DNA of 64,000 nt. Origin: Candidatus Aenigmatarchaeota archaeon (GTDB taxonomy: Archaea > Aenigmatarchaeota > Aenigmatarchaeia > GW2011-AR5). The notes below the pieces were generated by a model, which ran no database searches, had not been told where the DNA came from, and was given only the letters and a program-made list of their open reading frames with translations. Of this stretch, positions 1 through 64,000 are shown one piece after another. The stretch covers positions 263,303 through 327,302 of the forward strand of contig JACPRW010000003.1 in assembly GCA_016193585.1 (NCBI GenBank), in the 5' to 3' direction. Each line of letters begins with the position of its first letter. The stretch's first letter is position 1. Made by a program: the position numbers and the translations under genes.

Positions 1-1
1 C

Positions 2-280
2 AAAAATACGAGGGACGTTGCAAAGCACGAGACCGGTCATCTGTTAGGTTACACGACGCATCATGACGGACCTGTCACCGACGTCAGAGGGTACCCTGCA
101 GAACAAAGGTGCAACATGCTTTTTACGGTCCCGGCAGCATACACGTGCAGGAAATGTTCTGACGCGCTTGTGGCATTCTGGCAGGGTATGGAGTACAAGA
201 CAGGAGAACGGTATCTGACTGCCCCAAAAACGGGCAGACTAGCCAGATTGATGCAGAGATGTAAAGGGTATGGGCGGTGA
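2..280 (+). CDS. 3' end of a zinc metalloprotease (metzincin/archaemetzincin-like), partial
   Basis: My translation of frame 2 (not in ORF track): ...HETGHLLGYTTHHD...RCNMLF...CRKC...; HExGHxxG motif, Met-turn-like CNM and CxxC; stop TGA 278-280. Confidence 0.55.
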   Translation, partial: KNTRDVAKHETGHLLGYTTHHDGPVTDVRGYPAEQRCNMLFTVPAAYTCRKCSDALVAFWQGMEYKTGERYLTAPKTGRLARLMQRCKGYGR

Positions 281-284
281 TGAG

Positions 285-494
285 TGCGAGGGGTCGGATT
301 CGAACCGACGAACCCACTAAGGGACGAGATAGCACAAAAGCCTTGTTGCCCTTAAAGCCCTTGGCTCTTTCTTGAGTGTCGCTGTCATCGGAATTGTTCC
401 TGCAAACTCACGGATGGCTCGCGCCTTTTTCTGTCGTCCCTTGAGACCATGCAAGCAGCCTTCATTCGAACGGCTGTGACTTGGCTACCCTCGC
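285..494 (-). tRNA. tRNA-Leu(CAA) with four predicted introns (plus coordinates 450-477, 429-444, 378-417, 331-370); mature length 86 nt
   Basis: Acceptor GCGAGGG/CCCTCGC, T-arm GTCGG-TTCGAAT-CCGAC, Leu variable arm; anticodon arm CGAGA-CTCAAGA-TCTCG reconstitutes only after removing the inserts; intron 1 has a BHB with perfect central and upper helices. Confidence 0.85.
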
Positions 495-539
495 TCAGCC
501 ACACAGAACGCTTAGCGCTTGTGGTGCTTCTTGGTGAGC

Positions 540-587
540 TATAGGTGAAACAAGTTTTTATACAGGTGCCAGTACTGTTTCGCCATA
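540..587. repeat. Single-hairpin TA-flanked module (variant M)
   Basis: TATAGGTGAAACA...TGTTTCGCCATA; same termini and size as the module at 2458-2508. Confidence 0.6.
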
Positions 588-609
588 AACACGGTTCAGT
601 GACCGAGAA

Positions 610-1047
610 TCAGTGCAATTCCTGCAACTCTTTTCTGAGCGCCGCAAGCTGGTGCTGGAGGTCGGAGAGCGAGCCCTCGATATGACGTATCTCTATCTCG
701 CCCGGCGTTTCGATCTCGAACCCCTTCGGCCTGAGCAGTTCCGAGTCCACTTCAGTAACGGTCTTCTCGAGGCGCTGGACCGTCGCGCGGAGCATCTTGA
801 TCGCGTCAGCGCGCACCGCCTCGACGTCGTTGACGACGCCGAGCAGCTGCTTGACGCCCTCGATGAAGACTTTCATCTCCTGGACGTCGGAAAGGATTTC
901 CCGGTATTTTTCAACCTTGACAAACAGCGGCGCCGACATCGGCGCAGCAGGCTCCTGGACTATTTCCTGCTGCTGTGGCGCGGGATACGGTTCTTCTATG
1001 GCCTGCTTTATCTCCTTGGTCTCCTGCTTTTTTGCATGGAAGAACAT
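610..1047 (-). CDS. Conserved-looking hypothetical coiled-coil protein
   Basis: 145-aa ORF with host-like codon usage, PLFVKVEKY motif. Confidence 0.7.
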   Translation of the reverse strand: MFFHAKKQETKEIKQAIEEPYPAPQQQEIVQEPAAPMSAPLFVKVEKYREILSDVQEMKVFIEGVKQLLGVVNDVEAVRADAIKMLRATVQRLEKTVTEVDSELLRPKGFEIETPGEIEIRHIEGSLSDLQHQLAALRKELQELH

Positions 1048-1199
1048 ACTATGCTATCCTTTTCCGGCATACCTTAAATATCTATGTGCAGAATCCAGTT
1101 AGAATAAGATGGCTGCAAGGAAGTAGAGCTTCTTTGAGCTTTGCTTATCTGAGCATGCCAAAGAACCGTCCAATAAGCCACCTCTGGTGGCTTCTGACG

Positions 1200-1313
1200 T
1201 TGGTTCACTTACACCCAAAAAGCAAAGCTTTTTGGTGCACCGGAAAACTTTGTTTTCCGCGTGTAGCGGACAACAAAAGTAATATGTCGGTATTCTTTTG
1301 TTGGTCCACTATA
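1200..1313. repeat. Composite palindromic repeat: end of module A + double hairpin X1 (1212-1263) + module D (1264-1313)
   Basis: Near-identical to 10510-10623; D also at 21185-21236 in the opposite orientation. Confidence 0.9.
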
Positions 1314-1321
1314 ATCACATT

Positions 1322-1422
1322 GCGATGGTAGTCTAGCTGGTAGGACACGGCCCTGCCAATCTTCTGAAAAACCTCGTGTATGCAGACCGGCCGAGACCCG
1401 GGTTCAAATCCCGGCTGTCGCA
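1322..1422 (+). tRNA. tRNA-Gly(GCC), canonical 37/38 intron (1359-1387)
   Basis: Cloverleaf; anticodon stem CGGCC/GGCCG; BHB central helix CTGC/GCAG. Confidence 0.93.
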
Positions 1423-1471
1423 TTCTCACGTCTAGTTAAGAAAACAAAACAGAAAGAGCAAAAAAGAAAAC

Positions 1472-2104
1472 TTAGACTTTGACTTTCCTGACGTATCGCT
1501 TTCCCACGTCTGACACTGCGTCCTTGAGACCGAGACCGAGCGCAAGCGCAACGCCAAGGCCGACCGACGCTATGACAACGACGAGCACGTTATTGACGAG
1601 GGACGCCGTTATGCCCAGTGTTTCCAGCGCAAGCGCAATGGAAACGTAGAGCACAAAAAAGAAAAGCGTCTTGCCAACAACAGTTGCCCAGAGTTTCTGT
1701 GCCTTCTGGAGATGCGATTTGATGTACTCTGCCAGGACATAACCGACGACCATGATGACTGCTGCGCCGATTACGTTCGGGACAAATCGCCGTACGTCTG
1801 ACATCCAGAGGGTGAGCTGCTCAACCTGCAGCACTGCGACCGCCGCGGTGATGAATGCTATGTAGATCCACCATCGCACGATCATCGAGAACATCGCTGC
1901 AAGGCTGTACACTGGTTTCTGCGTTTCGGAGACGTAGTAATCTAGTCGCACTCTGTCAAGCAGTTCGTGCACGACCCGCCCGACTACCTTGCCGATGACA
2001 AGGCCGATGACGAGCAGGATTACTCCGCCCACGAGATTTGGCAGGAAGACCACAGTTTGCGTTGTCAATTGTGTCAGAATAAGTCCGACATCCTGCAATA
2101 CCAT
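1472..2104 (-). CDS. Membrane protein with conserved TM-helix repeats (MscS-associated/CmpX-like)
   Basis: Two repeats of the PNLVGGVILLVIG / PNVIGAAVIMVVG motif, multiple TM segments. Confidence 0.75.
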   Translation of the reverse strand: MVLQDVGLILTQLTTQTVVFLPNLVGGVILLVIGLVIGKVVGRVVHELLDRVRLDYYVSETQKPVYSLAAMFSMIVRWWIYIAFITAAVAVLQVEQLTLWMSDVRRFVPNVIGAAVIMVVGYVLAEYIKSHLQKAQKLWATVVGKTLFFFVLYVSIALALETLGITASLVNNVLVVVIASVGLGVALALGLGLKDAVSDVGKRYVRKVKV

Positions 2105-2195
2105 ATGGTCACCTACGGTAGTCTTGTGCGGGCCCGTTAATAAAGGTTTCTGTAGTGGCGTAGTGCGGGTAAATTACGAAGGAAAAAAGAAAAGG

Positions 2196-2373
2196 CGCCG
2201 AGAGCAGGAATTCCAGACGGTTTCTTTTGGTTGAGCTTTTCTTTCCAAAAGAAAAGGTCATTTGAACCTGCGCGTGCCAGAGGCACACTAGCTCTCAAGG
2301 ATCGCCTGTCATCTCATGTTGATCAAACCTTGAGTTGGCATCTAGCGCGTTTACCAAGTTCCGCCATCTCGGC
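2196..2373 (-). tRNA. tRNA-Ser(UGA) with introns at 30/31 (2301-2341) and 59/60 (2210-2260)
   Basis: Acceptor GCCGAGA/TCTCGGC, long variable arm, BHB helices CGCT/GGCG and TTCA/TGGA; mature 86 nt. Confidence 0.9.
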
Positions 2374-2402
2374 ATAAGGCGAGAACCTATGGTTCTCTTC
2401 CT

Positions 2403-2552
2403 TGCTCAAAGAACTCAAGTTCTTTGGCATCTCAAAGAAGCTTTGCTTCTTTGCAGATATGGTGAATTGCACTGGTTATGTCCTGATATTATTTGCAATT
2501 CACCTATAGAAAATTGCGCGTTAATACGACATAAGCTGCGCAATTATCTATA
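2403..2552. repeat. Composite palindromic repeat: double hairpin + module H (2458-2508) + module I (2505-2552)
   Basis: H-I pair recurs (reverse complement, with nested inserts) at 42255-42478. Confidence 0.9.
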
Positions 2553-2619
2553 TCAACCTTCTCTCCTAATGAAAATATTAAAAGAAGGTCGTTCCAGCCG
2601 CCATGCGTCATGACAGTCA

Positions 2620-3153
2620 TCATAGCATGACCTTCGGCATCAGTGTGTAGGCGATGGTAGCCTTCTTGTACCGCGCATCGAGGCATACGTCGTCCGAGGC
2701 CGCGTAGCTGGACGCAGCTACATCGAGATAGTGCCGCTCGTCGTTTCTCCCGCTGTATTCTTGGTGGCGGACGCTGATTCTGTATTTAGGCCGCCCCCGG
2801 TGCCCTTCGTCCAGCTGCAGCATCGCGTTTTCTATTGATGCAACAGCATCGGCGTCGTAATCGTTGCGCAGCATGGCATCAAACCATCGCCGCCAGTAGC
2901 TGCCCGGGACATCGGGGTGGCCGGTGAATGCGTCATCCAGAAAATCTGCAATTGCTTTCGGAGGGACGCCATCCATTCGGTCATGGTAGCGCTCCGTGTC
3001 CATGAGCCAGTGTAGGTAATACTCGGTGTGGCAGTCTATGCTCGCACGCACAGAATCGTCAAGGTTCCTGACAAGTTCCTTCAGCTCCCAAAAAGTCATC
3101 TGCGTATCAGCTACCTTCTTCCTTCCTGCAAGCCAGTTTGTTATTGTTCTCAC
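2620..3153 (-). CDS. Hypothetical protein
   Basis: 177-aa ORF, no motif recognised. Confidence 0.6.
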   Translation of the reverse strand: MRTITNWLAGRKKVADTQMTFWELKELVRNLDDSVRASIDCHTEYYLHWLMDTERYHDRMDGVPPKAIADFLDDAFTGHPDVPGSYWRRWFDAMLRNDYDADAVASIENAMLQLDEGHRGRPKYRISVRHQEYSGRNDERHYLDVAASSYAASDDVCLDARYKKATIAYTLMPKVML

Positions 3154-3157
3154 TGAA

Positions 3158-3367
3158 TCACCGGTGCCGTATGGCGCGCAGCAGCTGGTTCTGCACGCTT
3201 TTTGGAACGCTTTCGAAATGAACGATGGTGTCAGACGGGTACTGCTTCATTTTTCTGGTCAGGTGTGATGCCGAGAGGTCGTTGTAGAGAGCATCGCTGT
3301 CGATGATTTTGTACGCTTCTCTTGCTGCATCGTACACGATTCGTACCCTGTGTCTCATACGCTTCAC
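3158..3367 (-). CDS. Small hypothetical protein
   Basis: 69-aa ORF ending 4 bp before the next gene. Confidence 0.5.
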   Translation of the reverse strand: MKRMRHRVRIVYDAAREAYKIIDSDALYNDLSASHLTRKMKQYPSDTIVHFESVPKSVQNQLLRAIRHR

Positions 3368-3500
3368 ACCATGTATTATACGCGTGGGACACTATATACA
3401 TATCAAAGAAATTAGAGGATAAAATACAGTATAAACGGAATTAATAATATTTTTTTAAATAAAAGAAAGCTTTTTATGTACAATTTCCAACAATAATGGC

Positions 3501-3965
3501 ATGATAGACGTCACCGATATGGAGATATTGAAGGAGTTGAGCAAAAATTCCAAGAGAAAAATTCATCAATTGGCAGGCGTGCTGCGCTACCCGCGCTCAA
3601 CCATCCATAACAGAATAAGGAAGATGGAGAAAAGCGGCATCATCAGGACGTACATAGCTGTTATTGACCATGCAAAAATAGGCAGGCCAGTCGCCGCGTT
3701 TGTGCACCTCGTCATAACTTCCAAGCAGAGCGCTCACGAGATTGCAAACAAACTCAAAAGCTTCCCCTACGTCGAGGAGGTGCACGTGGTAACAGGGCAA
3801 TATGATATCATTGCCAAGGTCAGGTTCAAGGATACCGAAGATCTGGGAAAATTCATCTTCGACGAGGAGAAGGGCCTGCGCACCATGGAAGGCGTCGACA
3901 GGACGGAAACGATGATTGTCGTGAACACCGAGAAGGAATACGGTCTCGTCCAGAAAGAAAAGTGA
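3501..3965 (+). CDS. Lrp/AsnC family transcriptional regulator
   Basis: N-terminal HTH (D..ILKEL..NS..STIHNRIRKMEKSGII) plus AsnC ligand domain (VTGQYD). Confidence 0.95.
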   Translation: MIDVTDMEILKELSKNSKRKIHQLAGVLRYPRSTIHNRIRKMEKSGIIRTYIAVIDHAKIGRPVAAFVHLVITSKQSAHEIANKLKSFPYVEEVHVVTGQYDIIAKVRFKDTEDLGKFIFDEEKGLRTMEGVDRTETMIVVNTEKEYGLVQKEK

Positions 3966-3984
3966 GCGCCGGCGGCAGGAATAA

Positions 3985-4269
3985 TTATACCTGCACGTAT
4001 TTCTTATGCGCAGCTTCGGCAGTCATAATTTCAGTAACCTTTACGGTTTTGCTGTTCTCTTCTATAATGTAAAAAGCCCTGTAATCGCCTACCCGCATGC
4101 GGAAAGCGCTCTTCGAAGTGCCTTTAATTTCCTTTTTATCACCAATCCCCTGCCCGGGATACGGGGATTCTTTGAGAAGCCGCAATGATTCCTTTATGTT
4201 TTCCATCCTGCGCTGGCCAAGTGATTCAAGATATTTCAGGGCACCATGCTCAATAAGAACTTTCCACAT
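3985..4269 (-). CDS. relE: RelE/ParE family type II toxin
   Basis: FRMRVGDYRAFY motif, 94 aa, downstream of a small antitoxin with TGATG overlap. Confidence 0.9.
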   Translation of the reverse strand: MWKVLIEHGALKYLESLGQRRMENIKESLRLLKESPYPGQGIGDKKEIKGTSKSAFRMRVGDYRAFYIIEENSKTVKVTEIMTAEAAHKKYVQV

Positions 4270-4460
4270 CAGCCCAGCTCCACAAATCTGCCCGATTTGG
4301 CTATTCTGTGCTGTGTTTCGACAAGGTAATCATTCTTCAGCGCCTCTTCATAGAAAGTAACAAGCCTTTCGATGAGCGAATCGTACGTGTCTTCCATCGT
4401 CCCCAAACTTTTCAGCCTATCGCGGGTCATGGACTCTATCTGGATCGACGTTTTAGCCAT
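4269..4460 (-). CDS. Antitoxin (RHH/CopG-like)
   Basis: TSIQIESMTRDRLKSLG..TYDSLIERL pattern; coupled to the toxin. Confidence 0.8.
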   Translation of the reverse strand: MAKTSIQIESMTRDRLKSLGTMEDTYDSLIERLVTFYEEALKNDYLVETQHRIAKSGRFVELG

Positions 4461-4533
4461 ATCTATAATCTTTATAGAAAATTATATAAACTTATTGCTC
4501 AGCAATGATAATACATAATTGAGGTGTTGTGAG

Positions 4534-4659
4534 CGCCGGCGGCAGGATTTTCAACGAGGAAGCGGTCTTCCTCGATTTTGAACCTGCATGTCCGAAGGAC
4601 ACCAGTTTTCGAGATTCGCCCGCCATGTCTGGCGCACTGCCAAGTTATGCGACGCCGGC
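4534..4659 (-). tRNA. tRNA-Ser(CGA) with introns at 30/31 (4615-4628) and 59/60 (4548-4576)
   Basis: Acceptor GCCGGCG/CGCCGGC; perfect BHB helices CGCC/GGCG and TTCA/TGAA; mature 83 nt. Confidence 0.92.
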
Positions 4660-4699
4660 TTCCTTTAATAAATTGCCGGATGATTTTTAAAGGGGTTCT

Positions 4700-4888
4700 A
4701 TGGAGGTTTGCATCGACGGCAAGGCGTGTGCCGTGAAAGATAATGCAACGGTGAGCGAAGCGCTGAAGGAAACAGGGCTTAATCCTGAAATTTTTCTTGC
4801 CAAAAGAAACGGCGCAATCATCCATGAAAATGAAGTACTGAGGAATAACGACCGCATATCGCTCATCAAGGTGATATCCGGTGGATAG
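4700..4888 (+). CDS. ThiS/MoaD/SAMP ubiquitin-like sulfur carrier
   Basis: 62 aa ending VISGG; upstream of a TtuA-like gene. Confidence 0.9.
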   Translation: MEVCIDGKACAVKDNATVSEALKETGLNPEIFLAKRNGAIIHENEVLRNNDRISLIKVISGG

Positions 4889-5837
4889 CGTTATCCTAAA
4901 ATGGGATGCGACGCAGCATTCGAAAAATGCTGCGGGGCATTGCGCCTGCGGCACGAAGGGCATCTACTACCGGCGCTGGGAAGGGAAGTACTACTGCGCC
5001 TCCTGCTTCGCCCGTCAGGTGGAGACGCGTTTCAGGAAAACGGTCAGCGCCAACAAACTTGTTCGAAAGGGCGAGCGGGTGGCCGTTGCGCTGAGCGGCG
5101 GGAAGGACTCCGCTGCGCTGCTGTATCTGCTGAACGAGCTGCGGAAACATATGCCCTTCACGCTCGTTGCCGTCAGTGCCGACGAAGGCATCACCGGCTA
5201 CAGGGATGCAAGCCTCGAAAAAGCGGAAGAGCTTACGAAAATGCTCGGCGTCGAGCACCACACTGCGTCGTTTGCCGAGGCGTTTGCCGTGACGACAGAC
5301 GACATCGAAAAGAAGCACTGCACGTACTGCGGCGTGTTCCGCCGTTATCTGCTCAACAAGAAAGCACATGAGCTGGGCGCAGACAAGCTTGCCGTCGGCC
5401 ATAACCTCGACGACGAAGCGCAGAGCATCCTCATGAATTTCTTCAGGGGCGACATCGCCCGATTCCATCGCCTGGGCGCGAAGCCGGCGTCAGGCGGCGA
5501 CGGTTTTGTGCCACGCATCAAGCCGCTGCGCGACATTCCGGAGAAGGAAACAGCGCTGTATGCGCTCGTCAGGAATCTGCCCTTTTCCGGCAGCGAGTGC
5601 CCGCATTCCTTCGACAACCTGCGCAGGGACGTGCAGGCGATGGTCAACGGCTTGGAAGCGAAGTATCCCGGCACCAAGATGCAGATTGTCAGCTTCTACG
5701 ACAGGCTGAAGCCGTCACTGACAGCAGCCCGCAAGGAGGCAATTGCGCACTGCGCCCAGTGCGGCGAGCCTTCTTCCGGCGGCGTGTGCAAGGCATGCGA
5801 GCTTCTGGGAAAGGTGCGCAGCGCTAAATTTTTATAA
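4881..5837 (+). CDS. ncsA: tRNA 2-thiolation protein (TtuA/NcsA, TIGR00269-like)
   Basis: SGGKDS PP-loop, CTYCGVFRR, GHNLDD, terminal Zn fingers; start approximate. Confidence 0.9.
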   Translation: MDSVILKWDATQHSKNAAGHCACGTKGIYYRRWEGKYYCASCFARQVETRFRKTVSANKLVRKGERVAVALSGGKDSAALLYLLNELRKHMPFTLVAVSADEGITGYRDASLEKAEELTKMLGVEHHTASFAEAFAVTTDDIEKKHCTYCGVFRRYLLNKKAHELGADKLAVGHNLDDEAQSILMNFFRGDIARFHRLGAKPASGGDGFVPRIKPLRDIPEKETALYALVRNLPFSGSECPHSFDNLRRDVQAMVNGLEAKYPGTKMQIVSFYDRLKPSLTAARKEAIAHCAQCGEPSSGGVCKACELLGKVRSAKFL

Positions 5838-5857
5838 TTACCTATGCATCATCTTCT

Positions 5858-7393
5858 ATGGCAGATACCATTCTTGTCGTTGACTGCGGCGGGCAGTACG
5901 CGCATCTCATCGCCCGTGCAATCAGGAAGCTGCACGTCCATTCAGAGCTTGCTGCTGCCGGTGTCAAGGCTTCTTCTCTCGGTCCCGGCGTGAAGGGCGT
6001 CATCATTTCAGGGGGGCCCGCAACCGTCTACGAGAAGGATTCGCCGAAGCCGGAAAAAAAATTGCTCGCGCTGGGCATTCCGGTCCTTGGCATATGCTAC
6101 GGCCACCAGTACATAGCGTACGCCCTTGACGGGAAGGTCGGGAAAGCCGGCAAAAAGGAGTTCGGGTTCACCGATCTCGACGTCCTGAACGACAAGGGCA
6201 TTCTTGCAGGTTTGGGAAAGAAAGAAAAAGTATGGATGAGCCACGGCATAGAAATCCTCTTGCTTCCCGAAGGCTTCCAGAAAATCGCATCGACTGAAAA
6301 CTGTGAAATAGCGGCTTTCGAAGATGCGCGCAGGAAAATTTTTGGCATACAGTTCCACGCCGAGGTCAGGCACACGAAGTGCGGGAAGCGCATCCTCAAA
6401 AATTTCGTTGACATATGCGGCTGCAAAAAGGACTGGAAGGCGCAGAATACCGTGCCCGCGATCATCGAAGGCATCAGGAACGAAGCCGGCGGCAAAAAGG
6501 CGATAGTGGCGCTGAGCGGCGGGATAGATTCGTCGACAGCAGCCATGCTGTGCCACAAGGCGATAGGCAAGAATCTTGTCGCCGTATACATCGACACCGG
6601 CATGATGCGTGAGGGCGAAACCAGATGGATAGAGGAGCATTTCTCGAAGCTGGATATCAACCTCAGCGTAATAGACGCCAAAAAAGATTTTCTGGAGGCG
6701 CTCAGGGGAATAACAGACCCGGAAGAAAAAAGGATAGCCATAGGCGACACGTTCGTTGACGTGTTTGCAAAACAGATAGAAACGTTTGGCGCCGACTACC
6801 TCATCCAGGGGACTATTTATCCCGACAGGATAGAGAGCGCCCAGGCGAGCAGGAGTGCCTCGAAGATAAAGACGCATCACAATGTCGGCTCGCCGAAAAT
6901 AGAGCGGATGAGAATGGATGGCAAAGTCATCGAGCCGCTGAAAGACTTCTACAAGGATGAAGTACGGGCGATAGCAAGGGATATCGGGCTTCCGCAACCG
7001 CTCATATGGCGCCAGCCATTCCCGGGACCAGGGCTTGCGGCACGAATAGAAGGCGAGGTTACCGAAGAAAAGCTGGAAACAGTGCGGCACGCGGACAAAA
7101 TAGTCAGGGAAGAGATAGAGGACGCATCCCAGGAAGGGAAAAGGCCATGGCAGTATTTCGCCGTCCTCAGCAACTCGTTCGCCACAGGCGTCAAGGGAGA
7201 TGAGCGCGCCTTCGGGCATGTGGTCATCGTCCGCGTCGTCGAAAGCCACGAGGCAATGACCGCGAATTTCGCGAAGATGAGCTGGGACGTGCTCGAGCGC
7301 ATCTCGACGCGGATAACGAACGAGGTTCCCGGCATCACGAGGGTCGTCTACGACATCACTCACAAGCCGCCTGCAACCATCGAGTGGCTCTAG
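5858..7393 (+). CDS. guaA: GMP synthase (glutamine-hydrolysing), fused A+B
   Basis: GICYGHQ, QFHAEV, ALSGGIDS, KTHHNVG, KPPATIEW. Confidence 0.97.
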   Translation: MADTILVVDCGGQYAHLIARAIRKLHVHSELAAAGVKASSLGPGVKGVIISGGPATVYEKDSPKPEKKLLALGIPVLGICYGHQYIAYALDGKVGKAGKKEFGFTDLDVLNDKGILAGLGKKEKVWMSHGIEILLLPEGFQKIASTENCEIAAFEDARRKIFGIQFHAEVRHTKCGKRILKNFVDICGCKKDWKAQNTVPAIIEGIRNEAGGKKAIVALSGGIDSSTAAMLCHKAIGKNLVAVYIDTGMMREGETRWIEEHFSKLDINLSVIDAKKDFLEALRGITDPEEKRIAIGDTFVDVFAKQIETFGADYLIQGTIYPDRIESAQASRSASKIKTHHNVGSPKIERMRMDGKVIEPLKDFYKDEVRAIARDIGLPQPLIWRQPFPGPGLAARIEGEVTEEKLETVRHADKIVREEIEDASQEGKRPWQYFAVLSNSFATGVKGDERAFGHVVIVRVVESHEAMTANFAKMSWDVLERISTRITNEVPGITRVVYDITHKPPATIEWL

Positions 7394-7431
7394 CTTTTTT
7401 CTTTTAAAGAGAAAACAGCAAATAATTACGT

Positions 7432-8286
7432 ATGCTCGTCACCAAATCGATTCTGAAGAACGTTTACAAGCCGCGCACGCCGTGGGCCCACAAAGGCAAC
7501 TTCGGCTCCTTGCTGGTGGTCGGCGGCTCGCGCATGTACAGCGGCACGGTTGCCTTCAATGCGCTGGCTGCTTTGCGCGCGGGCTGCGACCTGGTTACCA
7601 TTGCTGCTCCGGAACGGGCTGCTGACACAGCTGCAGCGTTTTCTCCGGACATCATAGCATACCCCCTGAAGGGCGATTTCCTTGCTGCAAGGCACCTGAA
7701 AGAGCTTGAGAAGCTTAAGGAAGGAAAGGATGCGCTTGTTGTTGGCGGAGGCATGGGAAGGGAAAAGGAAACGATGGATGCAATTAATACATTTTTGTCG
7801 GGCATCGAAATCCCTTCGGTGATAGACGCAGATGCAATCCACGCGGTGGCCGGAAACAGAAAGGTCATACAAAGCAATTTCGTCATTACGCCGCATACGG
7901 TCGAATTTCACGTGCTGACAGGAGAAAAGGCGGGCAATGATGTCAAGGAACGGGCGCTTCAGGCAAAAAAATATGCCGCAGAATTCAGATGCACGGTAGT
8001 GCTGAAAGGCCACGTCGACGTAATCTCCGACGGCACGCGAACCGCGCTCAACAGGACAGGCTCGCCGTACATGACCAAGGGCGGAACCGGCGATACGCTC
8101 GCTGGGATATGTGGCTCGCTGCTCGCGCAGGACAATGACCCCTTCACTGCAGCGTGCGCCGCGGCGTACATCAACGGCAAGGCAGGAGAAATCGCTGCAA
8201 AAGAGAAGAGACAGGGACTTCTTGCGTCGGACATTATTGAAAAGATACCCGAAGCCGTCAGAGATCATGTGCATAATGCTTCCTGA
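7432..8286 (+). CDS. nnrD: ADP-dependent NAD(P)H-hydrate dehydratase
   Basis: HKGNFG..VVGGS..YSG, TPH..EF, KGGTGDTLAG. Confidence 0.93.
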   Translation: MLVTKSILKNVYKPRTPWAHKGNFGSLLVVGGSRMYSGTVAFNALAALRAGCDLVTIAAPERAADTAAAFSPDIIAYPLKGDFLAARHLKELEKLKEGKDALVVGGGMGREKETMDAINTFLSGIEIPSVIDADAIHAVAGNRKVIQSNFVITPHTVEFHVLTGEKAGNDVKERALQAKKYAAEFRCTVVLKGHVDVISDGTRTALNRTGSPYMTKGGTGDTLAGICGSLLAQDNDPFTAACAAAYINGKAGEIAAKEKRQGLLASDIIEKIPEAVRDHVHNAS

Positions 8287-8719
8287 TTATCGGCACCGCT
8301 CCTTTCGGCACGAGGTGCTCCCATCGTTTGCCTTGCTTGATGAGCGCCCTTATTCTGGTTGCGCTGTACGTCTTTGGCTTCAGCGCGTTCGGCCTTACGG
8401 TCTTGTAACCCGTGAAACATCGCTGCACCTGCCGGTTGCCGGTGACGATGACATCGAAGCGGGATTTTTTCTGTATGAGCGCCGCCCACGCGGCATCAGA
8501 AGGCATGTCAGGTACGCCGATAATCCTGCATGGTGAAGGCAGCGCAGCCCGCAGCATCGCCGCCCGTTCTCTGAACGAGAAAGGGTTTTTTTCGTCGTGT
8601 TTGTTAATGCTCCCGACAGCGATGATAATGCTGTCGTAGCGCTGCAGCAGGCGCTCTGCGGCGAATACATGCCCCTTGTGAAGCGGCTGGAACCTGCCGA
8701 TGAAGAGCGCCGCCGCCAT
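8258..8719 (-). CDS. nadM: Nicotinamide-nucleotide adenylyltransferase
   Basis: GRFQPLHKGH, NPFS..ER, SAT.IR. Confidence 0.92.
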   Translation of the reverse strand: MAAALFIGRFQPLHKGHVFAAERLLQRYDSIIIAVGSINKHDEKNPFSFRERAAMLRAALPSPCRIIGVPDMPSDAAWAALIQKKSRFDVIVTGNRQVQRCFTGYKTVRPNALKPKTYSATRIRALIKQGKRWEHLVPKGAVPIIRKHYAHDL

Positions 8720-8752
8720 ACCTTTATCTTATCGTAAAAGAGATTTATTGCC

Positions 8753-9157
8753 ATGGGACAGAATAGACGCGGCCAGGCTGCGCTTGAATATATGCTCCTG
8801 CTGGGAGTGCTGCTCGCTTTTCTGGTTCCTGTGCTGATATATTCCACCGAAACAACAGCGCGTTCGGTGAGCGCGCTCGAGGGAAAGCATGCTGTCCAGA
8901 GCATTGCCGACGCTGCGGATAGGATATACGCCATGGGCGGCGGCAGGATATTCACGCTCGTCACCATACCTCCGGGAGTCGCACGTCAGTCGGTAGCCAA
9001 CAAGACCATACGCCTGACGCTCAGCCGCGGCGATACGACCGCTGATATCGTCGGCAGTACGGTCGGCAACATATCGGGAAGCATACCGACCGGCTACGGG
9101 ACGCATCGCGTCGCCGTCGAGATGCTGGCCGGTGGCATCATCAATATCTCATCCTGA
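8753..9157 (+). CDS. Class III signal peptide (type IV pilin-like) protein
   Basis: RGQAALEYMLLLG prepilin motif. Confidence 0.85.
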   Translation: MGQNRRGQAALEYMLLLGVLLAFLVPVLIYSTETTARSVSALEGKHAVQSIADAADRIYAMGGGRIFTLVTIPPGVARQSVANKTIRLTLSRGDTTADIVGSTVGNISGSIPTGYGTHRVAVEMLAGGIINISS

Positions 9158-9528
9158 TGGCTATGAAAGCCCAGACAAGCATGGAAATCGCCGCTATTGC
9201 GTCGTTGGTTCTTATTGCATTCGCGCTTGCCGCCGGCCTTGCAGCAGCCAAGAGCAGGGATTTGGAAACAATGAGGGATGCGGAAGACAAGAAAAGGGCA
9301 TGCAGCGCCTTTGCGCATGAGGTCAACAGCGTGTTCGCCGGCGGCAACGGGACCGTGAGCCTTCTCCAGATTGCGTATGGAATCCAGGTAGTCAATGACA
9401 CGGCGAACACCACGGGCGTCGTGTGCGCGCTCTGCTGCAACACGACCCGAAACGGTCAGGCAGCGTTCACGCTGCCAGGCGGCTGGGTGCGCATTGAAAA
9501 CAGGAACGGTGGCATCGATGTCGGCTAA
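9157..9528 (+). CDS. Pilin-like protein
   Basis: KAQTSMEIAAI plus hydrophobic stretch. Confidence 0.8.
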   Translation: MAMKAQTSMEIAAIASLVLIAFALAAGLAAAKSRDLETMRDAEDKKRACSAFAHEVNSVFAGGNGTVSLLQIAYGIQVVNDTANTTGVVCALCCNTTRNGQAAFTLPGGWVRIENRNGGIDVG

Positions 9529-9970
9529 AGGCCAGCTCTTTCTGGGCGATTTCGTCGTCGCGGTATTCATATTCGCAATCGTGCTTGCTATGCTGGCTGT
9601 GTCATGGGACACGGTTATGGAACGGTACAGCAGTCAGTCTGACGTGCAGGAAATGGAGCTGAAGGCAGCGTGGATTGCCGATGCGATGCTTACATCGGGA
9701 AAGCCGTCAGGATGGGAAAACAGCAACACAAGCGTCATCGGGCTCGTCGACCACGACCGGACGATAAGTCCGGCGAAGCTTGCCGCGTTCAGCGCAATGG
9801 ACTATAACCAGAGCAAGCGAGTCATGGGCGTGCAGGGGTACGAGTACTTTTTCAGCCTGCCCGCAAGCAACGTGACAAAGGGCGACCGCGGCGGCAGCAC
9901 GCGCGCCTTTGCCCGGCGCGTGGTCATGTACAACGGGGTTGAGTATCTTGAATTCATGCTATGGAAGTAA
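9518..9970 (+). CDS. Pilin-like protein
   Basis: MSAKGQLFLGDFVVAVFIF; start reassigned to ATG 9518. Confidence 0.8.
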   Translation: MSAKGQLFLGDFVVAVFIFAIVLAMLAVSWDTVMERYSSQSDVQEMELKAAWIADAMLTSGKPSGWENSNTSVIGLVDHDRTISPAKLAAFSAMDYNQSKRVMGVQGYEYFFSLPASNVTKGDRGGSTRAFARRVVMYNGVEYLEFMLWK

Positions 9971-10361
9971 GGGATTCGCGTTCACAGCGGACATGATGCT
10001 CGCAGCAGGCTCGGTCATGCTCATGATTGCCGTTGTGTACGCAATCTCCTTCGGGCATCCGCAGGAATTCCAGGCGCGGCGCACTGCGGCGGATATCGTC
10101 GCGCTTCTCGATTACACGCAGGTGCTCGACACGTTCAACAGCACCGCCATAGCGAACAACCTCACGGCGTACACGCCGTCCAACATGCGGCTCGGCATGA
10201 ACATAAGCCGTTACACAACAGCAGGAACGTTCGACAGCAGCATAGCAGTCATGTACGAAATGAACGGGACATTTTCTGCAGGCAGATGGTGGTTCGTTTC
10301 ATTCGCCGACAAAACAGTTGATGCATTCTACATAGTCGATTACAGGGTGACGCTCAAATGA
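9948..10361 (+). CDS. Pilin-like protein
   Basis: SKGFAFTADMMLA prepilin motif; start codon uncertain (TTG 9948 assumed). Confidence 0.65.
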   Translation: MNSCYGSKGFAFTADMMLAAGSVMLMIAVVYAISFGHPQEFQARRTAADIVALLDYTQVLDTFNSTAIANNLTAYTPSNMRLGMNISRYTTAGTFDSSIAVMYEMNGTFSAGRWWFVSFADKTVDAFYIVDYRVTLK

Positions 10362-10377
10362 GATGCATGAATAATCA

Positions 10378-10623
10378 TATAGTGAACCAAGTAAATAATC
10401 AGGTATTATAGCAATACAAGGAAATAAACAGGATATATTACTTCCTTGTTTGCTATATGTGAAACAAGAAGCAATATGCCGATGTTATTTTCTTGTTTCA
10501 CTATATAGCTTGGTTCACGTACACCCAAAAAGCAAAGCTTTTTGGTGCACCGGAAAACCTTGTTTTCCGCGTGTAGCGGACAACAAAAGTAATATGTCGG
10601 TATTCTTTTGTTGGTCCACTATA
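10378..10623. repeat. Nested composite repeat: A split by B (10407-10457) + C (10454-10505), then X1 (10522-10573) and D (10574-10623)
   Basis: Each module recurs elsewhere or shares the consensus; junctions are TA/TATA. Confidence 0.9.
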
Positions 10624-10719
10624 AAGCAGGCTTGGTGTTCTGAAAATGAAGTCTCGAGGAAATAAAAGAAGACTTCTTTTCAAAGACACCGTTTATGAGA
10701 TGCATGTGGTGCTCTGAAA

Positions 10720-11562
10720 ATGAAAGGCATTGTGCTCGGCATCGGCGTGCTGCTGCTTGCTCTCGTGCTGTTCAGCATGGCATTCATGCTCGCCGAGAGC
10801 AGCGGCCGCAAAAGCAGGGACATCGACAGGCTGCATGTTTTCGACCGGCTTGACGACGAACTGAAAGCAACGGAAAACGCCTACCGTGATATCGTGGGCA
10901 AGGCAATCATCATTTCCAGGGGCAACCGCACCGTGTTTTTTAACGAAACGCTTCCCAGCGGCGATGCGGCAAGTTTCACGGCGAACGTGGACAACTTCAG
11001 GGCATTTGTCGGGAGTCATTCCCAGTTTGCCATGAAGCTGGATATGAGCCAAGTGACATCAACGCTGCCGCTTACCATACGTCCTGCAGGCGTTCGCTAC
11101 GACCACCCGAGCGGATTCGGCAACGGCACCATCGACATAACGAATGCGCAGGCGGTTCTGCGCTACAATGTGAGCATCCTTGTCAACAGGTCGCATAATA
11201 CCCCTACAAAATGGAAAGACGGACCTAACGTTGATACAAATGGCATTGGATTTGATATCACCATCAGCCACAATGGCGGTACTGATTTTGCCTATTCAAA
11301 CAAGCTGAGCACAACACTGCCTTCCGCCATTGAGATAAAGCTTCCCGGAGGAAATAACGAAATAACCATTACCATAGGGAATGCAAGTATGCCAGGCATG
11401 CTGCATATTACAAACAATGACGCCACCATCCGCGCGTTTGTCGCCGTCAACATGACCGTGAACACGACGGACCTTATTTCCGTCAATTTTCCCGAAAAAA
11501 GTATTAATATGACGGCCCCTGAATATAACATCAGCAAGCTGGACGCGGTGCGAGTTGACTGA
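10720..11562 (+). CDS. Pilin-like/secreted protein of the pilus locus
   Basis: MKG plus hydrophobic N-terminus, Asn/Thr-rich beta domain. Confidence 0.75.
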   Translation: MKGIVLGIGVLLLALVLFSMAFMLAESSGRKSRDIDRLHVFDRLDDELKATENAYRDIVGKAIIISRGNRTVFFNETLPSGDAASFTANVDNFRAFVGSHSQFAMKLDMSQVTSTLPLTIRPAGVRYDHPSGFGNGTIDITNAQAVLRYNVSILVNRSHNTPTKWKDGPNVDTNGIGFDITISHNGGTDFAYSNKLSTTLPSAIEIKLPGGNNEITITIGNASMPGMLHITNNDATIRAFVAVNMTVNTTDLISVNFPEKSINMTAPEYNISKLDAVRVD

Positions 11563-12133
11563 CATGCCAAAACAGCAGGACGAGAAGCTGAAGAAGCTCG
11601 AGGACGACCTGAAGGAGCTGGAGCGCCGCATCGAAGGCGAGATCAGCGACACGAGGCGGCGTGTGAAGGACGACATGCAGCAGCTCGAGGCTTCGTTCAG
11701 GACATTCAGGGACGTGATGAAGAAAATCTACGAGGAGAAGAAGGAACTCGAGAAGGACAGGGACTTCCTTCTCGAAAAGCACAAGGAACTGCTCCGCAAG
11801 CTGCCGCTGCAGGTAGCAGCAGGCGTGCAGGAGAAGCTCGTCGCGCCGGTGCAGCAGGCAATCCAGGAACAGGCGGATTTCATCACAGTAGCTGCCAAGG
11901 GAGGCGATGAGGCCCAGAAGGAAACGACGCCCATCGACGAGCTGTTCGCGTATGTCGCCAAAAACGGCAAGGTCAGGGTGAACGAGGCTGCGAAAAAATT
12001 CAACGTGCACGAGGTTCGCATCGAGGAGTGGGCAAAAATACTCGAGGAGCACGGGCTCATTGAGGTTCATTACCCGCCATTCGGCAAGGCCGAGCTGCGG
12101 AAAGCGCGGATAGAAACCGCCGCAGCGAAATAA
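11555..12133 (+). CDS. Coiled-coil protein with C-terminal winged-helix-like domain
   Basis: 192 aa; IEEWAKILEEHGLIEVHYP; precedes the pilus ATPase. Confidence 0.7.
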   Translation: MTDMPKQQDEKLKKLEDDLKELERRIEGEISDTRRRVKDDMQQLEASFRTFRDVMKKIYEEKKELEKDRDFLLEKHKELLRKLPLQVAAGVQEKLVAPVQQAIQEQADFITVAAKGGDEAQKETTPIDELFAYVAKNGKVRVNEAAKKFNVHEVRIEEWAKILEEHGLIEVHYPPFGKAELRKARIETAAAK

Positions 12134-12181
12134 GACGTCCGGTTCATTAATCTTTAATTCTGCCAAAAGCCATGTACATGC

Positions 12182-13681
12182 ATGGCTGTCGTGAAAAGCT
12201 ACAGCGTTCTTGTTGACGGCGTGAAAATCGACGTTCATGTTGCCGAGAAGGAGGATTTCATCAGGACGTACCGCATTGCGCTGCCCGAAATCTCCTCCGC
12301 GACGCTCGCGCTGCTCGACACCGTAAAGGAGGAGCTCCTCAAGGAGACGAAAATAGCACCGGAGGAAATATTCGACCCGGCGAGGATACTCAGCCTCAGG
12401 GAGGAGTTCCGGAAGAAGGCTGACATGCTGGTGTCGCGCAAGATCCCCGGCGTCAGCGACAGGACGAAAAACATGCTTGCCGCGTTCCTTCTCCATGAGA
12501 TGCTGGGACTGGGAAAGCTCGAGGTACTTCTCGCCGACGGCGATCTTGAGGAGGTCGTCGTCAATTCGGCGAAAGAGCCGGTGTGGGTGTACCACAAGAC
12601 CTACGGCTGGCTGAAGACGAACGTGGTCATGGAAAGCGAGCGGCAGGTCCAGAACTACGCGAGCATCATAGCGCGCCGCGCCGGCAGGCAGATAACAACG
12701 CTCGAGCCGCTGCTCGATGCGCATCTCGTGACCGGCGACCGCGCCAATGCGACGCTGTTTCCCATCTCGACGAAAGGCAACACGCTCACCATCAGGAAAT
12801 TTGCCCGGAAGCCGTGGACAATCGTCGACTTTATAGCCAACAAGACGCTCAATGAGGAAGCTGCAGCCTTCCTCTGGCTGTGCATCCAGTACGAGCTCAA
12901 CATGATCACCGCGGGCGGCACGTCGAGCGGCAAAACAAGCCTCATGAATTCGCTCATGCCGTTCATCCAGCCGAATCATCGCATCATAACCATCGAGGAT
13001 ACGCGCGAGCTCCGGCTCCCGGACTTCCTGCACTGGGTTCCGCTCACCACGCGCCAGGCAAATTCCGAGGGGAAGGGTTCGGTTGAAATGCTCGACCTCA
13101 TGGTAAACGCGCTTCGGATGAGGCCCGACAGGGTCGTTGTCGGCGAAATACGGCGCGGGGACCAGGCGGAAGTCTTGTTCGAAGCGATGCATACCGGTCA
13201 CAGCGTCTATGCAACGCTCCATGCCGATACCGTTGACCAGGTCCTGCGGCGCCTTACCAACCCGCCTATCAGCATCTCGCAGGTGATGCTCGAGGCGCTG
13301 CACGTCGTCAACGTCATGTACCGGGACAGGAGAAAAGGCATACGGAGGCTGTACCAGGTTGCCGAGCTCGTGCCGACAGGCGAGAGCGACGAACAGATCG
13401 TTCTCAAGTCCAATGTCCTCTATCGGTGCAAGCCGTCCGGCGACATCGTCGCGCATGACGAGTGCGTGCGGGTTTTCGACGCGCTGAAGATGCATACCGG
13501 CATGACCGAGAAGGAGCTGGTAGCAGATTTGTCAGAGAAGATTGCTGTGCTTGGATGGCTTGTTGCGCAGAACGTGAGCGATATGCCCGATATAGGTAAA
13601 GTCATAGCAGCGTACTATGCCGATTCCGGGCAAGTCGTGAAGCTCGCCCAGGCAAAAGGAAAGCCGGAAAAACTGTGGTGA
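12182..13681 (+). CDS. Type II/IV secretion system ATPase (CpaF/TadA/VirB11 family)
   Basis: GGTSSGKT, IEDTREL, LRMRPDR, GEIR, MHTGH. Confidence 0.95.
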   Translation: MAVVKSYSVLVDGVKIDVHVAEKEDFIRTYRIALPEISSATLALLDTVKEELLKETKIAPEEIFDPARILSLREEFRKKADMLVSRKIPGVSDRTKNMLAAFLLHEMLGLGKLEVLLADGDLEEVVVNSAKEPVWVYHKTYGWLKTNVVMESERQVQNYASIIARRAGRQITTLEPLLDAHLVTGDRANATLFPISTKGNTLTIRKFARKPWTIVDFIANKTLNEEAAAFLWLCIQYELNMITAGGTSSGKTSLMNSLMPFIQPNHRIITIEDTRELRLPDFLHWVPLTTRQANSEGKGSVEMLDLMVNALRMRPDRVVVGEIRRGDQAEVLFEAMHTGHSVYATLHADTVDQVLRRLTNPPISISQVMLEALHVVNVMYRDRRKGIRRLYQVAELVPTGESDEQIVLKSNVLYRCKPSGDIVAHDECVRVFDALKMHTGMTEKELVADLSEKIAVLGWLVAQNVSDMPDIGKVIAAYYADSGQVVKLAQAKGKPEKLW

Positions 13682-14556
13682 GCTGCATGCGCATCCCCTT
13701 GTGTCCGCTGCCGGTGAACAGGGCCAAGGCAGTTTCAAGACGGCTGTACGGAATTGCCGAGCCGCTGGCACGGCTTTCGCCTGGTCTGAAAGTCGAGCTC
13801 AAACAGGCTGATTTCGGTCTGGACGAGCGCGAATACATGAGCATAGCGCTCTTCACGTCGCTTTTCGTATTCGTCGTAACCGGCGTATCGCTGTACCTTG
13901 CCACGCTTGCGTCGCCGAAAGGCATTGCAGCAAGTGTCACGGCAGCAGCCGTCCTCTCGTTTGCCTCGTTCGTGTATCTGCGGAATTACCCACGTCTTAT
14001 TGTCCAGCGGAAGGTGGCGGACATCGAGAAGAACCTGCTCCACAGCCTGCGCCACCTGTCCATACAGGCAAAGGCAGGCGTCCCGCTCTTCGATGCGCTC
14101 GCATCCGTCGCCGCAAGCAGCTACGGGACAGTGAGCCTTGAATTCAGGAAGGCAGTGAAGGAAATAAACTCCGGGCGCAACGTCGAGGCGGTTCTCGAAG
14201 ATTTGGCAATGAGGAATCCGTCGCCGCATTTCAGGAGGTCGGTCTGGCAGCTTGCCAACGGAATGAAGGCCGGAAGCGACGTGGCGCGCATACTCAATGA
14301 TGTCATCCAGGAGCTCGCAGCTGAGCAGCGCATCACCATACGCCGTTACGGCTCCTCGCTCAATCCGCTCACGCTTGTGTACATGATGATTGCAGTCATC
14401 ATCCCATCGCTGGGTGTCACCTTCCTCATCGTGCTCTCAACGTTCTCGGGAGTGCCGGTAAGCGAAGGGACGTTCATTGCCATAGGCGCATTCCTTCTGG
14501 TCTTCCAGTTCATGTTCCTGGGCATCATGAAAAGCAGGAGGCCCACTATCATCTGA
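13675..14556 (+). CDS. Type II secretion F/TadB-TadC membrane platform protein
   Basis: T2SSF helical domain plus TM segments, follows the ATPase. Confidence 0.9.
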   Translation: MVSCMRIPLCPLPVNRAKAVSRRLYGIAEPLARLSPGLKVELKQADFGLDEREYMSIALFTSLFVFVVTGVSLYLATLASPKGIAASVTAAAVLSFASFVYLRNYPRLIVQRKVADIEKNLLHSLRHLSIQAKAGVPLFDALASVAASSYGTVSLEFRKAVKEINSGRNVEAVLEDLAMRNPSPHFRRSVWQLANGMKAGSDVARILNDVIQELAAEQRITIRRYGSSLNPLTLVYMMIAVIIPSLGVTFLIVLSTFSGVPVSEGTFIAIGAFLLVFQFMFLGIMKSRRPTII

Positions 14557-14580
14557 ACAGGGCCGAAGTGAGGGATAATC

Positions 14581-15543
14581 ATGTACGAATATATTACCAA
14601 GCTGCTGCCGAAGGGTATTACGAGAAGCTATCACGAGCTGCTCCGGTACAATGATGTCAGGATAGACAGTGACCGGTTCACAGGTTTTCTGCTCCTCTTC
14701 GGCATCGGCGCCGCCTTCGCGCTCGCATTCGATTCCATGGTTCTGCTGTCACTGCCAGGAGAGCTTTTTTTCCCCATCTTCGTAGCGTCCTTTGCTGCAG
14801 TCCAGGCAATTGCTTATGTATGGCTTTCCCTCGCCGCGGACGCGAAGGCGCGGTTCGTCGAAAGCATACTGCCTGACGCGCTCAGGCTGATGGCCATGAA
14901 TCTGCGCGCCGGCATGACTGCCGACAGGGCAATGCTTCTCGCTGCAAAGCCGGAATTCGGGGTTCTTGAGCGCGAGCTGTCGAAAGCAGGCAAGCAGATA
15001 CTGGCGGGAAAGGAGGTCAGGTATGCGCTGCTTGAAATACCGAAGCGCATCAGGTCCGAGACGCTTGAGCGCACGGTGCACCTTATCACGGAAGGGATAG
15101 AATCCGGCGGGGAGCTTTCCGAGCTGCTCGAGCAGGCAGCGGAGGATATACAGCATACGCGCCTCATCCAGGGTGAAATCCAGGCGCACGTCTCCATGTA
15201 CGCCATTTTCATATTCATGGCCGCGGGCGTCGGCGCGCCGCTCCTCCTCGGCATCTCGACCTATATTGTCGAGGTACTGGGCAGGCAGTTTGCACGGTTT
15301 CCGGCGAGCGTTGGAAATCCGCTGCCCATCGCACAGGGCAGCATAGCGGTTTCTCCTGATTTCCTCATGGCGTTTGCAGTCGCTTCCCTTTCGCTGACAG
15401 CGCTCTTCGCGGGTCTCATCATCGGCATTATCAGGAAAGGCAATGCCAGAGAAGGAATGCGCTACCTGCTGCCGCTGCTCATCCTTTCGCTCGCCGTGTT
15501 TTTCGGCGTCCGCTGGTTCGTTGCCGGTGCCTTCTCGTTCTGA
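14581..15543 (+). CDS. Type II secretion F/TadC membrane platform protein
   Basis: LPDALRLMAMNLRAG, GIESGGEL. Confidence 0.9.
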   Translation: MYEYITKLLPKGITRSYHELLRYNDVRIDSDRFTGFLLLFGIGAAFALAFDSMVLLSLPGELFFPIFVASFAAVQAIAYVWLSLAADAKARFVESILPDALRLMAMNLRAGMTADRAMLLAAKPEFGVLERELSKAGKQILAGKEVRYALLEIPKRIRSETLERTVHLITEGIESGGELSELLEQAAEDIQHTRLIQGEIQAHVSMYAIFIFMAAGVGAPLLLGISTYIVEVLGRQFARFPASVGNPLPIAQGSIAVSPDFLMAFAVASLSLTALFAGLIIGIIRKGNAREGMRYLLPLLILSLAVFFGVRWFVAGAFSF

Positions 15544-15600
15544 CCGAAAATGCTGCAAGACTTAAATACTCGGGCAGACAGAAATATGTTAGGTGAACAG

Positions 15601-16068
15601 ATGAAAGGACAGGGTGCGCTTGAATACCTCATGACCTATGGTTGGGCGCTTCTGATTATTGTCGTCGTCGGCGCGGCGCTGTACGCGTCCGGTGTTCTCA
15701 ATCCAGCCACGTACACGCAGTCGCGATGCAGCGGGTTCGTCTATTTCTCGTTCCAGAACCAGAAACTGCTGCCAAATAACGGCTACCTTATCCAGGTGCA
15801 GAACGGCAATGCCGAGGTGAATATCACCGGCATCAAGGCGGGCATCATGTCGGCTTCTGCGGCGCCGTCGGCAGTGACCGTCGATGGCTCAACACCGGCA
15901 ACCCATATTGCACAGGCGAAAAGCATCATCATCAACACGACCTCTGACGTGACCGACCGCGCTTCGGGAGACACGGTGACGGATTTCGATGTCGAGATAA
16001 CGTACGACATCCGCAACGGCATAACAGGCATCAAGGATTCAGCCACGTGCACCATGAAGGTGCAATGA
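15601..16068 (+). CDS. Major pilin-like protein (DPANN type)
   Basis: MKGQGALEYLMTYGWALLIIVVV; start reassigned to ATG 15601. Confidence 0.88.
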   Translation: MKGQGALEYLMTYGWALLIIVVVGAALYASGVLNPATYTQSRCSGFVYFSFQNQKLLPNNGYLIQVQNGNAEVNITGIKAGIMSASAAPSAVTVDGSTPATHIAQAKSIIINTTSDVTDRASGDTVTDFDVEITYDIRNGITGIKDSATCTMKVQ

Positions 16069-16077
16069 GGTAAAGAA

Positions 16078-16428
16078 TCAGCGTTTTTTCTTTCGCTTCC
16101 TGACGGGCTTCGCGGGCGGCGCGGATGCATTGGTTTGAGCAAGCCTCACAGAAACTCTGCTCTCGTACATCCTGAAAATCTCGAACGCCCCGAAGAAAAG
16201 CGACGCCGATGCCACGAGCTTTATCCACGGGTTGATTACCGCGATTTCCGGTGTGTCGGCTATGCGCTCGTAGAAGTTGCTGAGGGCAAGGAGGATGAAT
16301 CCCATGATGAAATACATCCAGTAAGGAGGCACCTGCATTCCCCGGAAGTGCTTGATAAGGGTAAAGCTGAGGAGCAGGGCGCTCGCGATGATGAGCGAAA
16401 TAGACAGAATTTCAAGCACGTCAAGCAT
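16078..16428 (-). CDS. Small membrane protein (3 TM)
   Basis: Hydrophobic helices, basic tail. Confidence 0.65.
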   Translation of the reverse strand: MLDVLEILSISLIIASALLLSFTLIKHFRGMQVPPYWMYFIMGFILLALSNFYERIADTPEIAVINPWIKLVASASLFFGAFEIFRMYESRVSVRLAQTNASAPPAKPVRKRKKKR

Positions 16429-16434
16429 ACGGGG

Positions 16435-17064
16435 TCACGATTCCAATAGTATTTTGTTCCCTTCCAATTTATACTTTACTTCCTGCTCCCCGGCAGGATG
16501 TTTGATAAGCAGGGTGCCGGTCCCGAATTCTATGGTGGTGTCCGTGAGCGATTCAAGCACTGAAAGTTCCTTTTCGTCATGCATGCCTTTTTCTACCATG
16601 ATCAGCGTCGTCGATTTCTGCGCCTTGAGTTTCCCCATGTTGACCTCCATGAATTCCTCAATCTGGCTGAGCTTGTTGTGGAGAACGAGCGGCGAGATGG
16701 TGTCGAACACTACCCGCACCGGCGGCTTCACCGACCGCAGGACGTTGGTGAGCGCGATGCTTATCTCATTGAGCGCGTAGGGCCCTGAAACGCGGGTAAC
16801 GGCGCTCTCGTCGAGCTTTGATATGCCGGCGTGGAGCGTGTAGCAGTCGATTATCTTCAGAGGGGTGTCGATGCCGCCTTCCATCTGGCGGAGTATGTTG
16901 TCGACAGCGTACTCGGGGAAGTTGTTGGTTATCACATAGATGCTGTTTTCTTTCATGCGCATGCCGTCGGCAAGAAACTGGCTTGCAAAGAGCGTCTTCT
17001 CGCTCCGCGGCTTGCCGATGACGAGTACCGAAGAGCCTTTCTTGACGAGGTCAAAGAGCTCCAT
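16435..17064 (-). CDS. KaiC/RecA-superfamily ATPase-like protein with degenerate Walker A
   Basis: GKPRSEKTLF, RVVFDTIS, EKGMHD. Confidence 0.8.
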   Translation of the reverse strand: MELFDLVKKGSSVLVIGKPRSEKTLFASQFLADGMRMKENSIYVITNNFPEYAVDNILRQMEGGIDTPLKIIDCYTLHAGISKLDESAVTRVSGPYALNEISIALTNVLRSVKPPVRVVFDTISPLVLHNKLSQIEEFMEVNMGKLKAQKSTTLIMVEKGMHDEKELSVLESLTDTTIEFGTGTLLIKHPAGEQEVKYKLEGNKILLES

Positions 17065-17153
17065 ATGATGCTATTATTGCACGCTGCAGAATTTAAGCAG
17101 TTGCTCCTTGAGAACGGCGCGCCCCGGTGCAGTGCGGTCGTAATGGCCGCGCT

Positions 17154-17972
17154 TCAGGTGATGTCGGTGAAGACCTCTTCTGACGGATAGACGAGCATGC
17201 CGCCGGGCCGCTCTATCTCAACGGGATGGATTTTTGTCGAGTGCTTGGTCGACCGCAGCTTGCGTATCGCCACTGCGCGGAGGAACATGTTTCCTTGGCG
17301 GAGGTAGTAGAGCACGAAGACGCCGTCTGCGACGTACTCCTCGACGCCGTACGGCGAAAGCTCATTCTGTCCCTCCCCTATTTCCGATATGGCAAGCGTC
17401 GTGCAGCCAAGCTTCTTGAGCAGCGTCTCGAGGTCAAGGAGCGACTTGCGGATCTTGAACGGCTCCTCGAAGTACATGCCTATGATCGATAGGGAATCGA
17501 TGACCAGTCGTTTCGCTTTGACCTTGTCGATGGTGTCCTCTATGATGGTGAGCAGTGCCTCGTAATTGTAGAGTTCCGGCTGCACGATGAGCAGCAGCCC
17601 TTTCTCGATAAGCTCGTCAACCGGCCAGCCGAAGAACCGCATCTGGTTGAGCGTCTCTTCCATGCTTTCCTGCAGCGAAATGTAAATGCCCGGTTCCCCT
17701 GTTTGAGCTCCATGGATAAGAAATTTCATGCCAAAAATCGATTTGCCCGTCCCCGTCGTGCCGCTGAGAAGCACCAGGGATTTCTGGGGTATGCCGCCTT
17801 CAATCAGCTCGTCAAAGCCTTCTACTCCCGTCGGTACGCGCTGGAGTTCGCCTGGATTCGCGGTGTACGTGGTGAGAAGCTTTTCAGCCTCTTTCGTTAT
17901 GAGCTCGATTTTTTTGTGGTGGTCCTCAAGCTCATCGTGAAGCGAATGGAATTTGATGTTCACGCCTGTCAT
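17154..17972 (-). CDS. KaiC-like ATPase (RAD55/GvpD family)
   Basis: SGTTGTGKS, RLVIDSLS, EEYVADG, KLRSTKH. Confidence 0.92.
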   Translation of the reverse strand: MTGVNIKFHSLHDELEDHHKKIELITKEAEKLLTTYTANPGELQRVPTGVEGFDELIEGGIPQKSLVLLSGTTGTGKSIFGMKFLIHGAQTGEPGIYISLQESMEETLNQMRFFGWPVDELIEKGLLLIVQPELYNYEALLTIIEDTIDKVKAKRLVIDSLSIIGMYFEEPFKIRKSLLDLETLLKKLGCTTLAISEIGEGQNELSPYGVEEYVADGVFVLYYLRQGNMFLRAVAIRKLRSTKHSTKIHPVEIERPGGMLVYPSEEVFTDIT

Positions 17973-18111
17973 GATATCCTTTGTTCGGCTGCAATAAAAA
18001 GATTTTATGGAAATGTAACACAGACGCGGTGGGGAAATAAACTTTAAATGCTCTTTTCATATAAGATTGTTGGGAGCTTTTCTCCGTGAATTTTCTTGGC
18101 GCGTGGTCTGC

Positions 18112-18447
18112 ATGAAGACGCAGTGTGAAGTTGTTGTCAATGATATTCTGCCCGGACTGCGCGCCGCTGTGTCGCGGGAGCTCATCGTCCAGTACAATAT
18201 GAACCAATCGGAGGTGGCGGAGCGTCTCGGCGTCAGCCAGCCCGCGATATCGCAATACCTGAGGAAGCTCCGCGGCAACAAGCTCATCGAGAACAAGGAA
18301 GTCTCCGACGGGATAAAGCAGCTCTGCTCGAAGATTTACGCTGGCGAAATCGGCACGACCGCCATTTCCCCTGAGCTGTGGAACATATGCAGGCTTGCAG
18401 CGCGGATAAACGACTGCCCTCTCTGCTTCAGCAACGGAAGGAAGTAG
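18112..18447 (+). CDS. Predicted HTH transcriptional regulator
   Basis: MKTQCEVVVNDILPGLRA..QSEVAERLGVSQPAISQY; start reassigned. Confidence 0.85.
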   Translation: MKTQCEVVVNDILPGLRAAVSRELIVQYNMNQSEVAERLGVSQPAISQYLRKLRGNKLIENKEVSDGIKQLCSKIYAGEIGTTAISPELWNICRLAARINDCPLCFSNGRK

Positions 18448-19758
18448 TCATTTCTTTCCTTTGTACTCGTACTTGAATTCGTCCTGCTGCTTCTCTTTCT
18501 TTTTGAATTTATTTTTGAGCTTGTCGAGAATCCCTTCTTTTTTCTCTTTGGGCGACCAGCCTTTTTCCGTATAGCCCGCCGCCTCCTTGACAGGCCAGAG
18601 CACGTACGCAAGCCCGCCGATGACGGCGAGGACAACGACGCCGACAATCCCGAAAAAGAGGTAATCAGGAGGCTTCGGGAGTTCCGTCGTCGCTACGTTC
18701 GATTTGAGGCTTTCCATGGAAGCGCCAACAGAGGCAAGCAGCTGGTTGGCCTTGAAATAATCCTTTGCCGCAAGCGATGCGTTCACCTCGCTGAGCTGCT
18801 CCTTGATCGTCGTCAGAAGCGCCGTCAGCGCCGTCGTATTCGCTCCCTTGCTTTGCAGGTCGGTGATGTTCCTCTCCAGTTCCTGGACGAGCAGCAGGTA
18901 CGCGTCGTATGCCGGCGTTATCTGGGTCTCGACCGTCTCGTTGCTGGGAAGGACCTTCAGCTTGAAGGTTCCGGTCGGCTTCACGCTTGCATTGCTCGTG
19001 CTCAGCTCGATGGTCACATCGTATGATTGCACGGTTGCGTTCTTCGGGATGACGAAGCCGGCGACGAACGTGCCGGTCGCGTTAATGGTAAGGTTGGCGA
19101 TGCGCGATGGCGAGATGGTCGTCCAGTTGCCGATGCCGCTGAGGGCAGCTGATATGTTGTAGAGCATGAGCTCGCCGTCGTTCTTCACGTCCAGGAGCTT
19201 GGTCGCCGAGTACCCCTGCACGATGTCGACGTCAATCGACGAGACGATTTTGAGTGATGCGGTCTTGTACGTTTTCGCGGACGTGTTGGTCGTTGTGTTC
19301 GTGCTTGAGGACGGACCTGTCGTGCCGCTCGTGGCCGACGGTGCTACACAGGACCCGCTTGAGCACACGTTCGTCGACGTGCAGGTCTCGTTTTCCCAGC
19401 TGCCTGCCGTGCAGACGCGCTTCACGGTCGTGTTCGCGCAGACATCGGTGCTGCCTGCGCTGGTGTAGGTGCTGTCGTGCCTGCACCGCGTTTCCGACGA
19501 GACAGCACACCATCCGGCATACGAGCCGCTGCTCGTGCCGTCGTAATCAAAGAAGCACCTGTCGCCCGGGACGCAGGTCGCGTTGCTGTTGCAGTACTGC
19601 CCGTACGTAGCCGCGTAAAGGCCGGTGTAGATGCCGGTCGTATTGGCAGTATTGTTATTGAGCGTGCCGTTGTATTCGGCGGTTACTGGCCAGAGAAGTA
19701 ACAAAAGCACCGCGAATGCCTGTATCGCTGCATTCCTCATCCATCTTCCTCGCTCCAT
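18448..19758 (-). CDS. Secreted, membrane-anchored surface protein (Cys-rich domain + Ig/CARDB-like domain + helical stalk + C-terminal TM)
   Basis: Signal peptide, Cys clusters, Ser/Thr linker, C-terminal TM with basic tail. Confidence 0.75.
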   Translation of the reverse strand: MERGRWMRNAAIQAFAVLLLLLWPVTAEYNGTLNNNTANTTGIYTGLYAATYGQYCNSNATCVPGDRCFFDYDGTSSGSYAGWCAVSSETRCRHDSTYTSAGSTDVCANTTVKRVCTAGSWENETCTSTNVCSSGSCVAPSATSGTTGPSSSTNTTTNTSAKTYKTASLKIVSSIDVDIVQGYSATKLLDVKNDGELMLYNISAALSGIGNWTTISPSRIANLTINATGTFVAGFVIPKNATVQSYDVTIELSTSNASVKPTGTFKLKVLPSNETVETQITPAYDAYLLLVQELERNITDLQSKGANTTALTALLTTIKEQLSEVNASLAAKDYFKANQLLASVGASMESLKSNVATTELPKPPDYLFFGIVGVVVLAVIGGLAYVLWPVKEAAGYTEKGWSPKEKKEGILDKLKNKFKKKEKQQDEFKYEYKGKK

Positions 19759-19763
19759 CGTGA

Positions 19764-21062
19764 TTATGAAACCGACCTGAATATCATGTTATAGGTGGCA
19801 GCCCATGTGGAGGATGCTGTCGACACGCTTGACGGTATAATCATCCTGAGGACGACGGTTATGGGGCTGTTCTGGTTTGCGGTCACTACGACACCATGCG
19901 TACTATCATACTGGCTTGTCACGTTCACCTTGTTGGTGGTGTTGAAATCAGCAGTGAGCCGCAGCGTTGCGAAATTGTCAGTGCTGTTCGAAAGGCCGAT
20001 GATCACCCCGCTCGCGTCGGTCCAGTTGCCCATCTTCATCTGCAGGAGGCCGGTCGTGCTCTCCCCTGCGGTAATGTTGATAGTGAAATTGAATTCCCAG
20101 TAGTCAGTGCCGTTGAGGTATGCCGAGTTCTTCGTTGCCCTGATGTTCGTCACGTTGGCGAGCTGCTTCGTCGTGACGTTCGTCTGGTTGTTCACCACGT
20201 CGGTGGGGACGGACGTCAGGTTGCTCCCTGAAACGGTCGCGTTGAAGAGCCCCCATAGGACACCGGTCGCATTCGTGTTGGCGGTGAAATTGACGACAAG
20301 TGGCAGGGTGGTCGGCGTGACGAGCGTTATGTTAATGGTGTTGCCGCCGACAGCGGCCGTATAATCGCCGGCGATGAGCACCGACCCGCCGCGCGTCACG
20401 TTGACGAGGACGAGGGACGTGAACCCGTCGGGGAGTGTGATGTTGATGTCCCTGATGCCGTCAACGCCGCTCGGCGTTATGTTGTAGATGAACGTCTGGT
20501 TCGTGACGTTGGTGTCCACGTAGCGCGGCGTGATGTTGCCACCGGCGTGCATGTGCTGCAGCTGCACCAGGCTCGAATTTGCCGGCAGCGATGTCGTGTT
20601 CGTTATCGTGCCGTTCGCAACAACGTCCGCCACAGAGGTGACGTTGGCGCCGACGGTGACGCGCGACATGGCTGAGTTGTATAGTTCATACACGATAAGG
20701 ATTGTCTGGTTGCCGTGCGCAGTTACGTTGAGCGGCGTCGAAAAGTTGATGAGCGTGGTATTCCTGTTCGTGAAGTTCGCCCATGTCGTGTTGATGCCGA
20801 GGAGCGACTCGGTTTTGTTCAGAACGCGTACCGCAGAGATGTTGCCGACGGTTCCCGAGCCCGTGAACGTCACGTTGAGCGCCGTTATGCTGATGGGCAT
20901 TTCCCATCCGTAGAACGTCATGTTAAGGACGGTGACGTTCTGTCTGGTATTGGCATACATCGTGAGCGAGGCGGCATCGCCCCACGCCGTCAGGTTTGCT
21001 GCAAACACCGGGGCTACGGAAAGCAAAGCTATCAGTATGAAGAACTCCTTCCTCATCGTCAC
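19764..21062 (-). CDS. Secreted Asn/Thr-rich surface (S-layer-like) glycoprotein
   Basis: Signal peptide and many N-x-S/T sequons. Confidence 0.7.
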   Translation of the reverse strand: MTMRKEFFILIALLSVAPVFAANLTAWGDAASLTMYANTRQNVTVLNMTFYGWEMPISITALNVTFTGSGTVGNISAVRVLNKTESLLGINTTWANFTNRNTTLINFSTPLNVTAHGNQTILIVYELYNSAMSRVTVGANVTSVADVVANGTITNTTSLPANSSLVQLQHMHAGGNITPRYVDTNVTNQTFIYNITPSGVDGIRDINITLPDGFTSLVLVNVTRGGSVLIAGDYTAAVGGNTINITLVTPTTLPLVVNFTANTNATGVLWGLFNATVSGSNLTSVPTDVVNNQTNVTTKQLANVTNIRATKNSAYLNGTDYWEFNFTINITAGESTTGLLQMKMGNWTDASGVIIGLSNSTDNFATLRLTADFNTTNKVNVTSQYDSTHGVVVTANQNSPITVVLRMIIPSSVSTASSTWAATYNMIFRSVS

Positions 21063-21184
21063 AATTAATACTATACGAGAAGACGAATATAAAGATTATC
21101 CGGATTTTGACATGCCACAGACGGCGTACGTATGTCCCTTCGGCAGGCTGAGTGCTGTCATGCCCTGAAAACATAGCTATCCGT

Positions 21185-21281
21185 TATAGTGGACCAACAA
21201 AAGAATACCAACATATTACTTTTGTTGTCCGCTATAAGTGAACCAAGATATAATACCTGATTATTTACTTGGTTCACTATA
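21185..21281. repeat. Composite repeat: module D (21185-21236) + intact module A (21235-21281)
   Basis: Reverse complement of the A/D modules at 1200-1313 and 10378-10623, lacking X1. Confidence 0.9.
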
Positions 21282-21299
21282 AGCCGTAATGTAGTAAAG

Positions 21300-21418
21300 C
21301 GCCCCCGGCGCGATTCGAACGCGCGACCCCCTGCTCTCAACAGGAATCTTCATCCGGGCAGAGCCCGTCAGTTCACCTCTAGGAGGCAGGTGCTCTATCC
21401 AAACTGAGCTACAAGGGC
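21300..21418 (-). tRNA. tRNA-Arg(CCU), intron at about 37/38 (21336-21379)
   Basis: Cloverleaf with CCTGC/GCAGG anticodon stem; BHB central helix is poor. Confidence 0.85.
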
Positions 21419-21469
21419 ATGCATAGTGTTATTGGCTATAAAAAAGCTTTAATAAAAGCCGCGGCAGGA

Positions 21470-23308
21470 TCAGACGAAGATCTTCAGCGTGTGCTTCACG
21501 ATTGCCTTGAGCACGTCCCTTCCCACGTCGGCATCCTTGCTGACGCGGATGACACCGCCTTTGCCGACGGTCGCCGAGAACAGGTACTCCTCGCCGATGT
21601 AGAAGTTCGCTATCTTTCCCGTCATCTTTTCCGGCAGCGTGACGACAAGGTACGCGCCTGTTTCCTCAATGGAGAAGGAGACCTCCTTGCCGAGCGTCGC
21701 GATCTTCGGCAGCACCTCGATGCTGATGCCCAGCTTCTTTTCGAGCTCCTGCACCGTTTTTCCCTGCTTGCCGATGAGGCGGGGGATGACGTCGTTCTCC
21801 ACGCGTATGGCCACCTTGTTGTCGCCGATGATTTCGACGTCCGCATGCCGGTCGAATTTTCTGACCTCAGAAAGGATGTACCTGCGCGCGAGGGCGCTGA
21901 CGGCAGATTGCTTGCTCCCTGTCACCGGTATGATGACTGTTTCCTCGCCGTACGTGTAGAGCTCGTACTCCATTTCGTTGTTCTCGAAATTCCTGACCTC
22001 GACCACCGGCCGCGCCAGGTCTGCCTCGGTCATGCCGGTCGGCGTCCGCACGACGAGCACGAGCGAGTACACCTTCTCTATCCTTCCCGCCCTGATGTAG
22101 ACGATGGTATCGATGACGTGCGGTATCATGCCCAGCTCGACGCGCCCGACGAACCGCTGCACTGCGTCAACAGGATTCGTGGCGTGCACCACGCCGATCA
22201 TGCCGATGCCGGCAAGCCGCATGTCCGAGAACACGAGGAAATCGTTCGTCTTTCGCACCTCGTCGAAGACCGTGTAATCAGGCCTGACGAGCAGGAGCAT
22301 GTCAGCCGTATTCTCGAAGCTGCCTTTCAGTTTCGAGTACTGGGTTATCTCCGGCTTGACCTGAAGGTCGCGCGGCGATTCCATCGTCTTGACTATTTTT
22401 CCCTGCTCCTCGTAAAACTCGGCTATTGCTGCTGCAAGCGTGCTTTTCCCCGACCCCGGAGGGCCGGCAAGTATGACGCCTTCGGCGCGCTTCGCGAGCC
22501 GCTCCTTGAGCTTTTCGGAGAGCTTGTAGTCGTCGAGCGACATCTTGATAACCGGCCGCACCACGGTGATTTCGACACCGTCCGAGAACGGCGGCCGCGC
22601 GACGGCGATGCGCATGTTGCCGTGCTGGATGACGCTGGCGGCATGCCCGCCAACCTCGATGAACGAGTCCTCCTCGTAGCGGGCGGCATCCATGACGTCC
22701 TTGATGATAGCTTCCATCTCCTTGACGGTCATGGGCTCTTCCCTGATGGGAACGAGCGCGAACGAGTCCGGCTTGCCGCGCTTGGCGAGCGGGATGCAGT
22801 TCTCCTTGAGGTGCAGGCTCATGGTGTCCTCGGTGAGCATAGGGGAAAGCTTCGTTTCCTTTTTTTTCTCATACGGCTTGAAGAAAACAGTTTCCACGCC
22901 CTCTGCTTCTGCGACAAGGCTCTGCACCATGTCGCTCGTGTACAGCACCGCCTTTGCGTCGCGGGCCACGTCGAGGATGAGCGCGTCGATCCTGCCGTAT
23001 TTGGCGAGCTGTATCTCCTCCATCGTCTGGCGCCTGCCGAGGCGGGCAACCGTCACCTTTTCCTCCTTCTCGAAATTCCGTATCTTCTTCAGTTCGTCAA
23101 GGCCCTTGAAGCCTATCTCTCTGCCGCGGGAGGCCTGCGCCCTGAGTTCCTCGACGACAAACTCGGGAATGAGTATTTCAGTGTCCTGAATCTCCCCTTT
23201 CTCGATGAGTTCGCTGAGTCTGCCCGATATGATGACGCTCGTATCAGGGACAATTTTCTTTTCCTCTTTCATGTAATCACCTTGTATCTTCACGTAAGCA
23301 AGAAGCAT
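21470..23308 (-). CDS. PINc/VapC-family ATPase with KH domain (PINA-type)
   Basis: PIN (VPDTSVII), GPPGSGKS, KH GKQG motif. Confidence 0.92.
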   Translation of the reverse strand: MLLAYVKIQGDYMKEEKKIVPDTSVIISGRLSELIEKGEIQDTEILIPEFVVEELRAQASRGREIGFKGLDELKKIRNFEKEEKVTVARLGRRQTMEEIQLAKYGRIDALILDVARDAKAVLYTSDMVQSLVAEAEGVETVFFKPYEKKKETKLSPMLTEDTMSLHLKENCIPLAKRGKPDSFALVPIREEPMTVKEMEAIIKDVMDAARYEEDSFIEVGGHAASVIQHGNMRIAVARPPFSDGVEITVVRPVIKMSLDDYKLSEKLKERLAKRAEGVILAGPPGSGKSTLAAAIAEFYEEQGKIVKTMESPRDLQVKPEITQYSKLKGSFENTADMLLLVRPDYTVFDEVRKTNDFLVFSDMRLAGIGMIGVVHATNPVDAVQRFVGRVELGMIPHVIDTIVYIRAGRIEKVYSLVLVVRTPTGMTEADLARPVVEVRNFENNEMEYELYTYGEETVIIPVTGSKQSAVSALARRYILSEVRKFDRHADVEIIGDNKVAIRVENDVIPRLIGKQGKTVQELEKKLGISIEVLPKIATLGKEVSFSIEETGAYLVVTLPEKMTGKIANFYIGEEYLFSATVGKGGVIRVSKDADVGRDVLKAIVKHTLKIFV

Positions 23309-23385
23309 CCTGTACGAAACAAAAGCCTCTGCTAGAGAAGTAAGAGTCTTCTAAGAGTATAGCCGGCATGCTTAAATGCTTTTCT

Positions 23386-24660
23386 TTATTGCTGCGTGAG
23401 CGCCTGCAGTTCCTCGAGGTTGATGCGTATCTCCCGCTCGCTGCCCGATGCCATGTCCTTGAGCTTCAGTTTGCCCTGCTCCAGTTCCTTTTTGCCGACG
23501 ATGATGACATTCCGGACGTTGAGCTTGTTTGCGTACTCCATCTGCTTCCTGAGGTCGCGCCTGCTGAGGTCCATGATTGCGGGCAGGCATCTCTTCCTGA
23601 GCGCCTGCACGACATTTACGGCGTCGGCAAACATGTCGCCGGTGGCATAGGCGACAAAGTACTGGTCGGCGGCGATGGTCGCAGGCAATAGTTTCTTGGC
23701 TTCCAGTGTGATGAGGAGGCGCTCGATGCCGCCGGCAACGCCAGTTGCGGGCATCGGCTTGCCATAGATGCTGAGCAGGTCATCGTAGCGCCCGCCGCCG
23801 GCGACAGCACCTGTCTTCCCGTCGACCCATGCCTCGTAGACGGTGCCGGTGTAATAGTCGATGCCGCGTACGATGCTCAAATCAAGTGTACATCTATCCG
23901 CAATCTTGTACGTCCCGAGGAGCGCGAAGAGCTGCTCCAGCTCCTTGTAACCTTCCTGCGCCAGCTCGTTCTTCGGCATCGTCGCTTTCACGGATTCGAG
24001 CGTGGCGCCGCCTTTGCACAGCGTGAGAATTGCATCCGCCTGTTTCTTGCCAACATCACATTTCGCGAATTCCTTGATGAGCTGCTGCTTGCTCAGTTTC
24101 GCCGTCTTGTCGATGACGCGGAGGACGGCCGCGAGCCTCTTCTTGTCGATGCCAATGCCGAGCACGAAGCCCTCGATGAGCTTGCGGTTGTTGATGCGTA
24201 TCTGGGCATCAAGGCCAAGCCCTTTGAACGCCTCTATCATGAGCGCGATGATTTCCGCGTCAGCTTCCGCGCCCGCGCAGCCATATACCTCGGCGTCCCA
24301 CTGCCAGAACGAGCGGTAGCGGGCGTACTGCGGGTTGTCGTAGCGCCACATGTTCGAGATGCACGCAAGGCGCAGCGGCTTCGGCGCGTCCGTCGAAGCA
24401 ACGTAGCGTGCCATGCCGACAGTGAGGTCGAAACGCAAACCTATTTTGCGTTTCGCTTTATCCTCGAACGCGTATATCTCCTTTTCGAGGTCAGGCCCGC
24501 TCTTCGCCGTGAGCGTTTCCAGGTTCTCCAGCGCCGACGGCTCGACGAGCTGGAAGCCGAAGCGGCGCAGCGCGTCCTTCAGCCTGGCGACGACGTATTC
24601 CCGCTTCGCCATCTCGTCAGGCGCAATGTCCTTCATGCCTTTGGGCAGGGTGAATTTCAT
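23386..24660 (-). CDS. hisS: Histidyl-tRNA synthetase
   Basis: LRFDLT, RYRSFWQWDAE, RGIDYYTG, GGGRYDDL, GIERL, anticodon-binding domain. Confidence 0.95.
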   Translation of the reverse strand: MKFTLPKGMKDIAPDEMAKREYVVARLKDALRRFGFQLVEPSALENLETLTAKSGPDLEKEIYAFEDKAKRKIGLRFDLTVGMARYVASTDAPKPLRLACISNMWRYDNPQYARYRSFWQWDAEVYGCAGAEADAEIIALMIEAFKGLGLDAQIRINNRKLIEGFVLGIGIDKKRLAAVLRVIDKTAKLSKQQLIKEFAKCDVGKKQADAILTLCKGGATLESVKATMPKNELAQEGYKELEQLFALLGTYKIADRCTLDLSIVRGIDYYTGTVYEAWVDGKTGAVAGGGRYDDLLSIYGKPMPATGVAGGIERLLITLEAKKLLPATIAADQYFVAYATGDMFADAVNVVQALRKRCLPAIMDLSRRDLRKQMEYANKLNVRNVIIVGKKELEQGKLKLKDMASGSEREIRINLEELQALTQQ

Positions 24661-25886
24661 TGCTTCATCAACCTCATCACGGCTGATTTTTTGTGGGCAT
24701 CAAGCCCTTCCACTTCGGCCAGTTGTATCGCCTGCTTGGAAACCGTGTCAAACCCCTTTCTTGTTACATATTGCCCGGCGCGTATTAAAATAAAGTCCTT
24801 TACCGAGAGGACGGAGGAAAATCGTGCGCTCCCTCCGGTAGGCAGGATGTGGTTCGAGCCGGTGACGTAATCGCCCAGCATATTTGCCGAGTAATAGCCG
24901 GCAAAGAGCGTTCCATAGTTCCTCAGTCCTCTATATTTTCTTGGGTCTTTTACTTGGAGTTCTATGTGTTCAGAAGCCAGCTCGTTAGCTAGTCGAACTG
25001 CTTCTCCGGCAGTTTTCACGAGGATGATTTTCAAGTTGCTTTGCACCGCGCTTCGTGCAGTCCTGCTGGTCTTTAATCGCTTCAGCTGTTTGGTTACCTC
25101 CTTTCCGGTTTCACGTGCTACTGTCTTCGAATTGGTGATGAGGACAGGCACGGCATCTTCGTCGTGCTCTGCTTCAGAGAGAAGATCCGCGGCTACTGCA
25201 CCGGAATCCGCGCTTTCATCAGCGATGACAAGTATTTCGCTCGGTCCTGCAAGCATGTCAATGCCGACATCTCCGTAGACGAATTTCTTCGCCGCTGTCA
25301 CGAATCTGTTGCCAGGACCGGCAATTTTGTCGACTTTTGGGATTGTTTCCGTGCCGTATGCCATGGCTGCGATGGCATGCGCCCCGCCTACCCTGAAAAT
25401 TTTTTGGACGCCGCACAGGTCAGCTGCTACAAGGATAACGGGGCTTATGGAACCTTTGTACGATGGCGGGGAGCACAGTATAATTTTCTCGACTCCGGCG
25501 ACCGTTGCAGGGACAGCAGCCATGATGACGGTTGACGGAAGCGGGAAGTTTCCTCCTGGAACGTATATGCCTACCCTCGCTACAGGTATCGTCTTTTGTG
25601 TTATGGTGACGCCCTTAACAATCTGCAGTTCAAAATCGCCGAATTGCCGCATCTGCCTTTTTGATAGCTTCTCTACGTTTCGTTTTGCAAGCGTTAGCGC
25701 CGCAAGCGTTTCCTTCCCGACCTGCCCGTACGCAGCCTCTATTTCTTTGTCCGTGATTTCTAGATTCTCCAGTTTAACCTTGTCGAATGTTTCTGTAAAT
25801 TTGAGCAGCGCTTTATCTCCTTTTTTCTTCACTTCGCGGCAGATAGACGAAACTAATGCTTCTTGTTGCAGGCTCTTCCGTTTCAT
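24657..25886 (-). CDS. hisD: Histidinol dehydrogenase
   Basis: GIYVPGG, GPGNRFV, AGPSEI, EAEHD, HILPTGG. Confidence 0.97.
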   Translation of the reverse strand: MKRKSLQQEALVSSICREVKKKGDKALLKFTETFDKVKLENLEITDKEIEAAYGQVGKETLAALTLAKRNVEKLSKRQMRQFGDFELQIVKGVTITQKTIPVARVGIYVPGGNFPLPSTVIMAAVPATVAGVEKIILCSPPSYKGSISPVILVAADLCGVQKIFRVGGAHAIAAMAYGTETIPKVDKIAGPGNRFVTAAKKFVYGDVGIDMLAGPSEILVIADESADSGAVAADLLSEAEHDEDAVPVLITNSKTVARETGKEVTKQLKRLKTSRTARSAVQSNLKIILVKTAGEAVRLANELASEHIELQVKDPRKYRGLRNYGTLFAGYYSANMLGDYVTGSNHILPTGGSARFSSVLSVKDFILIRAGQYVTRKGFDTVSKQAIQLAEVEGLDAHKKSAVMRLMKQ

Positions 25887-27064
25887 TTTCTTCTCCCCCC
25901 GAGTTCGTTCATCACATCCCTGAAACTGATCCCGGTCTTGGCCGCCTTTACTGTAGTAAAGTACACGAGGTCAGCCAGTTCATGAATGAGTTGCTCTTTC
26001 GTTCCGGCGGTCGTGACTTCCTCGGACTCTTCAATAATTTTTTTGTCGAGCTCTTCATCGGTAAGCGAAGACGTATAAGAGCCTTTTGTGGGGTTCTGGA
26101 GCCTGTTGAGAACAATGCCGTAGAACTCTTGCATGCCGAATGCTTTATTCCCGAAACAGGAATAGCTGCCGGCGTGGCACGCGACGTTTTTCTGCTCCAC
26201 GGTGAAAAGCAGCGCATCGCTGTCGCAATCCTTGCGCAGTTCCACAAGTTCCTGAAAATTCCCTGATGTTTCGCCTTTTGTCCACAGGCGTTTTTTTGAC
26301 CTCTTGTAATACGTCGCCTTTCCTGTAGCGATGGTTTTTCGTATCGAGTCCTCGCTGCTGTACGCAAGCATCAAGGGCTGCCCTTCGCTATCCTGCACAA
26401 GCGTCGGGATAAGGCCATTATCAAAACGGAGCGTCTGGATGAAAGCCTCGGTAAGGTCAAGAACTCCGGACGCACGCGCCATGCCTACGACCGCATTTAC
26501 CCCGCGTGCTTCTATCTCCTGTATCTGGCCGGGTGATGAAATGCCACCTGCGATAGTTATTTTGCTTTTTATCGTTGCTGCCGCATTTTGCACAAAAGAC
26601 GTGTCGTAGCCTTCAAGCGTGCCTTCTTTGCTGACATCGGTAAAAAGAAATTCGGAGCAGTACGGCTCGAGAGCCTTCGCTTTTTCTATTGCGCGTGCTT
26701 TCTCTTCTTCGCCGTTGACGTCGAAAGCGGCAATGATGCAATCCCGCGGCAAACGACGCAGGAACTCCTCCGTAGCCATCGTTCCGATGATAATCTTCCC
26801 GGCCCCTGCTTTGAGTAACGCTCTCGCCTTTTCTTCTGTTCGTATGCCCCCGCCGACGCGGCATCGTGCTGCCTTGCAGAGTTCCTTCACCAACTCAAAA
26901 TTATCTCCTTTATTCAAGGCTGCGTCGAGGTCGATGACCTGAATCTCCCCGAACAATTTGAGCTTTTCAGCTATTTCAATAGGATCGCCGATGTCCACCC
27001 GTTCCTTCCTCCGGACAAACTGTACCGCTGTGCCGTCCATTATGTCGATAGCCGGGATGATCAT
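25883..27064 (-). CDS. hisA-hisIE: HisA-HisI-HisE fusion protein
   Basis: IIPAIDI..VIDLDAA (HisA), [20 protein letters not shown] (HisI), [13 protein letters not shown] (HisE). Confidence 0.9.
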
Positions 27065-27816
27065 AGTCTCACCAGTATGCCGCGTTTCCTGAGGTATTCC
27101 TTCACTTCCTGTATCCTGTATCGTCTGTAGTGGAATATGGAGGCGGCAAGTGCCGCATCGGCGCCCCCCTCCAGAAACACGTCGGCAATATCCTTCAGCG
27201 AGCCGGCTCCGCCAGACGCAATCACCGGTATCCCCACCGATGTGGCTACCGTCCTTGTCAGTTTGATGTCGTAGCCGCCAGTAGTTCCGTCAGAATCCAT
27301 GGACGTCAGGAGTAGTTCTCCTGCGCCAAGATTTTCAGCCTGCCGCGCCCATGCTATTGCGTCGAGCCCTGTATCTTCTGTCCCGCTCCTGGTGAAGACT
27401 TCCCACCTTCTGTTGCACTTTTTTGCATCGATGGCGACAACTACCGCCTGCGAGCCGAATTTTTCCGCCGCCCGTTCTATGATGCGGGGCTTTTTCACTG
27501 CCGCGCTGTTTATGGAGACCTTTTCAGCCCCCGCGTCAAGCAGGCGGCGCATGTCAGCGATGCTCCGTACGCCGCCGCCGGCGGTGAACGGGATGAAAAG
27601 GTTCTTTGAAACGTTTCTCATGATATCCACCATCGCAGTTCTTTTTTCGAGCGATGCTGTTATGTCAAGGAATACCAGCTCGTCGGCGCCTTCGTTGCCG
27701 TACAACCGGGCTAGCGCCACCGGGTCGCCGGCGTTCCTCAGGTTCGCAAAGTTAATTCCCTTCACGACCTTGCCGTCTTTGACGTCGAGGCACGGTATTA
27801 TCCTTTTAGTCAGCAT
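27061..27816 (-). CDS. hisF: Imidazole glycerol phosphate synthase cyclase subunit
   Basis: [29 protein letters not shown]. Confidence 0.97.
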
Positions 27817-28390
27817 CCAACCACCGTGCAAGTATCTCCAGACCGAACGCGCCGCTTTTTTCAGGATGAAACTGTGTCGCCATTATGTTCCCTCGCTTGA
27901 CAGCGGAAGCGAATGGTATGCCATAGTCACTCGTTGCCGCTACAATTCCCTTGTCTTCTGGTAGCGGATAATAGGAATTGGCGAAGTAGGCAAATCCTTC
28001 CCGGAATGGTTCTTTTTTCACCGGCCTGACGAGATTCCAGCCAACCTGCGGCACTTTGCCTTTCCTGAACTTGACTACGCTTCCTTCCAGTATGCCAAGG
28101 CCCCGTATACCAGGGCTTTCCTCGCTCGCCTCAAACAGCACCTGCATGCCGAGGCATATGCCGAAAAATGGCACGCCATTTTCGAGCGCCTTGGTGAGCG
28201 GTCCGATGAGGCCTTTCCTCTCAAGATTCTTCATCGCGTTGCCAAAAGAGCCCACTCCCGGAAAGATTATTTTCCCTGCTGTTGCCACGGCTTTTTTCCC
28301 CGACGTTATGGTGCTCTCAAAACCAAGGTAACGCAGCGCATTCTCAACGCTCCTTGCGTTCCCTGAGCCATAATCTATTATTGCTATCAT
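27806..28390 (-). CDS. hisH: Imidazole glycerol phosphate synthase glutaminase subunit
   Basis: [22 protein letters not shown]; start reassigned to 28390 (ATGA overlap with hisB). Confidence 0.96.
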
Positions 28391-28977
28391 TCGATAACGC
28401 CCTTCGTGCTCGGAATACCATTCAGAAGCTTCTTGTCGCGCGAGCACGCCATGTACAGCGCTTTTCCGAATGCCTTGAACAGCGCCTCGCATTTGTGGTG
28501 GTCGTTCTCCCCGTACGGCATCGTTGCGTGCAGCGTTGCCTGCAGGCCCCTGGTAAACCCCTGGAAAAACTCCTGTATGGTGTCTGCTTCGAGGTCGCCA
28601 ATTTTCGGCCGCCTGAATTTCACGCCAAAATTCAGGTACGGCCTGCCCGAGATGTCAACAGCTACCAGCGCGAGGGATTCGTCCATGGGGAATGCGAAAT
28701 AGCCGGCGCGGTTTATCCCCTGCTTGTTTCCCAGTGCCTCCCTGAACGCTTGCCCAAGGGCTATGCCGCAATCCTCTACTATGTGGTGCTGGTCCACGTC
28801 CATGTCTCCTGTCGCTTTGACGCCGATGTCAAATGCCCCGAAAAGAGAAAATGTTTCCAGCATGTGTCTGAGGAAGCCTATAGGCACGTCCAGCTTTGAT
28901 TTTCCAGAGCCTTCGATAACCAGGGAAATTTCTACCGACGTTTCAGACGTGGTTCTTGTAATTTTTGCAGGCATCAT
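28387..28977 (-). CDS. hisB: Imidazoleglycerol-phosphate dehydratase
   Basis: RTTSET, DQHHIVED, NDHHKCEA. Confidence 0.96.
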   Translation of the reverse strand: MMPAKITRTTSETSVEISLVIEGSGKSKLDVPIGFLRHMLETFSLFGAFDIGVKATGDMDVDQHHIVEDCGIALGQAFREALGNKQGINRAGYFAFPMDESLALVAVDISGRPYLNFGVKFRRPKIGDLEADTIQEFFQGFTRGLQATLHATMPYGENDHHKCEALFKAFGKALYMACSRDKKLLNGIPSTKGVIE

Positions 28978-30665
28978 TTCAGCACCTCGCTCAACCTGGC
29001 CACGTCATCCAGAACGTCTTTTGCGCCCTCTCTGAGAAGCAGCGTTTTCGTGATACTGTCCGAAGTCACGCCTATTGATTCGATGCCGGCATTTTTGGCA
29101 GCGATGATATCCTCCACGGAATCGCCTATGTAAACTGCAGAGGCGACGCCGATGCTGGTCACCGCAAGCTGTATGCCGTACGGGTCGGGTTTCAGCCTGT
29201 CGCCGACATCATCCATCGCAATGAGCGTTTCGAAAAGTTCTTTGGTTCCTGCAGACTGCAGGGCGTACAGCGCCTCTTTTTTCGGCCTTCCGGTGACCAC
29301 GCCCAAGGCGTATCTCTTTTTCAGCGAAATGAGAAGGTTCCTGTCAACGAGCCATCGTTCATTTGTCTTGTAGCTTGAATAAAATTCCTGGAATTTCCCA
29401 ATAACAGTCTTTAGTTCAGGCGCACAGACTTTTCTTCTGATGAGCTCGAATGACAGTTTCCAGTCGTTGTTGTAGTTCCCCGTGTTTTTCAGCGATCGTA
29501 TCGCTTCGTCGGTCGGGTACGTGCCGGTGAAGAATTTGACCGTTTCTTGTATGGATTTTCGGTACGATCCGCCGACGTCAACGAGGATGCCATCCATGTC
29601 GAACAGGATCGCCCTGCTTCTGAGGACTTCTCTGAGCGTCTTCAGGAACCGGCTTGCCTGTTCTTTTGTCCCAACCCCGATCCTCAGGAACCCCTCAAGC
29701 ATGGGGTAGCCTGAAACGTTCCTGACAAGGATGCCCCTGCTTTTCAGGCCGCTGAAAACGTAGTCGCAGTTAATGCCGAAATCCGCAAGAAGAAAATTCG
29801 CGTCGGTCGGGAATGTTTTTATTCCGAGATTCCCCATTTCTTCGGACAAAAAATTCTTTGCATCGCTGACTTCTTTGACATAACGTTCTACAAATTCCAC
29901 ATCGTCAAGTGCAGCAGTCGCAAGCTTTGCTGCAACGCTGTTCACGCTGTACGGGGAGGCAGCCTTCCGCACGTAGGACATGTTCTTTCTGTTTGAAATA
30001 ATGTAGCCGATGCGCAGCCCGGCAAGACCGAAGGCCTTCGAGAACGTCTGAATGATAATCAGATTCTCAAATTCATTTATTTTTCCCTTGAAACTGTTCC
30101 CTGCATATTGATAATACGCTTCGTCGAGAAGGACAATGGCATTTTTTGCCTTCTTGATAATTGCTGTAATGACAGCATCGTCAACCGACGTCCCTGTGGG
30201 GTTGTTAGGATTGACGAGAATCACCATTCTTGTTTTGCCGGTTATGGAATCAAGGAATTTTTCTCCGGGGAATGAAAGGTCTTTCTGGTAGGGAATTTCT
30301 CTTATTCGTGCCCCTGCGATGCGTGCGTAGAACCCGAACATGGCAAAGGTTGGCACTGCGAGAACCACCTCGTCCCCCTTTTCAAGGTAGACGTCCATGA
30401 CGAGTTTTATCGCCTCGTCGCTGCCGTTTGTCGGAATTAGTTCTTCTTCGCTGAGCGACAGGTAATTTGCCAGTTTTCTAGTGAGCGCGCTGTATTCCGG
30501 ATACGCCGAAAGCTCTTCGGAGGTTATTTTACGCAGCGCTTCCATGGCCTTTGGCGAACAACCTGCAGTATTCTCGTTGAAGTCAAGCCGCAACGCTCCC
30601 AATCTCCCGGTATTCGGAGGCTTGTAGGGCTCCATCTTTATTATGCACTTCTTAGGCTGAACCAT
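28974..30665 (-). CDS. hisC: Histidinol-phosphate aminotransferase fused to a HAD-family phosphatase
   Basis: LDFNEN, NPNNPTG, DEAY, TFSKAFGLAGLRIGY followed by FDMDGILVD..TGRP..KP.P..YIGDSVED. Confidence 0.92.
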   Translation of the reverse strand: MVQPKKCIIKMEPYKPPNTGRLGALRLDFNENTAGCSPKAMEALRKITSEELSAYPEYSALTRKLANYLSLSEEELIPTNGSDEAIKLVMDVYLEKGDEVVLAVPTFAMFGFYARIAGARIREIPYQKDLSFPGEKFLDSITGKTRMVILVNPNNPTGTSVDDAVITAIIKKAKNAIVLLDEAYYQYAGNSFKGKINEFENLIIIQTFSKAFGLAGLRIGYIISNRKNMSYVRKAASPYSVNSVAAKLATAALDDVEFVERYVKEVSDAKNFLSEEMGNLGIKTFPTDANFLLADFGINCDYVFSGLKSRGILVRNVSGYPMLEGFLRIGVGTKEQASRFLKTLREVLRSRAILFDMDGILVDVGGSYRKSIQETVKFFTGTYPTDEAIRSLKNTGNYNNDWKLSFELIRRKVCAPELKTVIGKFQEFYSSYKTNERWLVDRNLLISLKKRYALGVVTGRPKKEALYALQSAGTKELFETLIAMDDVGDRLKPDPYGIQLAVTSIGVASAVYIGDSVEDIIAAKNAGIESIGVTSDSITKTLLLREGAKDVLDDVARLSEVLK

Positions 30666-31236
30666 TGGCACCACCGATGACAAGAAAGTCGCTCCCGAAA
30701 ATCTTCTGGTAAACCTGCAGCTTGTTGTCCCTCATCGAATCGCCTGTATACACTATGTCGATAACGAGGTCGGAAATCCCTTCCGCGCATGCCATTTCCA
30801 CGCAGCCATTGAGGTACGTTTTCCTGAACGTGTAGCCCTGACGCTCAAGGGCATTGAGAAATCTCCTCGACATATTTTTGTATTTCGCGTTTATGCAAAC
30901 CGTAGGAATCGGAGGCACGTCGTCAAGGCCCTTGCCTTCCGGTCCGAGCAGACAGAGCGTTGGCTTCCCGAACATGGCGCTTGGGTCATTCCAGACAATT
31001 CGTTGTACGACAGAGAGCCCGCCTCTCCTGTTTCCCAGGCACCATTCCCTGTACAAGTCCTCTCCAGTGAGTCCCAATGTTTGCTTTCCCAGACTCGAAA
31101 ACTCGTATACCAATGACGGGACGTCCTCTCCCCTCGCCTCTATTATCTTGCTTCCGTTGATGTCCATGGAAGAGAGGGCTATTTGCCGGTATGCTCTGAG
31201 GCCGCTGTTTTTCGGGACGACTATTATGGAGTTCAT
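30652..31236 (-). CDS. hisG: ATP phosphoribosyltransferase, short form (divergent)
   Basis: RGEDVP, GLTGEDL, KY, GCVE, IDIVYTG; first gene of the operon. Confidence 0.85.
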   Translation of the reverse strand: MNSIIVVPKNSGLRAYRQIALSSMDINGSKIIEARGEDVPSLVYEFSSLGKQTLGLTGEDLYREWCLGNRRGGLSVVQRIVWNDPSAMFGKPTLCLLGPEGKGLDDVPPIPTVCINAKYKNMSRRFLNALERQGYTFRKTYLNGCVEMACAEGISDLVIDIVYTGDSMRDNKLQVYQKIFGSDFLVIGGANGSA

Positions 31237-31242
31237 GAAACA

Positions 31243-31464
31243 TCACGTTTTCAGGGACGCAGCCGGGAATTGAACCCGGGATAAAGGATTCACAGCCCTT
31301 TGTGTTTTCACTACACCACCGCAGCCATTGGCAACAGTAAAAGAGACGTAATCTCCAGAAGCAAGCCCCAGGGACCTTCGTATGTCTGCCGGGACGAATA
31401 CCCTGCCCTTCGCGTCGAGGCAGTATCGTCCGTTGCCGGAGATGACTACCCTGCGATTGGGCAA
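31243..31464 (-). CDS. AbrB/MazE/SpoVT-like DNA-binding protein whose 3' end reads through a tRNA-His-like sequence
   Basis: LDAKGRVFVPADIRRSLGL..GDYV motif; TTG start. Confidence 0.6.
   Translation of the reverse strand: MPNRRVVISGNGRYCLDAKGRVFVPADIRRSLGLASGDYVSFTVANGCGGVVKTQRAVNPLSRVQFPAASLKT
31255..31326 (-). tRNA. Second, intronless and atypical tRNA-His(GUG)
   Basis: G-1:C73, AAGGG-CTGTGAA-TCCTT anticodon arm, CCGGG-TTCAATT-CCCGG T-arm; C2.U71 mismatch and D-loop lacking GG. Confidence 0.75.
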
Positions 31465-31713
31465 ATCAGCAGAAAACGATGCAGAAGGAAAACTGCCCTT
31501 AAGGCGTGCAGGGACATAGATTCTGCCGCGGTCGTCAATCTTCGCGGAAAACGTCCGGGCGGCAAAGCTAGAGAAATCGCGCTTCAGATTGCCGCGCTTA
31601 CTGCAGGTGAAGGCACTCGCCTGTGGGGTCTATCAACTCTCACTGGTAACACCTTCCATTCCTTACCGCACAGTTCTACTTAAAGATTTTGTGGGTAAAT
31701 GGTTGTGTTTACT

Positions 31714-31808
31714 TATAGTTAACCAAGTAAAGAATCCGGATATTATAACTTGGTTCACTATATGTGACCAACTTGTGTAATACCTGAATATTAAGTTGGT
31801 CAGCTATA
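31714..31808. repeat. Two single-hairpin modules: A' (31714-31762) + J (31759-31808)
   Basis: TATAG...CTATA termini, shared TATA junction, AATNCNGGATATTAT-like loop. Confidence 0.85.
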
Positions 31809-31923
31809 AAGGTTGATTTTTCCCATGTTAAAAAATTGGTTGTTTCGTTGTTTTTTGTTAAATTTTCGGTTACATAAAGTAGAATTAAAAGGTTTATGAT
31901 TCATGTAATAAAATCTGATTTTA

Positions 31924-32706
31924 ATGACAAAATTAAATCTCATACGTCCTTTAGCTTTCATTGACTTAGAAACTACTGGTCTCAATACGCAACAAGATCG
32001 TATTGTAGATATATGCGTAACAAAAATTTACCCAGATGGAAAAGAAGAATCATTGAGTTCTTTTATTAATCCAACTATACTGATTTCTGTTGAAGCTACA
32101 AATATCCATGGCATAACAAATGCAGATGTTGAAGGTAAACCAGTTTTTGGAGAATTTTCATCACAATTATTTGATTTTATAGATGGATGTGACTTGGCCG
32201 GATTCGGAATAATAAAGTTCGATTTTCCTGTTCTTGAATCTGAATTCAAGAGAGCCGGAATAGTTTTTTCAAAAGATGGCAGACAAATAGTCGATGTTCA
32301 AAATATTTATCACAAATTAGAACCCAGAGATTTAAGTGCCGCACACTTAAGGTACTGTGGCAAGGTTTTAGAAAATGCACATAGAGCACAGTCCGATGTT
32401 AAGGCAACTATAGATGTGCTTGAATCTCAATTGGAACACCACACTAATTTGCCACATGATATTTTCGGTCTGAATGAATTTTGCAACCCGAAAGACCCTA
32501 CGTGGATTGATGAGGACGGAAAATTTGCATGGTTTAAGGACGAGGCTATTGTAAATTTTGGAACTCACAAAAGCAAGACACTTCAATCTATATGTAGGGA
32601 TAAACCTGACTACCTTCAATGGATTATAAGTAAAGATTTCTCACCGAAGGTCAAACAGATAGCTGAAGACGCCCTTCGAGGCAAATTCCCAATACGGCAA
32701 GCATAA
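31924..32706 (+). CDS. DEDDh 3'-5' exonuclease (DnaQ/PolIII epsilon-like), AT-rich
   Basis: FIDLETTG, FD, HRAQSDV; far more AT-rich than neighbours by eye. Confidence 0.92.
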   Translation: MTKLNLIRPLAFIDLETTGLNTQQDRIVDICVTKIYPDGKEESLSSFINPTILISVEATNIHGITNADVEGKPVFGEFSSQLFDFIDGCDLAGFGIIKFDFPVLESEFKRAGIVFSKDGRQIVDVQNIYHKLEPRDLSAAHLRYCGKVLENAHRAQSDVKATIDVLESQLEHHTNLPHDIFGLNEFCNPKDPTWIDEDGKFAWFKDEAIVNFGTHKSKTLQSICRDKPDYLQWIISKDFSPKVKQIAEDALRGKFPIRQA

Positions 32707-32723
32707 AGTTAGGTCTTGTGAAT

Positions 32724-32820
32724 TATAGCTCTACAAGGAAACAACCAAGATATTATTTCCTTGTGAGCTATATGTGAAACCAGTTGTAATATATCCAGAT
32801 TATTTACTGGTTTCACTATA
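32724..32820. repeat. Two single-hairpin modules: K (32724-32772) + F (32769-32820)
   Basis: Same consensus as the other modules. Confidence 0.85.
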
Positions 32821-33073
32821 ATTATAATACATTTGGCATGCTGGTACACGCGCTCAATCATGATCGCGCTATTATGGAGCGTGTGCTGAATGAGATGTAT
32901 GAAATAAACAATTGGAAAGAGAGAAAAGGGCTAAAAGCCGAATGCTGCAAGAGTACTTCTGTCCAAATCGACATGATGCCGAGTTACTGAAAAAAATTCT
33001 TCCGGATATATTCCCACTTTTCACTCTCATACGCTCGGCGCGCTTTTATTACAACGGGAAGCTAATACTACGC

Positions 33074-33715
33074 ATGTTCTCGCTTTCGCCGACGGCGCTC
33101 AACGAGTTCCGTGACTGCCCGCTGTGCTTCTGGCTGCACCGGAGGAAAGGCATCGCTTCTCCCGGCGGCCCCTTGCCGACCATCACCAACGGCTTGGACC
33201 GCGTCATCAAGGAGTACATGAACCGTTACCGTCCGCGCGGCAGCATCCCGCCGTTCCTCGAGGGTAAAGTTCCGGGAAGGCTCATTGAGTTTCTGCCCGC
33301 GACGCTCGCGTGCAGCATCGGCGGCAATACGCTTTCCGGCAGGCTCGACGAATGCCTCGTCATGGACAGCGGCAACCACGCGCCGCTCGACCACAAGACG
33401 CGCGGATTTGCGCTCAAGGACGGCCATGAGGTGCACCCGTCGTACCAGCTGCAGATGGACTGCTATGCGCTGCTCCTGCAACGGAGAGGGCATGCCATCG
33501 GCGACGAGGCGTTCATCGTCTACTACTATCCTGATTTCGGCGAACTGCACCAGGGCATCCCCTTCAGGGTGAGCGTGCACCGGCTCAGGACGAATCCGCG
33601 CCGCGCGGAACAGGTGTTCGCGGATGCGGTAGCGTGCCTGCAGGGAGAGAAGCCCGAGCCCGGAGCCGGCTGCGGCCTGTGCGCGTACGTGGGCGAGCGG
33701 TTGCAACCTTCTTAA
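33074..33715 (+). CDS. PD-(D/E)XK nuclease (RecB/Cas4-like)
   Basis: LSPTALNEFRDCPLCF, GRLDEC..LDHKT, QMDCYA, CGLC; start reassigned. Confidence 0.85.
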   Translation: MFSLSPTALNEFRDCPLCFWLHRRKGIASPGGPLPTITNGLDRVIKEYMNRYRPRGSIPPFLEGKVPGRLIEFLPATLACSIGGNTLSGRLDECLVMDSGNHAPLDHKTRGFALKDGHEVHPSYQLQMDCYALLLQRRGHAIGDEAFIVYYYPDFGELHQGIPFRVSVHRLRTNPRRAEQVFADAVACLQGEKPEPGAGCGLCAYVGERLQPS

Positions 33716-33747
33716 ACCACGGCAGCAGTAAGTAGTTTGTTGATTCC

Positions 33748-33951
33748 ATGACGACGGCAGAGCGGGGCAGGCACATCAAGGCGTTTGCCGGCTTGATTAT
33801 CATCGTGCTGCTCATCACTACCATCTATTTCTTCTACATGGGCACGCTCGACTTCTTCGGTCGCAAGCCTACGTATGTCCAGGACTACGGCATCGGCATC
33901 GTGTCGCTCATGCTGCTCTTCGTTTCGGTCAAGGTCAGGGACAAGCTCTAA
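33748..33951 (+). CDS. Small 2-TM membrane protein
   Basis: Two hydrophobic helices. Confidence 0.55.
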   Translation: MTTAERGRHIKAFAGLIIIVLLITTIYFFYMGTLDFFGRKPTYVQDYGIGIVSLMLLFVSVKVRDKL

Positions 33952-34029
33952 TAGTAAAGAACACTGATTCTGGAACATTTTATGATTGCAATCTACTATA
34001 AGAATAAAATTCGTGCGCTGCTGCGGCGT

Positions 34030-34293
34030 CTATTTAACATCGAGCTTGAGACCGCCCCACCGCTTGGCGCCGAAATTGTAGGCGAGCGCCACAAGAAAGC
34101 CGAGCAACGCCCCCAATGCGACCATGATGACAAAAAAGAACAGTGCAAACAGCACGCCGAAGCCAGCCATCATCGGTGCAAACAGCGACAGCAGCGCAAA
34201 AAAGAAGGCGTACACTATGCCGAGCATCCCGTAGAAAACGGCAAATACCTTTGCCGCAGAGCCGGGGTCGATGCGCGTGATTTCCCTTTTCAT
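34030..34293 (-). CDS. Small membrane protein (DUF3566-like)
   Basis: ITRIDPGSAAKV...YN..AKRWGG. Confidence 0.7.
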   Translation of the reverse strand: MKREITRIDPGSAAKVFAVFYGMLGIVYAFFFALLSLFAPMMAGFGVLFALFFFVIMVALGALLGFLVALAYNFGAKRWGGLKLDVK

Positions 34294-34357
34294 GCTAACC
34301 GTTGCGTGGCAAATTATAAATACAAACCTTTAATTGCCAGTCCATCTATAGGTGCGT

Positions 34358-34930
34358 ATGGCGCGGAAAAGAAAAACAGCCACGAAGACGCTGCAGGAAA
34401 TTGAGAAGAAAGAGGAAGCAATCGAGAAGATCGAGGAACGCATCGAGCAGCTGGAGGAGAAAGACCAGGAAACGCTGGAGAAAATAGAGCAGAAAGAGGA
34501 AGCAATCGAGCAGATAGAGGAGCGCATTGAGAAAGCCATCGTGGGCTTGGGTAATTTCACCCTCAAGAAAAGCTATCTGCTCGAGACGACGCGCGCGCTC
34601 GCTGGCGCAGCGCTCGGCGTGAGCGTCGGCATGGGGCTGCGCATCATCCCGGAAATCGCCGAAAACCTGCCGTGGGTCAATATCGCCGGCATCCTGATGT
34701 TCATCGTGTTCGTGGCCATCGTGCTCATCTACCGCACGGAGCGCGTCACCGGAAGAGGTCATGTCCTCGGCAAGCTGTTCGAAATAGTGTTCATTTCCCT
34801 GATGGTCGAGATCACGGCACTGTCGCTCTTCAATATATTGCCGCCAGACGCCGAAAGCGTGGTGAAGGTGCTTGTTGTCGGCCTGTTCCCGACGATGTCA
34901 GGGGCAATTACGTTCAGGATAATGGATTGA
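34358..34930 (+). CDS. Membrane protein with N-terminal 28-aa coiled-coil repeat
   Basis: KEEAIEKIEERIE / KEEAIEQIEERIE repeat then 4 TM. Confidence 0.7.
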   Translation: MARKRKTATKTLQEIEKKEEAIEKIEERIEQLEEKDQETLEKIEQKEEAIEQIEERIEKAIVGLGNFTLKKSYLLETTRALAGAALGVSVGMGLRIIPEIAENLPWVNIAGILMFIVFVAIVLIYRTERVTGRGHVLGKLFEIVFISLMVEITALSLFNILPPDAESVVKVLVVGLFPTMSGAITFRIMD

Positions 34931-34931
34931 G

Positions 34932-35029
34932 GGCCGCTGCCGAGATTTGAACTCGGTCCGAAGGCTCACCGCAGCACGTTCGCCAAGTGCATCCACAGGC
35001 CTGCATGCTGCCGTTACACCACAGCGGCC
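34932..35029 (-). tRNA. tRNA-His(GUG), canonical intron (34967-34992), encoded G-1
   Basis: Acceptor GCCGCTG/CAGCGGC, loop CTGTGG|A, BHB CTGT/GCGG. Confidence 0.9.
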
Positions 35030-35108
35030 ATGTTCAAGTCACCGGCATTGCGCCTCCTAATGGCCAAGCATACTAGTTCAGCATGAAATTTAAATCCGTG
35101 AAAGCGGG

Positions 35109-35558
35109 CTAGCCGAGTTTCCGTTGTTTCTTCACTTTCACGTCAGCGACGTCGCCTAACGTGATGTCAGGCTGTTTTTGGTGCAGGGCAGGCGGTGCTT
35201 TCGCCTCGTAGCCGAGCATGCGTATGCCAAGCGCGCGCTCGAGCTTCCGGGCAAGCTGCTTGTCCGGTCGCATGCCGCGCTCAACGCGCTCGATGGCAGA
35301 CAGCTTTTCGTTCAGCTGTGTGGCAAGCTGCTGCCGCGTGAGGCCGCGCTGTTCGCGCGCCCCCTTAACGAGCTGGGCAAACTGCGGATGAAGAACAAGC
35401 TCTTCCGGCGGCTTTTCAGGCAGCGGCGCCGCGGGCTTCTGCGGCGGCTGCTCGGCGACGGCGGTGCCGAGCGTGCTGCAGCGCTCGCACACGCGCAGCA
35501 CCGTTTCTTCGATGAGCGCCCTGCGCACCGCTTCCCTTCCACACAGCTCGCATTCCAT
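35109..35558 (-). CDS. mbf1: Archaeal multiprotein bridging factor 1 (Zn ribbon + HTH)
   Basis: MECELCG..VCERC, AREQRGLT..LA..LNEK..I..VE; start reassigned. Confidence 0.9.
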   Translation of the reverse strand: MECELCGREAVRRALIEETVLRVCERCSTLGTAVAEQPPQKPAAPLPEKPPEELVLHPQFAQLVKGAREQRGLTRQQLATQLNEKLSAIERVERGMRPDKQLARKLERALGIRMLGYEAKAPPALHQKQPDITLGDVADVKVKKQRKLG

Positions 35559-35764
35559 ATCAAACCACTCGTCGTAAATCCTGCGCTGATGAAGCTTTTT
35601 AAGTATTGGCATGCTACATAAAAGGAGTGGGAAACAAGTGGGTGAACAAGGATGCGAGTTGAGTGCCCCATTGGCAGTTGATTCCGGATTCTTTAGTGTT
35701 CACGAGATTTCTCTGATAGGAATTATTACGCAGATTATTATCGTCATCGGCCGCTAGGCCATCG

Positions 35765-36058
35765 ATGACGATTGCTCCGCCGCTTTCTTGCGTTTTGAAA
35801 AAATTTCACGGTGGAGACGTCACGCTATACAACGAAGCGAGGTGGAAGATGATGGAAGAAATGAACGGAAACGGCGAGTATCTGGGAAGAAGAACGGTGC
35901 TCTGGGACAACGGCAAGTCACGCGAAATGGACGTATACAGGAGGAACATTCCGCGAGGCGGAAGCGTGTACGAGACGCTGTACATGGCAGCGTCGAACCC
36001 GCATGTGGTAACCCTAAGGTCATTAGATAACAGGACATTCGCGCGCGTGTCGCGGTGA
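35765..36058 (+). CDS. Hypothetical protein
   Basis: 97-aa ORF; start uncertain. Confidence 0.45.
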   Translation: MTIAPPLSCVLKKFHGGDVTLYNEARWKMMEEMNGNGEYLGRRTVLWDNGKSREMDVYRRNIPRGGSVYETLYMAASNPHVVTLRSLDNRTFARVSR

Positions 36059-36072
36059 AGGAGGTGTAAAAC

Positions 36073-36388
36073 ATGGTGGAATCAACAGGAGTGGTGAGTG
36101 GAAGGCCCGCGCGAAGCGTCGTGAAGGTGTATACGACAACTGACGGCAAAGAACCTGCCGCTTGCCTTGGCAGGGGCGCCGGTGTGGCACGAAAACGGTG
36201 CGCCATATGGCGACTTGCACCGCTACGGGATGGAAGAGGAAGTTCCTCTCGTTCGTGCGACTGAAGGCCGCAGGAAAGGCGCGTACATGGTTCCCGACGA
36301 CAAGAAGCCCGATGAGGGAGAAGGCACGTTTCCCAGTGGAGCAGACTTTTACAACATACGCGACAGCGAGCTTGGACTGAGGGGGTAA
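36073..36388 (+). pseudogene. Hypothetical gene with apparent +1 frameshift near 36160
   Basis: Strong SD (GGAGGT) start at 36073; protein-like sequence continues in the next frame to 36388, abutting the next ATG. Confidence 0.4.
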
Positions 36389-36640
36389 ATGATGCAACAG
36401 GCACTTGAAGTCGTAAGGACAACGCGAGAGTACGATCTTCGAAATCCATCATACAACGCAGCAGTGCAGTTGCTTCTGAATGTCAGTAGGCATGCGGTAA
36501 GCTCCCAGGAAAGGCGGCGATTTGGGCTCCTCTTAGTTGAGCATGTACCGCAAGGCTATATGCAAGCATTGGCTCAGTACAATTCAGCTGCACGAGAAGT
36601 TCTCGGCATGTACCCTGCGCCAGATCCGTCACAAGCTTAA
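36389..36640 (+). CDS. Hypothetical protein
   Basis: 83-aa ORF directly after the preceding stop. Confidence 0.5.
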   Translation: MMQQALEVVRTTREYDLRNPSYNAAVQLLLNVSRHAVSSQERRRFGLLLVEHVPQGYMQALAQYNSAAREVLGMYPAPDPSQA

Positions 36641-36665
36641 AAGTTATGAGCGGCTATTGAATGGT

Positions 36666-39485
36666 ATGAACAGGCAACACGAAGAGGAAATCATGGCGTT
36701 CTGGAAGGAGAACGCCGTTTATGAGAAGGTAAAGGCAAACGTCAAAGGAAAGAAGAAATTCTATTTCCTCGACGGCCCGCCGTATGCCACGGGCGCAATA
36801 CATATCGGCACCGCGTGGAATAAGATCCTCAAGGACGTGTACATCCGCTTCTGGCGCATGTCCGGATTCGATGTGTGGGACCAGCCGGGCTATGACACGC
36901 ATGGCATTCCCATTGAGAACAAAGTCGAAAAAGAGCTGCAGCTGCGCGCAAAGCACGACATAGAGCGGCTGGGCATCGAGCGTTTCATCCTCGCCTGCAG
37001 GAAGTTCGCGACCGAGCACATCGGCACGATGAATGAGCAGTTCGCCAATCTGGGCGTGTGGATGGATTTCGACAACCCGTACCTGACGCTCAGCAACGAG
37101 TATATTGAGGGCGCATGGCACACCTTCAAGGTGGGCTATGATAAAGGATTGCTCTATCACAGCTCGTACTCGGTGCATGTGTGCCCGCACTGCGAAACGG
37201 CGGTGGCGTACAACGAAATCGAATACACGAAGCTCACCGACCCGAGCGTCTTCGTGAAGTTCCCTGTCGCCGGCAAGGAGAACGAATTTCTGGTCATATG
37301 GACGACAACGCCGTGGACGCTGCCCTCAAACACCGGCATCATGGCGCACCCGAAAGCCGACTATGTCAGAGTGAACGTGGATAGCCAGACACTCATCCTT
37401 GCAAAGCAGCTTGTTGAGAGCCTCATGAAAAAGATCGGCGTTTCTTCCTACACTGTGCTCGAAACAATAAAAGGGAAAAATCTTGAAGGGATGAAGTATG
37501 TTCACCCGCTGACAGACCTGTTCCCATTCCTCAAAAGTCTTGGGAATGCTCATCGTGTGGTATTGTCAGAACAGTACGTTTCCCTCGAAGAGGGCACCGG
37601 TCTGGTTCACACAGCACCAGGACACGGCAAAGAAGACTACGTCGTGGGACTGGAAAACAAGCTGCCTGCTGTCAATCCGCTGAAAATGAACGGCACGTTC
37701 AATGAGGAATGTGGAGAATTCTCCGGCATGTTCGCCAAGCATGCTGACAGGAAGATAATTGACATACTCAAGGAGCGCGGCCTGCTCCTCCTCGAAGAAA
37801 AGGTCACGCACGACTACCCCCAGTGCTGGCGGTGCAGTTCGCCGCTGCTCCAGATGGCGGTGCCACAGTGGTTTTTCCGCGTCACGGCAATACGCGACAA
37901 GCTGCTCAAAGCGAACAAGAAAGTCGCGTGGAACCCGCCGTGGGCGCAGCAGCGCTTCCAGAACTGGCTCGAGAACCTGGGCGACTGGCCTATCTCGCGC
38001 CAGCGCTACTGGGGCATCCCGCTGCCGATATGGATGTGCGGCGAATGCAAAAGCGTCAAGGTCGTCGGCTCAAGCGACGAGCTTCCGGATGCGCCAAAAG
38101 ATCTGCACCGGCCGTATATCGACAAGGTCGTCTTCGACTGCGCGTGCGGCTCGGTGATGCGCCGCATTTCCGACGTGCTCGACGTCTGGTTCGACTCGGG
38201 GCTGGCTGCGTGGGCGTCGCTCGGCTACCCGAAGCACAGGGAAACGTTCGAGCGCCTCTTCCCGAGCGATTTCCAGACCGAAGGTCCCGACCAGTTCAGG
38301 GGCTGGTGGAATTCTGAAATAATCACCAGCATGATAACCTTTGACAAAACGCCGTTCAAGAGCATCCTGCTCCACGGCTTCGTCCTCGATGCGCACGGGA
38401 ACAAGATGTCGAAGAGCAAGGGCAACATCGTGCAGCCCGAGGATGTCATAGAAAAGTACGGCAGGGACGTCCTGCGGCTGTACCTCGTCTCCAGTGCGCC
38501 GTGGGAGGATTTCTACTTCAAGTGGGTCGATGCCGAAACCACGGCTAAATCGTTCACGGTCATCGAGAACACGTTCAACTTCGTGAAAAGCTATGCGGTC
38601 CCTATTGCAAAGCCCAAGACCCTCGCTCCTGCGGACAAGTGGATTCTGTCGAGGCTCAACTCGCTCATTGCCCAGGCGACAGCAGATTGCAAGTCGTACA
38701 ATGCGCACAGGGCGGCAACGGCGGTGCATGATTTCCTCCTCAACGACTTTTCGCGCCTGTACATCAAGCTCGTGCGCGACCGCGTGTGGCCTGCCTACGA
38801 TGGCAAGGACAAGGACGCAGCGATGTACACGCTCTTCACCGTTTCTCATAAATCCGCAGCGCTGCTCGCGCCGTTCTGCCCGTTCCTTGCAGAGCACGTA
38901 TACCAGCACGTCCTCAAGCCGCTCGGCGCCGAGCTGGATTCGGTGCACATGGAGAAATTCCCGAAGTTCGACAAGAAGATGGTTGACAAGGAGCTTGAGG
39001 CGCAGATGGAGCTCGCGAAGGCGGTCACTGAGGCGGTGAACGCGCTCCGTCAGGAACACAAAATCAAGCTTCGCTGGCCTCTCGGGAAGGTGGTCGTTTC
39101 TGCCGAGGTTTCAGAGGAGATGAAGGACATCATAAAGTTCATGTGCAACGTGAAGTCAGTCGAGACGGGCAGTGGTGCACCGTTTCCCTCGAGGGAGTTC
39201 GCCGGCGGGAAGGTCTATCTCGACACGACGATCACTGGGGAGCTGAAGACCGAGGCGCTGCTCCGGGAGGTCGTGCGCAGGGTGCAGGACATGCGGAAGA
39301 AGGCAGGCATGGTCGTCAGCGACCGCATCGTGCTCACGCTCGAGCAGTGCGACGAGCTCAAGCCCTTCAGCGAGCAGCTGCGCAGGGATGTCGGCGCGGA
39401 CCAGGTGCACTATGGCAGCGCGCAGGGCGAGAAGCTTGAATTCGAGGGCAGGACGGTAGGAATCGCGGTGGAAAAGCTTTCCTGA
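36666..39485 (+). CDS. ileS: Isoleucyl-tRNA synthetase
   Basis: DGPPYATG..HIG, WTTTPWTLP, DWPISRQRYWG, KMSKS; start reassigned. Confidence 0.97.
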   Translation: MNRQHEEEIMAFWKENAVYEKVKANVKGKKKFYFLDGPPYATGAIHIGTAWNKILKDVYIRFWRMSGFDVWDQPGYDTHGIPIENKVEKELQLRAKHDIERLGIERFILACRKFATEHIGTMNEQFANLGVWMDFDNPYLTLSNEYIEGAWHTFKVGYDKGLLYHSSYSVHVCPHCETAVAYNEIEYTKLTDPSVFVKFPVAGKENEFLVIWTTTPWTLPSNTGIMAHPKADYVRVNVDSQTLILAKQLVESLMKKIGVSSYTVLETIKGKNLEGMKYVHPLTDLFPFLKSLGNAHRVVLSEQYVSLEEGTGLVHTAPGHGKEDYVVGLENKLPAVNPLKMNGTFNEECGEFSGMFAKHADRKIIDILKERGLLLLEEKVTHDYPQCWRCSSPLLQMAVPQWFFRVTAIRDKLLKANKKVAWNPPWAQQRFQNWLENLGDWPISRQRYWGIPLPIWMCGECKSVKVVGSSDELPDAPKDLHRPYIDKVVFDCACGSVMRRISDVLDVWFDSGLAAWASLGYPKHRETFERLFPSDFQTEGPDQFRGWWNSEIITSMITFDKTPFKSILLHGFVLDAHGNKMSKSKGNIVQPEDVIEKYGRDVLRLYLVSSAPWEDFYFKWVDAETTAKSFTVIENTFNFVKSYAVPIAKPKTLAPADKWILSRLNSLIAQATADCKSYNAHRAATAVHDFLLNDFSRLYIKLVRDRVWPAYDGKDKDAAMYTLFTVSHKSAALLAPFCPFLAEHVYQHVLKPLGAELDSVHMEKFPKFDKKMVDKELEAQMELAKAVTEAVNALRQEHKIKLRWPLGKVVVSAEVSEEMKDIIKFMCNVKSVETGSGAPFPSREFAGGKVYLDTTITGELKTEALLREVVRRVQDMRKKAGMVVSDRIVLTLEQCDELKPFSEQLRRDVGADQVHYGSAQGEKLEFEGRTVGIAVEKLS

Positions 39486-39543
39486 GCCCCTGCCTTTCCT
39501 TGGATGTGGATGTCTATAAATACGCTTATTCTAATGTGGGTGT

Positions 39544-40599
39544 ATGTCCATTGATGATGCAGCGCGTTTCCTCAGCGACCTGAAGCCGGGCGACGAGGTT
39601 GTCATCGTCTTCAACAACGATGCAGACGGCATCTGCTCGTGCATTCTCGTCAAGTCCATCATCCAGTCGCGGACAAAGAAGAAGCCCTATATTATTTCCC
39701 AGCCGATGCCAACAGAGAAGAACCTCATACGGAAAATACAGACGACGCTGCCGACAAAGATAATCTTCCTCGACCTGGCGATGGACCAGCAGGAGGGCGT
39801 TATCAAGAAGCTCAAAGGCATCTGCGACATTATGGTTATAGACCACCACATGGTCATGAAGGACCTCAATGCCAAGGGAATTGTCCACTATAATCCGCGG
39901 TTCGCGGGCAGGGAAATATACCAATCCACCTCGTATTGCGCGTACAGGATATGCTCCCGTATCGAGGACGTGTCAGACCGGTTGTGGATAGCGGCGGTCG
40001 GCATCATCGGGGATTACAACCTCAAGGATTCTCAGGACGTTGTCGCGGAGGTGCGCAAAAAATACAGGAGCCTTGTCGGCGACCGCGAGCTCTACGAGAC
40101 GCCGCTCGGCAGGATAGCGGACATGATAGCGGCATCCAAGGCGACCAGGGCGCTCACGTGCGAGCGCGTTGCGGAAATCCTTGAAAACATGCACAATCCC
40201 GACGAGGTCTTCGGGAACGAGAAGATGGTCGAGGCGTACAAGAGCGTCGAGCTCGAGATGGCAGCCCTTGTTGCAGATGCAGAAAGGAACGCGGAGGTGC
40301 ACAAGGACCTGATGCTGTACGAAATCAAGTCCGCGTACAATCTTGCCTCGCCGTTTTCCACACGTTTCAGCGACAAGTTTCAGGAAAAGTTCGTTGCCGT
40401 ATACGAGCGTATCAATAAAATTGTGAAAATATCGGCGCGGAACCAGTCGGGAACATACGACGTCGCGCACACGCTGAAGCGGGCTGCCCGCGGCCTCAGC
40501 GCATCGGCAGGCGGCCACGACAGGGCGGCAGGAGCTACCGTGAGCGAGAAGGAATGGGAGCAGTTCAAGGTGCGCCTGATAGAAATACTGTCGAGATGA
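39544..40599 (+). CDS. DHH/DHHA1 family phosphoesterase (RecJ-like)
   Basis: DADG, DHH, GGHDRAAG. Confidence 0.88.
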   Translation: MSIDDAARFLSDLKPGDEVVIVFNNDADGICSCILVKSIIQSRTKKKPYIISQPMPTEKNLIRKIQTTLPTKIIFLDLAMDQQEGVIKKLKGICDIMVIDHHMVMKDLNAKGIVHYNPRFAGREIYQSTSYCAYRICSRIEDVSDRLWIAAVGIIGDYNLKDSQDVVAEVRKKYRSLVGDRELYETPLGRIADMIAASKATRALTCERVAEILENMHNPDEVFGNEKMVEAYKSVELEMAALVADAERNAEVHKDLMLYEIKSAYNLASPFSTRFSDKFQEKFVAVYERINKIVKISARNQSGTYDVAHTLKRAARGLSASAGGHDRAAGATVSEKEWEQFKVRLIEILSR

Positions 40600-40604
40600 T
40601 GCTC

Positions 40605-41267
40605 CTATTTTATGGCGGCGATGAGCGCATGCTTCTGCTCGTACGGCTCGAGGTTGACGAGCTGGAGAACGCTGAAGCCGGCCTTCCGCAGTTTTTCAGC
40701 CTCCTCCTTGTAGACTTTGCTCGGGTCCTTGGTGACGTCGATGCTCTGCGATTTTACCGCGATGAGCACAAAGCCGCCCTTATTGAGGAACATATGCGCA
40801 TTCCGGATGGCAATCTCCGTCTCGTCCGGCTGTGCCACGTCAGTGACGAGCGTGTCGCATGCTTCAATCCAGTTGTAGAGTTCAGGCTTGCGCGCATCGG
40901 CAAGGATGGGTGCTATGTTGCCCCGTGCTGCTGCAAGGTCCGCGATATTCCTGAAGCTTCGCTCGGAGAATTCGATTGCGTACACGATGCCTTCCCTTCC
41001 TGCAATATCAGAAACGTGCGACACTGTTGTCCCGGTTGCCGCGCCGAGATAGAGGACCTTCGAGCAGCTTCTGACTGGAAACTGCTTGATGCCGTTCATG
41101 AGCGCTGCGGCGAGCTTGCTTCGCTCAGGAACCCATTCCCGCAATTCGCTGCCGCCCTGCCTGACAAGGCGCTCGCCGTACACCTTCTTTCCCGGCAACA
41201 GGTTTACGGTGTAGAGGCTTTTGCCTCCCCTGAAAATTCCTGGAAACAATTCCTGCATGCTGTTCAC
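40605..41267 (-). CDS. flpA: Fibrillarin
   Basis: VYGE, RSKLAA, LYLGAATGTTVSH, DVAQPD. Confidence 0.96.
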   Translation of the reverse strand: MNSMQELFPGIFRGGKSLYTVNLLPGKKVYGERLVRQGGSELREWVPERSKLAAALMNGIKQFPVRSCSKVLYLGAATGTTVSHVSDIAGREGIVYAIEFSERSFRNIADLAAARGNIAPILADARKPELYNWIEACDTLVTDVAQPDETEIAIRNAHMFLNKGGFVLIAVKSQSIDVTKDPSKVYKEEAEKLRKAGFSVLQLVNLEPYEQKHALIAAIK

Positions 41268-41270
41268 AAC

Positions 41271-42188
41271 CTACTTTATGGAATCGATTTCCTCGTCCAT
41301 TTCTTTCCTGAGTTTCTCCTCGAGCCTGCCCGAATAGTAGTCTATGCGCGCCGCAACCATGAGCTTGGAGGCGATGATGCGCGCGACCTTCCCGCGGTTC
41401 TCGGCGCGCGCGTTCTGTATGCGGTTGTCGAGGAACAGAATCCCGTATTTCGGTGATTTTCCCTGTTTCTTGAGATGCCTGAACAATGCCTTTTCCGCCC
41501 CGAGCAGTTGGATTGCCGAGGCAGGAAGCCGCGCGAGCTTTTGCAGCGACCCCGCGCCCGCAAGCATCTTCGCTGCCAGGAGCGGATCGACGAGCGAGCA
41601 GGTCGTCGGCGCAATCTCTGTCATGACGCGGCGCACGTAGTGCTCGAGCATTCTTCGCTCTTCGTTGACGGACGCGATCATGCGCGCATACGCGAACAGG
41701 GCTTCCTTGTCGCTGTCGGTCAGCTCTGCGCCGGCGCTCCCGGCGAAATCAGGGAATTGCTCCCGCGTCCCGTATGCAAGCGTTTTGGCAAGCAGCTCTC
41801 TCCCCGCTATGCGAAGCTCGGGATAGTGGAGCGTGTACCATTCGGTCAGGCGCTCGAGGAATACGGAGAGGACCTTGTCGAGGCTTTCGAGGGCGTTGTT
41901 TGCATGGACTGCGAGTTTGTCCCTGCCGATGATGCCCTTGAGTCCTTTGCGCGAGAGTGCGAGCGCAAACTGTGACATGAACCTAACCCATGCACTATCG
42001 TCGGCGACAAAGCCGAGGGAAATCGCGTGCGGGCGCAGGCTGGCGCCGATATACGCTGTCTGCTCTGGCGCCGCCAGGAATTCATCGACGGCCTTCTCCG
42101 GGTCGGTGACGAAGAGCGCATGCTTGGCAAGCCTGCCGTCGTCTGAGAACGTCAGTATGCCGATGGGCGTTTTAATCGGTGATGCCAT
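41271..42188 (-). CDS. nop5: Nop5 (Nop56/58) C/D snoRNP protein
   Basis: EWYTLHYPEL, PASAIQLLGAEKALF, SPKYG. Confidence 0.94.
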   Translation of the reverse strand: MASPIKTPIGILTFSDDGRLAKHALFVTDPEKAVDEFLAAPEQTAYIGASLRPHAISLGFVADDSAWVRFMSQFALALSRKGLKGIIGRDKLAVHANNALESLDKVLSVFLERLTEWYTLHYPELRIAGRELLAKTLAYGTREQFPDFAGSAGAELTDSDKEALFAYARMIASVNEERRMLEHYVRRVMTEIAPTTCSLVDPLLAAKMLAGAGSLQKLARLPASAIQLLGAEKALFRHLKKQGKSPKYGILFLDNRIQNARAENRGKVARIIASKLMVAARIDYYSGRLEEKLRKEMDEEIDSIK

Positions 42189-42254
42189 GCGTATTTAAAA
42201 TTAAGGAAGGTATTAAAGCGTTTGACGGTGGATGCATTACGTTGTAAAATGGGA

Positions 42255-42681
42255 TATAGATAATTGCGCAGCTTATGTCGTATTATAGCAATACAAGGAA
42301 ATAAACACGATATTACTTCCTTGTTTGCTATATGTGAAGCAAATGTATAATATCGGTATTATTTATTTGCTTCACTATAACGCGCAATTTTCTATAGGTG
42401 AATTGCAAATAATATCAGGACATATAGTGAACCAAGTAAATAATCAGGTATCCACTATAACCAGTGCAATTCACCATACATGCAGAAGCAATGCTTCTGC
42501 TGTACAGGTGGAACAGAGTTCCACCATGTATCTTGAAGAGCAAATCTCTTCGAGGTGCTCAAAAACCAAAGGGTTTTTGGCATGCCAAAGAAGCGCAGCT
42601 TCTTTGAGCATGGCAGAAAGCATGCGCTTTCTGAGCACGACACGCGTAATATGGGATACGACGCACGGAGTGCGGGGTATT
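42255..42681. repeat. Large nested array: I[B+E] + H[A/D remnant] + X3 + four-hairpin chain + Z motif
   Basis: Comparison with uninterrupted H-I at 2458-2552 and with 54803-55061. Confidence 0.9.
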
Positions 42682-42870
42682 ATGGGACGAATCAAGACTG
42701 CCGATATCAAGAAGGCTTCAGGGGAACTTCTGTCTGCCTATAGCAACAAGTTCTCAACCGATTTTGCAGCCAATAAAGAGGTACTCAAGGAGTTCAATAT
42801 CACTGACGAGAAGCGGACCAAGAACAAGATAGCCGGTTACATCACGCGGAAGATGAGGCAGCGGGCGTAG
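42682..42870 (+). CDS. rps17e: 30S ribosomal protein S17e
   Basis: MGRIKT...F..DF..NK...KRTKNKIAGYIT; true start 42682 (the ORF-track N-terminus is repeat-derived). Confidence 0.95.
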   Translation: MGRIKTADIKKASGELLSAYSNKFSTDFAANKEVLKEFNITDEKRTKNKIAGYITRKMRQRA

Positions 42871-43395
42871 CTAGCCTGTACGGCTCTCGAGCACCTTCTC
42901 CAGAATAAGCTTGAACCACGGCGTGTAGCTATCGGGATGCTTCTCGACGTCTTTCTCAAGCGTGGCGACATCGACATATTGGTAATCCTTTATTTCCTGC
43001 GGGTCCGGCTTTACATGCCCACCGTAGGTGCCGATAAAGACCCAGTCAACCTCGTGCTCCCCCCATTCGCTGTCGTACGTTGCGTTGTACTGGAACTTGA
43101 ACAGAAACCGGAGGCTGCACGAGAACCCCAGTTCCTCTTGCAGCCGCCGGTGCGCAGCTGCGGCAGTGTCCTCGCCCTTCCGCGGGTGGCTGCAGCAGGC
43201 GTTCGACCAGTAGAGCGGCCACGTTTTTTTCTTCCCGCTGCGCTGGGTGATGAGCATCTTATCCCCGTCAAAGATGAACACCGAGAATGCGCGGTGGAGC
43301 ATTCCCTTGCCGCGGTGGCACTGTTCCTTCCCTTCGTAGCCCAGCTCATCATCGTTGTCGTCAACAAGAATAATGCGCTCCATATCGTTAATCAT
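42871..43395 (-). CDS. idi: Isopentenyl-diphosphate isomerase type 1
   Basis: LHRAFSVFIF, QRS..K.TWP..WSNACCSHP, EHEVD. Confidence 0.95.
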   Translation of the reverse strand: MINDMERIILVDDNDDELGYEGKEQCHRGKGMLHRAFSVFIFDGDKMLITQRSGKKKTWPLYWSNACCSHPRKGEDTAAAAHRRLQEELGFSCSLRFLFKFQYNATYDSEWGEHEVDWVFIGTYGGHVKPDPQEIKDYQYVDVATLEKDVEKHPDSYTPWFKLILEKVLESRTG

Positions 43396-43408
43396 CCCAA
43401 TAAAATAT

Positions 43409-43610
43409 TATAGTGAAGCAAATAAATAATACCGATATTATACATTTGCTTCACATACATGGTAAAGCAAAGCTTTACCTGTACGGGTGAAACGTTGTTT
43501 CACCATGTATAGCAAACAAGGAAGTGATACAAGGTGGATTCCATGAATCCACCTGTACAGGAGAATCTTCGATTCTCCTCGTATCGTGTTTATTTCCTTG
43601 TATTGCTATA
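43409..43610. repeat. Composite E (43409-43457) + X2 (43458-43507) + B interrupted by X5 (43530-43581)
   Basis: Recurs at 44765-44912 (inverted, without X5) and 51634-51771 (truncated). Confidence 0.92.
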
Positions 43611-44723
43611 ATCCTGCTTCACGCCGCTGCCGTCGATTGCAACGTCAAGCGTGCGGATGCCTGCCGCATCCCACGCTTCCCTCACGCGACGTGCTGTTGC
43701 CTCGTCGAAGCACACCGCAATGCCGCAATCGCCGCCACCCGCTCCTGAGAGCTTGCCCGCGGCTCCGCATGCATTCGCGGCTTCTGCCAGTTTTCTGAGG
43801 TCAGGCGTTTCGATGGGCACGCCGGTCTCGTCGCCGAGCCGCCGCAATGCGTCCTCGTTCTCCCTGAGCAGCGCGATTATTCTTCCTTTGTCACCGTTCT
43901 TCCACGCCTCTACTGTGCTTTCCGCAATGCCTCCTATCGCCTGCATGAGACCGGCGTACCGCTCCTTGTTGATTGCCTTGAATTCGTTCATTCGTTTGAC
44001 CATCGTGCTGGTGGACGCCGGCTCTTTCGTCCAGCCAACCAGCAACATGAGGCCTGAAGGATTGGCGAGTTTCTCGACATGAAAGCTTGGCCATTGTTCC
44101 GAAACAACGTCCGAGAGTCGTTTCTTTTCAAGTTCTCGCACGAGCCATTCGGGGTCAAAGCGGCTGTATACAAAGACGCCGCCGAACGTCGAAGCCGCAA
44201 CGTCGAAGCCGCTTCCCACTTTCCCCTGTCCTGTGTAATGGGCAATGGCCGCAAGCTTGTAAATCTCCTCGTTCGTCGCCTGGTGCCCGTGCAGGTCGAG
44301 TATCGCCGCAATCGCGGCGACGACAACGGCAGCCGACGAGCCGAACCCAACCTTTGTATGCTCGCCATCGACAGAAACAAGAGTTTCTCTGCTCTCTGTG
44401 GTTATCTTGAACGGGACAAATTTCAGGCCCTTTTCTTCTGCGTACTTCACTGCTACGGTTACCGCCTCGCCAAGCAGCCTGAGCGTTTCCTTGGTTTTGT
44501 CGTCAGCGTTCATGAAAACGAGCTTGCCGTTAAGCATCTTTGCGCGGGCATCAGTTATCTTGAATTCCCGTGCGGTGACAGAAATGCCATTATATCCGGC
44601 AAGCGGCTCGACAAACACGTGAACGCGGCTGTTGACTGCCGCAACAATGCCTTTGGTTCCCATTTCAAGAATAGCCCACTCGCCGCTGACGAAGAGCTTG
44701 CCGGGGGCGCTGTAGTGGATCAT
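43590..44723 (-). CDS. Phosphomevalonate kinase (ERG8/Gram-positive type, GHMP family)
   Basis: SAPGKLFVSGEW, KVGFGSSAAV, GSGFDVAAS, KLSGAGGGDCG; C-terminal YSNTRK* comes from repeat B. Confidence 0.88.
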   Translation of the reverse strand: MIHYSAPGKLFVSGEWAILEMGTKGIVAAVNSRVHVFVEPLAGYNGISVTAREFKITDARAKMLNGKLVFMNADDKTKETLRLLGEAVTVAVKYAEEKGLKFVPFKITTESRETLVSVDGEHTKVGFGSSAAVVVAAIAAILDLHGHQATNEEIYKLAAIAHYTGQGKVGSGFDVAASTFGGVFVYSRFDPEWLVRELEKKRLSDVVSEQWPSFHVEKLANPSGLMLLVGWTKEPASTSTMVKRMNEFKAINKERYAGLMQAIGGIAESTVEAWKNGDKGRIIALLRENEDALRRLGDETGVPIETPDLRKLAEAANACGAAGKLSGAGGGDCGIAVCFDEATARRVREAWDAAGIRTLDVAIDGSGVKQDYSNTRK

Positions 44724-44764
44724 ACAAAACACTTATAGGAGAAGCATTTTAAACAGCGTATCTG

Positions 44765-44912
44765 TATAGCAATACAAGGAAATAAACACGATAGTACTTC
44801 CTTGTTTGCTATACATGGTGAAACAACGTTTCACCTGTACAGGTAAAGCTTTGCTTTACCATGTATGTGAAGCAAATGCATAACATAGGTGTTATTTATT
44901 TGCTTCACTATA
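44765..44912. repeat. Composite B + X2 (44814-44863) + E
   Basis: Inverted copy of the 43409 composite. Confidence 0.92.
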
Positions 44913-44938
44913 AACGCATTGCGGGCAATAACGGTTAT

Positions 44939-45901
44939 ATGGCAGCCCTATACACCCCGAAGGTGAAAATTGCAGTTGCGAGCAGCTTCGAGGGCATAGT
45001 AAATAACGGAGCACCGGAATGCGCACTTGTTTCACTGAATGCATATCATGAGCAAAATCCCAGCTCGTTTTTCGAAAGAAAATTAACCGCATCCGAGTTT
45101 AATCAGTCATATCGAAGTGCTGATGCTGTACAGAAGTTTCTTGCGCTGCGACCGCTGGTAGAAGTCGCAGAGGATTACAGAACGGTACTTGACGTGATAG
45201 AACGCTATCCAGCAGAATCCGGTGTATTTGCTGCAAACCCCAATGACGTCAAAACGTATCTGTTTCTTGCGGAAAAGTTCAACGGGCTTAAGCAGGAAAA
45301 GCAGGAAGAAAGGGATGAATTCGGCAAAGGTAAGGACAGCTTTTTCTACAAAGAAAGACGCGCATTGCAGAAAGCCGGCTATGAGGCGTGGCTTAACACG
45401 CAAGCTCCTTTTGATGATGCGTTGCCACAATTCCGCCACTTGGTCGAAACGCAAGTATGGGATGGCGGAGAGCCTGTCAGCGGCTTTTTCCCTCGGTTTG
45501 CGACGTCAAAAGATGAAGCTTCGACATACGCGCTCTGCAGGTTCTACGCGGCGGTGAAGAAACTGGATGTGTCGGACATGGAAGGTACGCGATGTATCAT
45601 CCCGCGGGATGGTATCATAGGCATGGAAACAGTTCCTTCACGCAATAAAGTGCAGCAGCTCGTTGTTATTGCCGACCGTCTGGAAGTCCCGCGAAGCCAG
45701 GTATGGCGGCTGAACGACCGCTACGACCCTCGGCAACAGGAAGAATTATTTTATAACGGATTCGTGTACCAGTTTTTCGTGCCAGGGTATGCAGCACCTG
45801 TTGAAATAGAAAGAGCCCGGCATGACAGGTTTGTCAGGGTTCTTGAAAGAAAAAGCTTTGCACAGCAACTGGCAGCATATGCAGAACAGTGGGGGTTCTA
45901 G
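44939..45901 (+). CDS. Degenerate HAD-like protein
   Basis: Resembles 47312-48019 (LRPLVEVAEDY, FATSKD) but motif I reads SFEG; start reassigned (the ORF-track N-terminus is repeat-derived). Confidence 0.6.
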   Translation: MAALYTPKVKIAVASSFEGIVNNGAPECALVSLNAYHEQNPSSFFERKLTASEFNQSYRSADAVQKFLALRPLVEVAEDYRTVLDVIERYPAESGVFAANPNDVKTYLFLAEKFNGLKQEKQEERDEFGKGKDSFFYKERRALQKAGYEAWLNTQAPFDDALPQFRHLVETQVWDGGEPVSGFFPRFATSKDEASTYALCRFYAAVKKLDVSDMEGTRCIIPRDGIIGMETVPSRNKVQQLVVIADRLEVPRSQVWRLNDRYDPRQQEELFYNGFVYQFFVPGYAAPVEIERARHDRFVRVLERKSFAQQLAAYAEQWGF

Positions 45902-46923
45902 CTTTCAATCCTCACCCCTTCTGCGCCAAGCTCGGCGTCCCACAACTCGTAGCCCAGCTTATGAACAGCTGCAGCGAGCTTTGCCTTGTCCTCGTGGCAG
46001 CAGAGCACGATGCCCCCTCCGCCTGCGCCGCAGAGTTTGGCTGCGCCGCCGATTCGTTTCACCGCTTCATGGATTTCATCAATTTCCGGTATTGAAACGC
46101 CGAGTTCTTTGAGCAGCAGTTGGTTTTTGTTGATGACGTCTTTAACAAGCCTGGAGTCCTTCGTGCCAAGCGCTTCCTTCATCATGTGCACGAGCTTTCC
46201 TATCTCACGTACCCTCTGGCTGCGGTACGCTTCGTCAAGGTTCCGCACGTGCTGCACGAGTTCGCCTGTCGTCTTCTCCGGCGGTCCCGTGTAGACGAGG
46301 CCGAAGTGGTCGAGCGTATGCGGTGTGGAAAGCGGCTCGATGACGTTGTGCTGTCGCTTCTGGAACCAGATGAGGCCGCCATAGCAGGCAGTTGTATTGT
46401 CGCCGCCCGACGGCGTCCCGTGGATGAGCTGCTCAAGCTCGAATGCAATGGCATTGATCGCTGCAAGATCCAGCTTCACTCCTTGAAATGATGCCATAGC
46501 TTTGGTCAGCGCAACCGCAAGTGAAGCTGATGACCCTAGCCCTGCACCAGCTGGGATGTCGGATGTTATGCGGATGTCGGCGCCGTACTCAAGGGAAAAT
46601 TTCTGCGCGAGCGCGCCGACAACCGCTTTCCGGTAGTTGCCGTAGCCGTCGGCTTTGATGAACGCAAACAGGGCGGAAAAGTCGCTGGTGACCACGCCTT
46701 CGTCCCACAAATGCCGCGCCGTTTCCACAGCATATATCGCATCCTCCACCGTAAACCTGACCGTTCCACGAAATCTGCTATCACTATATGCAAAGCCTTC
46801 GAGCGGCTCTACGGAAACCGCTGTCCTCCGCCCGACTGCCGCGATTATCGCCGGCTCGCCGTAAACGACGGCATGTTCTCCGGTAAGGATGCATTTCCCC
46901 GGGGCTGAAGCGCGTGCCATCAC
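45898..46923 (-). CDS. mvk: Mevalonate kinase
   Basis: APGKCILTGEHAVVYG, GAGLGSSA, HGTPSGGD, KLCGAGGGG. Confidence 0.95.
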   Translation of the reverse strand: MMARASAPGKCILTGEHAVVYGEPAIIAAVGRRTAVSVEPLEGFAYSDSRFRGTVRFTVEDAIYAVETARHLWDEGVVTSDFSALFAFIKADGYGNYRKAVVGALAQKFSLEYGADIRITSDIPAGAGLGSSASLAVALTKAMASFQGVKLDLAAINAIAFELEQLIHGTPSGGDNTTACYGGLIWFQKRQHNVIEPLSTPHTLDHFGLVYTGPPEKTTGELVQHVRNLDEAYRSQRVREIGKLVHMMKEALGTKDSRLVKDVINKNQLLLKELGVSIPEIDEIHEAVKRIGGAAKLCGAGGGGIVLCCHEDKAKLAAAVHKLGYELWDAELGAEGVRIES

Positions 46924-47315
46924 AGAACCCTCGCATAGAGCTTGTTGAGTATCTTCTTCGTGTAGTGCGTCAGGTTCATGCGCTGCATCTGTTTGAGGGT
47001 GAACCAGCCGAGTTTTTGCGCGTCGCTGCGGGCATGCATGCTGCCTGCTGCCATGCCGCGGAAGAGATGCGCTCTATGACGATGCCCCAGTTTCGCGTCG
47101 TGGGTGAATGTGAATAGCGGGCGATTTGGCGTTATGTGCACCGTGCCCACCTCCTCCTTGCATTCACGGACGATTGCCTCGAGCAGCGTTTCTCCTTTGT
47201 CGACGTGCCCTCCGGGAACTGCCCAGTAGTTCCGCTCAGGCTGGTACAGGCGCTTGACGAGAAGTATTCTCCCTTCTTTCTCGATGACGGCTGAAACAGT
47301 ATCGTGCAGTATCAT
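46920..47315 (-). CDS. NUDIX hydrolase
   Basis: PGGHVDKGET...RECKEEVG Nudix box. Confidence 0.92.
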   Translation of the reverse strand: MILHDTVSAVIEKEGRILLVKRLYQPERNYWAVPGGHVDKGETLLEAIVRECKEEVGTVHITPNRPLFTFTHDAKLGHRHRAHLFRGMAAGSMHARSDAQKLGWFTLKQMQRMNLTHYTKKILNKLYARVL

Positions 47316-48019
47316 AGCAGGTCCCGTATCTGCTTGGTCAGACCTGCTGCAGTAAGCACAGGTATGCCACGCGTGCGCGCTTCCTTTACTTGAAAATTAT
47401 TAGAGCCCCACGATGCGAGCGCCGGCTCCACGCCCGTCGATGCTGCGATGTCAAGCTGATCGAGGTTGTTGTCGATGAAAAGTATGTCCGGCATTTTTAT
47501 CTTCAGCGTTCGTGCTATGTGACTGAAATGCTTTTCCTTGTCAGGTGAGAGTTCCTTCGAAAGGATGCGGCTTTCAGGAACTGCAATTGCATACGCTTTC
47601 ACTTGTGCGAGCGTCCCTTCCTTGTCGGATGCGGTGGATATGTAAACAACATGGCTCCGGGAAAGCTGGTTGCATGCGCGTATGGCAAAGCTGAAAGGCT
47701 GTATCATGGAGAGCCATCTTTTGTACGAGTGAGCGATGAGCGAATGGCGGGAAGCATAGAATGCTTTCTTGAACAGCGCTGCCTTGCTCGTATCGTATGC
47801 GCCGAGAGAGGTTACGCCATGTATCTCTTCATTCCCTTCTATGAGCTTCATAACCGCGTATATGTCTTCAGCCTTTTTTGCGAAGGGGTAGAGGCTCCTG
47901 AATTTTTCCAGATTCTTTTTGCTCTCAGCTACAGTTCCGTAAGCTGCAACTGCTTCATGAAATATCTCCCTGAGCGAATCGACCAGGACGCCGTCCTTAT
48001 CGAACGCGATGGCTTTCAT
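47312..48019 (-). CDS. HAD superfamily hydrolase
   Basis: FDKDGVLVDS motif I, ST, FIDN; start reassigned. Confidence 0.85.
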   Translation of the reverse strand: MKAIAFDKDGVLVDSLREIFHEAVAAYGTVAESKKNLEKFRSLYPFAKKAEDIYAVMKLIEGNEEIHGVTSLGAYDTSKAALFKKAFYASRHSLIAHSYKRWLSMIQPFSFAIRACNQLSRSHVVYISTASDKEGTLAQVKAYAIAVPESRILSKELSPDKEKHFSHIARTLKIKMPDILFIDNNLDQLDIAASTGVEPALASWGSNNFQVKEARTRGIPVLTAAGLTKQIRDLL

Positions 48020-48024
48020 ATCGA

Positions 48025-49017
48025 TCAAAATAAGTGTTTGTTGACAAGCTTCGCCCCGTCTCCGGGCTTGCACAGGATTGTTTTCTGCACGCCCTTCAGC
48101 CTGAGCAGTCTTTTTGTTATTTCCCGTTCGTCCTTCTGCAGGCACATGACCTTCACCTGCGGTCCGCCGTCGATGGTGAAGTAGGCCTCAATCCCCTGCT
48201 CGCGCATTGCCATGACTGCGTGCATCACCTCTACTGTTTCAGGAATCCAGTAGAGTATTGCCGGCTTTGTCGTCATCATGAGCGCGTGCATCTTGAGGCA
48301 GTTCGCTTCAGCCGTTGAGCCAACCAGCGCAAAGTCCCTTGACCGTATTCCTTTCCTTATGATGTTCAGGTCGTCCTCAACAGTTCTGAGCCATCCGCCA
48401 TAGAACGGGCATGTTTCGACCGTTTGCTTCATGCCTGCCCTGCTGCCGGTTTTCTTTTTTTCTGTTGAAACAATAGTCGCAATCATTCTGAACTCCGGCC
48501 AGTAGTTCTTGCGCACGATGCTTTCCGCAAAACTGTCCGAGCCGTCAGGCATGACGCCTTTGTGCCATTCAACAAAGCCCTCGCATATGCTTCGCGAAGC
48601 CGATCCAGACCCCTGCCGTGCCAGTATGCCCAACTCCTTCTCGTGTAACGAAAGCCCCGCTGCTTCAGCAGCAGCCACCGTCAGCGCCGCAAGCCCGCTC
48701 GCGCTGCTCGCCAGGCCTGCAGCAACAGGAAAGTTGCTTTCGCTCACGACCTTCGCTTTCTCCTGTATGCCTGCAAGCTTCCGTATCCGTTCAATATGCC
48801 CCAGTATATTTTTCTCGTCCTTCTTCAGTTCTTCGTCGTTGATGACGATGGTATCGCTCCGGTACTTTTCCGAGAACTCGGCGGTCGTTGTCGTCGACAG
48901 CCCGTCGCAGCTCATGCTGATGGACGAGTTCTGCGGCAGGATGAGCGCGTCGTCCCGCTTGCCCCAGTACTTGACGAGCGCGATGTTCGCGTTTGCCGTT
49001 GCCGTCGCCTTTGCCAT
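48025..49017 (-). CDS. mvaD: Diphosphomevalonate decarboxylase
   Basis: NIALVKYWGKRD, GLASSASG, GSGSASRS, TIDGGPQ; start reassigned. Confidence 0.95.
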   Translation of the reverse strand: MAKATATANANIALVKYWGKRDDALILPQNSSISMSCDGLSTTTTAEFSEKYRSDTIVINDEELKKDEKNILGHIERIRKLAGIQEKAKVVSESNFPVAAGLASSASGLAALTVAAAEAAGLSLHEKELGILARQGSGSASRSICEGFVEWHKGVMPDGSDSFAESIVRKNYWPEFRMIATIVSTEKKKTGSRAGMKQTVETCPFYGGWLRTVEDDLNIIRKGIRSRDFALVGSTAEANCLKMHALMMTTKPAILYWIPETVEVMHAVMAMREQGIEAYFTIDGGPQVKVMCLQKDEREITKRLLRLKGVQKTILCKPGDGAKLVNKHLF

Positions 49018-49145
49018 AACGAACCTTTTTGCAGAAAGTAATATAAAATGCACGGGAGGGGAATCAGGAATAGGAGAGAACATGAGGAAGGGTTTTGGAG
49101 TCGGAGAGAACTAATAGTATGTTCAGTTTATTTTGGAACATTTTA

Positions 49146-49509
49146 TCTTGAATGCCTTGAAAATTGCTGCCATCGTACAAAAGACTTCCGTGAAGTCTTT
49201 TGGCGACTTAGGTTAATCCTCGATTAACCTCAAGTCAGGCAGCAGATGCAAAGAAAAGCAACGCTTTTCTTGCACTGGAAGACTGCACGTCTTCCTTGTG
49301 CAACAAGGCATTCGGGATCTTCAAAGAGCAGAGCTCTTTGAGATCTCAAAAACCTCTGGTTTTTGCAGATGCCATGCTCCACGGAAACCACCGACTGCAG
49401 TCGGTGGTATAGAGGAGCATATCATGCTGAACATACAGTATAGCAGGTTCGAACGAAAAGTTCCAGTATTATTCGAACCTGCTATAAGGGAAACCTGAGG
49501 TTTCCCTTG
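49146..49509. repeat. Continuous ~360-bp array of hairpins including an AGATCT-linked double hairpin (49317-49370) and module L (49439-49486)
   Basis: At least nine perfect or near-perfect stems read directly from the sequence. Confidence 0.85.
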
Positions 49510-49518
49510 GGTCCTCAA

Positions 49519-49636
49519 TGGGCCCGGCAGGAATTGAACCTGCGACCTTCGCCGTTTCTTCAACACTTTCCTTCTGAAAGCTTAGTGAAGGCGACATTTG
49601 GTAGACACTCGTCTCATACCACTAGACTACAGGCCC
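49519..49636 (-). tRNA. tRNA-Val(CAC) with introns at about 23/24 (49598-49614) and 36/37 (49556-49584)
   Basis: BHB helices GGTA/TACC and CTTC/GAAG; only these boundaries give a 7-nt anticodon loop; mature 72 nt. Confidence 0.88.
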
Positions 49637-49711
49637 TCAGCACTGCTTGTTCTAGCATTCTATTAAAGCCTACCGGATACTGATTTAAAAATTCACTCTG
49701 ATGAGTAGAAT

Positions 49712-50362
49712 GTGTATAGCGTGAAAAAATTCGACATGCTTGTCTCCGTCTACGTCTTCTGCATCGCGGCAACCGAGCTCATGGGCGCCAAGACCTTTCC
49801 TCTGGGGGAGTTCTTCGGGATTTCCTTCAACGCGAGCGTTGCCATTCTTGTCTTGCCGCTGGTTTTCACGATAAACGACATTATAACAGAAGTGCACGGA
49901 AAGGAGCGGGCGCGGAGCGTCATCATGTCCGGGCTGCTCGTCGTCGCCCTCATTTTGCTGTTCTCGCTCGTGGCCACCAGCCTTCCGCCTTCGACGCGGT
50001 TCCAGAAATCAGAAGCGGCGTATGACGCGGTATTCGGATTGTCCGCCAGAATCGCCGCGGCAAGCCTGACGGCATTTGCCGTTGCAGAATTCCTCGATGT
50101 CATTATCTTTGTCAGGATGCGGCAGGCTTTCGGCAAAAAGGCGCTGTGGCTGCGGAACAACGCCTCCAACTTTATCTCCCAGTTTGCGGATACGGCCATA
50201 TTCATGTTCCTTGCATTTTACGCTATCGACAAGCCGTTCAGCGAAAATGCCGTTTTCTTGTTCGGGCTCATCCTTCCGTACTGGATACTGAAATGCCTCA
50301 TGTCCGTGCTCGAAACGCCGTTGGTCTATCTGGGAGTTCGATGGCTGAAAAAAGGCGAGTGA
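49712..50362 (+). CDS. yhhQ: Queuosine precursor transporter (YhhQ/Vut_1 family)
   Basis: DIITEVHG..RAR, LWLRNNAS..SQ..DT. Confidence 0.88.
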   Translation: MYSVKKFDMLVSVYVFCIAATELMGAKTFPLGEFFGISFNASVAILVLPLVFTINDIITEVHGKERARSVIMSGLLVVALILLFSLVATSLPPSTRFQKSEAAYDAVFGLSARIAAASLTAFAVAEFLDVIIFVRMRQAFGKKALWLRNNASNFISQFADTAIFMFLAFYAIDKPFSENAVFLFGLILPYWILKCLMSVLETPLVYLGVRWLKKGE

Positions 50363-50887
50363 ATGAAAGTTGTCATGGTCGCGGTTTCATCCCTTGACGG
50401 GAAAATAACCAGGGGCAGCAGCGCCGACATATACCAATGGACATCCGGGGAGGATGCCGCCCTGTTCTCCTCGTTGGTGAAGAAACATAATCTCATTATA
50501 ATGGGCAGGAAAACGTACGAGGCAGCAAGGAAGAAAATCAGGTTCTCGCCCGGCAAACTCAGGGTTGTGCTCACGAAAAGTCCGGGAAACTTCAAGGACA
50601 AAGAAGGGCTCGAATTTACCGGCAAGCATCCAATAAAGCTGCTCAGAGATATGGAGGCAAGGGGTTACGAAAGGGCCCTTGTGGCAGGAGGTGGAGCCGT
50701 AAATGCATTGTTTCTGAAAAATAATCTTGTAGACGAAGTCTGGCTTACCGTTGAGCCCTGCATGTTCGGGAAGGGAAAATCACTGGTAGAAGGCGCCGTG
50801 AAGACGCAGCTTGTTCTCATCGGGACTAAAAAACTCAACAAGCGCGGCACACTGCATTTAAAGTATAAGGTCAAGTCTAAGGCGTGA
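50363..50887 (+). CDS. Dihydrofolate reductase / RibD C-terminal family protein
   Basis: SLDGKI, IMGRKTY, VAGGG, DEVWLTVEP..FGKG. Confidence 0.88.
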   Translation: MKVVMVAVSSLDGKITRGSSADIYQWTSGEDAALFSSLVKKHNLIIMGRKTYEAARKKIRFSPGKLRVVLTKSPGNFKDKEGLEFTGKHPIKLLRDMEARGYERALVAGGGAVNALFLKNNLVDEVWLTVEPCMFGKGKSLVEGAVKTQLVLIGTKKLNKRGTLHLKYKVKSKA

Positions 50888-51654
50888 AGGTTTCGCCTGT
50901 AAAAACAGGAAAGATTGTCGCCGGGCAGGACCTCTATTCTTTGCTCGACACGTGCCTGGAAACATGCGAAGAAAAATCACTGCTCGCCATCACGTCCAAG
51001 ATAGTTGCTCTATGCGAAGGCCGCATCGCCAGCATGGATGCGGACAAAAAAGCCCTTATACAGCAGGAAGCCGAATATTATCTGCCTCATGAAGAAAGCA
51101 GATACAACACCACGCTTGCGATAAAAGGGAACATCATCGTCCCTGCTGCTGGCGTGGACGAATCGAATGGCAACGGCTGCTACGTGCTGTGGCCTTTGGA
51201 CCCGCAGAAATCAGCGAATGAGATACGGTCGTACCTGCGCAAAAGATTCTTTCTGAAGCATGCCGGCGTGCTTATAACCGACAGCAGGACAACGCCGCTG
51301 AGACGGGGGACGACGGGTGTCGGCATCGCGCATAGCGGCTTTTCCGCCATCAAAAATTACATAGGTCGTAAAGACGTATTCGGCCGTACGATGAAGATAA
51401 CCAGGGCAAACATACTGGATGCTCTGGCAGCAGCAGCCGTCGTCGTTATGGGAGAAGGTGCAGAACAGACGCCCCTTGCTGTACTCGAGGACATCCCGTT
51501 AGTGGCGTTTCAGGAAAGGAACCCGACACGAAAAGAGCTGCAAGACCTGAGCATAAGCATCGAGGACGACCTGTACGCGCCTATCCTCAAAAGGGCGAAA
51601 TGGAAGAAGGGAGGGCAATATAAAAAATCTTTTTATAGTGAAGCAAATAAATAA
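50884..51654 (+). CDS. CofE-like gamma-glutamyl ligase (putative folate polyglutamylation, FolC2-like)
   Basis: ITSKIVALCEG, AGVDESN, ITDSRTTPLRRG, GEG.EQTP; C-terminal YSEANK* comes from repeat E. Confidence 0.85.
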   Translation: MKVSPVKTGKIVAGQDLYSLLDTCLETCEEKSLLAITSKIVALCEGRIASMDADKKALIQQEAEYYLPHEESRYNTTLAIKGNIIVPAAGVDESNGNGCYVLWPLDPQKSANEIRSYLRKRFFLKHAGVLITDSRTTPLRRGTTGVGIAHSGFSAIKNYIGRKDVFGRTMKITRANILDALAAAAVVVMGEGAEQTPLAVLEDIPLVAFQERNPTRKELQDLSISIEDDLYAPILKRAKWKKGGQYKKSFYSEANK

Positions 51655-51771
51655 TACCGATATTATACATTTGCTTCACATACATGGTAAAGCAAAGCTT
51701 TACCTGTACAGGTGAAACGTTGTTTCACCATGTATAGCAAACAAGGAAGTAATACAAGGTGGATTCCATGA
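51634..51771. repeat. Truncated composite E + X2 + B/X5
   Basis: Near-identical to 43409-43546. Confidence 0.92.
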
Positions 51772-51822
51772 TGCCGTGGCACTCGCATACGTTGTATCCG
51801 TTCTCTGGCTTCTCAGGATAAT

Positions 51823-52467
51823 TTAGCCGATGAGCGTGCCTTTTTCCTTGCCCTCGAGAACGTCGAGAAGCGCTTTCGGTTCCTTCCCGTTCATGATGAC
51901 GGTCCGTATGCGGTGCTTGGCGATGAGGTCGATGGCCAGCGGGTCGAGGATGCCGTAATCGCCCGGCATGCCTTTTTTCGCGTACGCGCGCAGTTCGCCA
52001 AACGGGATGAAAGGGATTTTCTTCGCATGCGTGAACGTGTTCGGGTCTTTGTCGTAGACGCCGTCGACGTTCGTCAGTTTTATGAAATAATCAGCCTTGA
52101 TAGCCACCGCCGCGTACGCGGCGTTCGCGTCGGTGCTTCTCCCCGGAGCGATGCCGCCGATGACGCCGCTCGTGGAGGGGGTGATGTCCCCGAGCGCGAA
52201 CAGGGGTTTTTTCCCCACGAGCAGTGAGAGAAAACGGACGTTGGCACGGAGCAGCTCTATCGCGACCAGTTCCATTTCTTCGTTTTTCATGCCGAGTTGC
52301 TGGAGTATCCGGTAATAATTCCGTACGAATGCGCCGCCGCCGATGGAAACGATGAGCTGGTGCTCATGCAGTCGTTTGAGAACAGGGACGAGCTTCTTGA
52401 AATAGGGAACGCGCGGGCCATCGTCAGCAATGGCAAGCGAGCCGCCGATTTTCACGACAAGCTTCAT
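51823..52467 (-). CDS. pyrH: UMP kinase (archaeal type)
   Basis: VVKIGGSL, GGGAFVRNY, PGRSTDA, TNVDGVYDKDP. Confidence 0.93.
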   Translation of the reverse strand: MKLVVKIGGSLAIADDGPRVPYFKKLVPVLKRLHEHQLIVSIGGGAFVRNYYRILQQLGMKNEEMELVAIELLRANVRFLSLLVGKKPLFALGDITPSTSGVIGGIAPGRSTDANAAYAAVAIKADYFIKLTNVDGVYDKDPNTFTHAKKIPFIPFGELRAYAKKGMPGDYGILDPLAIDLIAKHRIRTVIMNGKEPKALLDVLEGKEKGTLIG

Positions 52468-52494
52468 AGCAAAACAAGTCTTTTATAGTTTCGC

Positions 52495-52971
52495 TTGTTT
52501 AATAAAGTCATGGTCCCTGCTGAGCGATACAAGAAGATGCAGGAAAAATTCCAGCTCCCGCACCTTACCGAGCTCAGGCAGACGTTCAAAATCGAAATCG
52601 ATGAGAATGGGGAGATTATCGACCAGATTCGCAACGAGATTTCTGACCATCTTTTCACGTTCACCGAACGCATCATAGAGCCGATAATATCCGGTTCCGA
52701 AGCGCTCTGCTGCCTCTACGAGCAGGGAATGCTCACGAAGGAGGAAAAGCAGCGCCTGTTCGAACTCTACAGGCAAATCCAGTCGCTCAAGTGGGAAAAC
52801 AACCTGCTCCTCATCAGGCACGACGACAAGGCAACAGCGAAATGGATACGGAAGACGTGGGATTTCTGGAACGAGGACCTCGAGAAGGACATGACCAAGC
52901 TGTGCAAGAAGCTGTCCGCAAGCTGGAAGGATTTAAGATTCAAAAAGGAAAGAACAAGTTATCATGGTTAA
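52495..52971 (+). CDS. Hypothetical protein
   Basis: 158-aa helical ORF with host-like codon usage. Confidence 0.7.
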   Translation: MFNKVMVPAERYKKMQEKFQLPHLTELRQTFKIEIDENGEIIDQIRNEISDHLFTFTERIIEPIISGSEALCCLYEQGMLTKEEKQRLFELYRQIQSLKWENNLLLIRHDDKATAKWIRKTWDFWNEDLEKDMTKLCKKLSASWKDLRFKKERTSYHG

Positions 52972-53357
52972 AGAACAAAAAACAAAAAACGCATTATTTT
53001 ATTATTTCTTCTTTTTCTTCTTTGCCATTGTCACCACCAAAATATTTCTATACTAACACATGAGGTCAGTTCATATATATAGTTAACGGTATTTCCGTAC
53101 ACACGATCGCAATTTTTCTGATTGAGTTCTCGGCGAGCGGATGCAGCGCAATTGCGTGAAATGCGTTTGGAAAAGAATCGTACATGATGTTGCTGTCATT
53201 TGTCTCGCACATCAGGCACGCTGTTCTTGTGGAGCAGCGATGTGTTCTTTTACAGCAGCAACAAAGGAAAGAACACGCCGTTGCGAATCGGGAATGCCGT
53301 ATCCGCTGTTTCCGGTAAAGTATTTATACTGCGGACTGCATTATTATTTAGAGCATT

Positions 53358-53753
53358 ATGAAAGGCCTTTCACTGCCGATAAACCTCATCGTCATTCTGG
53401 CGATTGCGGTGCTTATCCTTGTCGTGGTTTCTGCGTGGGTCGTCGGAGTCCTCACGTCAAACCAGCTATCACTCAACGACAACGACGCGTGGCAGAAAGG
53501 CTGCGGAATCGCCAAGGCGCGGGGCTGCGTGACTAGTGATTTTGCACCGGCCTCGGCCGTCGCAGGCTTGTACATCAGCGGTTACGACCCGCTGGGAAAT
53601 GATCCCCGCGATTCTACCACAAGAGCAACGACATGCTCCCAGACGACCATAACCACGAGTGGCTGCACCGATGATACGGTAAACAATGCATGCACGAGAG
53701 CAGTCCAGGGGACGGGCAACGAAGAATGCAGAAGGCTGTGCTGCGGCTTCTAA
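53358..53753 (+). CDS. Stand-alone pilin-like protein
   Basis: MKGLSLPINLIVILAIAVLILVVV; Cys-rich C-terminus. Confidence 0.75.
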   Translation: MKGLSLPINLIVILAIAVLILVVVSAWVVGVLTSNQLSLNDNDAWQKGCGIAKARGCVTSDFAPASAVAGLYISGYDPLGNDPRDSTTRATTCSQTTITTSGCTDDTVNNACTRAVQGTGNEECRRLCCGF

Positions 53754-54763
53754 AGCCACCGGTCGAGCGACTTCTGGCCTTTTTCCTTCTCTTCGCCAAG
53801 CTTGCGGATTGCGCTGTCGATGCGCTCCTCCGAGAAGTCGTGCTCGTTGCACAGGAGCTTCCTGAGCAGCTGCTTGTTGACCTCGCCAAAGGTGATGCGG
53901 TAGTCCCCTGCAGCAGGGTGTGTGAAGAACTCGTATATGTCTTCGGCAGCCACGTCAAAATTCCATGAAACCGTCTCAAGCACCCCGTCGAGCGTTTTCT
54001 TGTCGCGGACGAGTTCCAGCGCCTTCTTCGGCCCGAAGCCGGCAACGCCTCCCGGGTTGTAGTCGGTGCCGACGAGGATGCCGGCGATAATGAGCTGCTC
54101 CTGCGTGATGCCGAGGCGCTCGAGCGTCTCCTTGAGCAGGATGAGCTCAGGCTTGACGTCAACAATGCCCGTGCCCCGCTTCCGCTTGCCGGTTATCGAC
54201 AGATTCCGGACGAGGCGGGGGCAGCCGAACAGAAGCGCATCATAGTCCTGCGTCGCCGTTGCATAGGCATCGCCGTTTCTGGTCATGAGAGAGCAGAGCG
54301 CTTCTCCCTCCGACGGCGCCTGGACGACGGGGACGCCGAGCGCCTCAAGCAGCAGCTTGCTGTCCTCGATGATGGCATCGGTAACCGTTACGCTTCGCTG
54401 GGCGTATTTCCTGGCAGCCTCGAAATCATTCCGTGCGAGCGCTTCCTGCCATTCGCGCATCGCCTCTGCCCTGACGTCGCGCCGCTGTTCCGCTGTCGCG
54501 TGCTTGAGTGCAGGCGGCTCGCCGTCAAAGACGTAGATAGGCCGCACGTGCGCCTCGAGCAGCTTGAGCGTCCTGTAGAACAGACCGGACAGGTGAGAAG
54601 TGACGTTGCCTCGCGAATCCTTGAGCGGTGTCCCGTCCTGCTGCCTGATTATTGAAAGGAACTGGTATATCCAGTTGAGCGCGTCAATCGCGACCCTTTT
54701 TCCTGCCAGCTGCTCGAAAGAAATTTCATTGCTCTCTATAAGTGCCGTCAGCTGTACGCCCAT
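53750..54763 (-). CDS. fen: Flap endonuclease 1
   Basis: IDALNWIYQFLSIIRQ.DG, FDG.PP, APSEGEA, GTDYNPGG. Confidence 0.97.
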   Translation of the reverse strand: MGVQLTALIESNEISFEQLAGKRVAIDALNWIYQFLSIIRQQDGTPLKDSRGNVTSHLSGLFYRTLKLLEAHVRPIYVFDGEPPALKHATAEQRRDVRAEAMREWQEALARNDFEAARKYAQRSVTVTDAIIEDSKLLLEALGVPVVQAPSEGEALCSLMTRNGDAYATATQDYDALLFGCPRLVRNLSITGKRKRGTGIVDVKPELILLKETLERLGITQEQLIIAGILVGTDYNPGGVAGFGPKKALELVRDKKTLDGVLETVSWNFDVAAEDIYEFFTHPAAGDYRITFGEVNKQLLRKLLCNEHDFSEERIDSAIRKLGEEKEKGQKSLDRWL

Positions 54764-54802
54764 TGCTCATACTCTTGTAAACAAAGTTTAAAACGGGATA
54801 AC

Positions 54803-55061
54803 CTTGAAGAGCAAAGATCTTCGAGTTGCTCAAAAACCAAAGGGTTTTTGGCGTGCCAAAGAAGTGCAGCTTCTTTTGGGCATGTAGAAAGCACGTGCTT
54901 TCTGAGCACGACGCAGCATACAACAAGGAGTTCCGAAGAACTCCTTGTGTACACAAAGACTTTCGAAGAAAGTCTTTGTTGTAAGCCAAGCGTTGCTGCG
55001 GGGCATGGTCCATTTAATATGGGATACGACGCAGCATAAGCCAAGCGTTGCTGCGGGGTAT
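54803..55061. repeat. Four-hairpin chain + duplicated Z motif, first copy interrupted by double hairpin X4 (54921-54981)
   Basis: Homologous to 42532-42681; local filled/empty pair with TA duplication. Confidence 0.9.
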
Positions 55062-55331
55062 TTAGACAAGCGTCACGTCGCCTGCCTCGACGCTCTCGAC
55101 GTCGGGAATAGCTGCAAGAGCCTTTTCAATGGCGTCGGTTCCGTGGGCATCGGGCATGAGCAGCAGCACGCTAAGCGCCTTGAGGCCGAATGCTATCGGC
55201 TTTTCCTCGATGCTCTGCAGCTTGACGTCCTGTACCGCGCTGGCAGCGCCGCGTATCGCCTCCTTGATGCGTTCCAGGTTGGCGTCAGGCGATGCGGGCA
55301 TGACCTGCAATGTTACCGCAACAGTTCCCAT
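55062..55331 (-). CDS. ef1b: Translation elongation factor 1-beta
   Basis: VMPASPD, IEEKPIAFGLKAL. Confidence 0.95.
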   Translation of the reverse strand: MGTVAVTLQVMPASPDANLERIKEAIRGAASAVQDVKLQSIEEKPIAFGLKALSVLLLMPDAHGTDAIEKALAAIPDVESVEAGDVTLV

Positions 55332-55355
55332 AATCATAACCCATGGAGAAGGAAG

Positions 55356-55514
55356 TCAAGGTCCTTCGAAGTCGCATTTCGTGCAGGTGTAGAGATTCGT
55401 CTTTCTCCTGCATTTGGTGCAGCGCACGGTGGTCGTTTCGAGGCACTGGGGGCATGCGAACTTCGTGAAATTTTCCTCTGACATGAGATTTTCGTGACAC
55501 GTTGTGCACTTCAT
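55356..55514 (-). CDS. Zn-ribbon protein (DUF1610/HVO_2753-like), 52 aa
   Basis: My translation (below the ORF-track cutoff): MKCTTC...FACPQC...RCTKCRR...YTCTKCDFEGP; typical neighbour of EF-1beta. Confidence 0.9.
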   Translation of the reverse strand: MKCTTCHENLMSEENFTKFACPQCLETTTVRCTKCRRKTNLYTCTKCDFEGP

Positions 55515-55631
55515 AGTCGAATCACTCAAGTAACGTGCGTTTATTCGGCTGTAATCTTTTTAAATGTATAATCGCACACCTGTGTAGACGGGCTCCTGTG
55601 GCCTCATGAACAGGAAGAGTGGTTGACGAAA

Positions 55632-55756
55632 GCCCTTGTAGTCTAGCTTGGATATCTGAGGAAAGCAGAGCTTTCCAAGATCTCGAAAAACAGGTTTTTC
55701 GAAGAGGACACGAGGTTGCGGACCTCGGAACCCGGGTTCAAATCCCGGCGGGGGCA
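55632..55756 (+). tRNA. tRNA-Arg(GCG) with a D-loop intron (about 55654-55704) made of a double hairpin
   Basis: CGAGG-TTGCGGA-CCTCG anticodon arm; D-stem GTCT/GGAC restored on removing 51 nt. Confidence 0.9.
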
Positions 55757-56851
55757 CTATTTCTTCGGGGTCTTATACCAGGAGATAGGGATTCCGAGCG
55801 CCATTTTCGCCAGCACGACGAGCACCACCCCGATAGAGAAAAGCGCGAGCAGGGAGGCGATGAATGGCGCGCCTATCGTTTCTGCTGCCGTCAGGTAGCG
55901 CGCAGCCTGATACATGGCAATGAGCATGGCAGCAGCCACGCCAGCCAGCGCAAGCGCATTGCCGGTGAAGAAGAAGAGCGCGGCGAGGAGCGGGATGAAG
56001 GCGTAAAAGTATACGACGGTCACGACAACGGGGAACATGAGGATGACCGACATGAGGTCGGTGCGGCCGGCTTTTCCGACCTCGCCTATGCAGCCGCGGA
56101 CCCAGCGCTCGTGCTGCCTGAACATATGGCCGAGTTCAGAAGGGACGAGCTCGCTTCCTCGAACGCCGGGATGGTAGAGGATTCTGCTCTTGCTGTGGAA
56201 CAGCCGGTGGTTGAGGTTGATGTCTTCGGTGAGCCCGTGGCGGAAGCCGCCGAGATGCATGAGCCTCTTCCGGTATATGGCAAAATTTCTGCCGCCGATG
56301 CCGGCAGTCATGAACACGCGGGAGAACAGGTAGTTTGCTACAGGCAGGAGGACAAGCTCGAGACGTGCGAGGAGCGGTGCCATGCCTCCTTTGTTGGTGC
56401 CTATTGTTATGCCCACGACAACCGGCGTTTCATCAGACAGCGATGACGCGATGGCCGCGAATGCGCCCCGTTCCGGCGTCGTGTCGGCATCGAGGAAATA
56501 CAGCACCTCATTTCCCGCTTTTCTGATGCCTATGTTGAGTGCGGCGCCCTTTCCCGAACAGCGCGTGTCCCTGCAAATCTTTGCGCGGTAGGTTCGTGCA
56601 GCCCGCGCGACGTCCTTCTCTCCGGTGCTGTCGATGACGATGATTTCTATCGACCGCTGCGGGTAATCAGCCGCCCTGATTGCGGCGAGTGTCTTCCTGA
56701 GAATCCGTCCCTTCTCGGCATTCGCAATGAGGACGGAAAACGTCGGCCGCCCTGCGCGCCGGCGCGGTTCGTAGGGAACCAGCATGCAGAGGAGCATTGC
56801 AGCATATACCGCCGTAAATCCTGCGCCAACAAGGGCGGCAATGTCTGCCAT
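55757..56851 (-). CDS. Membrane GT2 glycosyltransferase
   Basis: GKGAALN, FLDADT, TEDI, RQHERWVRG; start reassigned. Confidence 0.88.
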   Translation of the reverse strand: MADIAALVGAGFTAVYAAMLLCMLVPYEPRRRAGRPTFSVLIANAEKGRILRKTLAAIRAADYPQRSIEIIVIDSTGEKDVARAARTYRAKICRDTRCSGKGAALNIGIRKAGNEVLYFLDADTTPERGAFAAIASSLSDETPVVVGITIGTNKGGMAPLLARLELVLLPVANYLFSRVFMTAGIGGRNFAIYRKRLMHLGGFRHGLTEDINLNHRLFHSKSRILYHPGVRGSELVPSELGHMFRQHERWVRGCIGEVGKAGRTDLMSVILMFPVVVTVVYFYAFIPLLAALFFFTGNALALAGVAAAMLIAMYQAARYLTAAETIGAPFIASLLALFSIGVVLVVLAKMALGIPISWYKTPKK

Positions 56852-56885
56852 GCAGATAGTTGCAGCAACGAGAATAAAAAAGGTG

Positions 56886-57740
56886 TTACCCGGCCAGGTT
56901 AATCCATAGGAGATGAAGAAAAACGATGGAAAATCCGATGACAAGAAGGAACCTGATTTTCTTGTCGCGGGCAATGAACGCAGCGCCGTTGATGCGGGGG
57001 GAGCGGTACGTTTTCACGAGGAAATTGAGGTAGACTGCTACGGGGACAAGCGTGGCGAAAACGTACAGCGGGAAGTAGAGGTACGTGATGAGGGCGAACA
57101 ACAGGATTGAGGCGGCGTACAGCACGATGACGAGCAGGATGCTGTTGCGGATGCCGAGCGTGCACACGGTATTCCTGAAACCCGCCTTCTTGTCGTACGC
57201 GAAGTCCCGTATCTCGCCGTAGAGCGCCTGCACGACCGAGAATATGAACATGAGCAGCGAGAAAAGCGCTATCATGGAATCGGCAGGAGCAAACAGGAGA
57301 TAGCCGATGAGGATGACGACAGAACCCATGGCGCCGTGGGTTGCCACGTCGATGAGGAAGCGTTCCTTGAACCTGAACGGCTTTGCCGAGTACAAAAAGC
57401 TGATGGTCATCGAGGCGAGGAACAGGTGGAGGATGAAAGACGGCAGCAGGAAGTAGACGATGGAGAACGCGATGGCAAGAGAGGCTGCCGCAAGTCCAAG
57501 CGCCGCCCCTTTGCTGAGCTTGCCCTTGGCGATGGGGTTGGTGTTGTTCTTCTTGAAGCGGTCGTACGGTGCGTCGAAATAGTCGTTTATTATAAAATAG
57601 GAGGACGTGGCGAACAGGAACGCCGCGAAGATGGCAATCAGCGGTCCCGGAGCCGCGGCGTACGACAGCAGCGCACCGAGAAGGATGACGCTGAAATCAG
57701 GCAGCCACTCGCCGATGCGCGTGACCTTGAGAGGGTCCAT
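56886..57740 (-). CDS. UbiA-family prenyltransferase
   Basis: INDYFD..YD, YSAKP.RFK, EIRDF.YD. Confidence 0.88.
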   Translation of the reverse strand: MDPLKVTRIGEWLPDFSVILLGALLSYAAAPGPLIAIFAAFLFATSSYFIINDYFDAPYDRFKKNNTNPIAKGKLSKGAALGLAAASLAIAFSIVYFLLPSFILHLFLASMTISFLYSAKPFRFKERFLIDVATHGAMGSVVILIGYLLFAPADSMIALFSLLMFIFSVVQALYGEIRDFAYDKKAGFRNTVCTLGIRNSILLVIVLYAASILLFALITYLYFPLYVFATLVPVAVYLNFLVKTYRSPRINGAAFIARDKKIRFLLVIGFSIVFLHLLWINLAG

Positions 57741-57783
57741 GTGGTAGTAATCCTCAAAAAAGGTTAAAATAGTTCATAGGGCG

Positions 57784-58134
57784 ATGAGTATAATGAGTTA
57801 CGGCATTATTCTCGCCATTCTGGCATCGCTGTTCGTGGCAGTGTCGTTTTACTACCAGCGTATAGCCCTCAAGAGGATGAGGAAGTTCTCTGTCCGCGGC
57901 ATGCTCCTGTCAAGGACGTGGCTTTTCGGACTCGTGATAGTCGGCGGCATTTCATTCATATTTTATCTGCTGGCGCTGAGGAGCGAGCGGGTGGCGCTTG
58001 TGCAGCCGCTCATGAATGCCTCGATTGTGTTCTCCCTGCTGCTCGGGCATTTTCTCCTCAGGGAACGCATAACGAACAAGGAGCTCGCGAGCATCGTTGT
58101 CGTGTTCCTGGGTATTATGCTGACCGCGGCGTGA
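57784..58134 (+). CDS. EamA/DMT family transporter subunit
   Basis: 4 TM, VQPL, LLRERIT. Confidence 0.82.
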   Translation: MSIMSYGIILAILASLFVAVSFYYQRIALKRMRKFSVRGMLLSRTWLFGLVIVGGISFIFYLLALRSERVALVQPLMNASIVFSLLLGHFLLRERITNKELASIVVVFLGIMLTAA

Positions 58135-58475
58135 TGCGTATGAACCCGAGCGTCCATGCAACCATTGCTGGTGTTCTCATCGGCGCCGGCGCAGTTTTTC
58201 TCAAGCTCTTTCTGGAGGGCTTGCAGTTCCCCATAGCGCTCGCGAGCCTCGTGCTCGGCCTTGTGGGAGGTTACCTGCTCCAGTACAGCCTGAAGAACCA
58301 GAAGATGCATGTAGTCGCCTCGCTAAGCTCCGGGTCGTCGTCGCTTGTTTCAGCAGTCGGCGGCATAGCTCTGCTCCAGGAAACGCTTTCGTTGCAGGAA
58401 GCAGCGGGCATCGCCTTTATAATAATTGGCATCGTCTCATTGCTGTATACCGGCGGCAAAAAACGGAAACAATGA
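58134..58475 (+). CDS. EamA/DMT family transporter subunit
   Basis: 4 TM, LLQETLS; TGATG coupling to the previous gene. Confidence 0.75.
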   Translation: MRMNPSVHATIAGVLIGAGAVFLKLFLEGLQFPIALASLVLGLVGGYLLQYSLKNQKMHVVASLSSGSSSLVSAVGGIALLQETLSLQEAAGIAFIIIGIVSLLYTGGKKRKQ

Positions 58476-59503
58476 TGGTATGTATGGTGAGGGTAAATTT
58501 TATCGTCGAGGGCATGGGACTGGCCAGAGGCAGCGGCGTTTATTCAGCGGCCTCCCGCCTTGCATCGTTCCTCAGGGACGAGGGGGTGGACGTCGACATC
58601 AACGGAAGGGGGTATACGTACGACATCATGCATTCCCATACCCCGCTCTTGTTCTCGCTCATGAAGCTGAGGAAGGCGAAAAAGCACGGCGTCAAAATCA
58701 TAACGCATGCCCACACGACTGCTGAAGATGCGAAAGGCAGCTGGACGCTTACCGAAAGCGACAGCGTTCTCAACATGGTCGGCAAGTACCTGACGTTCTT
58801 CTACAATAACGCTGATCTTGTCCTGACACCGAGCCAGTGGACGAAGGAAACGCTCATGAAGCGGCACGTGGTGAAGCCCATCAGGGTTATAAGCAACGGC
58901 ATCGACCGGGAGATTTTCAGGTTCAGCAGAGCAGGAAGAAAGCAGTTCAGGGACCATTACGGCATCACGGGCACAGAGACCGTTGTGTACTGCGTCGGGC
59001 TCATCTACATCCGTAAAGGAATAGAGCAGTTCGTGGAGGTTGCACGGAGGTTTCCCGGCGTCAGGTTCGTCTGGATAGGGAAGCGCTACCCGTCTTTTTT
59101 CATCGGGTTCTCGAAGATAGCGAAAATACTCAACGGCATGCCGGACAACGTCCACCTGCTCGGTTATGTCGACGACATCGTGGCCGCCCATTCCGGTTGC
59201 GATGCGCTTTTCTTCCCGTCATATGTGGAGAACCAGGGAATCACGGTTCTCGAGGCGCTCGCCTGCGGCAGGCCCGTCGTGGTGAGGGATTTGCCAAGCT
59301 ACAGGAGCTGGGGATTTGTGCACGGGCAGGATTGCATGATGGGGTCATCCGTAGACAATTTTACGGTGCACATCGAAAATGTCATCCGGGACGCGAAGTT
59401 GAGAAGCAGGCTTGCACGAAACGGCAGCAGGCATGCGGAACGGCACGACATCCGTCATGTCGCGGCAGAGCTCGCGGAGATATACGAAACGCTTGCGGAC
59501 TGA
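58472..59503 (+). CDS. GT4 glycosyltransferase (CpoA/LafB-like)
   Basis: GSGVYSA, RKG, FPSYVENQGITVLEA. Confidence 0.88.
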   Translation: MMVCMVRVNFIVEGMGLARGSGVYSAASRLASFLRDEGVDVDINGRGYTYDIMHSHTPLLFSLMKLRKAKKHGVKIITHAHTTAEDAKGSWTLTESDSVLNMVGKYLTFFYNNADLVLTPSQWTKETLMKRHVVKPIRVISNGIDREIFRFSRAGRKQFRDHYGITGTETVVYCVGLIYIRKGIEQFVEVARRFPGVRFVWIGKRYPSFFIGFSKIAKILNGMPDNVHLLGYVDDIVAAHSGCDALFFPSYVENQGITVLEALACGRPVVVRDLPSYRSWGFVHGQDCMMGSSVDNFTVHIENVIRDAKLRSRLARNGSRHAERHDIRHVAAELAEIYETLAD

Positions 59504-60574
59504 TTATTTGTTCTTCCTGGCGAGAAGCGTTGTGTAGACGCCCAGTAACTTCCGGGACATGCGGTCCATGCTATGCAACCGCACCGCCCGCGCTGCGTTG
59601 CGCCTCAGGCGCTTTCTCAGGCGCTTGTCGTAGACAGCCCTGCGGATGCGCTCGCCAAATTCGCTTCTCCTGGCAACAATGCCGGTGCCGTATGCGCGGA
59701 CGAACGAGGCAAGGACCGGCGTGTCAAGCACGACAACGGGAAGGGCAAAGGACGCTGCCTCAAGGAGAACGATTCCCTGCGTTTCGGTCTCCGACGCAAG
59801 AACGAAGACATCAGCAGCGGCGTAGAGCTTTTCCAGGTCGTCCTGGCTGAGGTATCCGGTAAACAGCACGTTCTCCATGCCGGCTGCATGCTCCTCGAGC
59901 CGCTCCCGGTAAGGCCCGTCTGAAGCGATAATGAGCTTGATGCGTCTGTCCCGGAGCTGCCGTACCGCGTCGATGACAAGCTCGATGTTCTTCTCTTTCG
60001 AGAGCCTGCCGACATGGAGCACGACCTTGTCGTTTGCATGGATGCCGAATCTCCGCCGCGCTCTCGGTATCCGCCCGCGCGGTTCGATGCCTGTCGGAAC
60101 GACCGTGATGTTTCTGATGCCCTGCCGCTCCAGAACGCTCCGCGTTTCCTCCGACGGGACGATGACGGCGTCGCAGCTGTTGTAGAACCACTTCGTGTAG
60201 TTCCATACGCACCACCGCAGCACGGACTGGAGCATGCCGTTGCCCGTTACGTAATGCACGTACGCGGGAAGCAGCGTGTGATAGGACCCGACGACGGGGA
60301 TGCGATTCCGCTTCGCCGCGATGAGCCCCGCGATGCCGGCGGTGGCTGGCGTGTGGACATGGATGATGCTGAACGTTCTGAAGCAGGTGCTCGCGAAGGA
60401 CAAGGGAAAGGAAACCTTGTACTCGGGATACGGGGGGAAACGCACGGAAAAAAAGCGGTCAGGAGAGAACACCTCCACGTCCGCAGCGAGGTGCCGCCTG
60501 AACAGCTGAATAGACGAGACAACGCCGTTTATCTGGGGGGTGTAGGTATCGGTGAAAAAAGCCACCTTGAGCAT
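59504..60574 (-). CDS. GT4 glycosyltransferase (1,2-diacylglycerol glucosyltransferase/LafA-like)
   Basis: FTDTYTPQINGV, GRLSKEKN, SETETQGIVLLEA. Confidence 0.9.
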   Translation of the reverse strand: MLKVAFFTDTYTPQINGVVSSIQLFRRHLAADVEVFSPDRFFSVRFPPYPEYKVSFPLSFASTCFRTFSIIHVHTPATAGIAGLIAAKRNRIPVVGSYHTLLPAYVHYVTGNGMLQSVLRWCVWNYTKWFYNSCDAVIVPSEETRSVLERQGIRNITVVPTGIEPRGRIPRARRRFGIHANDKVVLHVGRLSKEKNIELVIDAVRQLRDRRIKLIIASDGPYRERLEEHAAGMENVLFTGYLSQDDLEKLYAAADVFVLASETETQGIVLLEAASFALPVVVLDTPVLASFVRAYGTGIVARRSEFGERIRRAVYDKRLRKRLRRNAARAVRLHSMDRMSRKLLGVYTTLLARKNK

Positions 60575-60599
60575 AGAGTAGTTATGGTATACGTAAGCT

Positions 60600-62558
60600 T
60601 TAAGTTACGACGCTCGTCACCAGCGGCTCGAACACGTAGAGAGTGACGGCGAGCGTGACAACGAACACGACGAAGCCGATGATAAGCGATTGGGCGATGA
60701 TGTGCTGCCTGCCGATTCTGTCCTCGCCGTTCTCTATGCCGTTGATGAAGATGCCGAGGACGAAGGCGCTCTCAATGAGGTACACGCCAACAACGAGCGT
60801 GAATTCGAAGGGTGATACGCTCACATTCCTCAGGGACTGGAAGAAGGGAACTATCTGTCCGGGAGCGCCCCCTATTTTCGCGGCGAGGTTCTCGATTATT
60901 TCCAGCATGATGATGGTCAGCGTCACCACGACGCCCGATATGAGCGGGGAAAGGAAGTAGGTCTGGAATTTCATGGCGCTGAGCGGCTCGGAAAGCTCTT
61001 CCCGTATCTCCTCCTGCGTCCGGTGCAGTCCCCGCAGGTATTCCGACACGGCGAGCATGGCAAGCGAAGCGCTCCGCGCACCCTTTTCCGAGCTTTCCAC
61101 GATCGTTCTCATAACCGATTTTATAAGGCGCGACGGGAAAAACCTGACCGCGCCGTACGTCTTGTCAAAGAACGCCTGCCTGAATGTCATGCCGAGAGCC
61201 CGCATGTTGGTCAGCGCGCGCGAGAACAGTTCCTTTACCTTCAGGTTTTTGGAGTGGTTGACCGACTGCGTGACGGACATCTCTACCGGAACTCCTGTGT
61301 ATATCTGGTTCCCCATCTGGAACAGGGTTTCAGCGAACTCGCTTTCGATTTCTCGCGTCTTCTCGCGGACCGACATGCGCTGGAACGAGAGCAGGTGATA
61401 GTACAGGGCGATGCTTGCTGTGGCGCCGCCTATGATGACCATCGAGGCGAGAATGCCGCGCGGGTCGCTGCTGTAGAGGAGCAGCCCTGCTGCCATCGAA
61501 ACACCGGCAACCACTGCTGCCGGTATCCATGCAGGGATTGCTTTCCCGGAGAAAAAGAACGAGCCTTCCGGAGGCACGTCAGGATTTTCCGATATGTCTA
61601 TTTTGCTGAACGTCGACGGACGCGTCTCGAGTATGTTGGTGATGACGAAGAGGAGGACAAGCGGCAGCACGATGTCATAGCCGATGAAGAGGATGAACGG
61701 CCCGACGCCGAGAAAGATGGCCACAAGCGGGAAGATGACGAGACCGAGAACAGGAAGGATGATTCCCAGCGCATGGACAACGAGCACCGGCATCCTGAGC
61801 CTCTGGTTGAAATGTTTTGTCCTGTCGCGGTTCCCTTCGAGGATGATTGATACCGCTTCACTGAGCAGCGCAACGCGCCTGTCTCCCAGTTGCCGCAGCG
61901 ACGTCACGATAAGGTCGATAGACTCCGTAAACTCCCTGTTTTCTTTCCATTTCCTGGCGTAATCGATGAGCGCATCTTCCATGGTCAAGTAATTCCCGAC
62001 ATGGACATCCCACATGAGCTTCTTGAGCTCGTAGCTGAGGCTCCCTGTCACATTGTCCGCGGCGAACCGCACCGCTCCCTCGAGGCTTGGCGTGTTGCGC
62101 ATGTACATGGCGATATAGAGAATCATCGAGACTATCTCAGAGCCTGCGTCCATTTCATACCGCCTGCGGAGATGCACAGGGTACATGTAGAGGTAGTAGA
62201 CGAACGGCAGAGCGAGCATGAGAAGAATCATGCCGCTGCCAAACGTGACAGGATTCGCATACAGAGGCTTTCCGTCTATGATGAGCATGTTGAGTGTCAT
62301 GAGAACGAACGTCGGAATCGTGACGAGTGCGGTGAAAAGCATGGTGAGGGAGGCGATGCCCCTCGGCGTCGCTTTGAGATGGGAGAACGTGATGGCGTCT
62401 TCGAAGCGCTTTGCCGTCTGCTTGTCCGGGTCTATATGCAGGTTTTCGGCAAGCTTGCACGCCTTCTCGTAGAGGGTCCTCGGCAGCGACTGTACGCGCT
62501 CCTCTTCGAGGAAGATTTTGTACTCCCGCGATTCATACCGGTCGTCGCGCAAATCCAT
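60600..62558 (-). CDS. Large T2SS-F/TadC-like pilus platform membrane protein
   Basis: Duplicated T2SSF-type helical and TM architecture, downstream of an ATPase. Confidence 0.8.
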   Translation of the reverse strand: MDLRDDRYESREYKIFLEEERVQSLPRTLYEKACKLAENLHIDPDKQTAKRFEDAITFSHLKATPRGIASLTMLFTALVTIPTFVLMTLNMLIIDGKPLYANPVTFGSGMILLMLALPFVYYLYMYPVHLRRRYEMDAGSEIVSMILYIAMYMRNTPSLEGAVRFAADNVTGSLSYELKKLMWDVHVGNYLTMEDALIDYARKWKENREFTESIDLIVTSLRQLGDRRVALLSEAVSIILEGNRDRTKHFNQRLRMPVLVVHALGIILPVLGLVIFPLVAIFLGVGPFILFIGYDIVLPLVLLFVITNILETRPSTFSKIDISENPDVPPEGSFFFSGKAIPAWIPAAVVAGVSMAAGLLLYSSDPRGILASMVIIGGATASIALYYHLLSFQRMSVREKTREIESEFAETLFQMGNQIYTGVPVEMSVTQSVNHSKNLKVKELFSRALTNMRALGMTFRQAFFDKTYGAVRFFPSRLIKSVMRTIVESSEKGARSASLAMLAVSEYLRGLHRTQEEIREELSEPLSAMKFQTYFLSPLISGVVVTLTIIMLEIIENLAAKIGGAPGQIVPFFQSLRNVSVSPFEFTLVVGVYLIESAFVLGIFINGIENGEDRIGRQHIIAQSLIIGFVVFVVTLAVTLYVFEPLVTSVVT

Positions 62559-62611
62559 GAGATTACTTGTGGTTCTGTCCTAATAAATAGGATTCCGGGA
62601 AAGAGGGCTTT

Positions 62612-64000
62612 TCAGCGGTTTTTGTTCTTGAGCCAGTTGCTCCACCGTTCCATGATGAGCTTGCTGTCGAGTGCGCCCACCTCCTCCTTGACCTCGCTGC
62701 TGAACAGGTGGAAATAGGAATTAGACTCTATCACGAACGGCGCTTCGAGCGTGTCGGGGGATGCTGCTCCGTAATGCGCGAGCGCCTGGAGCACCGATGC
62801 GCGCAGGTTGATGTTCTCCCAGACGGCATCCCATCTGCCTTTCCATTCGCGGACGCGCGATGCAATGCTGTTGAGCACCTGCGATTCGCCGACAAGCAGC
62901 GTCTGCGTCGGCCTGAGCGCATCCTGAAGTGCCGAGTATTCGAGCAGGTTGACGAAGCCGCCTTCCTCGGTAGGGTCATTTTTCCAGTGCTTCCTGACCT
63001 CGGTAATCTCCACGACGCGCCGGAAGCTCCGGAGATAGTCGGGAGACCTCAGCATGTTGCAGACGAGAATGATGTCGGTTGCCTTGAAGCTCGTCGGCGG
63101 CACTCCCAAATCATTGACGACGCGGTCGAACACGCCGTATGCCGATTCGCCATGTATGGTGCCGGCAACAACGTTCGCGAGCGCGCCGATGCGCATCGCT
63201 TCGTATAAAGCCAGCGCTTCCTTCGAGCGCACCTCGCCGACGATGAGCGAAGAATCGCCGAGGCGGAGCGCGGTGCGAAGCGCTTCTTCGGCAGCGAGCT
63301 CGGTTTCGACGTGCGTTATCACGCTGCGCGCCTTCAGACGCTCCACGTTGTATCCCAGCTGGCGTATCTGCTCGATGGGAAGTTCTAACGTGTCCTCTAA
63401 TGACACAATCCTGATTTTCGGCATTATCTGGACCATGCATGCGGACAGGAACGATGTTTTTCCAGAGGACCGCGTGCCTGCAATGAGCATCGTGCGCGCC
63501 CCGTCGATGATGAACCAGAGCAACCCGGCGGAAAACGCGTCTATCATGTTGTTGCGGATGAAGAGCGGGAATGTCCACGGCTTTTCCCTGTGGCGGCGGA
63601 AGGCGAAGGCGAGCCCATCGGGCGACAGCGTTCGCGTGATTGCCGCAACCCTTGCCCTGCCTCCGGGAACGTTGAGTTCCGTGTCAAGGACAGGGTTCGC
63701 CTCATCGAGCGGCCTCCCCGAGCGCAGGCGCAGCCGTGTCGCCCATACCTCGGCGTCCTCCATGCTCGGGACGATGTTCGTTTCGCACTCGTAGTGGTTT
63801 CCGTGGAAGAGGTAGATGGGCGACATCCCGATAGGTGAGTTGACCATGATGTCCTGCACGTTGTCGTCCTGAAGCAGCAGTTCCAGGATGCCGATGCCAG
63901 CGGTGTATCGCGTGAGTATGTCAGCGAGCCTTCGCAGCGTGTCTTCCGAGATGTAAATCTTGTTCGTGCGCGCAATGTCACGAAGCAGGTCGAGGCCGAT
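62612..64000 (-). CDS. Second type II/IV secretion ATPase, 5'-truncated by the window edge
   Basis: GTRSSGKT, LEDTLEL, GEVR, GTIH; frame is open to position 64000. Confidence 0.92.
   Translation of the reverse strand: MGLDLLRDIARTNKIYISEDTLRRLADILTRYTAGIGILELLLQDDNVQDIMVNSPIGMSPIYLFHGNHYECETNIVPSMEDAEVWATRLRLRSGRPLDEANPVLDTELNVPGGRARVAAITRTLSPDGLAFAFRRHREKPWTFPLFIRNNMIDAFSAGLLWFIIDGARTMLIAGTRSSGKTSFLSACMVQIMPKIRIVSLEDTLELPIEQIRQLGYNVERLKARSVITHVETELAAEEALRTALRLGDSSLIVGEVRSKEALALYEAMRIGALANVVAGTIHGESAYGVFDRVVNDLGVPPTSFKATDIILVCNMLRSPDYLRSFRRVVEITEVRKHWKNDPTEEGGFVNLLEYSALQDALRPTQTLLVGESQVLNSIASRVREWKGRWDAVWENINLRASVLQALAHYGAASPDTLEAPFVIESNSYFHLFSSEVKEEVGALDSKLIMERWSNWLKNKNR

Follow-up and report, generated by a model that had tools for sequence, protein, structure and literature searches.

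A D-loop intron in an archaeal tRNA-Arg(GCG) gene that matches a dispersed, REP-like double-hairpin repeat

Archaeal tRNA introns that lie at non-canonical positions and are spliced by the endonuclease EndA have been catalogued in the Crenarchaeota and in DPANN archaea (PMC4090602, PMC4033280), and EndA variants of DPANN lineages are associated with disrupted tRNA genes (the ARMAN EndA, PMC3239211; the L3-loop EndA, PMC5829648). The gain of archaeal tRNA introns at such positions is an open question. In the Thermoproteales, transposition of introns was inferred, with no donor or mechanism known (2010, Mol Biol Evol 27:2233, as summarised in PMC4090602). In Caldiarchaeum, intron gain was ascribed to a mobile genetic element, and close relatives were found to be heterogeneous (PMC3293823). 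The bacterial REP, BIME and REPIN elements, which are mobilised by RAYT transposases (PMC2817692, PMC3116915, PMC3733652), form a further system for comparison. The literature searched was found to contain no report that connects tRNA introns with hairpin repeats of the dispersed kind. To our knowledge, REP elements do not form tRNA introns.

The window, the whole 64-kb stretch of an Aenigmatarchaeota genome that was analysed, contains a tRNA-Arg(GCG) gene whose D-loop carries a 51-nt insert, and it was compared with about 10-20 kb from each relative. Of the relatives, L025 is assembly GCA_016187335.1, L029 is GCA_016180945.1, L027 is GCA_016198625.1, L017 is GCA_053537135.1 and L023 is GCA_053536475.1. 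The features of the gene are as follows.

55553..55565, plus strand: TATA-like box of archaeal type, AATCTTTTTAAAT, upstream of the tRNA, read from sequence
55632..55756, plus strand: tRNA-Arg(GCG) gene, 125 nt with intron, identified by ARAGORN on the spliced form
55632..55653, plus strand: 5′ exon, with the acceptor strand, the D-stem 5′ strand and the D-loop to position 20a (...AGCTTGGAT)
55648..55651, plus strand: exon TTGG, tRNA positions 17-19, candidate 5′ strand of the bulge-helix-bulge (BHB) central helix
55654..55704, plus strand: D-loop intron, 51 nt, position 20a/21, one beta-type double-hairpin element
55654..55681, plus strand: intron hairpin 1, ATCT-(bulge)-stem-ARA loop-stem-AGAT, from the regular-expression census and the R1 match
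55683..55702, plus strand: intron hairpin 2 (TCGAAAAAC AG GTTTTTCGA), with a five-T run in its 3′ arm
55705..55756, plus strand: 3′ exon, with A21, the D-stem 3′ strand, the anticodon arm (GCG), the T arm, the acceptor strand and the discriminator A

Removal of the insert leaves a canonical tRNA. Deletion of 55654-55704 from 55632-55756 recovered a 74-nt cloverleaf that ARAGORN accepts, and the intronless orthologues read AGCYTGGAT^AGGAC across the junction (caret). Spliced forms of 74 nt were also obtained with ARAGORN for L025, L029, L017, L020, L018, L026 and L027, and one of 76 nt, with approximate boundaries, for L023. The unspliced gene was detected neither by ARAGORN nor by Rfam at the gathering threshold; at a relaxed threshold, the Rfam match was confined to the 3′ two thirds (55693-55748). 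The neighbouring genes encode a Zn-ribbon aS21-like protein, EF-1beta and FEN-1, an order that is repeated in relatives. The TATA-like box is presumably the promoter of tRNA-Arg, and a AATCTTTTTAA motif lies upstream of the orthologous tRNA in L018, L019, L020, L023, L026 and L029. Four independent assemblies share an identical locus (four further contigs with the window FEN-1, at 100% identity) and thus carry no information on strain-level polymorphism. Positions 20a/20b of tRNA are the length-variable part of the D-loop.

The intron reads ATCT-GA-(GGAAAGC AGA GCTTTCC)-A-AGATCT-(CGAAAAAC AG GTTTTTCG)-AAG, with both hairpins perfect (an AGA loop between GGAAAGC and GCTTTCC, and an AG loop between TCGAAAAAC and GTTTTTCGA); this sequence, and that of the intergenic element at 49317-49370, are exactly as the earlier note had given them. 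The five-T run of hairpin 2 could be an archaeal termination signal inside the gene. The last four bases of this hairpin, TCGA (55699-55702), could alternatively pair with exon TTGG (55648-55651), which defines a candidate BHB, assembled by hand, whose bulges would be AT^A and AG^A. Of the 4 bp in its central helix two are G-U, and this helix would compete with the foot of hairpin 2. The helices on either side are non-canonical, the motif is at best a relaxed one, and it is absent from the minimum-free-energy fold. An equivalent register, also aligned by hand, has 3-4 pairs in five of five orthologous D-loop inserts (CTGG/CCGA in L025, TTGG/CCGA in L017, TTGG/ACAA in L020 and TTGG/CCAG in L029). 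Canonical BHB motifs in other splice registers, as well as a TTGG/CCAA helix with hairpin 1 as the BHB, were rejected, as they gave a wrong mature sequence or were not conserved in L025. A C/D-box sRNA within the intron was also rejected; there is no C box, and CUGA is not kept in L025. We infer that 55654-55704 is excised by EndA. The 40 window ORFs covered by a Pfam scan contained no EndA gene and no RtcB.

In several respects the insert resembles the described archaeal BHB introns. It is short and lies outside 37/38, its removal gives a cloverleaf, the same gene has several introns in relatives, and the host belongs to the DPANN, a lineage known for relaxed-specificity endonucleases and heavily disrupted tRNA genes. 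It differs from them in its relaxed junction motif and in its body, which is a member of a family that also occurs free in intergenic DNA. Three covariance models were used to follow that family: R1, built from four intergenic units only; R2, from the two orthologous introns only (window and L025); and R3, from intergenic alpha copies only. The dispersed elements of the window are listed below.

49317..49370, minus strand: intergenic beta-type double hairpin, best intron-model match, in a 430-nt hairpin array
2407..2458, minus strand: hairpin CAAAGAACT/AGTTCTTTG, then a beta-type single unit
1211..1264, minus strand: double hairpin (CCAAAAAGC.. / CGGAAAAC..), a weaker R1/R2 match with a duplicate at 10521-10574; family D6
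42475..42531, plus strand: alpha-type double hairpin (CATACATG-hairpin-CTGTACAG-hairpin-CATGTAT); family D4, alignment A3, model R3
43454-43510, 43527-43584, 44810-44866 and 51679-51735: further alpha-type copies

A beta-type element starts with ATCT and a bulged base, continues with an A-rich stem of 8 bp capped by an ARA loop and with AGATCT as palindromic linker, and finishes with a second stem of 8-9 bp and (A)AGAT. Such elements are dispersed between the genes of this genome and of Aenigmatarchaeota-like relatives, where they are found singly, in doublets and in mosaic arrays. The alpha type has the same architecture, yet forms a separate family. On the minus strand, the element at 49317-49370 reads ATCTG-CAAAAACC-AGA-GGTTTTTG-AGATCTC-AAAGAGC-TCT-GCTCTTT-GAAGAT, and the 430-nt array that holds it lies between a tRNA gene and a gene that, judged from its sequence, is diphosphomevalonate-decarboxylase-like. 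The earlier note had placed a degenerate relative at 2403-2460; the relative is real, and consists of a clean unit at 2429-2458 (ATCT-CAAAGAAGC-TTT-GCTTCTTTG-C-AGAT) preceded by a different hairpin at 2407-2426. A near-identical pair is present in L023 at 8283-8335, with 44.6 bits for 8308-8335 with R1 and 29.5 bits for 8283-8335 with R2. The double hairpins at 1211-1264 and 10521-10574 scored 29.4 and 25.7 bits with R2, and 24.6 bits with R1. Beyond the window, R2 found copies in L025, L023, L008 and L029, and copies of the R1, R2 and R3 families taken together were found in the window, L008, L017, L018, L023, L025 and L029.

The closest counterpart of these repeats is the REP/BIME/REPIN system. 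The window hairpins are short, repeated, intergenic, clustered palindromes, and perfect hairpins of at least 7 bp with A-rich 5′ arms cluster in about ten of its intergenic arrays. Like the bacterial elements, they are imperfect palindromes, 20-30 nt long, whose stem adjoins a conserved tag of 4 nt (ATCT/AGAT for beta elements and ACAT/ATGT for alpha elements), they come as singles, inverted doublets and mosaic clusters, they are nearly all intergenic, and they persist across related genomes. They differ in their archaeal host, in stems that are A/T-rich rather than G/C-rich, and in the tag, which is ATCT in the beta type; the GTAG/CGTC tetranucleotide of REP elements was found in neither the beta nor the alpha type. 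A further difference from the REP system is that the Pfam scan of 40 window ORFs yielded housekeeping genes only, and no RAYT-like, IS200/IS605-type or other transposase or mobility gene. The beta unit has inverted ends, ATCT...AGAT, like a MITE, although these amount to no more than the foot of each hairpin. No target-site duplication flanks the intron (GGAT^...^AGGAC), and the L029 insert has a possible flanking TG duplication, too short to judge. 

The resemblance between the intron and the intergenic element was evaluated with the models and with shuffled controls. R2 matched 49319-49370 on the minus strand with 51.8 bits (E = 4.3e-11) and on the plus strand with 38.7 bits, the E-values of all models being calibrated on random and not on hairpin-rich sequence; other double hairpins of the same geometry scored 20-30 bits. 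In the reverse direction, R1 detected both introns with 31.2 and 30.1 bits (E about 1e-5), the latter being the window intron at 55654-55681 (E = 3.6e-5); it ranked the true units first (43-49.5 bits), then the two introns, and then all other hairpins (24.6 bits or less). Intron hairpin 2 matched R1 with 18.5 bits on the minus strand. The global alignment of the intron with 49317-49370 exceeded hairpin-preserving shuffles (p = 1.2e-3 for the plus strand and 4e-4 for the minus strand; p = 1.1e-3 for the L025 intron), which bears out the shared double-hairpin architecture proposed earlier. The element is the best local match of the intron window-wide, with p = 0.017 after window-wide correction. 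Shuffling of the stems only left a similarity score that was not significantly lower (p = 0.065), which places the signal mainly outside the stems, in the flanks, the loop and the linker; being A/T runs of low complexity, the stems could converge. A regular expression for exact stems within ATCT...AGAT found five units in the window, against 0.06 expected, and the ends of the intron match those of the element within 2 nt. As models from either set detect the other, the tRNA-Arg intron and the intergenic double hairpin at 49317-49370 are supported, at the level of sequence and predicted structure, as one family. The element was also considered as a decayed copy of tRNA-Arg, and this was rejected, as its 3′ flank has no exon similarity. 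On the 5′ side of ATCT, four intergenic units have TGGC, the two tRNAs have TGGAT or TGGAC, and the recurrence of TGGC at other units marks it as family context rather than an exon remnant.

The age of the intron was judged from orthologous genes. A homologous 51-nt intron occupies the same tRNA-Arg D-loop site in L025 (3808-3858, minus strand), whose FEN-1 is 66-67% identical to that of the window. The two introns share 40 of 51 bases, and all 11 differences keep the hairpins or sit in a loop (one gained pair, one wobble, two loop bases and three compensatory pairs comprising six bases). The compensatory pairs are 12-18 of hairpin 1 (G-C to U-A) and 33-46 and 35-44 of hairpin 2, a covariation drawn from two sequences for which the shuffle control was not significant (61 of 500 shuffles reach three pairs). 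Paired cells amount to 97.5% in the two introns, compared with 18-60% when the partner is slid by 1-3 columns. Because a homologous copy is present at the same site and the compensatory changes keep its hairpins, the window intron is, to judge from this comparison, not a recent insertion by its own genome's repeat; the event appears to be old and the structure under selection.

Elsewhere the D-loop site is empty or differently filled. It is empty in about 7-8 orthologues (L008, L018, L021, L022, L023, L024, L026 and L027), and is occupied by unrelated inserts of 33 nt in L017, 11 nt in L020 and 66 nt in L029, which were rejected as homologues of the intron, as R2 did not detect them. The suggestion that relatives would have a shorter intron, or none, where the double hairpin is missing thus held for the tRNA-Arg(GCG) genes compared, with the insert absent from seven and shorter or unrelated, with no such double hairpin, in three. 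At the syntenic site L019 has no tRNA, and in L001 synteny is lost and there is no tRNA. A metagenome scan with the exon pattern returned only two orthologues, both intronless, and the protein collection held no FEN-1 more than 70% identical to that of the window. The FEN-1 tree is a star, on which one old gain followed by many losses is indistinguishable from lateral spread.

The canonical intron of the same gene provides a second case. In alignment A4, that of L029 is the L025/L020 one with about 53 nt added, a block that R3 matched with 45.9 bits (E = 7e-9), and the position of this alpha-type double hairpin is empty in L020 and L025. A dispersed element caught inside a pre-existing intron of tRNA-Arg(GCG) is thus seen directly in the aligned sequences. 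The process is also visible in L019, where a hairpin lies within the loop of a second one, the same hairpin in L018 having a loop of only 3 nt. It had been proposed that mobile hairpins seed or expand tRNA introns. Expansion is borne out by the L029 insert; recent seeding does not apply to the window intron, given its L025 copy.

With moderate confidence, we favour a reading in which the insert is an archaeal, protein-spliced intron whose body is a beta element, REP-like elements of this kind having colonised tRNA introns and then been conserved. A beta element would have landed at a D-loop intron site, or replaced its interior, in an ancestor shared with L025, and would have been tolerated because the splicing endonuclease removes it. 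Selection would then have maintained both hairpins, presumably since an intron that folds on itself does not disturb the folding of the tRNA; such an intron would also leave the short helix between YTGG of the exon and YCGA of the intron, together with both 3-nt bulges, accessible for cleavage. Most lineages would afterwards have lost the intron or turned over its content. We infer the direction from element to intron, the mobility at the DNA level and the reason for conservation. A bolder version, in which mobile double hairpins are a direct source of introns, inserting beside YTGG-type sites, the tRNA D-loop being one example, as well as inside existing introns, being neutralised by a relaxed-specificity endonuclease and becoming fixed as structured introns, is tentative and distinctly less probable.

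That the hairpins came to resemble each other without common descent, shaped by shared constraints such as bidirectional T-rich termination, stability or one binding protein, is improbable. Stems throughout the window are of low complexity, with an A-rich 5′ arm and a T-rich 3′ arm, identical stems are found at non-orthologous sites of different genomes, and the outcome of the stem-only shuffle agrees with convergence. However, the shared parts are those that a hairpin can dispense with, namely ATCTG at the start, CAGAG around the loop, AGATCTC as linker, GAAG at the end and a single bulge four pairs from the base. The lower R2 scores of double hairpins of the same geometry, and the agreement of intron and element boundaries, likewise argue for descent.

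Slightly less probable still is the reverse direction, in which the excised intron, or DNA copies of it, reintegrated between genes and gave rise to the beta repeats. Excised archaeal introns are commonly circularised, and the joined ends of this one would form GAAG^ATCT, which recreates the AGATCT of its central linker. The D-loop intron is old and conserved, and the element at 49317-49370 shares AGC-AGA-GCT and AGATCTC with the window intron, where the L025 intron has ATC-AGA-GAT and AGGTCTC. Against this, the intergenic family is larger and more diverse (singles, doublets and alpha mosaics, in at least four genomes), whereas the intron is a single instance; the palindromic ends (ATCT...AGAT) are complete in intergenic copies but not at the 3′ end of the intron; and L029 shows an element entering an intron. 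The 40 window ORFs scanned include no reverse transcriptase.

That the insert is no intron at all, the gene being a pseudogene or the insert being retained in the mature tRNA as a D-loop expansion, would fit the poor BHB, the location at the length-variable 20a/20b and a T5 run that could terminate transcription, but is very improbable given exons that keep a perfect cloverleaf, the conserved upstream TATA-like box, an L025 copy that keeps the insert with compensatory changes, inserts of relatives at classical positions (that of L025 at 37/38 has a good BHB, in which TTGC pairs with GCAA) and the non-canonical introns documented in DPANN (PMC5829648, PMC3239211).

Returning to colonisation of introns by beta elements, three lines converge on it: the family shared by intron and repeat; the empty, filled and differently filled sites; and the sister element inside the L029 intron. 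The case makes the origin of introns at non-canonical positions testable. If true, the bolder version would give late-gained archaeal tRNA introns their first identified donor, and would make this the first REP-like system known to escape at the RNA level. A late gain at the DNA level, related sequences at different places and a mechanism that is not known are shared with the Thermoproteales introns; there, similar introns are common to different tRNA genes, whereas here the kin are intergenic hairpin repeats. Near-identical introns in different tRNA genes were not found in the window. The Caldiarchaeum element is 1.8 kb long and encodes a recombinase, unlike the non-coding double hairpin of about 54 nt described here.

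The other tRNA introns of the window were also compared with the family. No other intron of the window, the T-loop insert included, was recognised by the models as a member; R2 found no further tRNA intron of beta type in the window, and the tRNA-Ser T-loop inserts had no match to R1, R2 or R3. For the intron of tRNA-Gly(GCC), tried as a family member, the best match in the window was 49317-49370, but weak (p = 0.06). T-loop stems had been described for two tRNA-Ser genes: the first was located in a class II, Ser(CGA)-like tRNA at 4534-4659 (minus strand), as an 8-bp stem with a 4-nt loop at 4555-4574, with a candidate for the second at 285-494 (minus strand). Several tRNA genes of the 64-kb window are missed by standard tRNA finders, and the tRNA complements of DPANN archaea derived from metagenomes are therefore likely to be under-called.

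The tRNA-Arg(GCG) gene was detected in its unspliced form neither by ARAGORN nor by Rfam at the gathering threshold; at a relaxed threshold, the Rfam alignment covered only the 3′ two thirds of the gene. Deletion of an insert between D-loop positions 20a and 21 yields a tRNA-Arg(GCG) with a normal cloverleaf:

55632-55756 (+), tRNA-Arg(GCG) gene with insert; 74 nt after deletion of 55654-55704

The insert consists of two perfect hairpins, GGAAAGC-AGA-GCTTTCC, closed by ATCT/AGAT, and TCGAAAAAC-AG-GTTTTTCGA; its sequence, and that of the intergenic element at 49317-49370, were as written in the earlier note. The analysis was performed at the DNA level, and splicing of this D-loop intron is putative. 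A five-T run (55695-55699) in the 3′ arm of hairpin 2 is absent at the corresponding place in the intron of the relative L025 (L numbers denote loci of relatives). Since oligo-T is a termination signal in archaea, the run may impose a transcriptional cost on the gene.

The gene lies between a glycosyltransferase gene and genes for a Zn-ribbon aS21-like protein, EF-1beta, and FEN-1. The closest FEN-1 proteins share 64-70% identity with that of the window, and several carry the name Candidatus Aenigmarchaeota/Aenigmatarchaeota, indicating a DPANN archaeon without a close sequenced relative. The locus is 100% identical in four further assemblies (runs SRR121134xx), which rules out an assembly artefact. 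The rest of the window encodes housekeeping functions, including a histidine operon, HisRS, a class I aminoacyl-tRNA synthetase, fibrillarin/Nop5, mevalonate-pathway kinases, and pilus genes, and no transposase was found in the 40 window ORFs scanned. Arrays of short hairpins, each with an A-rich 5′ arm of 8-9 bp and a loop of 3 nt, crowd the intergenic DNA, which also contains longer TATAG...CTATA hairpins.

The likeness between the intron and the intergenic element was examined using a strict pattern (ATCT, 0-2 nt, a perfect stem of at least 6 bp, a 2-6-nt loop, the stem, 0-2 nt, AGAT/AGGT). Against an expectation of 0.06 per shuffled window, five such beta-type units were found in the window (2429-2458, 42530-42556, 49317-49344, 49343-49370, and intron hairpin 1) and two in L025 (6077-6104 and its intron); the first recovers a relative that the earlier note had placed at 2403-2460. 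A covariance model trained only on four intergenic units (R1) detected a further unit in L023 (44.6 bits) and gave 31.2 bits (E = 1.7e-5) for the L025 intron and 30.1 bits (E = 3.6e-5) for that of the window, compared with at most 24.6 bits for all other hairpins. The reciprocal model, trained only on the two introns (R2), matched 49319-49370 (-) with 51.8 bits (E = 4.3e-11; all E-values are calibrated against random sequence), aligning ATCTG, the CAGAG loop context, AGATCTC, and a terminal GAAG, whereas other double hairpins of equal geometry scored 20-31 bits. The likeness exceeded hairpin-preserving shuffles, the control named in the earlier note (p = 1.2e-3 on the plus strand; on the minus strand, 4e-4 for the window intron and 1.1e-3 for that of L025). 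Simple local alignment with window-wide correction gave p = 0.017, and stem-only shuffling p = 0.065, the signal residing mainly in the flanks, loop, and linker. The boundaries of intron (ATCT...GAAG) and element (ATCT...GAAGAT) agree within 2 nt, and ATCT is preceded by TGGC in four intergenic units and by TGGAT or TGGAC in the two tRNAs. The stem CAAAGAGC recurs unchanged in beta units of the window, L025, and L023 whose sites are not orthologous, and a nearly identical copy of the 2407-2458 pair lies at L023 8283-8335. On these sequence comparisons, the link between the D-loop intron and the dispersed repeat is real.

Syntenic tRNA-Arg(GCG) genes were obtained from 13 relatives, and every hand-spliced reconstruction was accepted by ARAGORN.

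Inserts in tRNA-Arg(GCG) of the window and of relatives
Window: D-loop 20a/21, 51 nt, beta type; no other inserts
L025 (GCA_016187335.1): D-loop, 51 nt, homologous to that of the window; canonical 37/38 intron, 42 nt
L017: D-loop, 33 nt, unrelated; T-arm insert, 31 nt
L020: D-loop, 11 nt, unrelated; canonical intron, 42 nt
L029: D-loop, 66 nt, unrelated; canonical intron, 99 nt
L008, L018, L021, L022: D-loop empty; no other inserts, 74-nt genes
L023: D-loop empty; T-arm insert
L024: D-loop empty; canonical and T-arm inserts
L026: D-loop empty; canonical intron
L027: D-loop empty; three other inserts

Thus, as the earlier note had anticipated for relatives, the D-loop site is empty or holds an unrelated insert, except in L025. 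The closest relative of L025 is L027 (FEN-1 79% identical), whose uninterrupted D-loop, AGCCTGGACA, is the junction predicted for spliced L025. In a tree based on one gene, FEN-1, these lineages form a star (64-74% identity) and L025 is not sister to the window.

The window and L025 introns share length, site, and 40 identical bases. Their 11 differences include three compensatory pairs (12-18 G-C to U-A, 33-46 A-U to G-C, and 35-44 A-U to U-A), a gained pair (6-24), a U-A to U-G wobble, and two loop bases. Paired cells amount to 97.5%, versus 18-60% after displacing the pairing partner by 1-3 columns; three compensatory pairs also arose in 61 of 500 shuffles, a weak control with only two sequences. 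Identity is ~73% for the exons (a hand count of the two spliced sequences) and 78% for the introns, and the intron is therefore conserved as much as the tRNA itself, ruling out a recent insertion of the window's own repeat. The D-loop intron appears to be old, with its structure under selection, and its gain appears to predate the window/L025 split.

In archaeal pre-tRNA splicing, the central helix of the BHB motif is formed by four exon bases and four intron bases, each set ending 2 nt ahead of its splice site (5′ for the exon, 3′ for the intron). This register gives 3-4 pairs in all five D-loop inserts, with non-canonical flanking helices.

Candidate central helices of the D-loop inserts
Window: exon TTGG, intron TCGA; two G-U pairs, bulges AT|A and AG|A
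L025: exon CTGG, intron CCGA
L017: exon TTGG, intron CCGA
L020: exon TTGG, intron ACAA
L029: exon TTGG, intron CCAG

In the window, the candidate helix and the base of hairpin 2 compete with each other, and the minimum-free-energy fold lacks the helix; the L025 canonical intron, by contrast, forms a fully paired TTGC/GCAA helix. In DPANN, endonucleases carrying an additional loop are reported to go together with extensive disruption of tRNA genes (PMC5829648), and relaxed motifs are among the substrates of the ARMAN enzyme (PMC3239211).

A second dispersed family of the same architecture, the alpha type (CATACATG-hairpin-CTGTACAG-hairpin-CATGTAT), occurs in the window (42475, 43454, 43527, 44810, 51679) and in L017, L018, and L023. 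Both ends of the L029 canonical intron are homologous to the L025 and L020 introns, and an additional middle block of ~53 nt (alignment A4) was scored at 45.9 bits (E = 7e-9) by a model trained only on intergenic alpha copies (R3). Comparison of this filled site with two empty ones indicates that a dispersed double hairpin was inserted in a tRNA intron. The proposal that mobile hairpins seed or expand introns is thus borne out for expansion in L029, but not for the window intron as a recent insertion of its own repeat. A nested case is also found in intergenic DNA, where L019 780-831 (-) carries the hairpin AAGCCACC-TTC-GGTGGCTT inside the loop of an AAGCTACC stem that has a 3-nt loop in L018 5145-5163 (-), AAGCTACC-TAT-GGTAGCTT.

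The best-supported reading is that REP-like double-hairpin elements would colonise tRNA introns or intron sites, where they may be tolerated because splicing removes them, and may then be retained for long as self-folded introns. The opposite direction, in which the intron gave rise to the intergenic family, is less parsimonious because that family is far larger and more diverse and its copies have complete palindromic ends. Pure convergence is unlikely, since what intron and repeats share is their non-pairing parts. The family's conserved 4-nt tag, which adjoins a stem with a bulge, is reminiscent of REP/RAYT and IS200/IS605 ends (PMC2817692, PMC6006769); no enzyme of either type was found in the DNA covered (64 kb of the source genome and 3-21 kb per relative). 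Known precedents include archaeal tRNA introns at non-canonical positions, genes with more than one intron, and introns gained late by 'transposition' (PMC4090602, PMC4033280, PMC3293823). A tRNA intron belonging to a dispersed intergenic hairpin-repeat family was not found described in the literature covered, which leaves out most subscription journals.

Other elements were noted near tRNA genes. A beta-like double hairpin at L029 2465-2516 (-) (R2, 26.9 bits) is located between the promoter box and the tRNA-Arg(GCG) 5′ end, so such elements also occur in tRNA leaders. The canonical intron (1359-1386) of tRNA-Gly(GCC) (1322-1422, +), ATCTTCTGAAAAACCTCGTGTATGCAGA, has its best window-wide match within the intergenic element discussed above (49343-49369), sharing ATCT, AAAAACCTC, and GCAGA with the hairpin lost (p = 0.06 versus dinucleotide shuffles). 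A hairpin related to the L019 one, AAGCCACC-TCT-GGTGGCTT, lies at 1175-1193. T-rich-first hairpins, CTTTTCTTT-NNN-AAAGAAAAG, turn up repeatedly between genes in several genomes (window 2236-2256; L025 1270-1290), and similar ones lie within orthologous tRNA-Arg inserts (L029 D-loop; L017 and L027 T-arm). The TATAG...CTATA hairpins, with large AT-rich loops, form a separate, mostly paired family of ~48 nt:

10407-10455, 31714-31762, 32724-32772, 42284-42332, and partners
43409-43457, 44765-44813, 51634-51682, and partners

The gene for an RNase T-like exonuclease (31924-32706) is flanked by one such pair. A conserved structured element, TAATATGGGATACGA-[CGCAGC.. hairpin ..GCTGCG]-GGGTATT, is present at 4897-4945, 42647-42690, and 55015-55065, one copy lying directly upstream of EF-1beta, close to the tRNA-Arg locus. 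An ORF without a Pfam match contains an in-frame, E/K/I-rich, coiled-coil-like repeat of ~63-84 nt (34388-34531).

Further intron-containing tRNA genes, most missed by standard finders, lie in the window:

21300-21418 (-), tRNA-Arg(CCT), canonical intron of 44 nt; not found by ARAGORN at default settings or by Rfam at the gathering threshold
4534-4659 (-), class II Ser(CGA)-like tRNA, T-loop insert (hairpin 4555-4574) and second insert; missed by finders
285-494 (-), candidate class II tRNA; missed by finders
49519-49636 (-), tRNA with two inserts, identity uncertain; found by Rfam, called Gly(ACC) by ARAGORN

Of the T-loop hairpins claimed for two tRNA-Ser genes, that at 4555-4574 was recovered, the second gene (285-494) being only a candidate. 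Two tRNA-His(GTG) genes, 31254-31325 (-) and 34932-35028 (-), each have G-1 and C73; one has a 26-nt canonical intron, and the other is intronless with an acceptor-stem mismatch. The nearly complete his operon of the window is unusual among DPANN genomes. The intronless tRNA-His ends 18 nt upstream of the hisG start, on the same strand as the operon, and may be a leader or regulatory tRNA-like element.
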